A stretch of DNA of 55,863 bases from Candidatus Fimenecus sp. GTDB taxonomy: Bacteria > Bacillota > Clostridia > Oscillospirales > Acutalibacteraceae. Under the pieces are notes generated by a model that worked only from the letters and a program-made list of their open reading frames with translations, was not told the origin of the DNA and ran no database searches. The DNA is taken from assembly GCA_051881395.1 (NCBI GenBank), contig JBJEPU010000074.1, positions 1 through 55,863 on the forward strand. The letters are read 5' to 3'. Each line of letters begins with the position of its first letter. Within the stretch, counting starts at the first letter, position 1. Both the position numbers and the translations under genes were made by a program. Below are positions 1-55,863 of the stretch, piece after piece.

Positions 1-275
1 ACGCGCTTGAAGCAGGCGCTGCGGACTTCCTTTCGGACGGCGATGTGTATGAAATCCGCACCGAGCCGAACGATATGGGACTTGTGCGTGACGATTTAGA
101 GGCGAAAGGCTACAAATTCCTTTCGGCAGAGGTCGAATATATCCCCTCGACCTACACAAAACTGACCAATCCCGACGACATTCAGAATATGGGCAGAATG
201 CTTGAAATGTTCGACGAAAGCGACGACATTCAGGAAGTCTACCACAACTGGGAAAACGAGGACGATTACGAATAA
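1..275 (+). CDS. YebC/PmpR-family DNA-binding regulator, C-terminal fragment (5' end outside window)
   Basis: The frame is open from the window edge to TAA at 273-275. The tail ALEAGAADFLSDGDVYEIRTEPNDMGLVRDDLEAKGYKF...VYHNWE has the C-terminal domain pattern of YebC/TACO1 proteins. Confidence 0.8.
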   Translation, partial: ALEAGAADFLSDGDVYEIRTEPNDMGLVRDDLEAKGYKFLSAEVEYIPSTYTKLTNPDDIQNMGRMLEMFDESDDIQEVYHNWENEDDYE

Positions 276-295
276 TCGTTGTTGTGCGTTTTTTG

Positions 296-325
296 CACCG
301 TGCCATACTCGGCACGGTGTTTTTT
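296..325 (+). terminator. Rho-independent terminator of the yebC-like gene
   Basis: caccgtgcc (296-304) pairs with ggcacggtg (311-319): a perfect 9-bp stem with a 6-nt loop, followed by TTTTTT. Confidence 0.8.
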
Positions 326-360
326 ATATCGTAGTGGCAGTTCTCTGCGCCCGCCCGTTT

Positions 361-440
361 GTCATTCTGAGCCGTCAGGCGAAGAATCTCTTTTCTATGG
401 CGCTTTGCCCGTCGAGATCCTTCGCTTCGCTCAGGATGAC
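361..440 (+). repeat. Palindromic intergenic element, copy 1 (gtcattctgagcc...ctcaggatgac)
   Basis: The left arm (361-390) differs at 1 of 30 positions from the left arm at 47197-47226. The right arm (414-440) is its imperfect reverse complement. No credible coding frame crosses it. Confidence 0.85.
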
Positions 441-530
441 AGATTTTTCTTCTCGGTGGTTTTGCGGAACGGTCAAGACCGTTCCCTACGCATTAGAATT
501 GATTTCGTGCGCATGACGGTAAAGCCAATA

Positions 531-559
531 TAGACTTTTTGCGGTGTTTATGCTACAAT
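531..559 (+). promoter_or_regulatory. Candidate sigma-A promoter for the EEP/NTP_transf_5 operon
   Basis: TAGACT (531-536), 17-nt spacer, TACAAT (554-559), preceded by TGc (extended -10). It lies about 30 nt upstream of the AGGGGGA RBS and ATG 588. Confidence 0.35.
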
Positions 560-587
560 GAAAAAAAGATTTTAGGGGGAACGGTTT

Positions 588-1511
588 ATGAAGGTTTTTA
601 AAAAAGTTCTTTTGAGCGTCTTTTGCATTTTGTTGGTCGCCGTACTGCTTGCGGGCGGGATTTTGGGCTTTTATTACCCGCATTATAAAAAGGCAAAACA
701 ACCGATTTCCATAGATACCTCCTCCCTTTCGGACGGTGAAATTCGCATTATGAGCGCCAATGTACGGTGCCTTAATCCGCAGGATTTGGGCAAAAAAAGT
801 TGGTTTTACCGTGCAGATTTAATTCTCAAAAACATACAAGCCGAAGCACCGACTGTCATCGGTTTTCAAGAGGTTACAAAATGGCAATACGCCTACCTTT
901 GCGACACCTTGCCCGAATACGATTCGGTGATTACATTCCGCGATGACACCGCGTACAGCGAGGGATGCCCCGTATTCTATAACACTTCCCTTTACAACTT
1001 GAAAGACAAAGGTTCTTTTTGGCTGTCTGAAACGCCCGAAGTGATGAGCAAAGGCTGGGACGCGGCGTGCTACCGCATTTGCAGTTATGTCATTTTGGAA
1101 GAAAAGACAAACGGCAAGGAATTTGTGGTATTCAACACACATTTAGACCATGTCAGTGACACGGCGCGCATCAACGGCATCCAAGTGGTGCTTGACAAAA
1201 TCGCGCAGTTCGGTGGACTGCCGTCAGTCATTATCGGGGATTTGAACGCCGCAGAGGACAGTGAAACCTACCGCAGTGTGACGGAGAATTTCCTGGACGC
1301 GAAATATCAACTCGAAAACCCGCAAATCAGTGCGACTTATCAAAATTGGGGTACGGAGCTTGACCGTCCGTGCATTGACTACTGTATGATTTCCAAAACA
1401 GGCTTTGCGGTGAACAGTTACAAGGTTGTGCAAACCACCTATAACGGCGTGTACCCGAGTGACCATTTCCCGCTTTCCGTCAGCCTGACGCTTACAGACG
1501 AAACCGAATGA
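588..1511 (+). CDS. Endonuclease/exonuclease/phosphatase (EEP) family protein with N-terminal membrane anchor
   Basis: ATG with an AGGGGGA RBS. There is a hydrophobic N-terminal segment (LLSVFCILLVAVLLAGGILGF). EEP hallmarks are present (GFQEV, FNTHLDH, GDLN, PSDHFPL). Confidence 0.85.
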   Translation: MKVFKKVLLSVFCILLVAVLLAGGILGFYYPHYKKAKQPISIDTSSLSDGEIRIMSANVRCLNPQDLGKKSWFYRADLILKNIQAEAPTVIGFQEVTKWQYAYLCDTLPEYDSVITFRDDTAYSEGCPVFYNTSLYNLKDKGSFWLSETPEVMSKGWDAACYRICSYVILEEKTNGKEFVVFNTHLDHVSDTARINGIQVVLDKIAQFGGLPSVIIGDLNAAEDSETYRSVTENFLDAKYQLENPQISATYQNWGTELDRPCIDYCMISKTGFAVNSYKVVQTTYNGVYPSDHFPLSVSLTLTDETE

Positions 1512-1520
1512 GGCACTTTT

Positions 1521-2666
1521 ATGCAGAATATAATGCTGACAAAAGAATATTTCTTGTCCGTCGTATCTGCCGCGCTTTGCGGTACGCCCGTACCGCCGAA
1601 GCCTGAAAATGTGGATTTTGCGGATATATACCGTCTTGCGGCGCGCAATGCCGTGCAGGGCTTATTCTATCTTGCGTTTTCACCGTTGCAAGACACCGTC
1701 CCCGAAGAGGTTTTTGCACGGCTGAAAAAGGCGTATCAGTTAGAATGTGTACGCGAAACCGCACAGCAGGCATTTTTGAAAGAATTGCGCGCGGATTTTA
1801 CCGCCGAAGGCATTGATTTTATGCTGTTAAAAGGTACGCATTTGAAATCGCTGTATCCACAGCCCGAAATGCGCTTTATGGTGGATATGGATGTGTTGGT
1901 ACGCGAGAATTCGATTGAAAAAGCAAAAGAAATCCTTTTACAAAAAGGCTTGGAATTGCATTTTGACAACGGCAAAGACATTGTATTCCGGAAAAAGCCG
2001 TTTTTAACGGTAGAACTGCATCGCAGTTTGTTTCAGGAAGAGTATTATATGTACCCGTATTTTGCCGCGGCGTGGGAACGCACCGAAAACGCAGACGGCA
2101 CGGAATACAAAATGCCTGCAAACGATTTATATGTCTATACTTTGGCGCATTTGGCGGAGCATTACTTGGAGGCGGGCTCGTGTTTTCGCCCGATGATGGA
2201 TTTGTTTTTGATGGAAAAGACTTATGCAGACACGCTGGATTTCGACTACATTGACAAGCAATTTGCCGAAATCGGCATTTTGGAATTTGCAAGAAATGTA
2301 CGGCGGCTTTCAAAGGCAATGTTCGGTGATGCGGTGCACGATGACGCCCTTTTGTTGATGGAAAACTATATTGTTTTAGGTCCGCCCGTGGAAAACGCGG
2401 CAGAGGCTTCAAAAGCGGCTACCTCGCAAAAATCAAAATCTCGCCGCATTTTTGAAACGCTGTTTCCGAAGTACCGCCATATGGCGCTGAAATACCCGAT
2501 TCTCAAAAAACTGCCTGTTTTACTGCCGATTTTTTGGCTGATTCGGATTTTTCAGTACACATTTACAAAAGATAAACGCCTGATTGCAAAACGCGAACAG
2601 ATAAAAAATGCCGACAAAAAAAGTGCAGATACGATGGAAGAGATTTTTAAGAAATCCGGTTTATAA
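1521..2666 (+). CDS. Uncharacterised nucleotidyltransferase family protein (NTP_transf_5-like)
   Basis: The start lies 9 nt after the EEP stop, so co-transcription is likely. The MLLKGTHLKSLYPQPEMRFMVDMDVLV block is typical of the PF14907-type family. Confidence 0.6.
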   Translation: MQNIMLTKEYFLSVVSAALCGTPVPPKPENVDFADIYRLAARNAVQGLFYLAFSPLQDTVPEEVFARLKKAYQLECVRETAQQAFLKELRADFTAEGIDFMLLKGTHLKSLYPQPEMRFMVDMDVLVRENSIEKAKEILLQKGLELHFDNGKDIVFRKKPFLTVELHRSLFQEEYYMYPYFAAAWERTENADGTEYKMPANDLYVYTLAHLAEHYLEAGSCFRPMMDLFLMEKTYADTLDFDYIDKQFAEIGILEFARNVRRLSKAMFGDAVHDDALLLMENYIVLGPPVENAAEASKAATSQKSKSRRIFETLFPKYRHMALKYPILKKLPVLLPIFWLIRIFQYTFTKDKRLIAKREQIKNADKKSADTMEEIFKKSGL

Positions 2667-2675
2667 GTTCAAGGC

Positions 2676-2712
2676 AAAAAATTACGCCGCGGAAAAACTC
2701 CGCGGCGTTTTT
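2676..2712. terminator. Bidirectional terminator between convergent genes
   Basis: acgccgcgg (2684-2692) pairs with ccgcggcgt (2700-2708), a perfect 9-bp stem. It is flanked by an A-run upstream and TTTT downstream, so it has a U-tail on either strand. Confidence 0.8.
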
Positions 2713-2724
2713 GCATATTCAGAA

Positions 2725-3909
2725 TTAGAATTTGCGCCAAACCATTTTATCGACCACACCCGTATAAGACTGAATGAGTTTGACAACCTTTGACGATACA
2801 TTTTCATCGGTGTAATCGGGCACGGGAATGCCGTAATCCCCGTTCCTGTTCATTTCCACAGCCGTGTCAATGGCTTGCAACAGCGATTTCTCATCAATCC
2901 CCGCCAGCACAAAGCAGGCTTTGTCGAGCGCTTCGGGGCGCTCTGTGGAGGTGCGAATACAGACTGCCGGGAAAGGCTTTCCGATACTTGTAAAATACGA
3001 GCTTTCCTCGGGGAGCGTCCCTGAATCCGACACCACGGCAAAGGCGTTCATTTGCAGGCAGTTGTAATCATGAAACCCCAAGGGCTCGTGCTGAATTACA
3101 CGGCTGTCCAGTTGAAAACCACTTTCGGCAAGGCGTTTTTTGCTACGCGGGTGGCAGGAATAAAGTATAGGCATATCGTATTTTTCCGCCGTTTTGTTAA
3201 TGGCGGTAAACAGGGATAGGAAATTCTTTTCCGTGTCGATGTTTTCCTCGCGATGGGCGGAAAGCAAGATATATTTGCCTTTTTCGAGTCCTAAGCGCGC
3301 GTGAATATCGGATTTTTCGATTTCCGCTAAATTCGCATGCAGTACCTCTGCCATCGGCGAACCCGTCACATAGGTACGCTCTTTGGGCAGTCCGCAATCG
3401 GCAAGATAACGGCGCGCGTGCTCGGAATACGCCAGATTGACATCGGAAATGATGTCCACGATACGGCGGTTGGTTTCCTCCGGCAGGCACTCATCTTTAC
3501 AGCGGTTGCCCGCTTCCATATGGAAAATCGGAATGTGAAGTCTTTTGGCGGGAATCGCCGACAGGCAGGAGTTGGTGTCGCCCAAAATCAGCATTGCATC
3601 GGGTTTGATTTGCGCCATCAGCTTATAAGAACAGTTGATGATATTTCCCACCGTTGCGCCGAGGTCATCACCAACGGCGTCCATATACACCTCCGGCTCT
3701 TTCAGTTTTAAATCCTTAAAGAACACACCGTTGAGGTTGTAATCGTAATTTTGCCCTGTGTGCGCCAAAATACAGTCAAAATAGGTACGGCATTTGTTGA
3801 TGACCGCCGCCAAACGGATGATTTCAGGGCGAGTGCCCACAATAATCAACAGTTTTAACTTGCCGTTATTTTGAAATTGCACATCACTGTAATCTGTTCG
3901 TATACCCAT
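2725..3909 (-). CDS. fnlC: UDP-N-acetylglucosamine 2-epimerase (non-hydrolysing), FnlC/CapG/WbjD type
   Basis: 394 aa with the epimerase_2 pattern (IVGTRPEIIRLA, AHTGQNYDYNL, GDTNS). It is the last gene of the FnlA/B/C trio. Its ATG overlaps the upstream stop by 1 nt (TAATG). Confidence 0.85.
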   Translation of the reverse strand: MGIRTDYSDVQFQNNGKLKLLIIVGTRPEIIRLAAVINKCRTYFDCILAHTGQNYDYNLNGVFFKDLKLKEPEVYMDAVGDDLGATVGNIINCSYKLMAQIKPDAMLILGDTNSCLSAIPAKRLHIPIFHMEAGNRCKDECLPEETNRRIVDIISDVNLAYSEHARRYLADCGLPKERTYVTGSPMAEVLHANLAEIEKSDIHARLGLEKGKYILLSAHREENIDTEKNFLSLFTAINKTAEKYDMPILYSCHPRSKKRLAESGFQLDSRVIQHEPLGFHDYNCLQMNAFAVVSDSGTLPEESSYFTSIGKPFPAVCIRTSTERPEALDKACFVLAGIDEKSLLQAIDTAVEMNRNGDYGIPVPDYTDENVSSKVVKLIQSYTGVVDKMVWRKF

Positions 3910-4397
3910 TACACATCAACCTGCTTCCTTTTTTGCGCGGCTGTTCTTACAGCACACACAATCAAAAATAAAATGAAAACCAAAAGCATCGCAACTGCAC
4001 CGCCGCTGAAATCCAAAAGGACATCTTGCACACGCGGGCCGCGCCCCGACAAAATTTGTATGGATTCATCGGCAACTGCCGTACACAGCACCAAAGAAAG
4101 AACATTCCAAACGCTTTGTAACTTTCTTGTTTTCAAAAGCGCAAAAAACAGTAAGGAAAGTTCTGTTCCCAACACAAAGAACTCCACCGCATGCGCTGCT
4201 TTGCGGATATGGTTCACAAAAGAAGTCCAACTGCCAAAAGATTCCCCGCCGTTTGGCGCAACAGAAACAATCGTTTCCGCTACGCTTGCCGAGGCTTTTT
4301 GGGATTCCGGCACGGGCTGTGCGGAATTATAGAAGATAAACGCCACTGTCAGCAATATGCATACAAGACAAATGCCGATACCGATTTTTCGTTTCAT
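3909..4397 (-). CDS. VanZ-like membrane protein
   Basis: Start trimmed to MKRKIGIG (ATG 4395-4397), 4 nt after the fnlB stop. It has four hydrophobic segments and a HAVEFFVLG...DESIQ...GRG...DVLLDFSGG pattern typical of the VanZ family. Confidence 0.7.
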   Translation of the reverse strand: MKRKIGIGICLVCILLTVAFIFYNSAQPVPESQKASASVAETIVSVAPNGGESFGSWTSFVNHIRKAAHAVEFFVLGTELSLLFFALLKTRKLQSVWNVLSLVLCTAVADESIQILSGRGPRVQDVLLDFSGGAVAMLLVFILFLIVCAVRTAAQKRKQVDV

Positions 4398-4401
4398 CCT
4401 G

Positions 4402-5547
4402 TTACACTTCCAAAAAGAATGTATCGGGCTTTTCGGGGTTGAAGCACTCATTACACCACATAAAGGTGACCATATCCGTGTCGCCGAGATTTTCAATGTT
4501 GTGGGTATAGCCGACGGGAATATCCACAACCTCTAATTTTTCGCCCGAAACGAAGTATTCAAGTACTTCATCATTGTCAATTTTGCGGAAACGGATAACG
4601 CCCTTACCGCTGACAACCAAGAATTTTTCATTTTTGGTATGATGCCAATGTTGCCCTTTTGTAATGCCGGGTTTTGAAATATTAACCGAAAACTGACCGT
4701 TATTTGCCGTTCTCAAAATCTCGGTAAACGATCCTCGTTCGTCTATGTTCATTTTCAAAGGATAGGAAAACTGATCCGTCGGCAAATAGGAAAGATAGGT
4801 GCTGTATAACTTCTTGGAAAAACTGCCGTCCGTCATATCGGGTACCCGCTTCGTTTCACGGCTTTCCTTGAAAGAATACAGTAAATCCGCAATTTCGCCG
4901 AGCGTGATTTTATGCTCTGTCGGCACACGGCAAAACGCACCGTCACGGGTTTCGTTTCCTAAAAGACAACGAAGCATTTCCTCTACCAAATCGTCAATAT
5001 ACACAAGCGTCATTTCGTGGCTTCTGTCATTGACGGTTATGGGCAAATCGTGCGCGATATTGTGGCAAAAGGTTGCCACGGCGCTATTGTAATTCGGACG
5101 GCACCATTTGCCAAACAAGTTGGGAAAACGGTAGACAAGCACTTTCGTGCCCGTTTCTTCGGCATAACGGAAGAACAAATCCTCCCCTGCTTTTTTGCTT
5201 TTGCCATATGGGTTATCCAGCACCGCCTGCGTGGAAGAAGAAAGCATCACGGGACAAGTATTGCCGTGCTTTTTCAATGTATCTAACAATTCCGAGGCAA
5301 AGCCGAAATTCCCCGCGGCAAATTCCGCTTCGTTTTGCGGACGGTTGACGCCTGCAAGATTAAAAACGAAATCGCAATCCGCACAAAAGGCGTCTAATAA
5401 AGATTTTTCCGTATCAATATCAAATACACAAATTTCAAGGTCGGCGGGCAAGGCGGTGGTTTTGTCCTTGCCGTCTTTTATGTTTTTCAAAGCGGCAACC
5501 AAGTTTTTGCCCACAAAGCCTTTTGCGCCGGTTACTAAAACCTTCAT
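4402..5547 (-). CDS. fnlB: UDP-L-FucNAc pathway reductase, FnlB/CapF/WbjC type (SDR domain plus C-terminal cupin)
   Basis: The N-terminus is VTGAKGFVGKNL (Rossmann). The C-terminus is GQHWHHTKNEKFLVVSGKG...GYTHNIENLG (cupin). This two-domain layout is characteristic of CapF. Confidence 0.85.
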   Translation of the reverse strand: MKVLVTGAKGFVGKNLVAALKNIKDGKDKTTALPADLEICVFDIDTEKSLLDAFCADCDFVFNLAGVNRPQNEAEFAAGNFGFASELLDTLKKHGNTCPVMLSSSTQAVLDNPYGKSKKAGEDLFFRYAEETGTKVLVYRFPNLFGKWCRPNYNSAVATFCHNIAHDLPITVNDRSHEMTLVYIDDLVEEMLRCLLGNETRDGAFCRVPTEHKITLGEIADLLYSFKESRETKRVPDMTDGSFSKKLYSTYLSYLPTDQFSYPLKMNIDERGSFTEILRTANNGQFSVNISKPGITKGQHWHHTKNEKFLVVSGKGVIRFRKIDNDEVLEYFVSGEKLEVVDIPVGYTHNIENLGDTDMVTFMWCNECFNPEKPDTFFLEV

Positions 5548-5548
5548 A

Positions 5549-6586
5549 TTATTTCTCCCAATTTGCCAATTCGTGTTGAATGTAGGGAAGGGTCAACAGT
5601 TTTTCCTTAACCTGTTCCACCGTCATTAACGCAGTATTGTTGGAATTAAATTCTGTCAACGGATTGCGTGCGGTATCGCCGTCCTTAAAATACTTATCAT
5701 AATTCAAGCCGCGCTTGTCCGCCGGAACACGGTAAAAATCGCCCATATCTGCGGCATTGGCACATTCCTCGTTGGTGAGAAGTGTTTCATACATTTTTTC
5801 GCCGTGGCGAATACCAATAACCTTGATTTCGGTTTCCGGCGCAAATATTTCTTTCACCGCCTGTGCGAGCACTTCAATCGTGCAAGCAGGCGCTTTTTGC
5901 ACAAGAATATCGCCGCTTTCGCCGTTTCGAAATGCGAACAAAACAAGGTCAACGGCTTCCTCCAAACTCATCACAAATCGCGTCATCTTCGGCTCCGTCA
6001 CGGTGATGGGCTTGCCTGCTTTAATTTGCTCAATCCACAACGGTACAACAGACCCGCGCGAGCACAGCACATTTCCGTAACGCGTGCAACAGATTTTCGT
6101 TTTGTCAGGCGACACGGTACGAGATTTTGCCACGACGACCTTTTCCATCATCGCTTTGGAAGTGCCCATTGCATTGACGGGATACGCCGCCTTATCGGTA
6201 GAAAGGCAGATAACGCACTTTACCCCCTCTTCAATCGCGGCAGTCAGAACATTATCGGTCCCGAGCACATTGGTTTTCACCGCTTCGACAGGGAAAAACT
6301 CACAGGAAGGCACTTGTTTGAGCGCCGCCGCATGGAAAATGTAATCCACACCGTGCATAGCATTTTTTACAGATTGAATATCGCGCACATCGCCGATATA
6401 GAATTTTACCTTATCGGCAAACGCGGGATAGTTTTGCTGAAACTCGTGGCGCATATCATCCTGTTTTTTCTCATCTCGGGAAAAAACACGAATTTCGCCA
6501 ATGTCCGTTTGAATAAAACGGTTTAAGACAACATTGCCGAAAGAGCCTGTGCCACCGGTAATCATTAAAGTTTTTCCTTTGAACAT
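5549..6586 (-). CDS. fnlA: UDP-GlcNAc 4,6-dehydratase/5-epimerase, FnlA/CapE/WbjB type
   Basis: MFKGKTLMITGGTGSFGN, with polysaccharide-biosynthesis SDR (CapD-like short form) features. It lies directly upstream of fnlB. Confidence 0.85.
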   Translation of the reverse strand: MFKGKTLMITGGTGSFGNVVLNRFIQTDIGEIRVFSRDEKKQDDMRHEFQQNYPAFADKVKFYIGDVRDIQSVKNAMHGVDYIFHAAALKQVPSCEFFPVEAVKTNVLGTDNVLTAAIEEGVKCVICLSTDKAAYPVNAMGTSKAMMEKVVVAKSRTVSPDKTKICCTRYGNVLCSRGSVVPLWIEQIKAGKPITVTEPKMTRFVMSLEEAVDLVLFAFRNGESGDILVQKAPACTIEVLAQAVKEIFAPETEIKVIGIRHGEKMYETLLTNEECANAADMGDFYRVPADKRGLNYDKYFKDGDTARNPLTEFNSNNTALMTVEQVKEKLLTLPYIQHELANWEK

Positions 6587-8119
6587 TTATTTCACTTTCC
6601 TTTTAAAGAATTTGTGTTTTATAATCTGCCAAATTGCGCGGAATTCCGCAGTTTTACAATATACCAATAAGAATATTATATTCGGTAACGCGCCGCAAAT
6701 CAACAATTTTATTGCAAGGTCGAAAATCGGGGTTGTAAAACGCACCTGTTCTGTCAAGAGCCAACACAGGCCGCCCGACAAGATCGTCACCGCGGTATAA
6801 CCGAGATACTTTACAAAATAGCCGATGCAATTTTTATGAAACCCATGTTTATAAAGCACATACGGTTCCACCCAAAACGAGGTGGTTACAGTGCTGATGA
6901 GCGTACCCATAAAAACGCCGATGATCCCGAACTTTATCGCCAACGGAATGGAACAGACTAAATTGATAACCGATTCCGCAATCGGCTTATGGCGATCATA
7001 CCAAAAAATACCAAGTGCGTCTCGCTCAGTCAGTACCGGTTGGCGCATACCTAACATATAAAAATTGACGACAATAATCGCAACAATTTTCATATCGAAC
7101 AGATACTGTTCCCCCAGCCACAGGGTAATAAACGGATTATACAGTATAAACAGGCAAATCGAGCAGAACCCAAAAATCCACGCGCCGATGAAATTCAATA
7201 TATTGAATACCTCTTCCTTTCGAGCGCCATCCTCGGTTTCCGCACCGAGATTGCCGATACTGGAAGTCACCGACTGAAACAGCAAAGAAATAACCGAAAC
7301 CAGCGTGTTTTTAATCAAATAGTAATTGGAATATAGCCCAACAGACACTACGCTTACGCATTTTGCCATAATGAGGTTATCCGTTCCGTTGACCACCACG
7401 CCGCCGACACGGTGCGCTGTCATAGCACGAATATTCTTAAAAACCTCTTTTTGCATTGCTTTATCAAGCGGTTCAGCGTGTTTTAAATCCAAATACGCAT
7501 ATTTTTTATCCACAATCCAAGAAACAAACAAATTCTGCCCAACAGTGGTGATAATCATAATCACAAGGTAGCTGAAATAATTATGCGTCAGCCATAAAAA
7601 CGCGATTTGCAATATATTCATTGCAAATACAAATGCCTGATGCACAACATTGGTAATGTATTGCTTTTGGTCGGCAATCAACAGAGTTTTCTTGTAAACA
7701 AAAAAATAGGAAAGTGCGCTGTTGAGCACAAACAGAATGTAAATGAAGCGTATATGCGCAATATCGGGCAGTTCCTCGATGATAAAATCTAAAAACGGCG
7801 TCACGGCAAGACCGGCAATCAACACAAACAAACCGATAACGGTATATGCCTTCTTGTAAAACAGCATAATAGAGTTCACGGTTTTTTTGTCCCTGTCAAA
7901 CAGCGGCTTATAAAGGCAAAAACAAATCGCACTGCCCAAGCCCAATTCCGCCAAAGAGAGCATGGAAAGAATATTGGAAAAAACGCCGTTTAACCCCAAA
8001 TATTCAGAGGACAGCACATACACAAATACACGCCGTGAAAAAAAGGCAATCAGAAAGTTCACTGCCTGCGCCAACGCCGTGTATTTTACATTGCGAATGG
8101 AATTATTTAGTCTGGACAT
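6587..8119 (-). CDS. Oligosaccharide flippase (Wzx, MOP superfamily), copy B
   Basis: 510 aa, polytopic. The N-terminus (NSIRNVKYTALAQAVNFLIAFFSRRVFVYVLSSEYLGLNGVFSNILSML) is typical of Wzx proteins. Confidence 0.8.
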   Translation of the reverse strand: MSRLNNSIRNVKYTALAQAVNFLIAFFSRRVFVYVLSSEYLGLNGVFSNILSMLSLAELGLGSAICFCLYKPLFDRDKKTVNSIMLFYKKAYTVIGLFVLIAGLAVTPFLDFIIEELPDIAHIRFIYILFVLNSALSYFFVYKKTLLIADQKQYITNVVHQAFVFAMNILQIAFLWLTHNYFSYLVIMIITTVGQNLFVSWIVDKKYAYLDLKHAEPLDKAMQKEVFKNIRAMTAHRVGGVVVNGTDNLIMAKCVSVVSVGLYSNYYLIKNTLVSVISLLFQSVTSSIGNLGAETEDGARKEEVFNILNFIGAWIFGFCSICLFILYNPFITLWLGEQYLFDMKIVAIIVVNFYMLGMRQPVLTERDALGIFWYDRHKPIAESVINLVCSIPLAIKFGIIGVFMGTLISTVTTSFWVEPYVLYKHGFHKNCIGYFVKYLGYTAVTILSGGLCWLLTEQVRFTTPIFDLAIKLLICGALPNIIFLLVYCKTAEFRAIWQIIKHKFFKRKVK

Positions 8120-8133
8120 ATCTGTTCACCGAT

Positions 8134-8763
8134 TCACTCGCTTTCAAGCATCGAAAGCAGTTTCTCAACATCGTCAAACGCTTCCGCATGCGCACGAATC
8201 CAAGCTTCATCACGATTCCACCAAGCCGTTTTTAAAAGTTTCTGCACAATATCCGCAGGAAACCGCATTTTAATCACTTTTGCCGGTACACCGCCGACAA
8301 TACTGTATGGCGCGACATCGTGTGTCACCAATGCACAAGCACCGACAACGGCGCCGTCACCGATTTTTACACCGCCGACCAGACGCACATCATTGCCAAT
8401 CCAAACATCATTCCCAATCACCACCGCGTGGTTTTGCGCATCAGCGGTTGGAAATTCCCGGAACTTATTTTCCGAAACATAGGGCAGTGCAGAGGCATTC
8501 TGTTTTGCATAGAATGCCGGATGTGTCGATACAAAGTCATTTGTCGGATGTGTACCGTTTAAAATGACAACATTGGAACCAATAGAACAATACTTGCCAA
8601 CGCACGCGTTATTCAGCGCAGTATGCGCACCGACATAACTCGCAAAACCAAGGGTTGTATTGCAGACAGATGACCAACGCCCGACAAAATTATGTCCTTC
8701 TAAAACCGTGTTTTTATTCTGTTTTGAAAAATGTGAAACTCTGCTATTTCCGATTTGCTTCAC
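8134..8763 (-). CDS. Hexapeptide-repeat O-acetyltransferase of the XAT (CatB/Vat-like) class
   Basis: GTG start with a GAGGAA RBS. It has left-handed beta-helix repeats (IGNDVWIGNDVRLVGGVKIGDGAVVGA) and a C-terminal KTAWWNRDEAWI helix typical of XAT enzymes. Confidence 0.75.
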   Translation of the reverse strand: MKQIGNSRVSHFSKQNKNTVLEGHNFVGRWSSVCNTTLGFASYVGAHTALNNACVGKYCSIGSNVVILNGTHPTNDFVSTHPAFYAKQNASALPYVSENKFREFPTADAQNHAVVIGNDVWIGNDVRLVGGVKIGDGAVVGACALVTHDVAPYSIVGGVPAKVIKMRFPADIVQKLLKTAWWNRDEAWIRAHAEAFDDVEKLLSMLESE

Positions 8764-8773
8764 CGTGTTTTCC

Positions 8774-9556
8774 TCACTTTAAAATACGCACAGCGGTGCG
8801 CTTGATTGCGTGATACGCTTTACAATACAGGCGTCGCAGCGGTGTGAGTTGTGCGATATATTCTTCCAGAATCGCGTTCTTTGCCGCTCTGCATTCCTCC
8901 GGAGGGCGCGCAGACAACCCATTCGGCTTTCGACGATACGCCGTACCATATGCAAAAGTACAGTAAAACGGCAACTGCTTCGCCAATTTGATTAAAAAGT
9001 CATAATCTTCATATAAACAGGAAGATTCATCATACAAACCTGCATCCAATGCCGCCTGCCGCGGATAACAACAATCCCGCATAACGGTTTTTGTGATACG
9101 CTCCGCCACAAGCGCCATATAAACATTTCCCTCAAAATAATCCCGACGCTTATAATCCAAATACCGAATAATCTGATTGTCCACATCACAGTACACAAGT
9201 TTGGAATAGGTCAACACATTGCCGCCCTTTTCCGCCATAAGCCGCATCTCATTTTCCAACTTATGGGGATTATAATAGAAATCGTCCCCGTCCAATGTGG
9301 TGACATATTCGCCTGTTGCCGCCAAAATACCAACATTGCGCGCATGCGAAACGCCCCCGTTTTCCGGCAGATAAATGCCGCGCACCGTTTCGTACTGTGT
9401 TTCATAGCGGCGAATGATCTCCCGTGAAGCATCGGTGGAGCAATCATCCACCACGATAATTTCCGCAGGCTGAAATGTCTGTGCCAACACGCTGTCCAGA
9501 CAGGTCTCCAAAAAACGCAAATTATTATAATTTGGAATAATTACAGACAGTGTCAT
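8774..9556 (-). CDS. Family 2 glycosyltransferase
   Basis: SVIIPNYNNLRFLETCLDSVLAQT...VVDDCSTD...LDGDD are GT-A/GT2 signatures. There is an ATGA overlap with the upstream gene. Confidence 0.85.
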   Translation of the reverse strand: MTLSVIIPNYNNLRFLETCLDSVLAQTFQPAEIIVVDDCSTDASREIIRRYETQYETVRGIYLPENGGVSHARNVGILAATGEYVTTLDGDDFYYNPHKLENEMRLMAEKGGNVLTYSKLVYCDVDNQIIRYLDYKRRDYFEGNVYMALVAERITKTVMRDCCYPRQAALDAGLYDESSCLYEDYDFLIKLAKQLPFYCTFAYGTAYRRKPNGLSARPPEECRAAKNAILEEYIAQLTPLRRLYCKAYHAIKRTAVRILK

Positions 9557-10848
9557 ACGCGATTCCTCCGCATAAAATCGCTTTCCGATGCAATCGGTCG
9601 GTTGCTAACCAACAATACCGTATAGAAAACCGCCATCACAAACGAACTTTTAAACGGCAGCCAAATCATCGGGCTTTCCAAAAGCACCAGCAAAGCCAAA
9701 AGATAATAGGCAAAAGACTTCTGGGTGCACTGTGTACGGTAATTCCAATTTGCGCAAAATATGATAAGCGCCAAACAGATACCGGCAAATATCGGTCCGG
9801 CAACGCCGAAATCTGTTTGGAAAAAGTAATACATCGTCGGCATCGCGTTAAAGGAATAATCACCAATCAGGTAAAAGTCCGCCAGCAAGTTGCCGATTTC
9901 ATTTTGCGCAGTCACGGCATCCGTCAACCCTAAAAAACGTCCAAGAGAAATAAATGGGTCCCAAAGTCCTGCCAAAACGGAACGGCCGTTGGAATGCACA
10001 GCAAAACGCTCCTTTTGGAGCAATACCGAATAATACTTAAACGAACCGGTAAAATTCACCGCGATGGTTTCTGCAATGGTTGCCAAAAAGCCGGTATTGC
10101 TGTTTCCGGTACGCCCCGCTGTAATATTCACCGCGCCGATGGCACCGGCACCGCCGACAAGCAATGCTTTCACGCCGGAGGACAGCCGTGATCGGCTCTG
10201 TTTGTTTAAAAGCAGGGACAAAATAACCAGCAATACCCACTCAAACAAAATCATTCTGCCGCCGCTGACGAATGCACGCATAACGATGTTAAACAGCATA
10301 ACCAGCAATGTAAATACAGAATACTGCCGTTTGACCATATTCAGAGAAAATACAATTTCCGTCACCAAAATAATCGGGTCAATAATATAAACCAATGCAA
10401 GATACTCGGCGTTGGAACTTAAATATTCCATTGAAAAATACCGCTTACGGACTTCGCTGTATGCACCGCCCGACAGTAAATATTGCACCAGCGTCACGCC
10501 TTTGATGACATAGTAAACCGCAATGGCCAATTGCAAAAACAGCATCAGACGCTTTTTAAACTTTTCATTCAAGAATACCTTTCGTTTATAAGTTGGCACA
10601 TCCCGTAGCAATACACCGCGAACAAAAGATAAAAGTATCCCGAGCAGGTTGCATACAACGCCGCCTAACAAGAAAATCTGATACACCTGATCACTCGTTT
10701 TCCCGATACCGAAATACCCTATACAGGAAATACCGATTAAAAATGTCCATATGAAATTGAATAGCACGAAGGGGTTTGAGAGTTTTCTGTAAATCAATAC
10801 AGAAAAGACCAGCATACACGCATAGCCCCCGAAAGCAAGAATTTGCAT
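9553..10848 (-). CDS. Wzy-type oligosaccharide repeat-unit polymerase (polytopic membrane protein)
   Basis: 431 aa with more than 10 hydrophobic segments and no soluble domain. Its position is between glycosyltransferases in a Wzx-containing locus. The assignment rests on context and topology. Confidence 0.6.
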   Translation of the reverse strand: MQILAFGGYACMLVFSVLIYRKLSNPFVLFNFIWTFLIGISCIGYFGIGKTSDQVYQIFLLGGVVCNLLGILLSFVRGVLLRDVPTYKRKVFLNEKFKKRLMLFLQLAIAVYYVIKGVTLVQYLLSGGAYSEVRKRYFSMEYLSSNAEYLALVYIIDPIILVTEIVFSLNMVKRQYSVFTLLVMLFNIVMRAFVSGGRMILFEWVLLVILSLLLNKQSRSRLSSGVKALLVGGAGAIGAVNITAGRTGNSNTGFLATIAETIAVNFTGSFKYYSVLLQKERFAVHSNGRSVLAGLWDPFISLGRFLGLTDAVTAQNEIGNLLADFYLIGDYSFNAMPTMYYFFQTDFGVAGPIFAGICLALIIFCANWNYRTQCTQKSFAYYLLALLVLLESPMIWLPFKSSFVMAVFYTVLLVSNRPIASESDFMRRNRV

Positions 10849-10854
10849 AAATAT

Positions 10855-12066
10855 TTACCTACCGTTTGAATTGAAGACATCTAAAATCTTTTGGGTTTGT
10901 ATCAAGTAGTTCTTTTGCTCAAATGCAAAACATTTTGCGCGTTCACCGATTTGCGCCCGTTGCTGCGGTGACATTCGAAAAACCTCTTGAATTTTTTCTG
11001 CCAGTTTCTCCACCGAGGTATCCTGCGGATACAGAATATAGGCATCATATTCGCTTGGAACGCCGTCCAGTTTGTATGCGATAACAGGATTTCCCGACAG
11101 CATATACTCCAAGATTTTTGAGGGGAAAGAATACTTGGTAAACGCATCTGTATTCGGACGCGGGTTCACAAGCACCGTTGCCGCCTGCTGTTCCCAAAAC
11201 AATCTTTCGCGATTGATTTCGGCATAATAATGAATACGCGTATCGGTTTGGGCAGCCTCTTCCACCGCCTTCGCCGCCTCCCCGTTGCCGTAAAAAACAA
11301 ACTGCGCGTCTGTGTCGGGGATTTGTTGGATTGCTTCGAGCAAGGTAGGTATTCCGTATCGATTTTGCATCGTACCGGAATACAACAACCGTTTCGGAGC
11401 GCGTTGCACCTCGGAATAAGTGATATACCTTCGGTTTGCAATGCCTTCCACCACCGTATAGGGCTTGCGGTCAGGATTCAGCACTTCATTCATATGCTCC
11501 GTCAAAAACACATACCGATCTGCCGACCGATTGTGCTTATGAAACAGGTAGGAGGATACCTTGACGCTGACACGGTGATACAGGCTCTTTTTACTTTGCA
11601 ATCCCATATACTCCGGCAGGTCTGCCACCACCAGGCAAACATCCAAATCAAACTGCCGTTTCAGCTTGGTCACCGCCATTAAAAACGGAAAATAAGCAGA
11701 ATACACAATCAACTTTGTTTTTTCGCCGCGATGCTGTTTCAAAAAACTACGCATTTCCCGCACAATGGAATGATATTTTGAAAAGTGTTGTATACCCTTT
11801 CCATACACAAACGGAATATTGATATGCGTTTCGCCGTCCTGTTCCCATTGCGTTCGTTTAATTTTGCGTATACCTCGAATATGACTCGGCAGAAAGAAAG
11901 TATTAAAAACTTTTACGGAATGCCCCCTGTGTGCAGTCAGCCCATCCAAAATATTCTTTTCCAATGCGTCGGATGCCGTCTGCGGAATGTATCCGCAAAT
12001 TTCTATGATTTCACTTTGCAGTTGTTCGGGAAAAATCCCGCCTAAAAAACAAATGTTACTTTCCAA
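10855..12066 (-). CDS. GT-B fold glycosyltransferase
   Basis: TTG start with an AGGTGA RBS. The C-terminal YSFPSKILEYMLSGNPVIAY motif is typical of the nucleotide-sugar binding half of GT-B enzymes. Confidence 0.7.
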   Translation of the reverse strand: MESNICFLGGIFPEQLQSEIIEICGYIPQTASDALEKNILDGLTAHRGHSVKVFNTFFLPSHIRGIRKIKRTQWEQDGETHINIPFVYGKGIQHFSKYHSIVREMRSFLKQHRGEKTKLIVYSAYFPFLMAVTKLKRQFDLDVCLVVADLPEYMGLQSKKSLYHRVSVKVSSYLFHKHNRSADRYVFLTEHMNEVLNPDRKPYTVVEGIANRRYITYSEVQRAPKRLLYSGTMQNRYGIPTLLEAIQQIPDTDAQFVFYGNGEAAKAVEEAAQTDTRIHYYAEINRERLFWEQQAATVLVNPRPNTDAFTKYSFPSKILEYMLSGNPVIAYKLDGVPSEYDAYILYPQDTSVEKLAEKIQEVFRMSPQQRAQIGERAKCFAFEQKNYLIQTQKILDVFNSNGR

Positions 12067-12108
12067 AAAATCACCTAAATAAAAATTTGATACTATGTAA
12101 AGTGTACC

Positions 12109-13101
12109 TTATCTATGCATTTTGCGTACACATTTTACAAACAAACGGTAATACCCTTCAATCGGGAACAAAAACATAGACGCCTTAATGAAGAACTGTT
12201 TCAACGGTCTGCGCGGCCGCAGACTGTATAAAAGCGGTTTGTACGGATAAAAGCCCTCCGCTTTCAATTCTGCCAAATACGCGTTTAGCTCTGCATCCGT
12301 CGGGCACATCATTGCCTTTTCAAATAAATAGTATTGTGCTGAAAAGCGAACACGCGCCAAAAAATGCTTTGCTGTTTTTTCGTCGTACTGTCCGCTTTGT
12401 GCCTCTTTCGTATACAGACGGCAAAAGTGCAAAAATCCGTTGGCACGAGCAGTTCTCGTCTTTTTGGAACTGCTGTGGCTCAGGGAATCCGCACGCATAC
12501 GCTGATAATAGGTAAAACTGTTTACACCGACTGTTTTTTCGGAGAAAAGACGGATATACAAAAGCAATTCAGCGTCCGCAGCAGGTCCTGCCTCCACATC
12601 CCAACAAATATTGTGGGCATCCATCATACTTTTTCGGAATATTTTGGCGCCGCCCCCGGCAAAATCCGGCTTCTTGATTGGTTCGTAAGTCAACTGTTTT
12701 TCCCGACAAATCGTTTTGTAATCCGTATCTGCCGGAATTTTTTGGTTTCTGCCGGAGAGAAAATCGATTTGATAGGTATCCATCCAATGAACAATACTGC
12801 CAAAACAGTCATTGTCCACAATATCGTCGGAATTAAAATACCAAATATATGTGCCGCGTGCTAAAGCGTACCCGTTGTTTTGCGCCGCACAATACCCTTG
12901 ATTTTCCTGATGCAGAACTTGAATGTTTTTATGTTGTGCTTTATATTCTTCCAAAATGGACGGACTGTCGTCCACGGAACCGTCATTCACGCAGATAATT
13001 TCATACGCATCTGCCGATAAATCCTGATTTAACAGCGAATCCAGACAATCTCGCAAATAAGGAGCGCTGTTGTATACCGGAACAATAACAGAAAGTTTCA
13101 T
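12109..13101 (-). CDS. Family 2 glycosyltransferase
   Basis: Strong AAAGGAGGAG RBS. SVIVPVYNSAPYLRDCLDSLLNQ...VNDGSVDDS...SDD are GT2 signatures. Confidence 0.85.
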   Translation of the reverse strand: MKLSVIVPVYNSAPYLRDCLDSLLNQDLSADAYEIICVNDGSVDDSPSILEEYKAQHKNIQVLHQENQGYCAAQNNGYALARGTYIWYFNSDDIVDNDCFGSIVHWMDTYQIDFLSGRNQKIPADTDYKTICREKQLTYEPIKKPDFAGGGAKIFRKSMMDAHNICWDVEAGPAADAELLLYIRLFSEKTVGVNSFTYYQRMRADSLSHSSSKKTRTARANGFLHFCRLYTKEAQSGQYDEKTAKHFLARVRFSAQYYLFEKAMMCPTDAELNAYLAELKAEGFYPYKPLLYSLRPRRPLKQFFIKASMFLFPIEGYYRLFVKCVRKMHR

Positions 13102-13112
13102 TTTCTCCTCCT

Positions 13113-14645
13113 TTAAACACGGTGAAGTTTATTCGTAAATTTACCGACCATTGTACGAATTTGCTGTTTTTCCGCCGCATTCAAACCAAACCAAAGCATA
13201 CAAATTGCATAGGCTACGCACATACTTCCGCAGTTTAAGACCAGTCCCAACCAGCCGAACGCGGAAAAATGTAATTGTTTTATCAAAACACCAAACAGTG
13301 CGCTTATCCCCAGTGCCGGCAAAACGCCGCGGAGCAAATGCACATAGTACGCACGCATAGAAATGCCAATATCCTTCTTGAACACGATGTTCATCACAAC
13401 AACATCGCCGAGCAGCATAGATACCCCTGTTCCGACCGCCGCCCCTAACAGCGGGTTCCAATATACAATCAGAACGGCTGTCAGCGCCAAATTCAAAACA
13501 GCGACAACAATTTTTAAAATTGCCTGTACCAGTGCTTTCCCCTGTGCCCAAAGGATTTGTGATCCAATAGACTGCGTCAACGAAAACACCATCGGCGTTA
13601 AAATAATCACCGCTACAAAGTAGGCTTGCGCGTTTTGCTCCCCTGCCCACAGGCAAATAAAATCGCGCCCAAACACGGCAAACACCGCATAAATCAATGC
13701 CAAAATCATAAAAATCCATCGCCCGATGCGCACCATTTCCTTTTGCAGTTGCTGCGGCGGTGCATGGCTTTCAACTTGCCTGACTACACCGGGCATCAAT
13801 ACGCCGTTCATATTGCCGGCGAAACTTTGATAATAATGGGTCACCTGCGCCCCCACGGCATAAATGCCCAAAATCGCGGCAGACGACTTGACCAACGCGC
13901 CAATTAGGACTTGGTCTGCCATAGCGTTAATTTGCGTGGCAACCATTTGCACCAAAATAATCGAAGAATACGAAAACACTTCTTTTACAAAACTCTTTTC
14001 GACACCGCGTAAGGTTGGACGAAAATGCAATTTGATAAATCCGTAGGCAACATAAAAAATATTGATTAGTATCGTTAAAACCAAATTGACTGCAACCACC
14101 GCGATACTTTTATAGCCGAGGAACAATAACGCCAAACAAACAATCACGCGCAAAACAATCTGTACCATTAAAACTACCTTGGAAAGTACAAATTGTTCGT
14201 AAGCAACCAAAGCCTTACCGAAACTCTTGCCGCAAAACTGTACAACGGTAATCGCAACGGTCAGCGTCAGCAAAATGCGGCTTAATCGAATTTCCTCCGC
14301 AGAAAGGCCTTTCGCAAAAACATACGGAAAAATCAGATTGAGTATCCCGCCCAAAACAAGCAACAGCGCAGAGATGATTGCATAAAAGGCTGTACTGACG
14401 CCGATGAATTGATTTTGCTTTTCGCGGTCATTTAAAACACGGTATTTGGAAAGATAGCGTACCAAAGAGTTACCGACGCCAAGGTCCAGTAGTGTCAAAT
14501 AGGTTGTAATGGTATACACCAAACTGTAAACGCCGTACTCGGACTGCCCGAGCATCCGAATCAGAATAGGGGTATACACCAAACTGGACAGCGTTTCAAC
14601 CACCGTCAGTATGTATGAAAACAAAACACCTTTTTTTCGACTCAT
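13113..14645 (-). CDS. Oligosaccharide flippase (Wzx, MOP superfamily), copy A
   Basis: Start trimmed to MSRKKGV (ATG 14643-14645, GGTGAG RBS). It is polytopic, and LGQSEYGVYSLVYTITTYLTLLDLGVGNSLVRY is typical of Wzx proteins. Confidence 0.8.
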   Translation of the reverse strand: MSRKKGVLFSYILTVVETLSSLVYTPILIRMLGQSEYGVYSLVYTITTYLTLLDLGVGNSLVRYLSKYRVLNDREKQNQFIGVSTAFYAIISALLLVLGGILNLIFPYVFAKGLSAEEIRLSRILLTLTVAITVVQFCGKSFGKALVAYEQFVLSKVVLMVQIVLRVIVCLALLFLGYKSIAVVAVNLVLTILINIFYVAYGFIKLHFRPTLRGVEKSFVKEVFSYSSIILVQMVATQINAMADQVLIGALVKSSAAILGIYAVGAQVTHYYQSFAGNMNGVLMPGVVRQVESHAPPQQLQKEMVRIGRWIFMILALIYAVFAVFGRDFICLWAGEQNAQAYFVAVIILTPMVFSLTQSIGSQILWAQGKALVQAILKIVVAVLNLALTAVLIVYWNPLLGAAVGTGVSMLLGDVVVMNIVFKKDIGISMRAYYVHLLRGVLPALGISALFGVLIKQLHFSAFGWLGLVLNCGSMCVAYAICMLWFGLNAAEKQQIRTMVGKFTNKLHRV

Positions 14646-14670
14646 ACTCTCACCATAATTTTTCACTGAC

Positions 14671-15222
14671 TTACTCGGCAGGGATATCCTCCCGATATTT
14701 TATCACCTTTGCCGGAACGCCTACCGCAATCGCGTGCGGCGGAATTGTACCCTTTACAAGACCTTTGGCGCCAATCACAGCGCCGTTGCCGATTTTACTG
14801 CCCTTTAACACGGTAACATTTGCCGCAAGCCACACATCTTCGCCGATAGTTATCGGTTCGACGTCGTGTTTCTGCTCGCGTATCAGCTTATCCGGCTGCA
14901 TACCGTGGTCGCAGTCAATCAGATAACTTTGCGCGGCAATCATTGTATTACTTCCAATGGTAATTCCCTCTTTTGACAGAGCAGCGATAATCGTACCGTT
15001 CCCGATACTTACATTATCTCCAATGGTAATCGGACCGTCGCCGAATAGCATCACATCCGGATAAAAAGTCACATTCTTGCCAATCGTAATGTTGGGATTA
15101 ATTAAAGTCATATGCCCCCGAATGACAAAATTCTTGTGTTTACAGTGTGTTTTCGCACGAAAGACCGCCTTTCGGTACTCCCGCAATATTTTTTGAATTA
15201 ATCGGTCAAGATACAGTATCAT
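14671..15222 (-). CDS. Hexapeptide-repeat (LbH) acetyltransferase
   Basis: Start trimmed to MILYLDRL (ATG 15220-15222, AAGGGG RBS), which removes the overlap with the upstream gene. It has repeated [LIV]-G-x4 hexads (ITIGDNVSIGNGTII, ITIGEDVWLAANVTV). Confidence 0.8.
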   Translation of the reverse strand: MILYLDRLIQKILREYRKAVFRAKTHCKHKNFVIRGHMTLINPNITIGKNVTFYPDVMLFGDGPITIGDNVSIGNGTIIAALSKEGITIGSNTMIAAQSYLIDCDHGMQPDKLIREQKHDVEPITIGEDVWLAANVTVLKGSKIGNGAVIGAKGLVKGTIPPHAIAVGVPAKVIKYREDIPAE

Positions 15223-15233
15223 AAAAACGCCCC

Positions 15234-16295
15234 TTAAAAGAATTGAATAAATCCGCTGTTCGAGGACAAAAAGAAATATGCCGTAAAAACACACACCATC
15301 AAGCCGTATACTATACTCCTTTGGTGCTTCACCGTTGACGGTGTTTCCATTACGGTATTCGGTATGGCAATTATCGTTAGCACGCCGAAATAATTACTGA
15401 TGCGGAACATTTCCGCAAACATAAAACTGGAGTACGCATAAGGAAGCAGACTAAACAGGCAAAGCGCAGCTGACGCATTCAATACCGCATCCGACTGTAT
15501 AGGCTTTCGCCCGTACAGCAAGCAAAAAACACAGATACAGGCCATAATCAAAAATCCCGTCAATGACAGAACGGTTTCCAATTCTTCATAGACTTGATAC
15601 TGCTCCGGTGCGAACTCACTCCAACGGCTCATGAGTGGCTGTGCCGTAATCCGTGCAAACAAATACAAGAACGGTATAGTCAAAACATAAAGCGGTCGCA
15701 TTTTCAGTTTAGACAGCGGATACGCCAGTAAAAACAGAAGCGCCGACAGGTGAAATAAGGACGCAATCGCGACGCAAAGCACAAACCGCACCGGTTTTTT
15801 TCGCACAACATAATCAAAAGACAACAAAATCAGTGCAATGGCAATCGATTGCCGAATCGCGGTGAGGGAAAAGTAATAATGCCCCAATATAATATAAAGG
15901 AGAAAACTGAAATAGGGTTCTTTGGAATACAAGTACACAAAACGGCACAGCACCGTAAAGTAGAACACACTGATTAACGCAAAGAACACGGTGTAACTGA
16001 CGCCGGCTTTTGAAAAAATCGCCGCAAGAATGGTGTAGGTTACATCCTTGCCGTCGCCGGTTACCAACTGTTGCCAATACAACGAAATATCCGCATTACG
16101 CAAACGGATGTATTGCAAGGCATACAGCTCCACATCGCTGGTAAAATCTGTTCCGCGCGAAACCGCAAAAGTAAACAGTACAATACCGCAAAGCAAAATA
16201 TAAAATTTTCTTTGGTTTCTGGAAGTGTTGCATTTTAAAAGCAGGCGCAGAAGCCCGAAAAGTGCAATCAACCCCAAAAATACTGCATACCGCAT
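15234..16295 (-). CDS. EpsG-family polytopic membrane protein (Wzy-class polymerase)
   Basis: 353 aa and entirely hydrophobic. Its size and pattern resemble the EpsG family, and it lies just upstream of an acetyltransferase and Wzx copy A. Confidence 0.6.
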   Translation of the reverse strand: MRYAVFLGLIALFGLLRLLLKCNTSRNQRKFYILLCGIVLFTFAVSRGTDFTSDVELYALQYIRLRNADISLYWQQLVTGDGKDVTYTILAAIFSKAGVSYTVFFALISVFYFTVLCRFVYLYSKEPYFSFLLYIILGHYYFSLTAIRQSIAIALILLSFDYVVRKKPVRFVLCVAIASLFHLSALLFLLAYPLSKLKMRPLYVLTIPFLYLFARITAQPLMSRWSEFAPEQYQVYEELETVLSLTGFLIMACICVFCLLYGRKPIQSDAVLNASAALCLFSLLPYAYSSFMFAEMFRISNYFGVLTIIAIPNTVMETPSTVKHQRSIVYGLMVCVFTAYFFLSSNSGFIQFF

Positions 16296-16306
16296 TTACC
16301 TTCTCC

Positions 16307-17458
16307 TCAAAATTTAAAAATCTGTTTGATGCGCATCCGCATTCTGCGCGGATTTTTAAAATACATATCGGCGAGTTTGTGAAAGCCGTATTCGTCTAAT
16401 TGTGCATAAACCGTATCCCGTATTTCGGGGCGTTTACACGGTTCAAAAAAATTGATGTTCTGCACGGTCACCTGTTCCATCGTGGCGGGAACTGCCGCAA
16501 ACGCGCTTTGCACAGCGCCGAACAGGCGTTTGCCTTTTTCGGTATTGGCAATGACTGCGGAACAGCCCTGCGAGGTCTGCAAATCCGGCAAAACCTTTTC
16601 CACGCCCCAAAAATCCGCCAAGGTTAAGTCCCCCGGACGCGCGGTTTTGGTGTACGGGCATCGGTAACAACTCTCCCGTAGGATTTTGCCGCGCAAAAAC
16701 GCGAAGAAATACGGAGACAGCCCCGCCGGAACATAATGCCGCTTCGTCTTGCCGTTCTTTTCTATGTCATAGCGCAAGGTAATTGACCAACCGTTTTTTT
16801 CTTTATCGCGAAAGCGGATATCCGTAAGCCTGCCGCCGTGTTTTTTCTCCAAAAAATCTACATATGCCTGAAACATTTTATCGGACGGCACGCCGTGACA
16901 CAGCAAATCCACCGTGTAAAGATTTTCATACGCCTTTTGCAGATACAAGCGCAAACCCGCAACTTGACAGGGTGTGCCGACAAACAACACAACCGTGCCC
17001 TTTTGCAACAAATCACGCACCTGTGCAAAACTGTCTTGCATTTCGCTTTGAATATATTTGGAACCCATCAACTTCGGCAAATCTGCAATATCGTTTACAA
17101 ATGTATGCCGCAAAACACGGTCATCGTCCAGCGCGGCGCCAAACACCGCACCGCCTTGTGCAAGAATGTTTTCCGCCAAAGCATAAAACACACCGCCCGA
17201 AGAACTCGCGCGCAGTGTTTCGGAAGAATTGTGTATTGCCGCGAAGCACTGTTGCTTGTCTGTTTGCAGCGGGAAGTGTTCCAGCGGGCAAACTTTTTCG
17301 CACAACCCGCAGTTTATGCACTTTTCAAAATCGGCAGACGGGTATAAAAATCCCTCTTCGGTTTTGCGCATATGCAGGCACGCGGTTGGGCACGCTTGTA
17401 CACATGCCGAACAACCGCAACAATCTGCCGAATTTTGCTTTTGCAGATAAAGATTCAT
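16307..17458 (-). CDS. FrhB/FdhB-like (coenzyme F420 hydrogenase beta-subunit family) protein with N-terminal 2x[4Fe-4S] ferredoxin domain
   Basis: CGCSACVQACPTAC and CINCGLCEKVCP cluster motifs, followed by SSSGGVF...GTPCQVAGL...DLLCHGVPS, typical of FrhB_FdhB N/C domains. Confidence 0.8.
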   Translation of the reverse strand: MNLYLQKQNSADCCGCSACVQACPTACLHMRKTEEGFLYPSADFEKCINCGLCEKVCPLEHFPLQTDKQQCFAAIHNSSETLRASSSGGVFYALAENILAQGGAVFGAALDDDRVLRHTFVNDIADLPKLMGSKYIQSEMQDSFAQVRDLLQKGTVVLFVGTPCQVAGLRLYLQKAYENLYTVDLLCHGVPSDKMFQAYVDFLEKKHGGRLTDIRFRDKEKNGWSITLRYDIEKNGKTKRHYVPAGLSPYFFAFLRGKILRESCYRCPYTKTARPGDLTLADFWGVEKVLPDLQTSQGCSAVIANTEKGKRLFGAVQSAFAAVPATMEQVTVQNINFFEPCKRPEIRDTVYAQLDEYGFHKLADMYFKNPRRMRMRIKQIFKF

Positions 17459-17460
17459 CT

Positions 17461-18600
17461 TTACACCTCAGTTGCTTGTAAGGTTTCCGTTAAATACTTG
17501 CGGGAGTCTGCCCGCAATTCCTCTAATTTTTCCTTTGCCGATTCCATATGGAAAGGCTGTTCCAAAGAAAGCGTTTGCAAAGCGTTCGGCAACACGAAAC
17601 GGTCGGAAAGCCCTAGCTTGTCCAGCAAATCGGTAATCCGCGACGACTGTTTAAACGCCGCTTCACTGTACCGCGGGAACGCAAAAAACGGAGTTTCAAA
17701 AATCAGTGAAAATGCCGTGCCGTGAAAAGAATCGGTCAGCACCAGCCGCGCATTGCGCACCAAATTGATAAATGCAAAGGGGTCCGCCTTGCTAAACAGG
17801 CTGTTCTCCGCTTCGTTAAAACCGTTTTCATACGGCAGATACCGCAGTTGCAAGCCGTTTCGGCGCGCGAAATCCACAGCGGCATTCTTAACATCTTCCG
17901 CAGGCGGATTTAAAAAATAACAAAGAACATACGGTTCGGGATTGTCCTGCGTACGCGATTGCCAAAAGGCGTCCGGCATCAACAGCGTGGGATCGAGTAC
18001 CACGGGTGCATCTATCCCCGTCAATTCGGCAATCAACCGTTTGCCGCTTTCCTCCCGCACAGACAACGCGCGCATCGCACGCAGATTGTGGCGGATTTCG
18101 CGGCGGTTATATGCGGGAACATAGGAAACACCGAAACTCGGCGCATAGGACAGCCGTTTCGCAGGCGGCGCAAACAAAAGAAATTTGTGCGGTTTCAGGT
18201 CGATCCCCAACGGTGACCAAATCTGGTCACTGCCCGCCAAAAATGCCATGTACTCCTCGGTTTTTGCCAAACGCTTTAAGTCGGAATACGAAATTTTCCG
18301 CACCGGCAAATGCGCCTGCACCGCCGCATCAAATGCGGTTTTCACAGAAGCATCCAAAGCAGAAATTGTGCCGCGCCCCATCACACGCAATTTTTGGATT
18401 AACGGGATACTGCGCGGGTAACGCACCATTTTCAAAAGCATTTTTGCTTTGATAACATACTGCGTCCGTTTGGGATAGGTTATATCCAAAAGTTCAGCGT
18501 CAAAGCCGTTTTCCCGCAAGGCATGCACCATGGAATATGCCTGTAAAAACGAGCCGTAATTGTAGATTTTAAAATAGGTTACAATGCCGATTTTTTTCAT
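17461..18600 (-). CDS. Polysaccharide pyruvyl transferase family protein
   Basis: MKKIGIVTYFKIYNYGSFLQAYSM at the N-terminus and SDQIW / TDSFHG blocks are typical of PS_pyruv_trans (CsaB/WcaK-like). Confidence 0.8.
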   Translation of the reverse strand: MKKIGIVTYFKIYNYGSFLQAYSMVHALRENGFDAELLDITYPKRTQYVIKAKMLLKMVRYPRSIPLIQKLRVMGRGTISALDASVKTAFDAAVQAHLPVRKISYSDLKRLAKTEEYMAFLAGSDQIWSPLGIDLKPHKFLLFAPPAKRLSYAPSFGVSYVPAYNRREIRHNLRAMRALSVREESGKRLIAELTGIDAPVVLDPTLLMPDAFWQSRTQDNPEPYVLCYFLNPPAEDVKNAAVDFARRNGLQLRYLPYENGFNEAENSLFSKADPFAFINLVRNARLVLTDSFHGTAFSLIFETPFFAFPRYSEAAFKQSSRITDLLDKLGLSDRFVLPNALQTLSLEQPFHMESAKEKLEELRADSRKYLTETLQATEV

Positions 18601-19751
18601 GCCGTTCCCCGTAACACAAAAGGTAATTCTTCAACAAATTTTTGATGCAGCCTGCACACCAAATCACGGTTTTGCTCTTTTTTGGAGAGGTCTACCTGCA
18701 AAACTGCCTGCGCAATTGCCTGCGGCTTATATTCGTAATAATACACCCAATTTTCCGAAACAGCCGCGCGTGCAAATGCCTCGGAATAACCGGTCACCAC
18801 CGTTAAATCGTGCGCAACATAGGTCAATAGTTTTGAGGGAAAAACATTGTTAGCAAAATCCGCCTCCATAATATAACTGCTGATACCGATACGGCATTTC
18901 ATCAGGAAGTCCGAAAAAGCCTGTCCCTGCAAAAATCCGTCATACGAAACCGCCGTATACCCCAACTGCGTGTTAATTTCACTGACACGCGTTTTGAGTT
19001 TTTCAATGGTTTGCGGTCTGCCGAAGCCGAGAATATGCATTTTATAGTGCGGTGTTAAAAAGGCAGAAGTCTCCAACGCCGTAAATGCGCCGCACTTCGT
19101 TTCTTCAATGGTGCCGGCATAGACAATATGTATACGGTCATCATCAAAATGTACATCTCTTTTTTGCGGAACAGTATATGCCCCGTACACAACCGCTGAC
19201 GGTTTTCCACCAATCTGTACGGTATTTGCTATGGTGTCGTTCACCAAAAGATAGCCGTCCGCCTGCTCCAAAAAATGCTCTTCCTGCGCGCGTTTTTCGG
19301 CGCTCCATCCCCAGGAATGTGCGTACAGTTCTTCAATATCCATCACCAAACGGAATTTTTTCAAACGGCGTGCGACGGAAACCCCCTTCATAAACGCCAG
19401 GGAATGATACACCATTACCGTATCCTCCGCCTGCACATACCGCAGAATATACCAAAGCAACTGCAAATTTTTTAATACTCTGGAAAGCAAAGAAGTGATT
19501 TTACCGCTGACACGAACGGCGAATATGTATGCGATCTGCGTTCCGTCTGCCGTGACAACCCGTTTTGGCAGGCAAATGCGTTTATGCCGACTGTCGGATA
19601 ATGACCAAACCGTAACGGAAAATCCCACTTCGTGCATGGCTTGAATGATATAGTCCATTTTCGCTTTTGCGGGAACGGCGAATTTATACATATCTGTATT
19701 CTGTTCGTCAGCATAATGCCCGACATAATAGACTTTTCCCACGGGATTCAC
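18597..19751 (-). CDS. GT-B fold glycosyltransferase (divergent)
   Basis: GTG start in a GTGA overlap with the upstream stop. A C-terminal FPSKLLTYVAHDLTVV motif is present. Assigned by motif and context only. Confidence 0.55.
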   Translation of the reverse strand: MNPVGKVYYVGHYADEQNTDMYKFAVPAKAKMDYIIQAMHEVGFSVTVWSLSDSRHKRICLPKRVVTADGTQIAYIFAVRVSGKITSLLSRVLKNLQLLWYILRYVQAEDTVMVYHSLAFMKGVSVARRLKKFRLVMDIEELYAHSWGWSAEKRAQEEHFLEQADGYLLVNDTIANTVQIGGKPSAVVYGAYTVPQKRDVHFDDDRIHIVYAGTIEETKCGAFTALETSAFLTPHYKMHILGFGRPQTIEKLKTRVSEINTQLGYTAVSYDGFLQGQAFSDFLMKCRIGISSYIMEADFANNVFPSKLLTYVAHDLTVVTGYSEAFARAAVSENWVYYYEYKPQAIAQAVLQVDLSKKEQNRDLVCRLHQKFVEELPFVLRGTA

Positions 19752-20980
19752 CTCTGTTTCTCCAATGCTTTTTGATAGACTTCCAAATAGGCGGCAATAT
19801 TGTTTTCTTTGTTAAAATTGTGCAGTCCGAACGCACGGCAAGCCGCAGAGTAAGACGGTTTTCCGTTTTGCAATACCGTTTGTACCGCATCTGCCACTGC
19901 GCCGACATCGTGCAACGGCACCACACTGCCGCAACCGTCTCCGACAAGTTCGGGACAAGCGGTTGTATTATAAACAATCACGGGCGTACCGCAACAAAGC
20001 GCCTCCGCCGTAGTTTTCCCGAAAGACTCTGCCTCTGACAAATTCAAGAACGCCTCTGCACCGCTGTAAAACGATGCAAGTGTTTTTGCATCGGCTACAT
20101 ACGGAATCAATCGCACCCGATTTTGCAATTCCGCAGGAATATGTACCGATTCTCCCTTGCCAATCAAAACGACTGACACGGAATCGGGCAGTTGTTTTGC
20201 AAGTTCCAACCAGTCTGTAATCCCTTTTGCCGTGCTCCATCTGCCGCAGACGCCGAGAATATACTTTTGCGCAGGCGAAATGCCGTACTTTTCTAAAACA
20301 GCTGTATCTGCCTTCGGTGAAAACACCTCGGTATCGACCCAATTATAAATCCGCACAATCTCACGCGTGCCGAGCATAGACCGCCGCAGTTCCCCGGCAA
20401 TCCAGTCCGACACCGCAATCAGTGTAAGGTTGTTGACCTTGTCATATGCCCGCTTCTTGATTTGATACATATTTGCGCTTCTGTCTGCAAACCAAGACGG
20501 CGGGTAGCAATGCTTTTGCGGGCAATCCCCACAGCCGTTTTCCCAACGCGTACAACCTGCCGCAACATAATGCGCGCAGTTTCCCGTATACGCCCAGCAA
20601 TCGTGAATCGTATAGACAACAGGCAAATTCCGCTTAGCAATATAGTCAAACAGCATTGGAATGTTCAAATAGTTGCCGTGCAAATTGTTCAGATGCAACA
20701 GGTCCGGCTGAAAAGCATCAATTTGTTTTATAAGCGCACGCGTACCGAAAACGGAATACACGCCCTGTAAACCCGTAAGCCTTGACAGAAAAGCATGCAG
20801 TTTCTTTTCATAGGTCATACCAAAGCGAACGGCATCGGCGTACGGTGAGGTTTTCTGTCCGTAGAAAATACGGGTTTCCACATCATACTGCCGCAGTTGT
20901 GCCGCGATTTCCACAGCGTTTCTGCCGGTAGAGCCGTAAGTGCAAACGGTATTGACCTGAATAACCTTCAAACCTGTCAT
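19748..20980 (-). CDS. Family 4 glycosyltransferase
   Basis: Start trimmed to MTGLKVIQV (ATGA overlap with the upstream stop at 20977-20980). SEAESFGKTTAEALCCGTPVIV matches the E-x7-E region. Confidence 0.8.
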   Translation of the reverse strand: MTGLKVIQVNTVCTYGSTGRNAVEIAAQLRQYDVETRIFYGQKTSPYADAVRFGMTYEKKLHAFLSRLTGLQGVYSVFGTRALIKQIDAFQPDLLHLNNLHGNYLNIPMLFDYIAKRNLPVVYTIHDCWAYTGNCAHYVAAGCTRWENGCGDCPQKHCYPPSWFADRSANMYQIKKRAYDKVNNLTLIAVSDWIAGELRRSMLGTREIVRIYNWVDTEVFSPKADTAVLEKYGISPAQKYILGVCGRWSTAKGITDWLELAKQLPDSVSVVLIGKGESVHIPAELQNRVRLIPYVADAKTLASFYSGAEAFLNLSEAESFGKTTAEALCCGTPVIVYNTTACPELVGDGCGSVVPLHDVGAVADAVQTVLQNGKPSYSAACRAFGLHNFNKENNIAAYLEVYQKALEKQR

Positions 20981-22260
20981 CCTTTCCTTGTATTTTGCAA
21001 CGATGCACACAAATCGGCACGAATTTTTTGAATATCATGGTTGCGTGCACCGCACTGCCACGCCTTTTCGGCATATTCAGCAATCAAAGCGGGATTTTCC
21101 GCAAGTGCGGATAACTTTTCAAAGATTTCGGCGGTACTGCACGCGGTAACCGCCGCATCGTTGCGAATGAGATAGTCCATAGAGGCGACATCGCGGTCAC
21201 CGACAGCAAAAATACACTTTGCTTTCGAAAAATAGTCCACTATTTTAGTGGAGAAAGAAAGGCGCACCTCATATTTCTCACGCCGTTCAAAGCTTTCGCA
21301 ATGCAAAAGAATATCCGCTTCACCCTGTAAGCGCAACGCCTCCTGCCCGCTGACCGCACCTTTAAATGCGGAACAGTCGGGAATTTCTATCGCCGCGCGC
21401 ATCGACTCTGTCAGCGGTGTGACGGAGTAAACCTCCATCGTCATTTTGGTACCGTTTTGGTTGACGGCTTGTATGGCTTTGGCGATTGCAGAAACCGTTT
21501 TCCATCGCCCCGAAGAAAGATTCCCCGTAAAACAGATTTTCAGCGGGTCATTTACCGCCTTATTCTGCGGACGCTGTGAAAAATCAGCGCCCTTATACAA
21601 AACGGTGCAAGGCTTGTGAAAGGCTTTTTCGTATTCCGCCTTTTGCTTTTCACTGATTACAAACAATTTTTCCCCTGCCGCAACCGTCTTTCGGATTTGA
21701 CGGCGCAGTGCAAAACGGTACAGCCAGTAAAAGGGGGAAAAACGGTATTGCTTTAACGAATAAATATCGTCCGAAACAAAGGATATAAGCGGTGCACCGG
21801 TCAATTTTGCGATATATCGTTCAATCGGGTGCATATAAATATGCCCATACAGCGGTGCAAAAATCACATCAGGCGCAAAATCCGCCAAAAACGATTTCAA
21901 CGCTTCGGTTTTCCACACCCCTGTTCGAAACAGCAGGTCCCGTAAGACAAAAAACGCGGTCAGCCGATGCTTTTTGCCGAATTTCTGCACCGAATCGGTT
22001 TTCTGCGGCACTGTCTGCGGTACACATTCCACAGCCTTGCCGCAGGTACGGGTTTTACGAAGCAAGCGCCGTATAATATCCGTTTCGGACACCCGAAAAA
22101 ATCGGCTTGCAATCGGCGTATCGGGCGTGCCACTGCCGAAATACAAATGGGCAATTTCCGTATTCTCCATATCGCCGAACAGCGTCGAATAGGTATTTCC
22201 GAAATTTGTAGCACTGTTCCACGCCACTCTGGAAACCACTAAAACCTTCAAATTAAGCAT
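20977..22260 (-). CDS. GT-B fold glycosyltransferase
   Basis: Start trimmed to MLNLKVLVVS (first ATG, 8-nt overlap with the upstream gene). SFSTKIVDYFSKAKCIFAVG is the C-terminal motif. The SD spacing is weak, so the start is less certain. Confidence 0.55.
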   Translation of the reverse strand: MLNLKVLVVSRVAWNSATNFGNTYSTLFGDMENTEIAHLYFGSGTPDTPIASRFFRVSETDIIRRLLRKTRTCGKAVECVPQTVPQKTDSVQKFGKKHRLTAFFVLRDLLFRTGVWKTEALKSFLADFAPDVIFAPLYGHIYMHPIERYIAKLTGAPLISFVSDDIYSLKQYRFSPFYWLYRFALRRQIRKTVAAGEKLFVISEKQKAEYEKAFHKPCTVLYKGADFSQRPQNKAVNDPLKICFTGNLSSGRWKTVSAIAKAIQAVNQNGTKMTMEVYSVTPLTESMRAAIEIPDCSAFKGAVSGQEALRLQGEADILLHCESFERREKYEVRLSFSTKIVDYFSKAKCIFAVGDRDVASMDYLIRNDAAVTACSTAEIFEKLSALAENPALIAEYAEKAWQCGARNHDIQKIRADLCASLQNTRKG

Positions 22261-23389
22261 CCTTTCGGGAGGAATAAATCGCACACATCGCCTGTCTTGC
22301 GCTGTCTGCCGTGTAGCCGCGCTCGTCAAACACGCGTTCAATCGTTGTCTGCGGCACCTTCGGCAGTGACTCCGCCGCCAAAACGGCGTCTACCCAGTCG
22401 CTTTGCGGCGCTGTCAACGGCAAATACTGCGTCAGCCCCAACTGCAAATCCGTTTCCGCCTGCGGAATAGCGTCCGACAGCACGCAAGGCGTACCTGCCG
22501 CCTGCGCTTCAATCGCCACGCCGCAAAGCCCTTCATACAGTGAGGGCATCACCACCACATCAAAAAGATGCAGCCAACGGTAGACATCATTGCGTACACC
22601 CGTAAACACAACGCGGTCGGTAAGACCATACTGTGCCGCTTTTGCCTCGATATCGGCACGCATACTGCCGTCTCCGATAAACACAAGCCGCGCATTGGGC
22701 TTTTTTTCTAAAACGGCGCGATACAAATCCAGCAAAAACGCCTGATTTTTCATCGGTGCAAAGCGACCGATGTGCCCAATGATAAAATCGTTTTTGCAAA
22801 GACCGAAACTTTCATACAAATCCACAACCGAACAATCGGGCGACGAAAAATAGGGCGTTGTATCAATCGCATTCGGCAAAACACGCACATTCTGTTTTTG
22901 CAGTGCGTTTTTCCCGAACAAATAGCGCGCCGCCGCTTCGGAAATTGCCAAACGGTGTGTGGCATACCGTGCAATCAGCGCGCGCCCAACCGCAAGCATA
23001 ATTTTTTGCTTTATGCCGCCCTGTTTGCTACCCGTTGTACGGGAATGCGCAATACGCACCGGCACACCTGCACGCGCGGCGGCAAGCACGGCAAAACCGC
23101 AATGAAAAGAAGTATGCGCATGCACCGCGTCATACGGCCCGTTTTCACGCAGTATTTTTTCAATTGCGCGCAGATTGGCAAGGGGATTTACACGCGGCGG
23201 CGGAAGTTTAAAGATCCTACCGCCCAAGTTTCGAATTTCCGCCTCGTAATACTGTTCGGACAAATCCATTGTCAAAAAGTCAAAGGCATACTTTTCTCTA
23301 TCCAACCCACGGTAAATATCCATCATTCGGGTTTCCGCACCGCCCATATTCAACGAACCGAATATTTGCAGTACGCGTATCGGCGCCAT
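22253..23389 (-). CDS. Family 4 glycosyltransferase
   Basis: IRVLQIFGSLNMGGAETRMMDIY at the N-terminus and PSLYEGLCGVAIEAQAAGTPCV (E-x7-E). Confidence 0.85.
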   Translation of the reverse strand: MAPIRVLQIFGSLNMGGAETRMMDIYRGLDREKYAFDFLTMDLSEQYYEAEIRNLGGRIFKLPPPRVNPLANLRAIEKILRENGPYDAVHAHTSFHCGFAVLAAARAGVPVRIAHSRTTGSKQGGIKQKIMLAVGRALIARYATHRLAISEAAARYLFGKNALQKQNVRVLPNAIDTTPYFSSPDCSVVDLYESFGLCKNDFIIGHIGRFAPMKNQAFLLDLYRAVLEKKPNARLVFIGDGSMRADIEAKAAQYGLTDRVVFTGVRNDVYRWLHLFDVVVMPSLYEGLCGVAIEAQAAGTPCVLSDAIPQAETDLQLGLTQYLPLTAPQSDWVDAVLAAESLPKVPQTTIERVFDERGYTADSARQAMCAIYSSRKDA

Positions 23390-24363
23390 TAAAGATTCTC
23401 CTTATACCATTGGATGGCAAGTTGAATACCGTCTGCAAAACTGTATTCGGGGTCATAACCGAGCAAACGCTTTGCCTTGGAAATATCGGCGTTGGAGTGC
23501 TTAATATCGCCCTTGCGGTCGGGGCCGAAATTCGGCTCTACCGAAACGCCGAGCGCCTTGGTAAGCCCGTAGTAAATGTCAATCAAATACTCTCTGCCGC
23601 CGTAGGCAATGTTGTACGCCTCTCCTGCCGCTTCGTGCGGCGCCAAGCACGCCTTCAGGTTTGCCTCAATGACATTGTCGATATAGGTGAAGTCGCGGCT
23701 TTGTCTGCCGTCGCCGTTGATGGTGGGCGTTTCACCGTTCATCAGTTGTTTTATAAACTTCGGAATGACTGTGGCGTATGCACCGTCGGGGTCTTGCCGC
23801 CGCCCGAACACATTGAAATACCGCATACCGTAGGTATCCAAGCCGTAAAGTTTGGTATAGAGTTTTGCATACTCCTCGTCACAGCGTTTGGTCAGCGCAT
23901 AGGGCGAAAGCAAATTGCCCTCGCGCCCTTCGGTTTTCGGCAAATTCGGCTCATCGCCGTAAACCGAGGAGGAGGACGCATACACAAACTTTTTCACGCC
24001 GTTTTGACGCGCCGCCTCTAACATATTGAGCGTACCCTCAATATTGTTTTTGCAATAGAAAATCGGCATTTCAATGGAGCGCGGGACACTGCCCCACGCC
24101 GCTTGGTTTAAGACATAGTCCACACCCTTGCAGGCTTCCATACAGGTGTCCAAATCCTTAATATCGCCTTTGATAAAGGTGTAATTCGGATTGTCCTTAA
24201 ACATATCCACATTTGCCTGTTTCCCTGTGGAAAGGTCGTCAAGCGCTTTTACTTTACAACCCTTTTCAAGGATTGCCTCGCAAAGGTTAGAACCGATAAA
24301 ACCCGCCGCACCCGTAACGAGAAAAGTGGTATTTTCGGGGAACTGTAATGCTTTATAGCCCAT
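23389..24363 (-). CDS. NAD-dependent UDP-sugar 4-epimerase, TviC/WbpP-like
   Basis: VTGAAGFIGSNL Rossmann motif and SPYALTK (YxxxK). It is about 320 aa and lies near a TviB-like dehydrogenase. Confidence 0.75.
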   Translation of the reverse strand: MGYKALQFPENTTFLVTGAAGFIGSNLCEAILEKGCKVKALDDLSTGKQANVDMFKDNPNYTFIKGDIKDLDTCMEACKGVDYVLNQAAWGSVPRSIEMPIFYCKNNIEGTLNMLEAARQNGVKKFVYASSSSVYGDEPNLPKTEGREGNLLSPYALTKRCDEEYAKLYTKLYGLDTYGMRYFNVFGRRQDPDGAYATVIPKFIKQLMNGETPTINGDGRQSRDFTYIDNVIEANLKACLAPHEAAGEAYNIAYGGREYLIDIYYGLTKALGVSVEPNFGPDRKGDIKHSNADISKAKRLLGYDPEYSFADGIQLAIQWYKENL

Positions 24364-24391
24364 AAGTAAACATCCTAACTTTTTTAAACTT

Positions 24392-25423
24392 TTATGCTTT
24401 TAAATTTTTTATGCTTTTCATTATTTTTGAAGAAAGCCAATGCAACAGAATCGCATACAGTAAAGACGCCGTTAAAATCAGCAACAAATTTATCGGCATT
24501 AATCGGGTACTGTGCAACAGCGACACCGCGCCTTGAATAAACATATAGTGCACAATATAGATTTCATAGGAGAGTTTGTCCAAAAAGAGAAGCGGTTTTT
24601 GTAAGGGCAACAGTACACGGTAAGCAACCCGAACAAACCAAATGCCTGCCAATGTCAAAAACGCAGCTATCAGCACATTCGCATATACTGCCACTGCGCC
24701 GTCATAAACCGCGGCAAAAATGCCGTCGGCGGCTTCTGCCTGTTTGCTGAGAACAAGCCGCAAAACACCAACTCCTCCGGCAAAGACCCCTACCGCAAGA
24801 ACAGTTTTCCAGTTCAACCCGCGCAAAAGCGGCTCTGCATAAAAATAAGCACCTGTATAGACAGCTACTCCCGCCATAAATTGGAAGCAGGGTTGTTTAA
24901 ACAATAAATACAGACCGATTTGCAAAAGCACCAGCGCAGCAACCAGCATAAGCTTAACAGAGCTTTTTTTGCTTTGCAGTTTTTGCAAAAGCGGCGTTAC
25001 TAAATAGCAAACAGCAATAAACGTCAAAAACCATAAATGCCCCGTAACGCCTTCTTGCAAGCCCATCGGTACAAAGCCCTGCAAATTGAAAAGCCAAACC
25101 GCAAAGCCCTTTAACGGCATAGCAAAAGCGCCCGTTAAAACAGAACAATAGATAATTGCAATTATAATATAGATGTACTCCGGCACCGCCAAACGCAGCC
25201 AACGGTTTTTAAGCCAACTGCGCGGTTTCTCTATGCACCGCGTAGAAAACAAATATCCGGAAATGAAGAAGAATATATAAATCGCACAATTCAGCATCTG
25301 TGCCACCGCACGAAGTACAGGAACGGCAGAGGCACTGAAAAGATGACAGACAACAATCATCATACAGGCAAGCACACGAACACAGGAAAGTGCATAACTG
25401 TCTTTTGCACCGATTTTGCTCAT
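24392..25423 (-). CDS. Acyltransferase-3 family membrane O-acyltransferase
   Basis: 343 aa, about 10 TM segments, with an N-terminal LSCVRVLACMMIVVCH pattern. It sits between the dehydrogenase and the epimerase. Confidence 0.7.
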   Translation of the reverse strand: MSKIGAKDSYALSCVRVLACMMIVVCHLFSASAVPVLRAVAQMLNCAIYIFFFISGYLFSTRCIEKPRSWLKNRWLRLAVPEYIYIIIAIIYCSVLTGAFAMPLKGFAVWLFNLQGFVPMGLQEGVTGHLWFLTFIAVCYLVTPLLQKLQSKKSSVKLMLVAALVLLQIGLYLLFKQPCFQFMAGVAVYTGAYFYAEPLLRGLNWKTVLAVGVFAGGVGVLRLVLSKQAEAADGIFAAVYDGAVAVYANVLIAAFLTLAGIWFVRVAYRVLLPLQKPLLFLDKLSYEIYIVHYMFIQGAVSLLHSTRLMPINLLLILTASLLYAILLHWLSSKIMKSIKNLKA

Positions 25424-26742
25424 TACAGTCTCCAGTAGTTATACCCTGCCGCTTCGTATGCTTTGCGGTCGAGAAGGCCCTTAATATCCACAAGTACCTT
25501 TTTGCTGTTGTCGCCCGCTTTGAACATTTTTTCAAAGTCGGCGGCGGAAAGGTCTTTAAACTGCTCATGCGCAACCGCCAAAATCACAGCATCGCAATCT
25601 TGAACCGTGTCCATATCCACAAATTCAATGCCGTAAAGCCGCTTTGCCTCCTCCGCATCGGCGGCGGGGTCGGCAATCGTTGCGGTAATCCCGTATTCTT
25701 TCAGTTCGTTGTAAATATCAACAATTTTTGTATTGCGCGTATCGGGGCAATTCTCCTTAAAGGTAAAGCCCAAAATTGCTACCTTTGCATTTTTGATAGA
25801 AACATCGGCTTTAATTAAATTTTTCACCGTGCTTTCGGCAACATATTTGCCCATATCGTCGTTGATGCGTCTGCCGGACAGAATAATTTGGCTGTGATAG
25901 CCCATTTCCTCTGCCTTGTAAGTCAAATAATAGGGGTCAACACCGATGCAGTGCCCGCCGACAAGACCGGGGTAGAATTTTAAAAAATTCCACTTTGTAC
26001 CTGCCGCTTTTAAGACGGACTGTGTGTCAATGCCCATTTTGTTAAAAATAATGGAAAGTTCATTCATAAAGGCGATGTTGATGTCGCGCTGGCTGTTTTC
26101 AATCACCTTTGCCGCCTCGGCAACTTTGATGCTTTCAGCACGGTGCACGCCTGCTTCCACCACCAATTCATACACATTTGCAATTTCTTCTAACGAGTCT
26201 TCGTCCATACCGCTGACGATTTTGGTGATGGTTTCCAATCTATGTACCTTGTCACCGGGATTGATGCGTTCGGGGCTGTAACCCACTTTAAAATCCACAC
26301 CGCATTTCAGTCCCGATTCTTTTTCCAAAATCGGGATGCAGATATCCTCGGTCACACCGGGGTAAACGGTACTTTCATATACAACGATAGAGCCTTTTTG
26401 CAAATTTCGGCCGACAATCTCAGACGCGCCCTCCACAGGGGTCAAATCGGGCGTGTGGTCATCATTTACAGGCGTCGGCACAGCAACAATATGGAATTTT
26501 GCTTCTTTCAGCTTCGTTTCATCCGCCGTGAAATCCACCGCACAATTTTTAATGGCATCGTTGCCGACTTCGTTGGTGGGGTCAATCCCGTTTTTATACA
26601 GTTCGATTTTTTTCGCGTTCAAGTCAAAACCGACAACCTGCACTTTTTTCGAAAAAGCAACCGCTATGGGCATACCCACATAGCCAAGCCCCACCAGAGA
26701 TAATTTCTCTTCACCGTTTACAAGTTTTTCATACAAGGACAT
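25423..26742 (-). CDS. Nucleotide-sugar (UDP-HexNAc) 6-dehydrogenase, TviB/WbpO-like
   Basis: Start trimmed to MSLYEKL (AGGAAG RBS 7-8 nt upstream). VGLGYVGMP is the NAD motif and GGHCIGVDPYYL holds the catalytic Cys. Confidence 0.85.
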   Translation of the reverse strand: MSLYEKLVNGEEKLSLVGLGYVGMPIAVAFSKKVQVVGFDLNAKKIELYKNGIDPTNEVGNDAIKNCAVDFTADETKLKEAKFHIVAVPTPVNDDHTPDLTPVEGASEIVGRNLQKGSIVVYESTVYPGVTEDICIPILEKESGLKCGVDFKVGYSPERINPGDKVHRLETITKIVSGMDEDSLEEIANVYELVVEAGVHRAESIKVAEAAKVIENSQRDINIAFMNELSIIFNKMGIDTQSVLKAAGTKWNFLKFYPGLVGGHCIGVDPYYLTYKAEEMGYHSQIILSGRRINDDMGKYVAESTVKNLIKADVSIKNAKVAILGFTFKENCPDTRNTKIVDIYNELKEYGITATIADPAADAEEAKRLYGIEFVDMDTVQDCDAVILAVAHEQFKDLSAADFEKMFKAGDNSKKVLVDIKGLLDRKAYEAAGYNYWRL

Positions 26743-27868
26743 TTTCTTTCTTCCTTTCCTTTTCAATGGATATAATATTCATGATGGCCGCATTGACCTT
26801 GTTTACATCATATTTTTCCTCGGCGATTTTTCGTCCTGCCGCACCGAACGCCGCGCACTGTTTCGGATTTTCGTACAGCGTCTGCATCGCTTTTGCAACT
26901 GCTTCTGCGTTTTTCGTCTCGACCAACAGCCCGTTCACACCGTCTGTGACCGTTTCGCGGCATCCGGGGGCGTCCGTGGTAATCACCGCGCGACCCGTCG
27001 CCATCGCCTCCAAAACGGTTTTCGGCGTTCCCTCGTGGTAGGAGGGCAACACAAACACCGCTGTTTTTTCCAAATACGGACGCACATCGGACTGTTCGCC
27101 GAAATATTCCACCGTACCGTCCGCAGTATATGCGGAAAGTTCTTCCGGCTGTAAGGCGGAGGGATTGCTGTCAAAAGGACCTATGAGCATACATTCCGCC
27201 TCGGGATACACCGTTTTCAGCCTTCGGCATGCCTCTAAATACTCCATAACACCTTTGTCCTTAATCAGCCGACCGATAAACAGAAATCGTATTTGCTGTG
27301 GAAGAGGCTTTTCCGTAAACTGTTCCAAATCCACACCCGAGCCGTTGATGATTTCGGTTTTTTCCGTTTGAACAATGTTGCGACGAACCAGCTCTGCGCG
27401 GTCATCGTTATTCTGAAAAATCACAGCCTTACTTTGGCGACAGGCAAACCGATACTGCGCAGTCAGCACAGTACGCACCAAATTGGTTTTCAAGCCACTG
27501 CCGCGAAATACAGAGCCGAGACCGGCAATCAGCGTATAAAATTCGGAAATCCCGCATTGCTTTGCCGCCATCGCACCGTAAACAATGGCTTTTGCCTGAT
27601 AGGCAAAAATCTTATCCGGCTGAATATCGCGAAGCAACGCGCAAATCGCACGGTAGGTCTGTAAATCGTTCAGCGGATTGGTACCGTTCCGGCTGACGGG
27701 GATTTGGCGGTATGTAATATTCCGCGCCGCAAACCGCTCGCTCCATTCGCTTTCCGCTTCAGAGCCGACGGCATAAACCGTATGCCCGTTTTCCAAAAAA
27801 GCCTGCATCATATTCATACGGAACCAAAACAACGATGAAGTATGTGCAGACAACACCATTATTTTCAC
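26729..27868 (-). CDS. Family 4 glycosyltransferase
   Basis: GTG start in a GTGA overlap with the upstream stop (alternative ATG at 27859). PSYHEGTPKTVLEAMATGRAVI matches E-x7-E. Confidence 0.8.
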   Translation of the reverse strand: MKIMVLSAHTSSLFWFRMNMMQAFLENGHTVYAVGSEAESEWSERFAARNITYRQIPVSRNGTNPLNDLQTYRAICALLRDIQPDKIFAYQAKAIVYGAMAAKQCGISEFYTLIAGLGSVFRGSGLKTNLVRTVLTAQYRFACRQSKAVIFQNNDDRAELVRRNIVQTEKTEIINGSGVDLEQFTEKPLPQQIRFLFIGRLIKDKGVMEYLEACRRLKTVYPEAECMLIGPFDSNPSALQPEELSAYTADGTVEYFGEQSDVRPYLEKTAVFVLPSYHEGTPKTVLEAMATGRAVITTDAPGCRETVTDGVNGLLVETKNAEAVAKAMQTLYENPKQCAAFGAAGRKIAEEKYDVNKVNAAIMNIISIEKERKKENVLV

Positions 27869-28485
27869 AAATTCACCTCATCTGCTTGCTCTGTCGGTTC
27901 TTCGGACGCACCTTCCACAACGCCCGCGCCGGTCAGTACATTTTTCACGGTGCCGAACAAACACTTCAAATCCATTTTCAAGCCGCATTTTTGGACATAC
28001 TCGCCGTCAAGCGCGGCTTTTTCGGCAATCGGCAGTTCATCGCGCCCGTTAATCTGCGCCCAGCCGGTAAGTCCGGGGCGTATATCGTTCGCGCCGTACT
28101 TGTCGCGTTCTTCAATCAAGTCGTATTGATTCCAAAGCGCCGGTCGCGGTCCGATAACAGACATTTGCCCTGCTAAAATATTGAATAACTGCGGCAGTTC
28201 GTCCAAACTGGTCTTTCGTAAGAATTTGCCAATACCGGTTATGTACCGATCGGGATTTTCCAACATATGTGTCGGGCAATCTTTCGGGGTATCCGTCCGC
28301 ATCGTGCGGAATTTCCAAATCATAAAGTGGTTTTTTCCCCTGCCCACCCGCTTCTGCTTAAACAGCACGGGGCCTTTTGAGGTTGCCTTAATCAGAATTG
28401 CCAACACCAATAGCAACGGGGACAGCAACACAATTGCCGCAAAAGAGGAAAAAATATCAAATAAGCGCTTAAAGCCGGTATACAC
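27865..28485 (-). CDS. Initiating phosphoglycosyl transferase (small monotopic PglC/WbaP-C-terminal type bacterial sugar transferase)
   Basis: GTG start. There is one N-terminal hydrophobic helix, then KRVGRGKNHFMIWKFRTM ... GPRPALW ... RPGLTGWAQINGR. It is the first gene of the locus. Confidence 0.85.
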   Translation of the reverse strand: MYTGFKRLFDIFSSFAAIVLLSPLLLVLAILIKATSKGPVLFKQKRVGRGKNHFMIWKFRTMRTDTPKDCPTHMLENPDRYITGIGKFLRKTSLDELPQLFNILAGQMSVIGPRPALWNQYDLIEERDKYGANDIRPGLTGWAQINGRDELPIAEKAALDGEYVQKCGLKMDLKCLFGTVKNVLTGAGVVEGASEEPTEQADEVNL

Positions 28486-28531
28486 GCGCCCTTTCTCCCT
28501 TCTTATAATAGTACATATATATACAGATTAT

Positions 28532-28560
28532 AGTATACTTTTTTATATGCGGAAAGTCAA
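28532..28560 (-). promoter_or_regulatory. Sigma-A type promoter of the polysaccharide locus
   Basis: On the minus strand: TTGACT (28560-28555), 17-nt spacer, TATACT (28537-28532), with an A-tract immediately upstream. It lies about 45 nt upstream of the PGT start. Confidence 0.6.
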
Positions 28561-28613
28561 CCGAAATCGGTTTTTTTCGTGAGAATAGCAGGTGGAAATT
28601 TTAGGGATATTGC

Positions 28614-28647
28614 ATAAAGGGACGGCAGTGCATCTGCCGTCCCTTTT
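28614..28647 (-). terminator. Rho-independent terminator after the holin gene
   Basis: gggacggcag (28619-28628) pairs with ctgccgtccc (28634-28643), a perfect 10-bp stem. T-rich flanks on both strands insulate the phage-like block from the glycan locus. Confidence 0.8.
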
Positions 28648-28662
28648 CCCGTTTGCAAAAGG

Positions 28663-28914
28663 CTATTCTTCCTTTTTCATTTGCTTAACAATCTGATTGC
28701 CGTATACAGCCGCACCTGTAACCAGCACTCCCTGTACGACGGCGTCCGCGGATAAGCCCGCAAGTGCCAGCGTACCCGCCACACCGAATACCAGCAAAAT
28801 CAGCGGAATAAATTTATCGGGAATTTTTTCAAATCCCTTTAAAATCATACCGAGGATGTTTAAAGCCGGAATTAAAATCAGTGCGTTTTGTGTAATATAC
28901 TGCAAAAAATCCAT
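28663..28914 (-). CDS. Phage-type holin
   Basis: 83 aa with AGGAGG RBS, two to three TM segments and a charged C-terminus (KQMKKEE). It is the last gene of the lysis block. Confidence 0.7.
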   Translation of the reverse strand: MDFLQYITQNALILIPALNILGMILKGFEKIPDKFIPLILLVFGVAGTLALAGLSADAVVQGVLVTGAAVYGNQIVKQMKKEE

Positions 28915-28915
28915 T

Positions 28916-29191
28916 TCAGCCTCCTGTTTTCAAAAGCATCCAAATTGCGGTGCCAAGCGCCGTGCCGAATGCGGTTATCACAGCGATAATCAGTTTATCC
29001 CACAACCGAGCAGGACGCGTGCTGACTGCTTTAATGCTTTCTTTGAGCTCGCCCAAGGTGACGAGCATACTGTCGAGTTTTGTGTTCAGTTCGGCACTTG
29101 TCACAGCAAATCCGTTCACTTTGGAATATAGGTGTTTTACATCTGCTTCCAATGTTACAATTCTGTGTTCATACAAATCCTTTTCGGGCAT
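28916..29191 (-). CDS. XhlA-like lysis accessory membrane protein
   Basis: 91 aa with GAGGTGA RBS. The N-terminus is coiled-coil-like (LEADVKHLYSKVNG...LGELKESIKAV) and there is a single C-terminal TM segment, as in PBSX XhlA. Confidence 0.65.
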   Translation of the reverse strand: MPEKDLYEHRIVTLEADVKHLYSKVNGFAVTSAELNTKLDSMLVTLGELKESIKAVSTRPARLWDKLIIAVITAFGTALGTAIWMLLKTGG

Positions 29192-29195
29192 ACGC

Positions 29196-30077
29196 TCACC
29201 TCAAATCGGCTTTGTTGACATAGCCTGTGACATTTGCGGAAATCGGTGTTTTGCCTGCACGCTCGGGCGATGAAGTAATGCGGTATCTTCCGTTTATTTC
29301 CTTACCGTCATAGATATAAAAAGTACCCGATTTTCTTGCCGCCACCGTTTTTGCGGTCGCGGAAACATACAGCGGCGTGTTGCTGAGCGTCACCATCATT
29401 TTCGGGGTGAACGCTGGTGCGGGTGCAGTCGGCACAGAGGGTTTTTCCGTTTTGCGGTATCCGTTCAGACCGTTATTACGCATAATTTTCGGATAGTCCT
29501 TATAAGCGCAGTCTAAATCCACATTGCCTTTGATGCCGTTCACCTGCCCGCCGGAGGTGTATTGCCAAATCCCGTATGCGCGTTTACAGGTTGTTTCCTT
29601 TGCCCAATGTGCAAGCCAAATATCGTATTTTTCAAAGATATCCTCCCGCAGCTTGGTATTCAGCCACGCAAGGTTCATATAAACACTGACATAATAGCCG
29701 GCTTTCTCAAGTGTTTCACAAAATGCGGTAACGATTTCAGAAATTTCGTCTTTTGACAAATCCTTTTGGCTGTCGTCCTCTACATCATAACAAATCGGGA
29801 AATCAAAGACTTTTCCCTTGATAAGAGACAGGCAATATTCGGCTTCTGCCCTTGCCTGTTCCGCGTTTTTAGCGTAACTGTAATGATAGGCGCCGACAAA
29901 AAGCCCTGCCGCTTTTGCCTTGTGATAGTTTTGCGCAAAAGTTTTGTCTGTCTGTCCGGCAAATCTGCCGTACCCTGCACGCAGTATTGCAAACTGCACA
30001 CCGGACGCCTTTACCTTTTGCCAGTCTATATCGCCCTGCCATTTTGACACATCAATGCCATCATAAAGTTTTTCCAA
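29196..30077 (-). CDS. GH25 muramidase endolysin with C-terminal SH3b-like wall-binding domain
   Basis: TTG start with an AGGGAGGAA RBS. GIDVSKWQGDIDWQKVKASGVQFAILRAGYG is the GH25 signature. There is a Pro-rich linker (PSVPTAPAPAFTP) and then a ~65-aa beta-rich tail. Confidence 0.85.
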   Translation of the reverse strand: MEKLYDGIDVSKWQGDIDWQKVKASGVQFAILRAGYGRFAGQTDKTFAQNYHKAKAAGLFVGAYHYSYAKNAEQARAEAEYCLSLIKGKVFDFPICYDVEDDSQKDLSKDEISEIVTAFCETLEKAGYYVSVYMNLAWLNTKLREDIFEKYDIWLAHWAKETTCKRAYGIWQYTSGGQVNGIKGNVDLDCAYKDYPKIMRNNGLNGYRKTEKPSVPTAPAPAFTPKMMVTLSNTPLYVSATAKTVAARKSGTFYIYDGKEINGRYRITSSPERAGKTPISANVTGYVNKADLR

Positions 30078-30078
30078 G

Positions 30079-31734
30079 TTAAATTCCTCCCTGTTCTATT
30101 CTATTCTCCAAAGCCTTTATTCTTGCCTCTAAACCTTGCATTTCGCAAGAAATATCTGCCGCATACCAAACCTGTGCCGTGACCGTATCGTCGGCAATAT
30201 GCAACACACACGACGCATACGGAAATACAAGCGTCTTCGACTGTGCAGTTTCTTCCTCTTGCGGGACGGCAAGGCAGTAAATCACCGTAAACGGCGTGTT
30301 TTCCAGAGACAACTGCTGTAAATAGGCTGCAAACGCCTCGGGTGCCGCCTCTGCATAGACAATAACGGCTTGCTTGTCTGTGCCGAAATAAACACCCACA
30401 ACCGTTTCTCCGTTTTGCGGCAGGGTTTGCTCGTCTGTATTCGCCGAAATCGGGCTTTGCAAAGTCGGTGCAACACTGCAATACCCTACGGTTTCGCCGG
30501 ATTTTTTAGCCTTTCCCTGCGGCAATGGCAAGGTATAAGCATAAACGGTTCTTGCACCAATCCGCACCACAGACGGTTCGACGCCTGCTACTGCGCTCTC
30601 GGTCAGCGACATCGCGGCAGTATACCGATGCGTTTTTCCGTCAACAAAATCAAAATAATCCGCGACGCTTTCGCTGATACCGTAAAGCGGCTCAGAAAAT
30701 GTTTGACTGCACAGCAAAGACCTTGATGTTTCCATCAAGGTTAAGCCCGCCCAGTCATACGACAGGATTTCCGCATAGCGCGCTTGCGAAAGATAAATTC
30801 CCGTACTGCGAATGGAGGCAATCCCGCTCTCATCGGTTGTAAAGCAGATTTCTGTCAGGTTATTGATATCGTTTGTCGGATGGCAGAACAGTACAGAAGT
30901 GCTCCCGTATTCCAAAAAGGAGGTTGCGCGTTTCGATACGCCCGCATACAGTTTTGATAAAACATACTCGGTGTTCGGTTTCAGTTGCAACTGTATGGTT
31001 ACATAGTTTTTTTGCGCTTCGCCGAATGTATTGTAACGCGAACTGTCCAAAAACGGTTCCAACAGATTTTCGCCGAAGGTCAATTTCACTGCGGATACCG
31101 CCGCACCGCCGCGCGGGCGCACCGTAAGGGAGCGCATCTCCCCGCCTGTTCCCGCGCCGACAAGCGTCATACGGGTTGACCCGCTGACGCGATGAAAAAG
31201 CGGCAACCCGTAAAAATCTTCGTTTATTTTTGCGGCGATTTCGGTGCGGTCGGCATCGGTCAAAATATAAGCATCGCCTTTGTCGCCCTTTTCGCCTTTG
31301 AAGGTATTTTGCCGAATTGCCTCTAAAAGTTGGTTGACCGAAAACGCGTGATTTTCGTCAATCAGGCGGTCTGTATTTTCCAAAGCAGAAAAATACAGCC
31401 GCACGGTTTTCGCTTTAATCACCTGCTCGGTTTTGCCGTTATCGGCAATCTGCACGATATTAAACACGCAAAGCGCGGTCATTTGCGAAGTCACTTCCAC
31501 GGGTAAATCAACCATAATTTGATTGTTCTCGTCAGGCGTCAAATATTCTGTGCGTGCCGTGCCCGAAACGGTGACGAATTCCGCATAATACCGATATTCG
31601 GGTAAAATGAGGCTTTCTTCGAGTGTGAACACAAGTGCCGTGGCGTTGTGCTCATACATTTTGCCCGCCTGCAAAGTATCGGTTTGCACTTCGGGTGCGG
31701 CAGTCACCGCAACTTGTAAAATGTTTTGTTTCAT
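30079..31734 (-). CDS. Phage tail-fibre/baseplate-like protein (BppU-N-like N-terminus, short collagen-like triplets, C-terminal coiled coil); function unknown
   Basis: Start trimmed to MKQNILQV (ATGA overlap with the regulator stop). It has no signal peptide. It contains GEKGDKGDA G-X-Y triplets and ends in EMQGLEARIKALENRIEQ. Confidence 0.55.
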   Translation of the reverse strand: MKQNILQVAVTAAPEVQTDTLQAGKMYEHNATALVFTLEESLILPEYRYYAEFVTVSGTARTEYLTPDENNQIMVDLPVEVTSQMTALCVFNIVQIADNGKTEQVIKAKTVRLYFSALENTDRLIDENHAFSVNQLLEAIRQNTFKGEKGDKGDAYILTDADRTEIAAKINEDFYGLPLFHRVSGSTRMTLVGAGTGGEMRSLTVRPRGGAAVSAVKLTFGENLLEPFLDSSRYNTFGEAQKNYVTIQLQLKPNTEYVLSKLYAGVSKRATSFLEYGSTSVLFCHPTNDINNLTEICFTTDESGIASIRSTGIYLSQARYAEILSYDWAGLTLMETSRSLLCSQTFSEPLYGISESVADYFDFVDGKTHRYTAAMSLTESAVAGVEPSVVRIGARTVYAYTLPLPQGKAKKSGETVGYCSVAPTLQSPISANTDEQTLPQNGETVVGVYFGTDKQAVIVYAEAAPEAFAAYLQQLSLENTPFTVIYCLAVPQEEETAQSKTLVFPYASCVLHIADDTVTAQVWYAADISCEMQGLEARIKALENRIEQGGI

Positions 31735-32141
31735 TGGGTCCCTCCGAATTGTTGTAAAGTTTGATGAAAGGGTTTTGCGGGATTTACAAGGCTGAAATCC
31801 ATTAAAAAGGGATATTGTAAACACGCGCGCAGTTTAGAGTCCGCTTTTTGGGACAGTGTATAGACGCGCTGGCGTGTGATGCCGCAGGTGCGCGCCGCCT
31901 GTGACACGGAAACACCCTCCATAAACAGCAGTTTTGCAATACACCGTTCTTCGGCATTCAGCTCTGTTTCGAGTGCGTGGCGCACCAGCCGCCCCAAGGT
32001 ATCCGTTTTGCGTTGTACCACATATTTCGCCGCCGCGCCGTTCTTAAAATCCGCGGCTGTCAAGGGTTCAAAGCATTCGGACAAATACGCATAGTCCTCC
32101 CCCGACAACAAAATCGGCGTGTCGGGCATTTGCAAATTCAT
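31731..32141 (-). CDS. Sigma-70 region-4-like HTH regulator (Xpf/ArpU/small sigma-like class)
   Basis: Start trimmed to MNLQMPDT (AAGGAG RBS 7 nt upstream). LNAEERCIAKLLFMEGVSVSQAARTCGITRQRVYTLSQKADSKL matches the region-4 HTH pattern. Confidence 0.6.
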   Translation of the reverse strand: MNLQMPDTPILLSGEDYAYLSECFEPLTAADFKNGAAAKYVVQRKTDTLGRLVRHALETELNAEERCIAKLLFMEGVSVSQAARTCGITRQRVYTLSQKADSKLRACLQYPFLMDFSLVNPAKPFHQTLQQFGGTQ

Positions 32142-32161
32142 AGCATTCTCCTTTCGTTTGT

Positions 32162-32210
32162 AAAAGAAAACAACACCTATGTGCAGATTTTTCACTGCAA
32201 TAGGTGTTGT
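32162..32210 (-). terminator. Strong hairpin plus U-tract in the leader of the regulator gene (attenuator and/or clpC operon terminator)
   Basis: On the minus strand, acaacacctattgcag (32210-32195) pairs with ctgcacataggtgttgt (32186-32170), with one bulge. It is followed by TTTTCTTTT and ends about 10 nt before the RBS. Confidence 0.7.
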
Positions 32211-32240
32211 AATCGAACATTCGTTCGCCTTGCACTATTT

Positions 32241-32268
32241 ATTATAGGGATTTTTTAGATTCTGTCAA
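32241..32268 (-). promoter_or_regulatory. Near-consensus sigma-A promoter downstream of clpC
   Basis: On the minus strand: TTGACA (32268-32263), 16-nt spacer, TATAAT (32246-32241). Confidence 0.6.
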
Positions 32269-32294
32269 GAGGAAAAATCCGATTTGTGCAAAAC

Positions 32295-34760
32295 TTATTC
32301 GGTTGTTTCACTTACAGGTTCGGCAGAGATTTCACGAAACACGAATGTGTCGCCGTCCACGGTGCAAAGGTAGTGCTTATTCGCCTGCACATTGCCTTTG
32401 AGCATTTCTTCGGACAGCGCGTCCTCAATTTTGCTTTGAATGGCGCGTTTCAAGGGGCGCGCACCGTAGACCTCATCAAAGCCCGCGTCGGCGATTTTGT
32501 CGACCGCTTCGTCGGAAAAATCAACGGTTATATCGAGCGATGCCGTGCGCTGTTTCAAATTGTCAAGCAGACGTTTCGCGATTTCGCGGATTTCTTGCTT
32601 TTGCAAACGCTTAAACACGATAATGTCATCGACGCGGTTTAAAAACTCGGGACGGAAGGTGTTTTTGAGCTCACCCATGACCGCTTCTTTGATTTTTTCA
32701 TCGTTTTGTTCGCGTTCCTCGGCGCTGTCCGCAAAGCCGAATGCGGCTTGTTTCGCGGTAATCAGTTTTGCACCGACATTGGAAGTCATAATGATAATGC
32801 AGTTTTTGAAGTCCACGCGCCGCCCCTGGCTGTCGGTCAAAATGCCGTCATCGAGAATTTGCAACAGCATATTGAACACATCGGGGTGTGCTTTTTCGAT
32901 TTCATCAAACAGCACCACGGAATAGGGCTTTCTTCTGACCTTTTCCGTCAGTTGCCCGCCCTCGTCATAGCCGACATAACCGGGCGGCGAGCCGACAAGG
33001 CGCGAAACGGTGTGTTTTTCCATATATTCGGACATATCTAAGCGTATCATTGCGTTTTCGTCGCCGAACATTGCGGCGGCAAGCGCTTTGCAAAGCTCGG
33101 TTTTGCCCACACCCGTGGGACCTAAAAAGATGAACGAGCCAATCGGCTTTTTGGGGTCTTTCAAGCCCACTCTGCCGCGGCGAATGGCGCGGGATACGGC
33201 TTTGACGGCTTCCTCCTGCCCGACAATACGGCGGTGCAGTTCCTCCTCCATATGCAACAACCGTTCGCTTTCCTCGGTGGTCAGTTGGGTAATCGGAATT
33301 CCCGTCCACGAGGCGACAATTTCCGCAACCTCGGTTTCGCCGACTTCATCGCGACTGTGCCCCGTTTCTTTCAGCCACGCCTGCTGTTTGTTTTCGAGTT
33401 CCAGCGAAAGCTTGCGTTCTTCGTCCCGCAAGGCGGCGGCGCGTTCGAAGTCTTGCTTGTTGACTGCCGTCTGTTTTTCGGCTTCCAGTTCCTTTTTGCG
33501 CGTTTCCATTTCTTTGATGTCCGGCGGCGCTGTAAAGGTTTGTAGCCTTACGCGCGAAGCCGCTTCGTCTATCAAATCAATTGCCTTATCCGGAAGATAG
33601 CGGTCACCGATATAACGCGCAGACAGTTGTACTGCCGCGGTGATTGCCGCATCGGTAATTTTCACCTTATGGTGCGCCTCGTATTTGTCGCGGATACCTT
33701 TGAGGATTTCGACCGCTTCCTCCTCACTCGGTTCGCCGACGGTTATCGGCTGGAAACGGCGTTCGAGTGCGGCGTCCTTTTCAATGTTTTTGCGGTATTC
33801 TTCAATCGTTGTTGCACCGATAACCTGCAATTCCCCGCGCGCCAAAGAGGGCTTCAAAATATTGGCGGCGTCTACCGCACCCTCGGCACTGCCTGCACCG
33901 ATGAGGGTGTGCACCTCGTCGATAAACAGGATAATATCGTCCGACGCTTTGACTTCGTCAATGACCTTTTTAATGCGTTCCTCGAAGTCACCGCGGTATT
34001 TGGTGCCCGCGACCATACCCGTCAAATCGAGAGAGACAATTTTTTTATCTTTCAGCATTTCGGGCACTTCACCCGAAACGATTTTCAACGCCAACCCCTC
34101 GGCAATCGCGGTTTTGCCCACGCCGGGCTCGCCGATTAAGCAGGGGTTATTTTTGGTGCGGCGGCTCAAAATCTGAATAACGCGTTCAATTTCATTTTGC
34201 CGCCCGATGACGGGGTCGATTTTGCCGTCGCGCGCCAATTTCGTCAAATCGCGCCCGAACTGTGACAGCACCGCATCACCGTTTGCACCGTCGTCTGAGT
34301 CTGCCGCGCCGTTTTGCGGGGCACGCATCATATTTTTGGATAACTCGTTGACAATGTCACTTAGAGACGCACCGAACTGCCGCAGGATTTGTGCCGCCAC
34401 GCAGGATTGCTCGCGCACAATGGCAAGCAAGACATATTCCGTGCCGACCAGCGGCTGTCCCATACCGCGTGCCAAAGACGCGGCGGTTTCAATGATATTT
34501 TTACTGCGCGGGGTGAAATCGTCGGGCACAAGCTCGGTGGGCACACCGACGCCGACAGTCTGTTTGATATAGGTTTCGACTTGGTCGTAGGTGATTTTTT
34601 TATTCGCCAGCACCGCACCCGCAACGGTCGAAGTATCCGACAACAACCCTAAAAGCAGGTGCTCACTGCCGATGTAGGTATGCCCCAAATTTTCCGCCGC
34701 CGATACTGCGGCGTTTAAGGATTTATTGGCTTTTTCCGTAAAGCCCGTGAATTTAAACAT
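32295..34760 (-). CDS. clpC: ATP-dependent Clp protease ATP-binding subunit ClpC
   Basis: 821 aa with Clp_N repeats, two Walker A motifs ([20 protein letters not shown]) and a UVR linker ([11 protein letters not shown]). It is the last gene of the ctsR operon. Confidence 0.95.
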
Positions 34761-34793
34761 ACAAAATCTCTCCTTTCCACGAGAAAGGCAGAT

Positions 34794-35792
34794 TTACAGT
34801 CTTTCTCGCACAATCTTGGCGCGTTCCATATCGCGTTCGTGCGCGTCTAAGGTTTTGCCCGCCAAGGTATTGATACCCGCCGGCTGTAAGGTGAACATCA
34901 AATCGTTGATGGCGTTCGCATCGACCTGCAAAACGCCGCCGACCGCGCCCATACGCACCTGTGATGCCAGCTGCATAAATTCCTTTGTATTTAAAAGTCT
35001 TGCCGATTTTAAGACACCGTATGCACGGTAAATCATATCCTCGGTTTCGACCGTTTTTAAAAGCTCCGTTCGCGCCGCACGCTCCTGCGCCGCAAGTTGA
35101 AGCACAATGGTTTTTAGGTTTTCGATTGCCGATTTTTCGGAAATGCCCAAGGTCACCTGGTTGCTGATTTGGTACAAATCCCCTAAGGGGGCAGAGCCTT
35201 CGCCGTAGGCGCCGCGAATGGTTAACCCGAGTTTGGAAACGGTTGCCGCCAAAGTACCGACGCGGTTAAGCGCCGTTAATGCGGGCAGGTGCAGCATCAC
35301 CGATGCGCGCATACCCGTACCGAGATTGGTGGGGCATTCCGTTAAGTACCCGAGGTGCTCGTCAAAGGCAAACCGCAGTTTATCATTTATCGCGGTGTCC
35401 AATTTATCCGCCGTATCATACGCTTCCAAAAGGGCAAGACCGGGCTTCATCACCTGTAAGCGGATATGGTCCTCCTCATTGAGCATCACGCTGATTTCTT
35501 CATCATCGGACAATAACAGCGCACGCCCGTCGGCAGAGGACGCAAACTCGGGGCTGATGATATGCCGTTCGGCAAGGGACACAATTTGTGCCTGCGTTAA
35601 GGTTTTCATTTCGATATAGTGCAAGCTTGCGGCGGCGGGAACCGCGTCCCGCACCAACTCGTTGACCGCCACACGGGTTTTTGTATCTAACCGTGCGGGG
35701 AACGGGTAATCCGCTAAGTTACGCGCCAATCGAATGCGCGTGCTGATGACAACATCGCTTTGTTCGCCTTCACCCAAATACCATTTAGCCAT
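34794..35792 (-). CDS. mcsB: Protein arginine kinase McsB
   Basis: ATP:guanido phosphotransferase motif CPTNLGTGMRASVMLHLPAL. There is an 8-nt overlap with mcsA. Confidence 0.9.
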   Translation of the reverse strand: MAKWYLGEGEQSDVVISTRIRLARNLADYPFPARLDTKTRVAVNELVRDAVPAAASLHYIEMKTLTQAQIVSLAERHIISPEFASSADGRALLLSDDEEISVMLNEEDHIRLQVMKPGLALLEAYDTADKLDTAINDKLRFAFDEHLGYLTECPTNLGTGMRASVMLHLPALTALNRVGTLAATVSKLGLTIRGAYGEGSAPLGDLYQISNQVTLGISEKSAIENLKTIVLQLAAQERAARTELLKTVETEDMIYRAYGVLKSARLLNTKEFMQLASQVRMGAVGGVLQVDANAINDLMFTLQPAGINTLAGKTLDAHERDMERAKIVRERL

Positions 35793-36291
35793 TTTCCGTG
35801 CCCTCCTGTTCCAATGCTTTAATTTGGTCTCGCAAAGACGCCGCCGTTTCGTAATCCTGCAAATTCACGGCGTTTTGCAACTGCTCACGCAATTCGTCGA
35901 TACGGGAATTTTTCTTTTGTACGGGCGAGCCGTTCGGGATTTTGCCTTCGTGCTGGGTGCGCCCGTGAATCCGTTCCACGGAGGGCATCAGCTTATCGTA
36001 AAAGGTTTCGTAGCAGTCCGCACAGCCGACCTTGCCGCTTTTGACAATATCGTTAAAGGTACAGCCGCATTTTTCACAGCGCAAAACGCTGTTGCTCAAA
36101 CGGCCGACGGCGGCGGGCTCGAAAAAGGAGCTTAACATATCGGAAAAGCCGAAGCCGAAATCCGAAAAGGCATTCGAGTAGCCAAGGGATTTTGCACAGT
36201 CGGCGCAAAGATGCGCTTCGGTGCTTTCGCCGTTGACAATGCGTTTAATATGGGTGGTTGCTTCATGTTTTTTACAGTTTTGACACAGCAT
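35785..36291 (-). CDS. mcsA: McsA (zinc-finger/UVR-motif activator of McsB)
   Basis: Start trimmed to MLCQNCKK (AAAGGAG RBS). It has CxxC pairs and a C-terminal UVR motif, DYETAASLRDQIKAL. Confidence 0.85.
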   Translation of the reverse strand: MLCQNCKKHEATTHIKRIVNGESTEAHLCADCAKSLGYSNAFSDFGFGFSDMLSSFFEPAAVGRLSNSVLRCEKCGCTFNDIVKSGKVGCADCYETFYDKLMPSVERIHGRTQHEGKIPNGSPVQKKNSRIDELREQLQNAVNLQDYETAASLRDQIKALEQEGTENG

Positions 36292-36304
36292 AACAATCTC
36301 TCCT

Positions 36305-36754
36305 TTACTGCATGGTGGCAAGTAACATTTGCTTAAAAACGGAGGCGCGCACGCGGTCACGCGCGTCAGGCGGCAAATCGCGATAGGTGTTGTCGCGCAA
36401 CGCCGCATACATCACGGACACCTCTTTGTCGCTCAAAAGCCCTCGCGCGTGTAGATTTTGCAAATTGGCGCGGCAGGCCTTTTCGTCGATTTTATCGCCG
36501 ATGGAATTGATGAGGTGCATTTTCAGCGTTTCATAATTATATGTGGCACGGGTAATTTTAATGTACCCGCCGCCCCCACGACGGCTTTCGACGATATAGC
36601 CGTTTTCGGGTGTAAAGCGGGAGGACAGCACATAGTTGATTTGGCTCGGCACACAGCCGATTTGCTCCGCCAAATCATTGCGGCGGATTTCCGCCGTGCC
36701 GGTGTCCCCGAGCATTTGCACAATTAAATCGGCGATTTCTTTGCTTAAATTCAT
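36305..36754 (-). CDS. ctsR: Class III stress-gene repressor CtsR
   Basis: Start trimmed to MNLSKEIADLI (GAGGTGA RBS). It contains the conserved IVESRRGGGGYIKI glycine loop. Confidence 0.9.
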   Translation of the reverse strand: MNLSKEIADLIVQMLGDTGTAEIRRNDLAEQIGCVPSQINYVLSSRFTPENGYIVESRRGGGGYIKITRATYNYETLKMHLINSIGDKIDEKACRANLQNLHARGLLSDKEVSVMYAALRDNTYRDLPPDARDRVRASVFKQMLLATMQ

Positions 36755-36811
36755 TTTCCCATTCACCTCGGTTATTGTGATTCGGTCTCGGATATTCTTT
36801 TGAAGTTTGAC

Positions 36812-36828
36812 TTTGACTATCTTTGACC
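36812..36828 (-). promoter_or_regulatory. CtsR operator 1 (downstream of -10)
   Basis: On the minus strand, GGTCAAAGATAGTCAAA is an exact match to the (A/G)GTCAAA-NAN-(A/G)GTCAAA consensus. Extra GTCAAA heptads flank it. Confidence 0.85.
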
Positions 36829-36841
36829 TTTGACAAGTATT

Positions 36842-36869
36842 ATTATACCCAAAGGGCAGGAAAAGTCAA
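36842..36869 (-). promoter_or_regulatory. Sigma-A promoter of the ctsR-mcsA-mcsB-clpC operon
   Basis: On the minus strand: TTGACT (36869-36864), 16-nt spacer, TATAAT (36847-36842), bracketed by CtsR boxes. Confidence 0.75.
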
Positions 36870-36870
36870 A

Positions 36871-36887
36871 GGTCAAAAAAGGTCAAA
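36871..36887 (+). promoter_or_regulatory. CtsR operator 2 (opposite orientation, abutting -35)
   Basis: On the plus strand, GGTCAAAAAAGGTCAAA is an exact consensus match, preceded by a third heptad, AGTCAAA (36864-36870). Confidence 0.85.
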
Positions 36888-36926
36888 TTTGATTTTGACT
36901 GTGCGTTTTTTCTGTGAAATCAATAA

Positions 36927-36953
36927 TTTTCTCGTATTTTCTCCCGTTTTCTC
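36927..36953. repeat. Three helically phased TTTTCTC tracts upstream of the ctsR promoter
   Basis: ttttctc occurs at 36927-36933, 36937-36943 and 36947-36953, an exact 10-bp periodicity. Confidence 0.7.
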
Positions 36954-36986
36954 TTGTTTTTATAATTTTTTATTTTTGATGCAGAC

Positions 36987-37015
36987 AAATAAAAAGGGCG
37001 ACCAAACGGTCGCCC
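36987..37015 (-). terminator. Rho-independent terminator of the GPH transporter gene
   Basis: gggcgacc (36996-37003) pairs with ggtcgccc (37008-37015). On the minus strand it is followed by TTTTTATTT. Confidence 0.8.
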
Positions 37016-37049
37016 CGATTTCTGTTAGATTTTTTCTGTACTGCAAATT

Positions 37050-38573
37050 TTACGCTTCGGGGGTGACGGCAATGCCCTCTGCCTCGCGTTTCTCGGCAAG
37101 CGCAGTCAGAATTCGTTGCTTTTCCTTCCCTGAAATTTTGTAGAAAAACATCGGAATGGCGCACAACAACAGGCTGACGCCCGGCACAACGGACACAAGC
37201 GAGAACATCGCAAACCGCTGATTCGCCGCAAGTTCTGTTGCCGCAACCACGGCAGTCGAGCTCAGCATTTTTTCGGGCTCTAACCCGATAAACATATACA
37301 TCAGCACAATCCCCGAGGTGGCAAGCGCGTTGCCGAGCTTGTTGACAAAGCCTTGGCACGCCGAGCCGAGCGCGTTGTCGCGGAAGCTCGTGGTCAGTTC
37401 CATATAATCCAAGCAGTCCCCAATCATCGCGTAGGAAATCACATTGAGCACGCCCAACGGAATGCAGGAAATGAGGATAAAGGGAATGCAGATATACAAG
37501 TTCATTGTAAACCAACCGATGAGCGTGGTAAAAATGCTGGCGACAAAGCCCAACAGGCAAGTTGTAATTACGATTTTTTTATAGTCAAACTTTTTCATCA
37601 GTACGGGCATAAACAGCATTGCACCGAACATACCGACAATCGCGCAGACCTGAAAAATCGTTTTGACCGTAGAGACGCTCGCGTCAATCGCTTCAATGCG
37701 CTGGGCTTCGGTCAGTCCCGTCAAATCCGGTCCGATATAGAACGCATACCGCGCAACATGCACCGCCGCCGCCTGCACCATATATCTGCCGCTCGAAAGC
37801 ACGCCCATCAAAATGACCAGCATTAAGGGCTTGCATTTGAAAATGCGGGAAAGCTGTGACGGCTCGCCGGGCTGTGGCTTGCGGACGGGCAGTACCACAC
37901 GCTCTTTGACATGGAAATATGTATTGATGTACAGCAAAATACCAATGACAACGGTGACAATCGCCATAATCAAATATTTCTTTTTGTTATATTCCAATCC
38001 GTCGGAAGTGCCGAGAATTTTGGGCAGCGTTAAACCGATAACCAAAAACAGCACTTCGGGCACGGCAGAGCCGACGCCGTTTAAGGTTCTGCCGAACGAA
38101 ATCACCGAGCCGCGCTCTTCGGCGTTCGGCGTCATCACATTGGGGAGACTCCAAAACGGCACATCCGCCATGGTGTAAATCATACCCCACAGCACATACA
38201 CAACCGCTGAATAAATCATCAGCTGTGTTTTCGGCAAGTCAGGGCTTAAATACATCAAAATCGTCAGCACCGCAATCGGAACGGCCGCGTACAGGATATA
38301 CGGCTTCATTTTGCCGTGTTTGGTGGTGCGGCGGTCTACAATCATTCCCATCAGCGGGTCGTTAATCGCATCCCAAATGCGCGCAAGCAACATCAAAAGC
38401 AGGACGAACATTGGTGCCAACTGCAACACATTCAAATAATAGTCGCTGATGTAGCTGGACATCATCGCATAAATCATACCCTGCCCCATCGCACCGACGG
38501 CAAACATTTGGAATTCTTTGCGCGGCACAACAAAGCCTTTATTTCCCTGCAATTTGGATTTTTCTTTTTTCAT
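37050..38573 (-). CDS. Glycoside-pentoside-hexuronide (GPH):cation symporter family MFS transporter
   Basis: 507 aa, 12-TM type. LLARIWDAINDPLMGMIVDRRTTKHGKMKPY is the GPH signature loop. Confidence 0.85.
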   Translation of the reverse strand: MKKEKSKLQGNKGFVVPRKEFQMFAVGAMGQGMIYAMMSSYISDYYLNVLQLAPMFVLLLMLLARIWDAINDPLMGMIVDRRTTKHGKMKPYILYAAVPIAVLTILMYLSPDLPKTQLMIYSAVVYVLWGMIYTMADVPFWSLPNVMTPNAEERGSVISFGRTLNGVGSAVPEVLFLVIGLTLPKILGTSDGLEYNKKKYLIMAIVTVVIGILLYINTYFHVKERVVLPVRKPQPGEPSQLSRIFKCKPLMLVILMGVLSSGRYMVQAAAVHVARYAFYIGPDLTGLTEAQRIEAIDASVSTVKTIFQVCAIVGMFGAMLFMPVLMKKFDYKKIVITTCLLGFVASIFTTLIGWFTMNLYICIPFILISCIPLGVLNVISYAMIGDCLDYMELTTSFRDNALGSACQGFVNKLGNALATSGIVLMYMFIGLEPEKMLSSTAVVAATELAANQRFAMFSLVSVVPGVSLLLCAIPMFFYKISGKEKQRILTALAEKREAEGIAVTPEA

Positions 38574-38663
38574 ACGAAATACGCCACCTCACCTCTCACA
38601 AAGTACACAAAAAAGAATACCACAAAAAGGAAATTTAGTAAAGTATGAATAAGTAAAATCCGT

Positions 38664-38700
38664 GTAAAAAAAGCGCAATCGTCAAAAACCGATTGCGCTT
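38664..38700 (-). terminator. Rho-independent terminator of the ABC operon
   Basis: aagcgcaatcg (38671-38681) pairs with cgattgcgctt (38690-38700). There is a T-run on the minus strand. Confidence 0.8.
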
Positions 38701-38722
38701 GCTTTCGTATAATATGGGAAGA

Positions 38723-41269
38723 TTACCAATAGAAACTCTCTGCCGGTTTATTTTTCTCAATTTCCGTTTTGACGGCATCGGGCATTTTCTCCGCGTGGAC
38801 ATAGGCTTTCGCGTAAGTGCCGTCCGTGTATTCGAGTACCACAATATAATCGTTCGGGGATAACTCTGCACGGGTGACAATATTCTTGTAAATCGACTGC
38901 ATCGTCGAATTGTCGGTCGTTTTGTAAACGGTCGGTTTGTCCGCGGCAGAAATGCCTTCATAGTTGCCTGTGAACTCCGCATAATTGTCCGAGGTACTGC
39001 TTTCGCCGATAAACTCACAGGTAAAGGTGTCCCCGTTTGCCACCCAACTGTCATAACAGGAATAGAAAAAACGCTCTGCGACCTTTGTACCGTAAATGGC
39101 TTTCAGCGTTTTGTCACCGGTCAGCGCATCGTAATAGCCAACGGATTTTAAAAACGTTACGGTGTTGACCATATCGGCGGTGATATAGAAGTTCGGCAAG
39201 CCGTCTGTCGCTGTTTTTCCGGTAAATACATCGTCCTCGGCAAATTCGCTGTCCTCGCCGATAACTTGGTCAATCGCGGTTTCCGCATCGTATACGGCGG
39301 TGACATCCTCGTAAATGACCGTATCTGTCAGCGACACATCCGCATTCTCATCTGCAATCAAATGAAAAGTGATGAGTCCCAAGCTTTCCTGCGGATTGTA
39401 GTGATTTTCGGGTGTTTGCGCCGACAAATCTTTGTACAGGCAGTCAAGCAAGGTCTGCCGCTGTTCGGTGGTTAATTCCAATTTTGTTTCCGTGGTTAAA
39501 GTCTTATTGTAAAGGCGAATGTCCTCGCTTTCGCGCACGGCGCGGATGTTGCGATACTCGTTGTACGCGAGAATATCGCCGTTGGAAAGCGTACCGTTCA
39601 TCCCGTCAGCTTTCGGACGCTCTACCTTTTTGAGTTCGTCTTTGAAAATACGGTTGAGCACACTTTGCTGATAGGCGGTTTTGTCCGCCTGCTGTAAGGC
39701 GTGCAAAATATCCTCGGACACGCCGTAGTAATTGCGCAAAATCTGTTTGCCGTTTTTGAGGGTATACGCGATTTTCACGGACACGGGGTACACGCCGTTA
39801 AAGTTCTCGTCCAAAACGGTCGGGTCGGTTTTGCCCGCCTCCACCAGCATTTTGTGCACACCGCGGACAAATTCAATGTCCTGACTTTCGGTATAGTTGC
39901 CCTTCGGTGCGGTGTCTGCTGTTTGCATACCCGCAATATAGTAGCCGTAGTAGTCACCCGACGGTTGCAGTTGATAATTTTGATACGGCAAAGAAATTTG
40001 CGCCGAGGCAATGTCCGCCGTTTCGGGGATTTTGTTTGCCGCGCCGAAATAGCCCGTGGCAAAGAACACGAAAATCAGCGCGGTCAACGCCAACTGAATG
40101 GGCAAAGCAGGCAAATCCTTGACGAATTGCCGCATATTGCGAAGCAGAACCAAACTCAACACGGCGTAAATCACGATGAATACAACCACGCCGACCGCAA
40201 TCGCAAGCACCGTACCTTTGTTTCGCAACAAATCAAACGCCATCGCAAAGCCGAAAATGCCGACGAGGAAAATCCCGATAAAATTGAGCACCTTGTTTTT
40301 GCCGATAAAGCCGCCGATTTCCGCCTTTCTGCGCTCATAGAAGAACACGCCGAAGGCGAACAGCGCCGCCGTCACAAGCAGCCAGATAATCGGCACCAAA
40401 AAGTCGGGCGTTTTCCACGCAATCATATTGCCGCCGTTATTGTAATCTGCCAATTTGCCGACCACGCCGCCTTGCGAATAGATATATAAGCCTTGCGACA
40501 TATAGCGAAGCGGATTAAACTGCGGATACTGTTTCGGAAGCGTTTGCATACTGTCCTCCGCATAATATCCCATTGTATACATGGAAGAAAAATTACTGCC
40601 CAGCGGCGTGCCAAGCACCAACTTACGAATGAACACCTGTAAGCAGGTGAGCAGAATTTCAGGGAACAGCAGTAAAATGCCCGAAAACAGAATGCCCTCA
40701 AATGCCGTACCGACGGTGGTGAACACCACAGCGGTCAGCGTATAGGAAAACGCCACCACGGAGAACATACCGATGAGCAAATAGAAAAATGCGGTGAACA
40801 AATAGCGGTTTGCGCCGAGCACGACCAAGTTCACAAGGAGTGCGACGAGCATCGGCACGGCAACCGACAAGCCAACGAGCGTGAGCCCCGACAAATATTT
40901 TGCCGTAAACAGCCTTGTGCGCTTAATGCCGAGGCTGTAATAGACATTGACGGTCTTTTTGCCCGTGATAAAACGGAAGGTCGCAATACCCATTAAAAGC
41001 CCGATGCCCAAAAGCGCCGCAATGACCATATAACGCATATAGCCCATACTGTCGGAAAACAAAAATGTATACTGCTCTTTAAAATTGATGTTCGTGATTT
41101 GACCGGTTTCGCGGTTGACGCTTGTTTTCTCACGGAAGACAAGTATCGGCGTTAAGCAAAAGGAAAAGAACATCACAACTGCGTTCAGCGCCGCAAACAG
41201 CGCATTATCCCGAATCCCCGTGCGGTACGCATAACCAAAGTTATTTTGCAAAGATTTGGGTGAAGTCAT
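38723..41269 (-). CDS. ABC transporter permease with ~400-aa C-terminal extracytoplasmic domain
   Basis: 848 aa. Residues 1 to ~440 are polytopic (ABC-2-like). The rest is hydrophilic and rich in Y/T/D/N. There is a 29-nt overlap with the ATPase gene. Confidence 0.7.
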   Translation of the reverse strand: MTSPKSLQNNFGYAYRTGIRDNALFAALNAVVMFFSFCLTPILVFREKTSVNRETGQITNINFKEQYTFLFSDSMGYMRYMVIAALLGIGLLMGIATFRFITGKKTVNVYYSLGIKRTRLFTAKYLSGLTLVGLSVAVPMLVALLVNLVVLGANRYLFTAFFYLLIGMFSVVAFSYTLTAVVFTTVGTAFEGILFSGILLLFPEILLTCLQVFIRKLVLGTPLGSNFSSMYTMGYYAEDSMQTLPKQYPQFNPLRYMSQGLYIYSQGGVVGKLADYNNGGNMIAWKTPDFLVPIIWLLVTAALFAFGVFFYERRKAEIGGFIGKNKVLNFIGIFLVGIFGFAMAFDLLRNKGTVLAIAVGVVVFIVIYAVLSLVLLRNMRQFVKDLPALPIQLALTALIFVFFATGYFGAANKIPETADIASAQISLPYQNYQLQPSGDYYGYYIAGMQTADTAPKGNYTESQDIEFVRGVHKMLVEAGKTDPTVLDENFNGVYPVSVKIAYTLKNGKQILRNYYGVSEDILHALQQADKTAYQQSVLNRIFKDELKKVERPKADGMNGTLSNGDILAYNEYRNIRAVRESEDIRLYNKTLTTETKLELTTEQRQTLLDCLYKDLSAQTPENHYNPQESLGLITFHLIADENADVSLTDTVIYEDVTAVYDAETAIDQVIGEDSEFAEDDVFTGKTATDGLPNFYITADMVNTVTFLKSVGYYDALTGDKTLKAIYGTKVAERFFYSCYDSWVANGDTFTCEFIGESSTSDNYAEFTGNYEGISAADKPTVYKTTDNSTMQSIYKNIVTRAELSPNDYIVVLEYTDGTYAKAYVHAEKMPDAVKTEIEKNKPAESFYW

Positions 41270-42149
41270 AATCCGTCCCCTCCATTTCGTCCAAAAATAC
41301 TTCTTCTAACGACAGCGGCAGGCTTTCGACCATGGCGGGCGAAAGCGCGTTTAATTTTTCTGTCGCCTCTTTTTCGTCGCCCTTGACGGTGATAAGCACC
41401 ATTTTGCCGTCTTTCTTATAGGATTTCACATCAATGCCGAGGGCTTTGATTTGGTCCTCTGTCACATCGTCTTGGAACACCAAGCGGAATTTTGCGCGGT
41501 TTTCGCTCAATTCCGAAATGGACGAGTCGAGCACCAACTTTTTGCCGTTAATTAAGCCGAAGTGATCGCAAAGCCCCTCTAATTCGTGCAGGTCATGCGA
41601 CGAAACAATAATCGATGCGTTTGTCTCCTGCATATATTCGTTAATCATATTTTTAATCAATGCGCGTTTGGCGGGGTCTAAGCCGTCGAAGGTTTCGTCA
41701 AACAGCATAAACGACGGCTGTGTGGCAAAGCCCAACACAATTTCCGCCTGCCGCTGCATCCCTTTGGAAAAGCCGTTCAAGCGTGCTTTTGTATCCAGCC
41801 CGAACACCTCTGCCAGCTTATGAAAGGTGTCAAAACTGAACCCCGGATAATAGCCGTTGTAAAACTTTGCCATTTTCTCCATATTGGCGTAGGGCTGAAA
41901 ATAGATGTCATCGGGCACATAGAACATATGCTGTTTCATCAGTTCATTGTCGAACGCGTCCTCGCCGTCTAAAAGCACCCTGCCCGCCTCGGCTTTATAC
42001 ACGCCCGTAATCGTTTTCAACAGCGTGGTTTTGCCTGCGCCGTTGTAGCCGATGAGCCCGTACAAAGAACCGTCGCCGACCGTAAAACTGATGTCGCTGA
42101 TTGCCGTAAACGAACCGAATTTTTTGGTTACGCCTTGTACTTCAATCAT
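41241..42149 (-). CDS. ABC transporter ATP-binding protein
   Basis: Start trimmed to MIEVQGV (AAAGGAGG RBS). Walker A is GYNGAGKTT, the signature-like motif is FSKGMQRQ and Walker B is MLFDETFDGLD. Confidence 0.9.
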   Translation of the reverse strand: MIEVQGVTKKFGSFTAISDISFTVGDGSLYGLIGYNGAGKTTLLKTITGVYKAEAGRVLLDGEDAFDNELMKQHMFYVPDDIYFQPYANMEKMAKFYNGYYPGFSFDTFHKLAEVFGLDTKARLNGFSKGMQRQAEIVLGFATQPSFMLFDETFDGLDPAKRALIKNMINEYMQETNASIIVSSHDLHELEGLCDHFGLINGKKLVLDSSISELSENRAKFRLVFQDDVTEDQIKALGIDVKSYKKDGKMVLITVKGDEKEATEKLNALSPAMVESLPLSLEEVFLDEMEGTDYDFTQIFAK

Positions 42150-42193
42150 AGTGTTACCTCCTTTAACCACAAACTGTGGTGTCCTACAAGTCC

Positions 42194-42223
42194 ACTATAC
42201 CCTATCGGGGAATGCTTTGTCAA
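42194..42223 (-). promoter_or_regulatory. Candidate sigma-A promoter of the ABC operon
   Basis: On the minus strand: TTGACA (42223-42218), 18-nt spacer, TATAGT (42199-42194). Confidence 0.45.
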
Positions 42224-42266
42224 TCAAAAACACCGCATTGTTACTAACTTGTAAGAATGCGGTGTT
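42224..42266 (-). terminator. Rho-independent terminator of mtaB
   Basis: aacaccgcatt (42229-42239) pairs with aatgcggtgtt (42256-42266). There is a T-run on the minus strand. Confidence 0.75.
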
Positions 42267-42282
42267 GCTTTTTGTAAAATTA

Positions 42283-43584
42283 TTAACTTTTTTGTAAGAA
42301 TTCTGCGCCGTAGACGGCCTCACCGTCGGATTTTTCGAGCGTCACGCGGCAAAGGGAACCGGGCGCGGCGGTCTCGCTTTTAAAATACACAGGTGTGTAA
42401 TTCGCCGTGTATCCGAAATGCAAGCCGTTTTCGGTTTTGTGCTCACACAGCACCTCGACGGTTTTGCCGATTTGGCTTTGCAAAAATGCACTGCGCATTT
42501 CTGCGGCAACTGCCAAAAGTGTGGCGGCGCGGCGTTCTTTTTCGGATTTTTCAATTTGCCCGTCAAAGGACGCGGCGCGCGTCCCCTCGCGCACGGAATA
42601 CGGGAACACATGGATTTTTTCAAACCCGATTTGCTTTGCGAATGCCACGGTTTCTTGAAAATCCTCCTCGGTTTCGCCTGCAAAGCCAACCATAATGTCG
42701 GTGGTTAAGGTGCAGTCGGGAAACGCGGCGCGCAGTTTCCCGGCGAGGGCGGCATATTGAGCCGCCGTGTAGTGGCGGTTCATACGCTGTAAGGTACGGT
42801 CACAGCCGCTTTGCAAGGAAATGTGGAACTGCCCGCAGAGTTTGGGCAATTTTGAAAGCGCTTCAATCACTTCGCCGGTAATGTGGTCGGGCTCTAAGGA
42901 GCCCAACCGCACGCGCAAAACGCCCGACGGCGCGCACGCCGCCGCCACAGCGTCGGTAAAGCGCTCGCCGCTGTCTTTGCCGTAGGCGGAAAGATTGATG
43001 CCGACCAGCACCAATTCGCGATAGCCCGCATCACTTAATGCCTGCGCCTCTTTTTCGATTTCGGCAATCGACTTGGAGCGCACACGCCCGCGCGCGGTAG
43101 GAATGATGCAATACGAGCAAAAACGGTCACAGCCGTCCTCAATTTTTAAAATAGCGCGGGTGCGCTCGTGAAAATCCGTAATCGGCGCCCCGAGAAACGG
43201 CTCGCCGCTTTTGTGCTGTTCCACGGCGACCTGTCGCGTTTGCGTTTGAAAATAGGCGCGCAGTTTTTGGGGCAAAGTCACATTGCTTTTATTGCCGATG
43301 ACAATGTCCGCCGCCGTCAGCGCCGACGCCGCATCGGGAAACGCCTGGGGCATACAGCCCGTCAGCACTACCGTGCTTTCGGGGAAATGGCGTTTGAGCC
43401 GCCGCACCAACTGTCGCGTTTTGCGGTCACTTTCAGCGGTCACGGTGCAGGAATTGACCACGAAAATTTCCGCTTCGCTGTCCTGCAAAGTGATTTCGTA
43501 GCCGTTTTTCAAAAGCAGCTCTGTGATTTCCTCGGTTTCATACTGATTGACCTTGCAACCGAGTGTATAGAATTTGACTTTCAT
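42283..43584 (-). CDS. mtaB: tRNA (t6A37) methylthiotransferase MtaB (radical SAM, MiaB-like)
   Basis: MKVKFYTLGCKVNQYETE UPF0004 N-domain, CDRFCSYCIIP radical-SAM cluster and a C-terminal TRAM-like region. Confidence 0.85.
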   Translation of the reverse strand: MKVKFYTLGCKVNQYETEEITELLLKNGYEITLQDSEAEIFVVNSCTVTAESDRKTRQLVRRLKRHFPESTVVLTGCMPQAFPDAASALTAADIVIGNKSNVTLPQKLRAYFQTQTRQVAVEQHKSGEPFLGAPITDFHERTRAILKIEDGCDRFCSYCIIPTARGRVRSKSIAEIEKEAQALSDAGYRELVLVGINLSAYGKDSGERFTDAVAAACAPSGVLRVRLGSLEPDHITGEVIEALSKLPKLCGQFHISLQSGCDRTLQRMNRHYTAAQYAALAGKLRAAFPDCTLTTDIMVGFAGETEEDFQETVAFAKQIGFEKIHVFPYSVREGTRAASFDGQIEKSEKERRAATLLAVAAEMRSAFLQSQIGKTVEVLCEHKTENGLHFGYTANYTPVYFKSETAAPGSLCRVTLEKSDGEAVYGAEFLQKS

Positions 43585-43648
43585 AAAAACCTCTTTCGCC
43601 GCTTGGATAAACGCGGACGCTTTCGACCATACTGTTAGCGGTGATACG

Positions 43649-44035
43649 ATGAAAAAATTTCGGGAATATTTTTGTGTGTATTCGTTCGGCGCACTGCTCT
43701 ACTGCCTTATCGAAGTGCTGTTTCGCGGGTTTACGCATTGGACAATGGGCGTGACGGGCGGCGCGGCGTTGTTGGGCATTTACCATATCAACGAAAAATG
43801 CAAAGCGCGCCCGCTTTGGCTTCGCTGTTCGTTCGGCTGTTTACTAATAACCTTTTTGGAGTTTTCGGTCGGTCTGCTCGTCAACCGTCTGTTCCATTGG
43901 AATGTTTGGGATTACAGCGAGCGGCGGTTGAATATATTGGGACAGATTTGCCCGCTGTTTTCCTTCTTTTGGTTTTTGCTGTGCTTCCCCGCGTGTTTTT
44001 TGTGCAAGGGACTCAAAAAGCATTTTTGCAAATAA
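43649..44035 (+). CDS. Small polytopic membrane protein (putative ABC-transporter type IV / CmpB-like family)
   Basis: Start trimmed to MKKFREYF. FCVYSFGALLYCLIEVLFRG ... WNVWDYSERRLNILGQICPLFSFFW resembles the PF06541-type pattern. Confidence 0.55.
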   Translation: MKKFREYFCVYSFGALLYCLIEVLFRGFTHWTMGVTGGAALLGIYHINEKCKARPLWLRCSFGCLLITFLEFSVGLLVNRLFHWNVWDYSERRLNILGQICPLFSFFWFLLCFPACFLCKGLKKHFCK

Positions 44036-44815
44036 TCACGCGGTAAATACGGACTGTAAAAAGGCGAAGGCATCGTCAATCCACCCTTCGGCGTCCGTGC
44101 CCTCCGCGAGACCGATGCCGTGCCCGCCGTGTTCGTACAAATGCAGTTCACACCGCACGCCTTTTTCGTCGAGCGCATTTTTGAGCATTACGCTGTTTTC
44201 ATACGGTACGGATTGGTCGTCTTTATTATGCCACACAAAAGTCGGCGGGTAGTTTTCGGTCACGCGCTTTTCCACCGAAGCGGCGTTCTGCTCGGTATGC
44301 CCCGACCAAAGTCCCAACAGACGGCGGCGCGAAACGGCATGCGTCAATTTGCCCATGGTCACAACGGGGTAGCAAAGCACCACCGCCGACGGCTTGATGC
44401 CGTAGACCGCACCGTTGTATTCCCCGTCAAAGCGCGCGTACTCCGCGGCGAAGAAGCCCGCCAAATGCCCGCCCGCGGACGAGCCCATCAACGCGATTTT
44501 GGTGCTGTCCAGCTTCCAATCGGCGGCGTGGCTTCGGATAAACTGCATCGCGCGCGCAACATCCTCCATCGGGGCGGGATAGCGTGCCGCCGCGCCCACG
44601 CGATACCACAGCACAAACGCATTGTACCCGTGCGCCTGAAAATATTCGGCAAAGGGCTTACCCTCGTTAAAATCGGACACCATAGAATACGCGCCGCCAG
44701 GTAAAATCAGCACGCTCGGCGCGTTATTGCCGACGGTATAACAATCTAAGCGCACCGCTTTTTTATTCGGCGTGACCTTAATTTCTTTTTTCTCATACAG
44801 CGGATAAGTTTGCAT
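44036..44815 (-). CDS. Alpha/beta hydrolase (esterase/lipase-like)
   Basis: GSSAGGHLA is the nucleophile elbow (GxSxG). An HGGHG-type C-terminal His is present. Confidence 0.8.
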   Translation of the reverse strand: MQTYPLYEKKEIKVTPNKKAVRLDCYTVGNNAPSVLILPGGAYSMVSDFNEGKPFAEYFQAHGYNAFVLWYRVGAAARYPAPMEDVARAMQFIRSHAADWKLDSTKIALMGSSAGGHLAGFFAAEYARFDGEYNGAVYGIKPSAVVLCYPVVTMGKLTHAVSRRRLLGLWSGHTEQNAASVEKRVTENYPPTFVWHNKDDQSVPYENSVMLKNALDEKGVRCELHLYEHGGHGIGLAEGTDAEGWIDDAFAFLQSVFTA

Positions 44816-44856
44816 ATCGTAAACTTCCTTTCGCCTGCAATTTCGGGTTTATCGTA

Positions 44857-46242
44857 TCATATTTCCGCAGGCACTGCAACTGCCTGCCGTTCGATTTTTC
44901 GCATCTTTCGGAATTCCTTGACAACCATCACACCCGAAAGCACCGCCGCCACGGTATCGGCAAGCGGGCCCGCATACATAGCGCCGTCTAATCCGAAGAA
45001 AATCGGCAACACAAGTAAAAGCGGCAACAGGAAAATCACCTGCCGCGTCAATGACAGCAAAATCCCCTTTTTCGCCTTGCCGATAGAGGTGAAGAAATTC
45101 GAGGAAATCGGCTGAATGGCATCTAAAAACAGCGCCATTAAAAACACGCGGATATACCGTTCGGCAAAGGCAAAATAGGTTTCGTCGCCCGTGCCGAACA
45201 GTCCGATAATCTGCCGCGGAAATACCTGAAACACAATGTAAAACGCCACGGCAATCCCCGTGCCGAACGCGAGCGCCAGCCGCAGGGTTTTGCGCACACG
45301 CGCATACTTCTGCGCCCCGTAATTATAGCCGACAATCGGCTGTAAGCCCTGCGAAATGCCGATGACGAACGAAAAGAAAATCATGGTAACCTTTGAAATA
45401 ATGCCCGAACACGCCAACGGGATTTCACTGCCGTACACCGACTGCGCGCCGTAATAGGTCATTGTATTGTTTAAGACGATTTGCACCACCATCATCGCCA
45501 ACTGATTAAAGCAATGCGAGGTGCCGAGCGAGGCAATTTTCAGGGCGTCTTGCAAATGCAAAACGAAATGCTTTTTCTGCAAGTGTACGCTTTGAAAACG
45601 GAACATATACGCCGCAACCATAACAGCAGACACCACTTGCCCGATGACGGTTGCCACGGCGGCACCCGCCATATCCATATGCAAACCGAAAATAAAAATC
45701 GGGTCTAAAACCGTATTGAGGATTGCGCCCGTGAGCGTACAGACCATAGAATACCGCGGGCTGCCATCGGCACGCACCAGCGCCGTGCCGCCCGTGGTAA
45801 AAATCAAAAACGGGAAGCCGTAGGCGGTAATCCCCGTATAGGTAAGCGCATAGGAGAGCACATCGTCCGTTGCGCCGAACGCACGCATCAGCGGGCGCAG
45901 AAAGATGAGCACAACCGCGCTGATAACCACACCCACAGCCGCCAAAAGCACCGAAGCATTGCCGACCGCCGTTGCCGCCTCGTCCTCTTTTTTTGCGCCG
46001 AGTTTTAAACTGAATGTTGCCGCGCCGCCCACGCCGAACAACAACGCCGACGCAACGCAAAGCGTAGACAGCGGAAACGCGACATTCGTCGCGGCGTTGC
46101 CGAGCATACCGACGCTTCGCCCGATAAAAAATTGGTCCACAATATTATAAAGCGCGCCGACGAGCATCGAAATCACACTCGGCACGGCATAACTGCGCAG
46201 GAGTTTGCCGATTTTTTCTTCCCCCAACGGATTTTTCGCCAT
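44857..46242 (-). CDS. MATE family efflux transporter
   Basis: Start trimmed to MAKNPLGEEKIGKLL (GGAGGA RBS). VPSVISMLVGALYNIVDQFFIG is the MATE N-terminal signature. It is a 12-TM type protein. Confidence 0.85.
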   Translation of the reverse strand: MAKNPLGEEKIGKLLRSYAVPSVISMLVGALYNIVDQFFIGRSVGMLGNAATNVAFPLSTLCVASALLFGVGGAATFSLKLGAKKEDEAATAVGNASVLLAAVGVVISAVVLIFLRPLMRAFGATDDVLSYALTYTGITAYGFPFLIFTTGGTALVRADGSPRYSMVCTLTGAILNTVLDPIFIFGLHMDMAGAAVATVIGQVVSAVMVAAYMFRFQSVHLQKKHFVLHLQDALKIASLGTSHCFNQLAMMVVQIVLNNTMTYYGAQSVYGSEIPLACSGIISKVTMIFFSFVIGISQGLQPIVGYNYGAQKYARVRKTLRLALAFGTGIAVAFYIVFQVFPRQIIGLFGTGDETYFAFAERYIRVFLMALFLDAIQPISSNFFTSIGKAKKGILLSLTRQVIFLLPLLLVLPIFFGLDGAMYAGPLADTVAAVLSGVMVVKEFRKMRKIERQAVAVPAEI

Positions 46243-46261
46243 ACTTTTGCTATCCTCCAAC

Positions 46262-46285
46262 AAAAAAACCGCCGAAAAGCGGTTT
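46262..46285 (-). terminator. Terminator-like hairpin in the MATE leader
   Basis: On the minus strand: AAACCGC-TTTTCG-GCGGTTT followed by TTTT, ending about 4 nt before the GGAGGA RBS. Confidence 0.55.
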
Positions 46286-46323
46286 GCAAATTCCCGAAAT
46301 TGAATTATAATGAAACTATATTG

Positions 46324-46352
46324 AGTATACGCAAAATTCGACGAAAAATCAA
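46324..46352 (-). promoter_or_regulatory. Candidate sigma-A promoter of the MATE gene
   Basis: On the minus strand: TTGATT (46352-46347), 17-nt spacer, TATACT (46329-46324). Confidence 0.5.
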
Positions 46353-46421
46353 GGCGCAAAATGCCGAAAAATCTGCAAAAGCCGTAGCATTTTTGGGCAC
46401 AACGCAAAGGAGACTTTGTAA

Positions 46422-47162
46422 ATGGACGAGAAGATTTTGAAACTACACGAAATTTTAAAAAACAGCCGTGACATTTGCGTGTTTACGGGCGCGGGCATCA
46501 GCTGTCCGTCGGGCATACCCGATTTTCGCTCGGCAGACGGGCTTTACAACCAAAAAAGCGGCTTGAATATCCCGCCTGAGGAAATCATCAGCCACTCCTT
46601 TTTTACGGCGCATACGGATTTGTTTTATGATTTCTACAAATCCAAAATGCTCTATCCCGATGCCCTGCCCAACGCGGCGCACCGTTTTTTTGCGGACTTG
46701 GAACGGGAAGGCAAGACTGTGTCGGTCGTCACGCAAAACATTGACGGATTGCACACGGCGGCGGGCAGCAGCCGCGTGTATGAAATCCACGGGAGCGTAC
46801 TGCGCAACCACTGTATGCACTGCGGCGCATTTTACGGGGTGGACGCGATAGCGCAAAGCGACGGTGTGCCGCACTGCACAAAATGCGGCGGCATCATCAA
46901 GCCCGATGTGGTGCTGTATGAAGAACCGCTCGACGAAAAAACCGTGCGGGGTGCAGTAAACGCCATTTCGGCGGCGGATACCATGATCATTATCGGCACT
47001 TCTTTGGTGGTATACCCCGCCGCGTCGTATGTGCGGTATTTCGGCGGGGAAAACCTTGTCATTCTCAACAAAACCGCCACCGACTATGACCGCTTGGCAA
47101 ACCTTACGATTTATGACGATATTGTGCATATTGTAGAACAGGTAAAGGCAATTTATGCGTAG
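46422..47162 (+). CDS. cobB: NAD-dependent protein deacylase (Sir2/CobB family)
   Basis: FTGAGIS...PDFRS, QNIDGLH, the EIHGS catalytic His and the zinc ribbon CMHCG...CTKCGG. AAGGAG RBS. Confidence 0.9.
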   Translation: MDEKILKLHEILKNSRDICVFTGAGISCPSGIPDFRSADGLYNQKSGLNIPPEEIISHSFFTAHTDLFYDFYKSKMLYPDALPNAAHRFFADLEREGKTVSVVTQNIDGLHTAAGSSRVYEIHGSVLRNHCMHCGAFYGVDAIAQSDGVPHCTKCGGIIKPDVVLYEEPLDEKTVRGAVNAISAADTMIIIGTSLVVYPAASYVRYFGGENLVILNKTATDYDRLANLTIYDDIVHIVEQVKAIYA

Positions 47163-47196
47163 GGGCGGGTAACCTCGCCCGCTTGCGACATTTGTT

Positions 47197-47283
47197 GTCA
47201 TTCTGAGCCGTTAGGCGAAGAATCTCTTTTTGCAAAGTCTTCCCTTTGCGCTGTTTGAGATTCTTCACTTCGTTCAGAATGAC
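47197..47283 (+). repeat. Palindromic intergenic element, copy 2
   Basis: gtcattctgagccgttaggcgaagaatctc ... gagattcttcacttcgttcagaatgac. The outer and inner 10-bp segments of the two arms are perfectly complementary. It is followed by a T-rich tract. Confidence 0.85.
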
Positions 47284-47373
47284 ATATTTTTATTTTGTTA
47301 TAAATGCACGGCATAACGGTTCGGTGCTTTCTGCCGAACGATAGATTGCAGGTGTGAGGGCAAGCCCTTGCTT

Positions 47374-48156
47374 TTACAAAAGCAGTTTTACGATTTCGCT
47401 TGCCCACGAAAAATAGGTCGGCACCGTTGTGTCCAACAACGCTTTTACCGTTTGCACCTCCTGTGCAGTCAGCGCGCCGATTTTCTGAAACACATCTCCC
47501 GTTGCCTGCGTATCGCCTATGGCAATCATCGCCCGCGCATAATCCCCGACCGCCGCATACCTGCCGATTGCAAACGCTCCGACAGACAGTTCCCCGAGCG
47601 CGACAGCACCGACAGACAAAATCCCAAAGCAGACGGCGCCGACAGCAAAGATACCGACGGCAAAACAGCCGACTGCCAAAGCGCCGAACGCACACAAGCC
47701 GTATGCAAGCCCGCCGAGAGACAAAAATCCGAACGAAAGCAAGCCGACACAAAGCACGCCTACGGAAACAACGCCCTGTGCTTGCAACCCGATTGCCACA
47801 ATCCCGCGGGCGTGCAACCCAATTGCCACCACGCCGTGCGCACGCTTGCCGATATGCCAAAGCGGCAAGCCCCACAGCGTCCGTTCGCTTTTGCGTTCAC
47901 GGAATTTGCGGCGCTTGAAAGTGTCTCCGCGGACGGGTTGTGGCGTTTCGTTTTGCTCCGTCGTATCTTTCAAAAGATAGTCCAGAGAGCAGTGAAACAG
48001 CTCGCTTAACTGTATCAGTTTTTCAGTTTCGGGATAGGCAATATCGCTTTCCCATTTGCTGACCGACTGTCGCGAAACACCGAGTATATCCGCCAGCTGT
48101 TCCTGTGTGTACTGATTTTCTTTGCGCAATTTGGATAGTTTGTCGCCCAAGGTCAT
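47374..48156 (-). CDS. XRE-family HTH regulator with C-terminal hydrophobic pentad-repeat domain
   Basis: GGAGGA RBS. The N-terminus LGDKLSKLRKENQYTQEQLADILGVSRQSVSKWESD is an HTH_3 pattern. The C-terminal region has Gly at every fifth residue. Confidence 0.85.
   Translation of the reverse strand: MTLGDKLSKLRKENQYTQEQLADILGVSRQSVSKWESDIAYPETEKLIQLSELFHCSLDYLLKDTTEQNETPQPVRGDTFKRRKFRERKSERTLWGLPLWHIGKRAHGVVAIGLHARGIVAIGLQAQGVVSVGVLCVGLLSFGFLSLGGLAYGLCAFGALAVGCFAVGIFAVGAVCFGILSVGAVALGELSVGAFAIGRYAAVGDYARAMIAIGDTQATGDVFQKIGALTAQEVQTVKALLDTTVPTYFSWASEIVKLLL
47557..47856 (-). repeat. 15-nt periodic coding repeat (20 consecutive [A/S/C]-[V/I/F/L]-G-x-x pentads)
   Basis: Residues 101-200 of the XRE protein have Gly at positions 103, 108, 113 ... 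198 without interruption. Confidence 0.85.
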
Positions 48157-48274
48157 ACGGTATCCTCCGCCCTATATAATCTGTTGACAAAAGCATACCC
48201 TTTTTTCTGCGATTTTGCAATCATTTTACGGTTTCTAAATGTAAACCGCAGGTTGCATTTTGCGCAAATCTTTC

Positions 48275-49195
48275 CTATTCCTTGCGCACGGCAAGACAAT
48301 AATTTACATTGTCAAACGCACGCAGAGGTGTTTCGGGGTTGGCACGGTTATGCAAAGCAAAATACTGCGCGGTAATTTCGTCAGGTGTCAAATGTTCATA
48401 CACGCGAAAGCCGCAGTCGGAAAGCAACCGTGTGAGCGTCGGCAGGCTGTATCCACCGTACATTCTCTCCCCTGCCGCGGATGCAAGCATTGCCTGCTTT
48501 TGCGCGCGAACGCCTGCCGTTTCGCCAAAGGCGTTTTCATCGGGATAGTCAAACACCAAACTGCTGCCCGCACAAAGCAACGCTCGAAGTGTGCGTAACA
48601 GGCGGACAAAATCCGCCGTCGGCAGATAATACACAAGCCCCAGCAAGCTGCAAAAGGTCGGCGTATCCTCGTCAAAATCGGGATGCTGTACGAGGAGTTG
48701 CTCCCACCCCGAAACGGTTAAATCCGCGGCAAGATACCGCACATTTTCGGGCGGGGTAATCCCGGCGCGTGCAAGGCGGGCTATTTTGTCTTGTACAGTT
48801 TTTACACGGTCAAGCTCAAAAATGCAAAGCTGTTCGGCAAATGTAGGCTGTCGATACGCAAAAGTATCATACCCCGCGCCCAAAAGCACATATTGCTTTG
48901 CGCCGATTTTTGCCGCAGTTCGGAGCGCGTGCTCCGAAAATACGGCGCGGCCGAGCACCGACGGGCAAAGATATTCCGTGGCAATCAAGCATAGCGCCTG
49001 TTCTTTTGTGCCCGAAAACTGCGGGGCAAAAAACGAAATACCGTTTGCCATATGCGCCCCGACGGTGCGATACTCTTCGTCTGACAGGAGCTTGCGCGAT
49101 ACATTGTCCTCCAACACCCGCACTGCGTACCGCTCGTTGTGCCACGCGCGGGCAAACAGGCTGACAAGTGCGGTCATACTTTCTTTTTTCTGCAT
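48275..49195 (-). CDS. Class I SAM-dependent methyltransferase (leucine carboxyl methyltransferase/TcmP-like O-MT family)
   Basis: Start trimmed to MQKKESMTAL (GTGAGGTGA RBS). VLLGAGYDTFAYR is the SAM-binding block typical of the LCM family. Confidence 0.7.
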   Translation of the reverse strand: MQKKESMTALVSLFARAWHNERYAVRVLEDNVSRKLLSDEEYRTVGAHMANGISFFAPQFSGTKEQALCLIATEYLCPSVLGRAVFSEHALRTAAKIGAKQYVLLGAGYDTFAYRQPTFAEQLCIFELDRVKTVQDKIARLARAGITPPENVRYLAADLTVSGWEQLLVQHPDFDEDTPTFCSLLGLVYYLPTADFVRLLRTLRALLCAGSSLVFDYPDENAFGETAGVRAQKQAMLASAAGERMYGGYSLPTLTRLLSDCGFRVYEHLTPDEITAQYFALHNRANPETPLRAFDNVNYCLAVRKE

Positions 49196-49295
49196 TGCAA
49201 TCACCTCACTATTCTCAATACCATATTTTTTGCGGCAGAACAAGACTTGATTTTTGCGGCGATTTGTGGTAATATACAGACAGAAAAAAGAAAAA

Positions 49296-49334
49296 AATTT
49301 TTAAAAGAGATGCCGTTTTTGTGTCGGCATCTCT
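49296..49334 (-). terminator. Rho-independent terminator of the vWA gene
   Basis: agagatgccg (49306-49315) pairs with cggcatctct (49325-49334). The minus-strand tail is T-rich. Confidence 0.8.
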
Positions 49335-49348
49335 TTTTCGTGGGCGGA

Positions 49349-50017
49349 TTATTTCTTGCGGCGGGTTTGCATATCATTTTCAATCCGTGCTTTCCAATCG
49401 GCGGAAAGCGGCAAACTTGCCCGCATCATCAAGACGGTATCGCTGACCACATCGTAATTCAACTGCGTACCTGCACTGTCCGAACAATAGGTAACCGCGC
49501 GGTCGGCACCAATACCGAACTGTGATGCGGTTTCCACTGCGTCGATATTTGCGCCCAAGAACAAAAACTCCCACCCGTATTTTTCCTGTTCGTGCCGTAC
49601 CATCTGCTTAACGCGTTCTGCCGTATAGTGACGGCTCGCATTTTCAAAACCGTCCGTAATGATGACAAACAGGGTGTGCGCGGGTACATCCTCGGGGCGG
49701 GCGTATTTGTGAATGTTGCCGATATGGTGTATCGCGCTGCCGAGTGCGTCCAAAAGCGCGGTACAGCCGCCGACAAAATAGGTCTTGTCGGTCATCGGTT
49801 CCACACTTTGCAAATCGACGCGGTCATGCAAAACCTCTGCCGTATCTGCAAACAAAACCGTGGAAACATACACTTTCCCGTCCTCTTTTTTCTGTTTTTC
49901 CAGCATCGAATTAAACCCGCCGATGGTGTCTTGCTCCAAACCGTGCATCGAGCCGCTGCGGTCCAAGACGAATACCAATTCCGTTGTGTTGTTTTTTGCA
50001 TTTTCGTTGTTTTTCAT
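49349..50017 (-). CDS. von Willebrand factor A domain protein (cytoplasmic, stand-alone)
   Basis: AGGAGGAA RBS. LVFVLDRSGSM is a MIDAS DxSxS motif. It has no signal peptide or TM segment. Confidence 0.8.
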   Translation of the reverse strand: MKNNENAKNNTTELVFVLDRSGSMHGLEQDTIGGFNSMLEKQKKEDGKVYVSTVLFADTAEVLHDRVDLQSVEPMTDKTYFVGGCTALLDALGSAIHHIGNIHKYARPEDVPAHTLFVIITDGFENASRHYTAERVKQMVRHEQEKYGWEFLFLGANIDAVETASQFGIGADRAVTYCSDSAGTQLNYDVVSDTVLMMRASLPLSADWKARIENDMQTRRKK

Positions 50018-50030
50018 TTTTATTTCCTCC

Positions 50031-50080
50031 TAAAAAATAATACTGTGGCAGTCGGTGTGTTTCACCTGACAGCCACAGTA
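50031..50080 (-). terminator. Terminator of the tri-domain ligase gene
   Basis: tactgtggcagtc (50041-50053) pairs with gacagccacagta (50068-50080), 13 bp with one mismatch. On the minus strand it is followed by TTATTTTTT. Confidence 0.65.
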
Positions 50081-50126
50081 TAGTACTTTTAAAGCGGAAC
50101 CAGGTCGCTTGAAAAGCGACAAATGC

Positions 50127-52691
50127 TTATTCGGTTTGAAACGCCTTGTCCTGCAACGCCAAAATTGCGTCCTGCACCTCTTTTGTGAGCGTCGGCACAT
50201 CCTTGCCGTCGGGCAAAATCGCTTTTCCGAAATTCACATCGACTTTGAATTTTTTCATATGCTTCCAATCAAAAAAACGGAGCATTTTACGGTCGCGTGG
50301 CAAAATATCGTACGCACCTTTTACATACACGGGTACAATCGGCACGCCCGCATCAATTGCCAAAACACTCGCGCCGCTTTTCATTTCGCGAAATATGCCG
50401 TCCGCACTGCGCGTGCCCTCGGGGTGAATGACAACGCCCCAATGCTCGTGCAATTTGTCACAAAGGCTGTTCATGGTTTTCATATTGATGCCACTGCGGT
50501 CTACGGGCACCATACCCGCCGATTTAATCAATTTACGGCTGAACGGGTCATTGCGGAACAGTTCCTTTTTCGCCATACAGCAAAGTTTTTGGTACCGTGC
50601 TTTGGAAAAGGCCGAAGCAATATACAAATAGTCGATTTTGGAAACATGGTTCGCGCAAATAATAAATCCTGTATCCGTCGGCACATTCTCAAAATTGTGT
50701 ATCCGCAATTTATAGACAAACCGCGCCGCATTGCGGAAAAAGCAGTAGGCATAATAGTCGCTGTTCGTTTTTTCCTGCGGGTAATCAACATCCTCTTGCC
50801 CGATAACTTCGTTTTTCGTGCCTTTGTTTTGGAGCGCCGCCACAACATCGCGCACGGTCATTGCGTCATTATAATAGCTTTCAATGTTGATGTGGTAAAT
50901 ATCTTCCAGCTCCAACGCCAAATTGATAGAGCTTAACGAGTCAATCGACAGTTCCGAAAAGATTTTGGTGTCGGGGGTAATTTCCGCCACATCGGTATTT
51001 GCTACGCGCGCCACAATCTGCCGCACCGTTAAAAGCATATCGCTTTCGTCTGCTGCCGGCATCGGTAAAGGCTCGGCGGGCTGTTGGTCTGCCGTCAGTG
51101 CCTGCTGCTTTAACAAATAGCGTTTCGGCTTTTGCAAAGAAGTCCGCGGAATTTCGGCGACAAAATGGGTTTTCGCCACGCGCATATACTGTGTAAGCTG
51201 TGCGCTTTTCTCCCGCATGGCGGCAGTGATGGCATCCAGCCGTTCTTTGGCGGTGGTTTCGGGCACAATAAAGGCATGAATATCGTCATAATCTGCGCCC
51301 TCGTGCGGCACGCCGCAAATGACAAATTCCTTGACGCCGGGCAGGTCGGAATACTTCTCCTCGACATCGTCGGGCGTCATTTTTTTGCCGTTTGCAAGCA
51401 CAATATTCTCTTTGGAACGCCCCGTAATGCGCACATAGCCGTTTTCATCCTGCGAGCCGAGGTCGCCGGTCATAAACCAGCCGTCCTCGGTAAAGGCGGC
51501 TTTGGTCGCCTCTTCGTCACGGAAATAGCCCTTCATCATAAAGGGGGATTTTATCAGCAATTCGCCGCTGTCACTGATTTTCAAGGAAACCGCCGGATAC
51601 GGCTTGCCGCAGGAATCGGTTTGAATATCCTCGGGGCGGTTGCCGACGGTGGGAATGTTGGTCTCCGTCGCGCCGTAGGTAATGAGAATATTAAAGCCCG
51701 TGCCGTAATAAAAATCGGCAACCTCTTTGGAAAGCGGCGCACCCGCCGAGCAGAGAAATTGCAGACTGCCGCCGAAGCCCTCGTGAATGGATTTGAACAG
51801 TTTTTTGCCCAATAAACTGCCGTTTTTGCGGCGCAGTTTTAAGCAAATCGGGAAAAAGACCTTGAACATCACACGGGTGACGGCTTTGGAATTGATTTTA
51901 CGCAAAATCTGCGTCATAAACAGCTCGTACAGCTTCGGTACACCGGGCAACACCGTGGGGTGCACCTCCGAAAACGCACCGAGCACCGCCTCGGCGCTTA
52001 ACGACTCGATATAATGCACCTGTGCGCCCGAAAGGGCGGGACCCAATACCAAACAAATCAAACCGTAAATATGGCTGTTCGGTAACACCGACAAAAAGCG
52101 CTCCTCGCTGGTTAAATGCTGTTCACGAAGCGTCATTTGTGTGGTTTTTATGAGGCTTTCGTGGCAATGCATAATCCCTGCCGCCTTGCGCGTAGTGCCT
52201 GAGGAGAAAATGATGCAGGCGATGCTTTCGTCCTTATCGGGCGTTTCGGGCAAGTCCGACGAAACCGTCGTGCGATACCCCGCAAGCGGTGACGCGTCTA
52301 AAATATTGAATACGGGAAACAAAAAGGACGGGATTTCTTGGAATTTCGCCGCCGTTTTGGGCGAAAAAAACGCCGCGCGCACATCGGAACGAAGAATAAA
52401 CTCCGTGAGCTCCGCTGCCGCCATCGACGCGTCTATCAAAGCCGCTGTGCAATGCAATTTGCACGCAGCCAAAAATGCAATTGTCCATTCCGGGCAACTT
52501 TCCGAAACGAAAGCCACACGGTCGCCCGCCGTAACACCTGCCGCCGCCAAACTGTCGGCATACTTGTCCACCTGTGCGAACACCTCGCCGTAAGTATAGG
52601 CGCGGCGTTCGCCGTTGTCCATGGTCATGGACATGGCGCGGGCTGTGGGGCGGGATTGGTTGATTTCATAAACCGTTTCAAAAATATTCAT
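50127..52691 (-). CDS. Tri-domain fusion: AMP-dependent acyl ligase, phosphopantetheine carrier domain and PlsC-type lysophospholipid acyltransferase
   Basis: The order N to C is as follows. First IIFSSGTTRKAAG / GWFMTGDLG / GRSKENI (adenylation). Then SELSIDSLSSINLALELE (carrier Ser). Then ICANHVSKIDY (HX4D) and HPEGTRS (PlsC). Confidence 0.8.
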   Translation of the reverse strand: MNIFETVYEINQSRPTARAMSMTMDNGERRAYTYGEVFAQVDKYADSLAAAGVTAGDRVAFVSESCPEWTIAFLAACKLHCTAALIDASMAAAELTEFILRSDVRAAFFSPKTAAKFQEIPSFLFPVFNILDASPLAGYRTTVSSDLPETPDKDESIACIIFSSGTTRKAAGIMHCHESLIKTTQMTLREQHLTSEERFLSVLPNSHIYGLICLVLGPALSGAQVHYIESLSAEAVLGAFSEVHPTVLPGVPKLYELFMTQILRKINSKAVTRVMFKVFFPICLKLRRKNGSLLGKKLFKSIHEGFGGSLQFLCSAGAPLSKEVADFYYGTGFNILITYGATETNIPTVGNRPEDIQTDSCGKPYPAVSLKISDSGELLIKSPFMMKGYFRDEEATKAAFTEDGWFMTGDLGSQDENGYVRITGRSKENIVLANGKKMTPDDVEEKYSDLPGVKEFVICGVPHEGADYDDIHAFIVPETTAKERLDAITAAMREKSAQLTQYMRVAKTHFVAEIPRTSLQKPKRYLLKQQALTADQQPAEPLPMPAADESDMLLTVRQIVARVANTDVAEITPDTKIFSELSIDSLSSINLALELEDIYHINIESYYNDAMTVRDVVAALQNKGTKNEVIGQEDVDYPQEKTNSDYYAYCFFRNAARFVYKLRIHNFENVPTDTGFIICANHVSKIDYLYIASAFSKARYQKLCCMAKKELFRNDPFSRKLIKSAGMVPVDRSGINMKTMNSLCDKLHEHWGVVIHPEGTRSADGIFREMKSGASVLAIDAGVPIVPVYVKGAYDILPRDRKMLRFFDWKHMKKFKVDVNFGKAILPDGKDVPTLTKEVQDAILALQDKAFQTE

Positions 52692-52864
52692 AGGTCGCTC
52701 CGATACACAAAATATACACGGTATAGGCTTTTATGCTATACACACAGAGTGTATCATAAAGCAAGGGAAATGTCAAACATTTCGACTGTTTTCACAACAT
52801 TTTCACCAAAAATAGACCGACAAGTTTCCTTTTCCCTGCTTTTTGTTTGTAAAGTTTTATGGCT

Positions 52865-53596
52865 TTACACACTTCGACTGCCGTAATTGATATTCGCTTT
52901 ACGCGCCTGGCTGTGCTGTTCTTTACGCGGCACACGGTAGAGTTTGCCGTCCTTACGAAAGCGGGCGCCTGTTTGCTGAAAGAAAAAAGGTACATTTGCC
53001 GCAATGCACTGCGCGCGAATATCCAAAATCCATTGGTAATCGCACACGCGTGCGTCTTCGCCCGACTCCCCCGCCGCCGTCACGCCGCGAATTTCAGGCG
53101 TTAAAAATTCGGACAAGTCTATCGGGGTAAGCAACGGCGAACAGATGATTTCTTTATATTTCGCTTTTGCCGAAAGTAAGTACGGCAAACGGTAATCGGC
53201 GCGGTCTTGATTTTCCACGGTACAGCAAACCACCACATTGTCGTACCCGTCGCCCCAATCGGGCGGCAGGCATTTTGAGAAACGGTCAATGCGTTTGGTG
53301 ATAAACAAAAAGGTGCAGTCGCTTCGCGTTTTCATCATTTCCCACGCTTCCTCTCGCCAAACGTCGGCATCTTCCAACAGAAAATCCGATGTAAAACAGG
53401 TGTAAATAAGCGTACCTGCGGGGATTTTGTAATTGCCTTTGCGGTCTTTTTTGAGGGGCAGATTAAAATTTTGCGTTTTATAGACAGCACTGCTGTCGCG
53501 GTCATATTTCGCATCGGTTCGATAGACATAGCAATGTTTGCACCCCGTGCTGATTTTTTGACACCCGTGCCACAAATTCCAAGTCACCGATTGCAT
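52865..53596 (-). CDS. DUF5131 (phage Gp37/Gp68-like) three-Cys-motif protein
   Basis: AAGAGGAG RBS 12 nt after the uvrA stop. WNLWHGCQKISTGCKHCYVY is the family's N-terminal Cys motif. Confidence 0.7.
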   Translation of the reverse strand: MQSVTWNLWHGCQKISTGCKHCYVYRTDAKYDRDSSAVYKTQNFNLPLKKDRKGNYKIPAGTLIYTCFTSDFLLEDADVWREEAWEMMKTRSDCTFLFITKRIDRFSKCLPPDWGDGYDNVVVCCTVENQDRADYRLPYLLSAKAKYKEIICSPLLTPIDLSEFLTPEIRGVTAAGESGEDARVCDYQWILDIRAQCIAANVPFFFQQTGARFRKDGKLYRVPRKEQHSQARKANINYGSRSV

Positions 53597-53608
53597 AAGG
53601 CACTCCTC

Positions 53609-55863
53609 TTACTTCAACAGCGGTTTTAAATACTGCCCCGTATACGATTTTTTGCATTTGGCAATTTCCTCAGGCGTGCCTTCGGCGACCACCGTACCGC
53701 CGTTATCGCCGCCCTCGGGACCTAAATCGATAATATGGTCGGCGACTTTAATCACATCGAGATTGTGCTCAATCACGACTACGGTGTTGCCGCCGTCCAC
53801 AAGCTGCTGTAAAACATCAATTAAGCGGTGCACATCGGCGGTGTGCAAGCCTGTGGTGGGCTCGTCCAAAATATAAATCGTTCTGCCCGTGGGGCGGCGC
53901 GAAAGCTCGGTGGCGAGTTTGACGCGCTGTGCTTCACCGCCCGAAAGCGTCGTGGCGGGTTGCCCGAGTTTCACATAGCCTAAGCCCACATCGTAAATGG
54001 TTTTCAGTTTGCGGTAGATTTTCGGAATGTTCTCAAAAAAGCCCATTGCCTCTTCAATGGTCATTTCCAAAACATCGTAAATGGATTTGCCCTTGTATTT
54101 GACCTCCAAGGTTTCGCGGTTAAAGCGTGCGCCTTTGCACACATCGCACGGCACATAGACATCTGCCAAAAAGTGCATTTCGATTTTCACAATCCCGTCG
54201 CCTTGGCACGCCTCGCACCGCCCGCCTTTGACATTGAATGAAAAGCGGCTGGCGGAAAATCCGTGCATTTTGGCTTCCTGCGTTTGGGCAAACAGATTGC
54301 GAATATCGGTAAATACGCCCGTATATGTCGCGGGATTGGAACGCGGCGTTCTGCCGATAGGCGACTGGTCAATATCGACCACTTTATCAAGATATTCCAG
54401 CCCCAAAATGTCCTTATGCTTCCCGACGGGCTTTTTCGCGCCGTTTAACTCGTTTGCAAGGCGCTTATACAAAATTTCATTGACAAGCGAGGATTTGCCC
54501 GATCCGGAAACACCCGTCACGGCAACGAATTTGCCCAATGGGAAACGGACATCAATGTTTTTCAGGTTGTTTTCCGCCGCAGAGCGCACCACCAATTCCT
54601 TGCCGTTGCCTGCGCGGCGGGTTTCGGGCACCGAAATTTTGCGTTTGCCGCTTAAATACTGCCCGGTAATCGAGTCGGGGCAGTTTTTAATGTCCTCCAC
54701 CGTGCCCGCACAAACCACTTCCCCGCCGTGCACGCCTGCGCCCGGGCCGATATCCACAATATAATCGGCGGCATACATGGTGTCCTCATCATGCTCGACC
54801 ACAATCAGTGTATTGCCGAGGTCGCGCAGGTGTTTTAAAGTGCCGATGAGTTTTTCATTGTCGCGCTGGTGAAGCCCGATGCTCGGCTCGTCCAAAATAT
54901 ACAAAACGCCCATAAGAGATGAACCGATTTGCGTCGCCAAGCGAATCCGCTGACTTTCACCGCCCGAAAGTGTGCCTGCCGAACGGGAAAGCGTTAAATA
55001 TTCTAAGCCCACGCTTGATAAAAACTGTAACCGACTGCGGATTTCCTTTAAAATCTGCGTACCGATGACCTGCTCGCGTTCGGAAAGCTGTAAGCCGTCT
55101 AAAAAAGCCAATTCCTTGACAATTGACATTTGCGTAAATTCAAAAATATTGATACCGCCGACCGTCACCGACAGTGAAATCGGTTTCAAGCGTGCACCGT
55201 GGCAGTCGGGGCAATCGCAGGCTTTCATCACCTGTTCGATTTCCCAACGCGACCACTCGCTGGTGGACTCCTTGTAGCGGCGCTCCAAGTTGTTGATAAT
55301 CCCCTCAAATTCGGCATTGTAACTGCCCGTGCCGTACACATTGGTGCGCTGCATTTTGAGTTTCTCGCCCTTTGTACCGTATAACAGCGCGTCTAACGCC
55401 GCTTTCGACAGGTCACAAATCGGGGTATCTAAGGTGAATTTATATTTTTTGCCGAGCGCTTCATAGTACATTTGCGCAATGGTGCCGCCCTCGGCATTTG
55501 TCCAGCCGCTGGCGCGAATAGCACCGTCGCGGATAGACAGTTTTTTGTTCGGAATGACCAAATCGGGGTCAACCTTCATAAACACGCCCAAGCCCGTGCA
55601 GGTATCGCACGCGCCGAACGGATTGTTAAAGGAAAACATACGGGGCGTCAGTTCGTCAATCGACGCGCCGTGTTCGGGGCAAGCATAGTTCTGTGAAAAG
55701 AGCATATCCTCGCCGTCTAAAATATTGACAAGCACCGTGCCGCCCGTCAATGCGGTGGCAGTTTCCACGGAGTCCGCCAAGCGGCTGCGAATGCCGTCGT
55801 CCAAAACCAAACGGTCTACGACAATTTCAATCGTATGCTTAATGTTTTTGTCGAGCTTGATTT
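53609..55863 (-). CDS. uvrA: Excinuclease ABC subunit A (UvrA), N-terminal part outside window
   Basis: The frame is open to the window edge. It has the [11 protein letters not shown] Walker A, LSGGE signatures ([23 protein letters not shown]) and zinc-finger Cys pairs. Confidence 0.95.

Follow-up and report, generated by a model that had tools for sequence, protein, structure and literature searches.

A conserved phage-derived fibre-and-lysis operon with a predicted SOS operator in Candidatus Fimenecus and related gut Clostridia

Gene content of the operon

The window analyzed in this work, i.e., the whole stretch of 55,863 nt (positions 1 to 55,863 of the forward strand of contig JBJEPU010000074.1, assembly GCA_051881395.1, Candidatus Fimenecus sp.), carries between clpC and a surface-glycan locus (28663-32268) a five-gene operon on the minus strand, which encodes a sigma-4-like regulator, a BppU-type fibre, a GH25 endolysin, an XhlA-like protein and a holin (Table 1). 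All five open reading frames were found where the original prediction had placed them, packed as it described, with an ATGA overlap followed by gaps of 1, 4 and 1 nt. Its claim that the window holds no other phage genes also agreed with our data: Pfam scans of 20 further ORFs, located at both window ends, revealed no integrase, terminase, portal, capsid or tail genes, and the Pfam annotation of the neighbours in close relatives is in line with this, with no phage genes around the operon.

Table 1. Positions of the genes, protein domains and control elements of the operon in the window
Feature	Position	Strand	Basis
SigmaA-type promoter	32241..32268	(-)	TTGACA 32268-32263, 16-nt spacer, TATAAT 32246-32241; 12/12 consensus positions
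LexA (SOS) operator, predicted, CGAACGAATGTTCG	32214..32227	(-)	Perfect box, start 14 nt downstream of the -10 hexamer
Leader hairpin AACACCUAUUGCAG...CUGCACAUAGGUGUU, then GUUUUCUUUU	~32160..32210	(-)	Intrinsic-terminator-like attenuator in the promoter-to-regulator interval
Regulator, 136 aa, sigma-70 region-4-like HTH	31731..32141	(-)	Pfam, NCBIfam, AF2 model
Fibre N-terminal docking domain, ~residues 1-145, BppU_N-like beta-sandwich	31300..31734	(-)	Foldseek
Fibre collagen-like G-X-Y hinge GEKGDKGDA, residues 147-155	31270..31296	(-)	Read from sequence
Fibre variable C-terminal part: helix, beta-sandwich domains, terminal coiled-coil helix	30079..31269	(-)	Model
GH25 muramidase (endolysin), 293 aa	29196..30077	(-)	PF01183, 131 bits, E=6e-38; PHROG 291 endolysin, E=1e-54
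XhlA-like small membrane protein, 91 aa	28916..29191	(-)	PHROG 937, E=3e-5; PF10779 weak
Holin, 83 aa, Hol44 family (Phage_holin_5_2)	28663..28914	(-)	PF16079, E=2e-19; PHROG 1129, E=4e-24
Operon 3' terminator hairpin	28619..28643	(-)	10-bp GC-rich stem

The regulator gene, which comes first in the module in all loci, starts with the ATG at 32141, preceded by AAAGGAG. Pfam and NCBIfam matches of the product span region 4 only, its AF2 model superimposes on sigma-4 domains with an rmsd of ~1 Å, and sigma region 2 was absent by both these matches and structure comparison. The protein is thus sigma-like in its region-4 fold, as had been predicted, while its assignment to the TcdR/UviA-type sigma factors was rejected because region 2 is missing. 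The C-terminal tail is conserved (YPFLMDFSLVNPxKPF), and dN/dS of the gene is 0.05-0.3.

The ‘tail-fibre-like’ designation of the 551-aa protein (whole gene 30079-31734, minus strand) was borne out by fold: according to Foldseek and the structure model, it is a true phage fibre, in which a collagen-like hinge joins a BppU-type docking domain to a beta-sandwich head. The N-domain gave no Pfam BppU_N sequence match; Foldseek matched it to the BppU N-domain of phage TP901-1 (3uh8, E=5e-5, TMt 0.61), the TP901-1 baseplate (4v96, E=1.5e-7) and the baseplates of 80alpha and NF5. Among gut siphoviruses, podoviruses and myoviruses, this docking fold recurs in many fibres, neck passage structures and head fibres. 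Being 54-92% identical across the clpC-context loci (dN/dS 0.07-0.2), the N-domain is far more conserved than the head. Such conservation of a domain with a baseplate- or neck-anchoring fold implies a conserved partner, which is not obviously among the other four products. Distant relatives of the N-domain are encoded at the end of a podovirus-like head operon, together with terminase, the major head protein and a P22-like portal. A search of IMG/VR viral contigs recovered neither the N-domain nor the regulator family, and the 80 loci retained from the genome scan included no Faecalibacterium member of the fibre family.

In relatives, the hinge is represented by longer GXY runs matching PF01391. 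Nucleotide identity between close relatives breaks ~450-500 nt into the fibre gene; judging from these sequences, the hinge is the recombination junction at which the head is swapped. The head, presumably glycan-binding, shares only 28-75% identity with the window's own head in relatives at 81-97% ClpC identity, and other lineages possess non-homologous heads, some versions with SGNH esterase domains, the whole protein varying from 245 to 861 aa. Most of the C-terminal part was modelled at pLDDT >90, and head dN/dS was 0.17 in the one unsaturated comparison, made between like head types. No recognizable signal peptide was detected in the fibre.

Among the lysis proteins, the endolysin (dN/dS ~0.1) bears a C-terminal module of ~65 aa, which matches a phage endolysin family in its C-terminal portion (PHROG 15001) and is presumed from sequence to bind the cell wall. 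The XhlA-like protein (dN/dS 0.05-0.25) matches PF10779 below the curated cut-off (E=0.002) and consists of an N-terminal coiled coil and one C-terminal transmembrane segment (~residues 66-88 by hydropathy). The holin is 60-92% identical across all loci.

Promoter region and terminators

The operon's own promoter, pointed out in the original prediction, matches the SigmaA consensus completely, and its TTGACA-16/17-TAnAAT equivalent is present in 81 of 82 related loci. Two further elements, the LexA box (32214-32227) and the leader terminator hairpin (~32210-32160), had been overlooked. From its distance to the -10 hexamer, the LexA box overlies the transcript start, and it is the sole exact match to CGAACGAATGTTCG within the 55.9-kb window. 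The motif GAAC-N4-GTTC, which is the LexA operator of Bacillus and Clostridium (PMC4234289), occurs at the promoter in 68 of the 82 loci, in 62 of these exactly at +14; in total, 88 boxes were observed across the loci versus ~21 expected by chance. The leader RNA folds at -32.8 kcal/mol (z=-4.9 versus shuffles), and a hairpin with a T-tract (dG <= -10) lies at the equivalent place in 77/82 loci; its stems differ among clades, yet pairing is always kept. At the other end of the operon, the terminator claimed earlier proved to be a hairpin followed by only three T residues (folding energy of the surrounding 63 nt, -28.5 kcal/mol), and 73 of 77 loci have a strong hairpin no more than 110 nt from the holin stop. 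The module had been suggested to be regulator-gated; on this sequence evidence, the LexA box and the leader terminator appear to be the primary switch, and the operon is apparently switched on by DNA damage.

Conservation of the operon and exchange of fibre heads

The operon is carried by Candidatus Fimenecus and its relatives, uncultured gut Clostridia represented by ~80 species-level genomes. It is intact in ~75 of 80 species-level loci, the rest being cut by contig ends, and occupies three fixed chromosomal contexts, among them clpC and infB. In two of the three contexts the module adjoins a glycan locus, which is not the case in the infB context, the largest clade. No phage particle genes were found within ±10 kb of the module (~90 loci), and purifying selection acts on each of the five genes (dN/dS 0.03-0.3). 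Both the synteny and the dN/dS comparisons favour domestication, in agreement with the earlier suggestion that the block is more than prophage debris; as far as comparative data allow, the operon is a domesticated, vertically inherited, phage-derived unit. One metagenomic contig (L101) contains the module without the fibre gene; therefore, the lysis part can persist alone.

Changes of fibre head type tend to go along with changes of the surface-glycan locus next to the operon (partial Mantel r=0.33, p=0.0016). For example, in loci L009 and L011 the left flanks are 95% and the lysis genes 90% identical, but no alignment is obtained for the fibre heads or for most of the glycan locus.

Related systems and possible functions

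The gene transfer agent FpGTA of Faecalibacterium prausnitzii is a two-operon, podovirus-like system, whose locus II comprises baseplate, fibre and RBP genes together with holin and endolysin (PMC12946183). By gene content, the Fimenecus module is likewise a small chromosomal operon of fibre/RBP, holin and endolysin genes in a gut Clostridia host (family labels in the paper and genome records), conserved within the genus and located apart from head/packaging genes. Unlike FpGTA locus II, it lacks a baseplate gene and brings a regulator, a LexA box and a leader terminator of its own, and no head operon was seen for the Fimenecus clade in the window and ±10 kb of ~90 loci.

The late operon of the domesticated, non-infectious element PBSX of Bacillus subtilis, switched on by Xpf after SOS, ends with xkdV ... 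xepA-xhlA-xhlB-xlyA. The likeness extends to the domesticated, non-infectious state, to the presence of a fibre followed by XhlA-type protein, holin and lysin, and, as predicted here from sequence, to SOS-linked induction and a small sigma-related positive factor. However, PBSX is contiguous over ~28 kb, includes genes for a head and a contractile tail and uses an amidase as lysin, whereas the present module has five genes, a GH25 lysin, the order lysin-XhlA-holin and a regulator with region 4 only.

The UV-inducible BCN5 locus of Clostridium perfringens (uviA-uviB-bcn) possesses a LexA site (PMC4459074, PMC4885068). This locus and the Clostridioides difficile PaLoc (tcdR, toxin genes, tcdE holin, tcdL) share with the module a sigma-related regulator, a cargo and a holin-like release gene. 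In contrast to our regulator, UviA and TcdR have both region 2 and region 4 and are full sigma factors of group 5; their cargo is a toxin rather than a phage fibre, the module includes a complete endolysin, and it is chromosomal and clade-wide, not plasmid- or island-borne. In the self-lysis pathway of Pseudomonas aeruginosa, AlpR-AlpA-alpBCDE, as in GafYZ of the Caulobacter gene transfer agent, damage or derepression leads via a small DNA-binding factor and terminator read-through to lysis or particle genes. GTA clusters are controlled by an activator and anti-termination, and AlpA is discussed as an anti-terminator in the GafYZ paper (PMC11150451). The resemblance of the module to these systems is one of logic, with a putative anti-termination step here, and the module differs in that its terminator precedes the regulator gene itself. 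Finally, the fibre shares with the baseplate upper protein BppU of lactococcal phage TP901-1 the N-terminal beta-sandwich docking fold, trimeric linker and distal domain; apart from the missing Pfam match, it differs in having no Dit or other baseplate partner encoded nearby and in that its distal part does not form an adaptor for another receptor-binding protein but is itself a variable beta-sandwich head.

The explanation that we tentatively prefer, with somewhat less than even confidence, is that the operon is the SOS-gated fibre-plus-lysis arm of a domesticated phage-particle system, the remainder of which is encoded elsewhere on the chromosome. Considering the conserved docking domain, with a fold by which fibres are attached to phage baseplates and necks, and the two-locus FpGTA precedent with its fibre/lysis locus II (PMC12946183), particle genes may lie outside the window, although the existence of such a second locus is a pure supposition. 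In undamaged cells, LexA would block the promoter and most leaky transcripts would stop at the leader terminator; upon DNA damage, LexA would be cleaved and read-through transcripts would build up. The sigma-4-like protein could then reinforce expression, by anti-termination or activation, both here and at unlinked particle genes. By analogy with FpGTA, the trimeric fibre would dock via its N-domain onto short-tailed particles, the holin, XhlA-like protein and GH25 endolysin would lyse the producer cell, and the released particles would bind cells showing the matching surface glycan. Conservation of the operon without particle genes nearby, purifying selection on all five genes, conserved promoter, LexA box and leader terminator, the podovirus-like head operons closed by distant N-domain relatives, co-switching of head and glycan locus, and the GTA precedent for activator and anti-termination (PMC11150451) all argue for this explanation. 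Against it speak the lack of head, packaging or tail-tube genes in the 56-kb window and ~90 loci (±10 kb), the lack of the baseplate gene that FpGTA locus II has, the failure to find the fibre family in Faecalibacterium among the 80 loci, the position of the regulator gene downstream of the terminator to be overcome, and the retention of the module without fibre in L101; besides, a promoter/LexA DNA-pattern scan of metagenomes, a weak test, returned only copies of the module itself.

A rather unlikely, but still serious, alternative is a self-contained release module, in which DNA damage lyses a fraction of the cells and the sole cargo is the free trimeric fibre, which would affect neighbouring cells as a lectin-like bacteriocin or agglutinin, by enzymatic modification of glycans (SGNH variants), or by coating kin cells and so masking their phage-receptor glycan. 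The compact operon with own promoter, operator, attenuator and terminator, the absence of anything phage-like nearby in ~90 loci and of the fibre N-domain and regulator family from IMG/VR, the co-variation of head type with the cell's own glycan locus and the SGNH esterase domains of some heads are consistent with it. In colicin operons, an SOS box is found together with genes for a toxin and for lysis. A similar layout is known for SOS-controlled bacteriocin loci, e.g., uviA-uviB-bcn with its LexA site (PMC4459074). Nevertheless, there is no known killing mechanism for a fibre without toxin or particle, the regulator would have no obvious target beyond its own operon, the strongly conserved baseplate-docking domain is unexplained unless a new partner was gained, and FpGTA demonstrates that ‘orphan’-looking fibre/lysis loci can belong to a larger system.

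It is improbable that the module encodes an accessory fibre, which fires together with SOS-induced resident prophages and enters their virions or competes for docking sites, so that virions are retargeted or poisoned as a population-level defence. Its predicted SOS timing would coincide with prophage induction, the docking fold is widespread in gut phages, and the hypervariable heads are exchanged by recombination; but the complete lysis cassette and regulator are left unexplained, known defence-system models (PADLOC) give no match, and the N-domain is conserved clade-wide, while infecting phages are expected to be diverse. Holin-dependent non-lytic secretion is documented in reviews (PMC9527704), and a holin, a peptidoglycan hydrolase and a cargo without signal peptide, adjoining a glycan locus in two of three contexts, would suit type 10 secretion-like export of the fibre to the cell's own surface as an adhesin or appendage binding the adjacent locus's glycan. 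We consider this very improbable: the lysin is a canonical phage-type GH25 endolysin of full length and has an additional C-terminal module, unlike the degenerate TcdL fragment, predicted LexA control suits a terminal damage-triggered event more than routine surface assembly, and the largest clade has no adjoining glycan locus. A neutral, not-yet-decayed remnant of a prophage right arm, despite the fibre-then-lysis order usual for the end of Firmicutes phage late operons and distant homologues in real prophages, is effectively refuted by the intactness, fixed contexts, dN/dS and retained control elements reported above.

Returning to the preferred explanation of a split particle system, the co-switching of the fibre head with the surface-glycan locus is what would be required of a particle aimed at its own kind.

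Organisation and conservation of the operon

The open reading frame check agreed with the original prediction in finding five tightly packed genes on the minus strand of the window (28663-32141). They constitute one operon with a consensus sigmaA promoter, a LexA-type operator and a leader terminator, and they encode a docking fibre of phage type, whose head is exchangeable, together with a complete holin/XhlA-like/GH25 lysis set.

Features of the five-gene operon and of its control region
Feature	Position	Strand	Remarks
Promoter TTGACA-16-TATAAT	32268-32241	-	12/12 consensus positions
LexA-type box	32214-32227		CGAACGAATGTTCG; 14 nt past the -10 hexamer
Leader hairpin	32210-32160		whole leader folds at -32.8 kcal/mol, z=-4.9
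3' half and tail of leader stem	32160-32180		AGGUGUUGUUUU
Regulator	31731-32141	-	136 aa; real ATG at 32141, preceded by AAAGGAG
Fibre protein	30079-31734	-	551 aa; start overlaps regulator stop in ATGA
GH25 muramidase	29196-30077	-	PF01183, 131 bits
XhlA-like small protein	28916-29191	-	91 aa; PF10779 E=0.002; PHROG 937 E=3e-5
Holin, Hol44 family	28663-28914	-	PF16079 E=2e-19
3' hairpin	28619-28643	-	10-bp GC-rich stem, weak T-tract

Pfam scans of 20 further ORFs of the window revealed sugar, transport and repair genes, with no phage hallmark gene among them, and no head-and-packaging operon (TerL, portal, capsid) was found within the 56-kb window. The Rfam scan gave no match in the module or its leader, and none of the five proteins matched PADLOC defence-system models at E<=0.1. 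The clpC gene ends ~25 nt ahead of the -35 element of the module, without a terminator of its own (32269-32297). Elsewhere in the window (52865-55810), a DUF5131 gene adjoins a 733-aa UvrA-like paralogue with the UvrA DNA-binding domain and an ABC ATPase; this pair seems to have no connection with the module.

Nearly all homologues of the 551-aa protein stem from metagenomic Clostridia that bear the label Candidatus Fimenecus. In contigs with homologues of 77%, 50%, 42% and 35% identity and one 346-aa variant, ctsR-mcsA-mcsB-clpC is followed by the five genes and then, except in the 35% case (locus L010), by a glycan locus starting with Bac_transf. A scan for the N-domain (the BppU-type docking part of the fibre) in one genome per GTDB species yielded 80 loci, which were further analyzed by tblastn and gene clustering, ORFs being picked by codon score; since the survey was anchored on the fibre, counts of loci cover fibre carriers, not clade members at large. 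Every locus with enough DNA possessed the regulator, fibre, GH25, small membrane protein and holin genes, co-directional and packed. Three chromosomal contexts recur. The module lies past clpC and ahead of the glycan locus in context A, to which the window belongs, and past a different housekeeping block, again ahead of a glycan locus, in context B, while in context C, the largest group, it adjoins the rimP-nusA-infB operon, and an additional gene for a 77-aa coiled-coil protein separates regulator and fibre. Within context C (L012, L042-L092; e.g., L054:662-901) this extra gene varies from 74 to 106 aa and always occupies the same place; it had no PHROG match, and one member searched against Pfam gave a sub-threshold match only.

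No terminase, portal, capsid, tape-measure or integrase gene was found within ±10 kb of any locus, and a complete prophage at this site, which had been named in advance as a sign of simple decay, was carried by no clade relative. The module is under long-term purifying selection: pairwise Nei-Gojobori dN/dS estimates against the window were 0.05-0.30 for the regulator, 0.07-0.22 for the fibre N-domain, 0.17 for the variable C-terminal part of the fibre, or head (the sole unsaturated comparison of the same head type), ~0.1 for GH25, 0.05-0.25 for the XhlA-like protein and 0.04-0.19 for the holin, with 0.03-0.11 for ClpC and McsB. The proposal that the block is more than prophage debris is thus upheld, as synteny and dN/dS favour domestication and the block shows neither sporadic occurrence nor frameshifts.

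In IMG/VR viral contigs, scans found neither the fibre N-domain nor the regulator family. Two records deserve separate mention. The sole 'phage' record with the module, L001 (MT835647.1, 1-23196; 'UNVERIFIED: Bacteriophage sp.', 23 kb), bears it at the left end and is probably a bacterial contig misfiled as phage, because several of its other ORFs cluster with glycosyltransferase genes of the glycan loci. The short metagenomic contig L101 (RHMF01049199.1, 352-2209) encodes the regulator, the 77-aa protein, GH25, the XhlA-like protein and the holin without a fibre gene, GH25 directly following the 77-aa gene; the promoter/LexA box is kept.

LexA-type operator and leader terminator

The promoter with full consensus, already recognized in the original prediction, was confirmed, but a LexA box and a leader terminator between it and the regulator gene had been missed there. 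The box CGAACGAATGTTCG is the sole exact CGAAC-N4-GTTCG in the window. Operators of the Firmicutes LexA (SOS) regulon are recognized as GAAC-N4-GTTC at or adjoining a promoter, which is the arrangement found here; the LexA operator of Bacillus and Clostridium is the same motif, and the 22-bp recA operator fragment in the study of Clostridioides difficile LexA contains GAACAAATGTTT (PMC4234289). Among the 82 related loci with enough upstream DNA, the promoter was present in 81 and GAAC-N4-GTTC at the promoter in 68, of which 62 had it exactly at +14, i.e., 14 nt past the -10 hexamer; all loci together contained 88 such boxes vs ~21 expected by chance. The right half-site of the box is lost in contexts B and D. 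At locus L039 (9480-9600) the box resides within the promoter spacer (TTGACAtaGAACAAATGTTCgTCTAAAAT) and not at +14, and the motif GCGAGTGAAC is kept downstream of the -10 element; LexA control seems to have been arrived at independently in this case.

In every lineage, a stable hairpin and then a T-run lie between the operator and the ribosome-binding site of the regulator, and a hairpin of <=-10 kcal/mol ending at a T-tract was found in 77 of the 82 loci. The outer stem ACACCU/AGGUGU and GUUUU are invariant in contexts A, B and D, where the inner stem and loop vary yet always pair, while the leader hairpins of context C are built from unrelated stems. The alignment-based covariation test covered no more than the invariant outer stem (9 pairs, 1 of them compensatory), as MAFFT left the variable inner stems unaligned, and for this reason the support for the hairpin rests on separate folding of each sequence. 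The 3' half and tail of the leader stem (AGGUGUUGUUUU in the window, with equivalents in contexts A, B and D) is invariant despite the differing inner stems, which suggests that it may be recognised as sequence, not as structure alone. In the predicted fold of the window leader, the U-tract could pair with the Shine-Dalgarno sequence of the regulator.

We considered that the hairpin might merely be the clpC terminator and rejected this, since the hairpin is still there in contexts B to D, in which the gene upstream ends in a terminator of its own, and so it belongs to the module. In the context of the window it probably also halts read-through from the heat-shock-induced ctsR-clpC operon. With both the LexA-type operator and the leader terminator conserved, the operon appears to have two gates, a predicted LexA operator that overlies the transcription start and an attenuator.

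Products of the operon and their mosaic evolution

The original prediction called the regulator sigma-like and cited sigma factors of the TcdR/UviA type as parallels; membership in that type has to be abandoned. Members of this group 5 comprise region 2, which recognizes and melts the -10 element, and region 4, which recognizes the -35 element, in ~180-190 aa, and the 136-aa regulator matched sigma-70 region 4 only in Pfam, NCBIfam and PDB-profile searches, so in the absence of region 2 it cannot be a complete factor of this type. Its AF2 model superposes on many sigma-4 domains (Foldseek, ~1 A rmsd over 55-65 residues), and its C-terminal tail is very conserved. A weak Terminase_5 match (E=0.06) raised the possibility of a small terminase, which was dropped as all structural matches are sigma-4 domains.

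The AF2 model of the 551-aa protein, drawn from 39 homologues, is of good quality (pLDDT 84). In Foldseek searches its residues ~1-145 matched the N-terminal domain of TP901-1 BppU (3uh8, E=5e-5, prob 1.0, TMt 0.61; 4v96, E=1.5e-7) and also chains of the 80alpha and NF5 baseplate structures, while matches in BFVD included gut-phage tail fibres, 'BppU domain' proteins, collagen-repeat proteins, lactococcal neck passage structures and a Clostridium podovirus virion protein. No Pfam family (E<=0.1) or PHROG family (E<=0.01) was matched, and the profile search of PDB gave no sequence match. Dit, Tal and tape-measure genes were found neither in the window nor within ±10 kb of ~90 loci. By fold the protein belongs with the BppU_N proteins, but not by sequence, nor by a baseplate docking partner in the same element. 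Past the N-domain, FKGEKGDKGDA forms a short collagen-like G-X-Y run, the hinge, which is longer in relatives; downstream of it the model predicts a helix, beta-sandwich domains (most with pLDDT above 90) and a terminal coiled-coil helix. Members of the family (245-861 aa) have the N-domain in common (40-92% identity) and unrelated heads, some with long collagen repeats and some with SGNH esterase domains. The N-terminus (MKQNILQVAVTAAPEV...) has no charged n-region or hydrophobic core.

More distant relatives of the fibre (29-33%) occur in real phage contexts, and one of them ends a podovirus-like block with terminase, major head protein and P22-type portal. This compact block at a contig end (L093; JAZSWB010000011.1, 1-11112) reads CI-type repressor, small ORFs, TerL, major head protein (PHROG 422), P22-like portal, 740- and 309-aa proteins and, as the last gene, one for a 206-aa protein distantly related to the fibre N-domain; the block resembles operon I of the Faecalibacterium gene transfer agent (FpGTA) as it has been described, with a fibre still attached. 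The 134-aa protein ahead of the terminase in this prophage is unrelated, which was a further reason to drop the small-terminase idea for the regulator.

The lysis genes are classified with differing firmness. GH25 (cut-off 27 bits for PF01183; PHROG 291, E=1e-54) is a GH25 phage endolysin, and the holin, with 69.9 bits against a PF16079 cut-off of 29.2 and hydrophobic segments at residues ~9-29 and 30-70, belongs to holin superfamily V, Hol44 family. The XhlA-like protein scored 18.8 bits, under the PF10779 cut-off of 34.7, and its architecture, a coiled coil and one C-terminal TM segment, fits XhlA. In contexts B and D another small TM protein (PHROG 1863) is encoded ahead of GH25, and the XhlA-like gene after GH25 is missing.

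Identity to the window within context A is 81-97% for ClpC, 48-97% for the regulator, 54-92% for the fibre N-domain and 28-75% for the head, and nucleotide breakpoints fall exactly at the hinge. Between L009 and L011, identity is 95.4% in the left flank and the first ~450 nt of the fibre gene, the heads cannot be aligned, GH25, XhlA and holin share 89.7%, and the glycan locus is again largely unalignable. The window and L013 show a similar pattern, with 92% on the left, identity breaking off 499 nt into the fibre gene, and 72.5% in the lysis genes. Synonymous divergence of the window from L013, L006, L017 and L018 is ~0.3-0.6 in clpC, mcsB, the regulator and the fibre N-domain, and jumps to 0.6-2.2 (mostly >1) in GH25, XhlA and holin (28663-31300), which argues that the lysis genes, too, are exchanged between species, beyond the head and the glycan locus. 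In a set of 17 non-redundant context-A loci, and with ClpC controlled, head identity correlates with how similar the glycan locus is over its first 6 kb (partial Mantel r=0.33, p=0.0016); at these loci GH25, physically in between, shows no correlation (r=0.10, p=0.20) and the holin a weak one (r=0.20, p=0.04). Considering that counter-examples exist (L022 and L024 share similar heads and differ in their glycan starts) and that the glycan measure is crude, the evidence that head type switches together with the glycan locus is suggestive, not proven.

Possible function of the operon

Taken together, the module is a domesticated phage-derived fibre/lysis operon. LexA would repress its promoter until DNA damage relieves repression, the leader terminator would filter out weak signals, and the sigma-4-like protein might boost read-through or switch on further promoters; the cell would then lyse, and the fibre would go out with the lysate.

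As to what the fibre serves, we tentatively favour, at somewhat short of an even chance, a split phage-particle system with particle genes predicted at a second locus, because no other part of the fibre is as conserved as the docking domain, which implies a conserved partner, because distant relatives reside on short-tailed phage modules, and because a two-operon precedent exists. The podovirus-like FpGTA of Faecalibacterium has its genes in two operons separated by ~125 kb, namely operon I with terminase, portal and capsid, and the 5.5-kb operon II with baseplate, tail fibre, putative RBP, holin and endolysin (PMC12946183); gene transfer agents are driven by a dedicated activator and anti-termination (PMC11150451). 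At the level of genes alone, the module likewise is a clade-conserved fibre/RBP and holin/endolysin operon apart from head genes, and it resembles FpGTA locus II and the end of the PBSX late operon in combining a fibre with XhlA, holin and lysin and in its SOS link. A particle aimed at conspecific cells would need a receptor-binding head that keeps pace with the glycan type of its producer. When metagenomes were scanned with the promoter/LexA motif for a second operon under the same promoter, 8 matches were returned, all of them module copies.

A self-contained fibre-release module is less probable, though a serious rival. The operon shares the regulator-cargo-holin logic of the BCN5 (uviAB-bcn) locus, for which a LexA site is documented (PMC4459074, PMC4885068), and of PaLoc; tailocins of the PBSX, diffocin and monocin type differ, as tube, sheath, tape-measure and baseplate genes are absent from the window and all flanks. 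Slightly more doubtful still is that the module, complete in itself, mediates clade-wide SOS-triggered altruistic lysis, whose only product is free fibre matched to the producer's glycan type. Such fibre might coat, agglutinate or enzymatically modify the glycan of neighbours, for instance in phage-receptor masking or kin discrimination, as a 'fibre-only' public good or weapon without particle or toxin domain, and the LexA operator, leader terminator and sigma-4-like anti-terminator in positive feedback would commit the cell to lysis. Among the smaller alternatives, non-lytic export would draw on the gene content of type 10 secretion, as a holin, a peptidoglycan hydrolase and a signal-peptide-less cargo stand in one locus. 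An accessory or decoy fibre for other phages is a further minor possibility. A neutral remnant is very improbable in view of the synteny and purifying selection of all five genes.

In the literature we found no system described that combines a fixed +14 LexA box, a promoter-proximal terminator in front of a sigma-4-only regulator, a fibre/lysis unit of five genes conserved throughout a clade, and head swapping targeted to a hinge next to the glycan locus; the regulatory architecture and the coupling of fibre and glycan are the surprising features. The control region (consensus promoter, fixed +14 LexA box, leader terminator and sigma-4-only protein) offers a study model for how a lethal operon is silenced and then committed to. 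If the split-particle reading is true, this would be a second, independent lineage of gut Clostridia, after that of FpGTA, with a domesticated multi-locus phage-particle system, and it would show how a receptor-binding head stays matched to a rapidly switching host glycan, the fibre gene and the glycan locus being neighbours in two of the three contexts. A self-contained module would instead represent a new type of SOS-driven release system. On either reading, it is a useful marker for functions of phage origin in a gut genus that is abundant but uncultured, and it shows that 'orphan' lysis cassettes in MAGs are not to be dismissed as debris.
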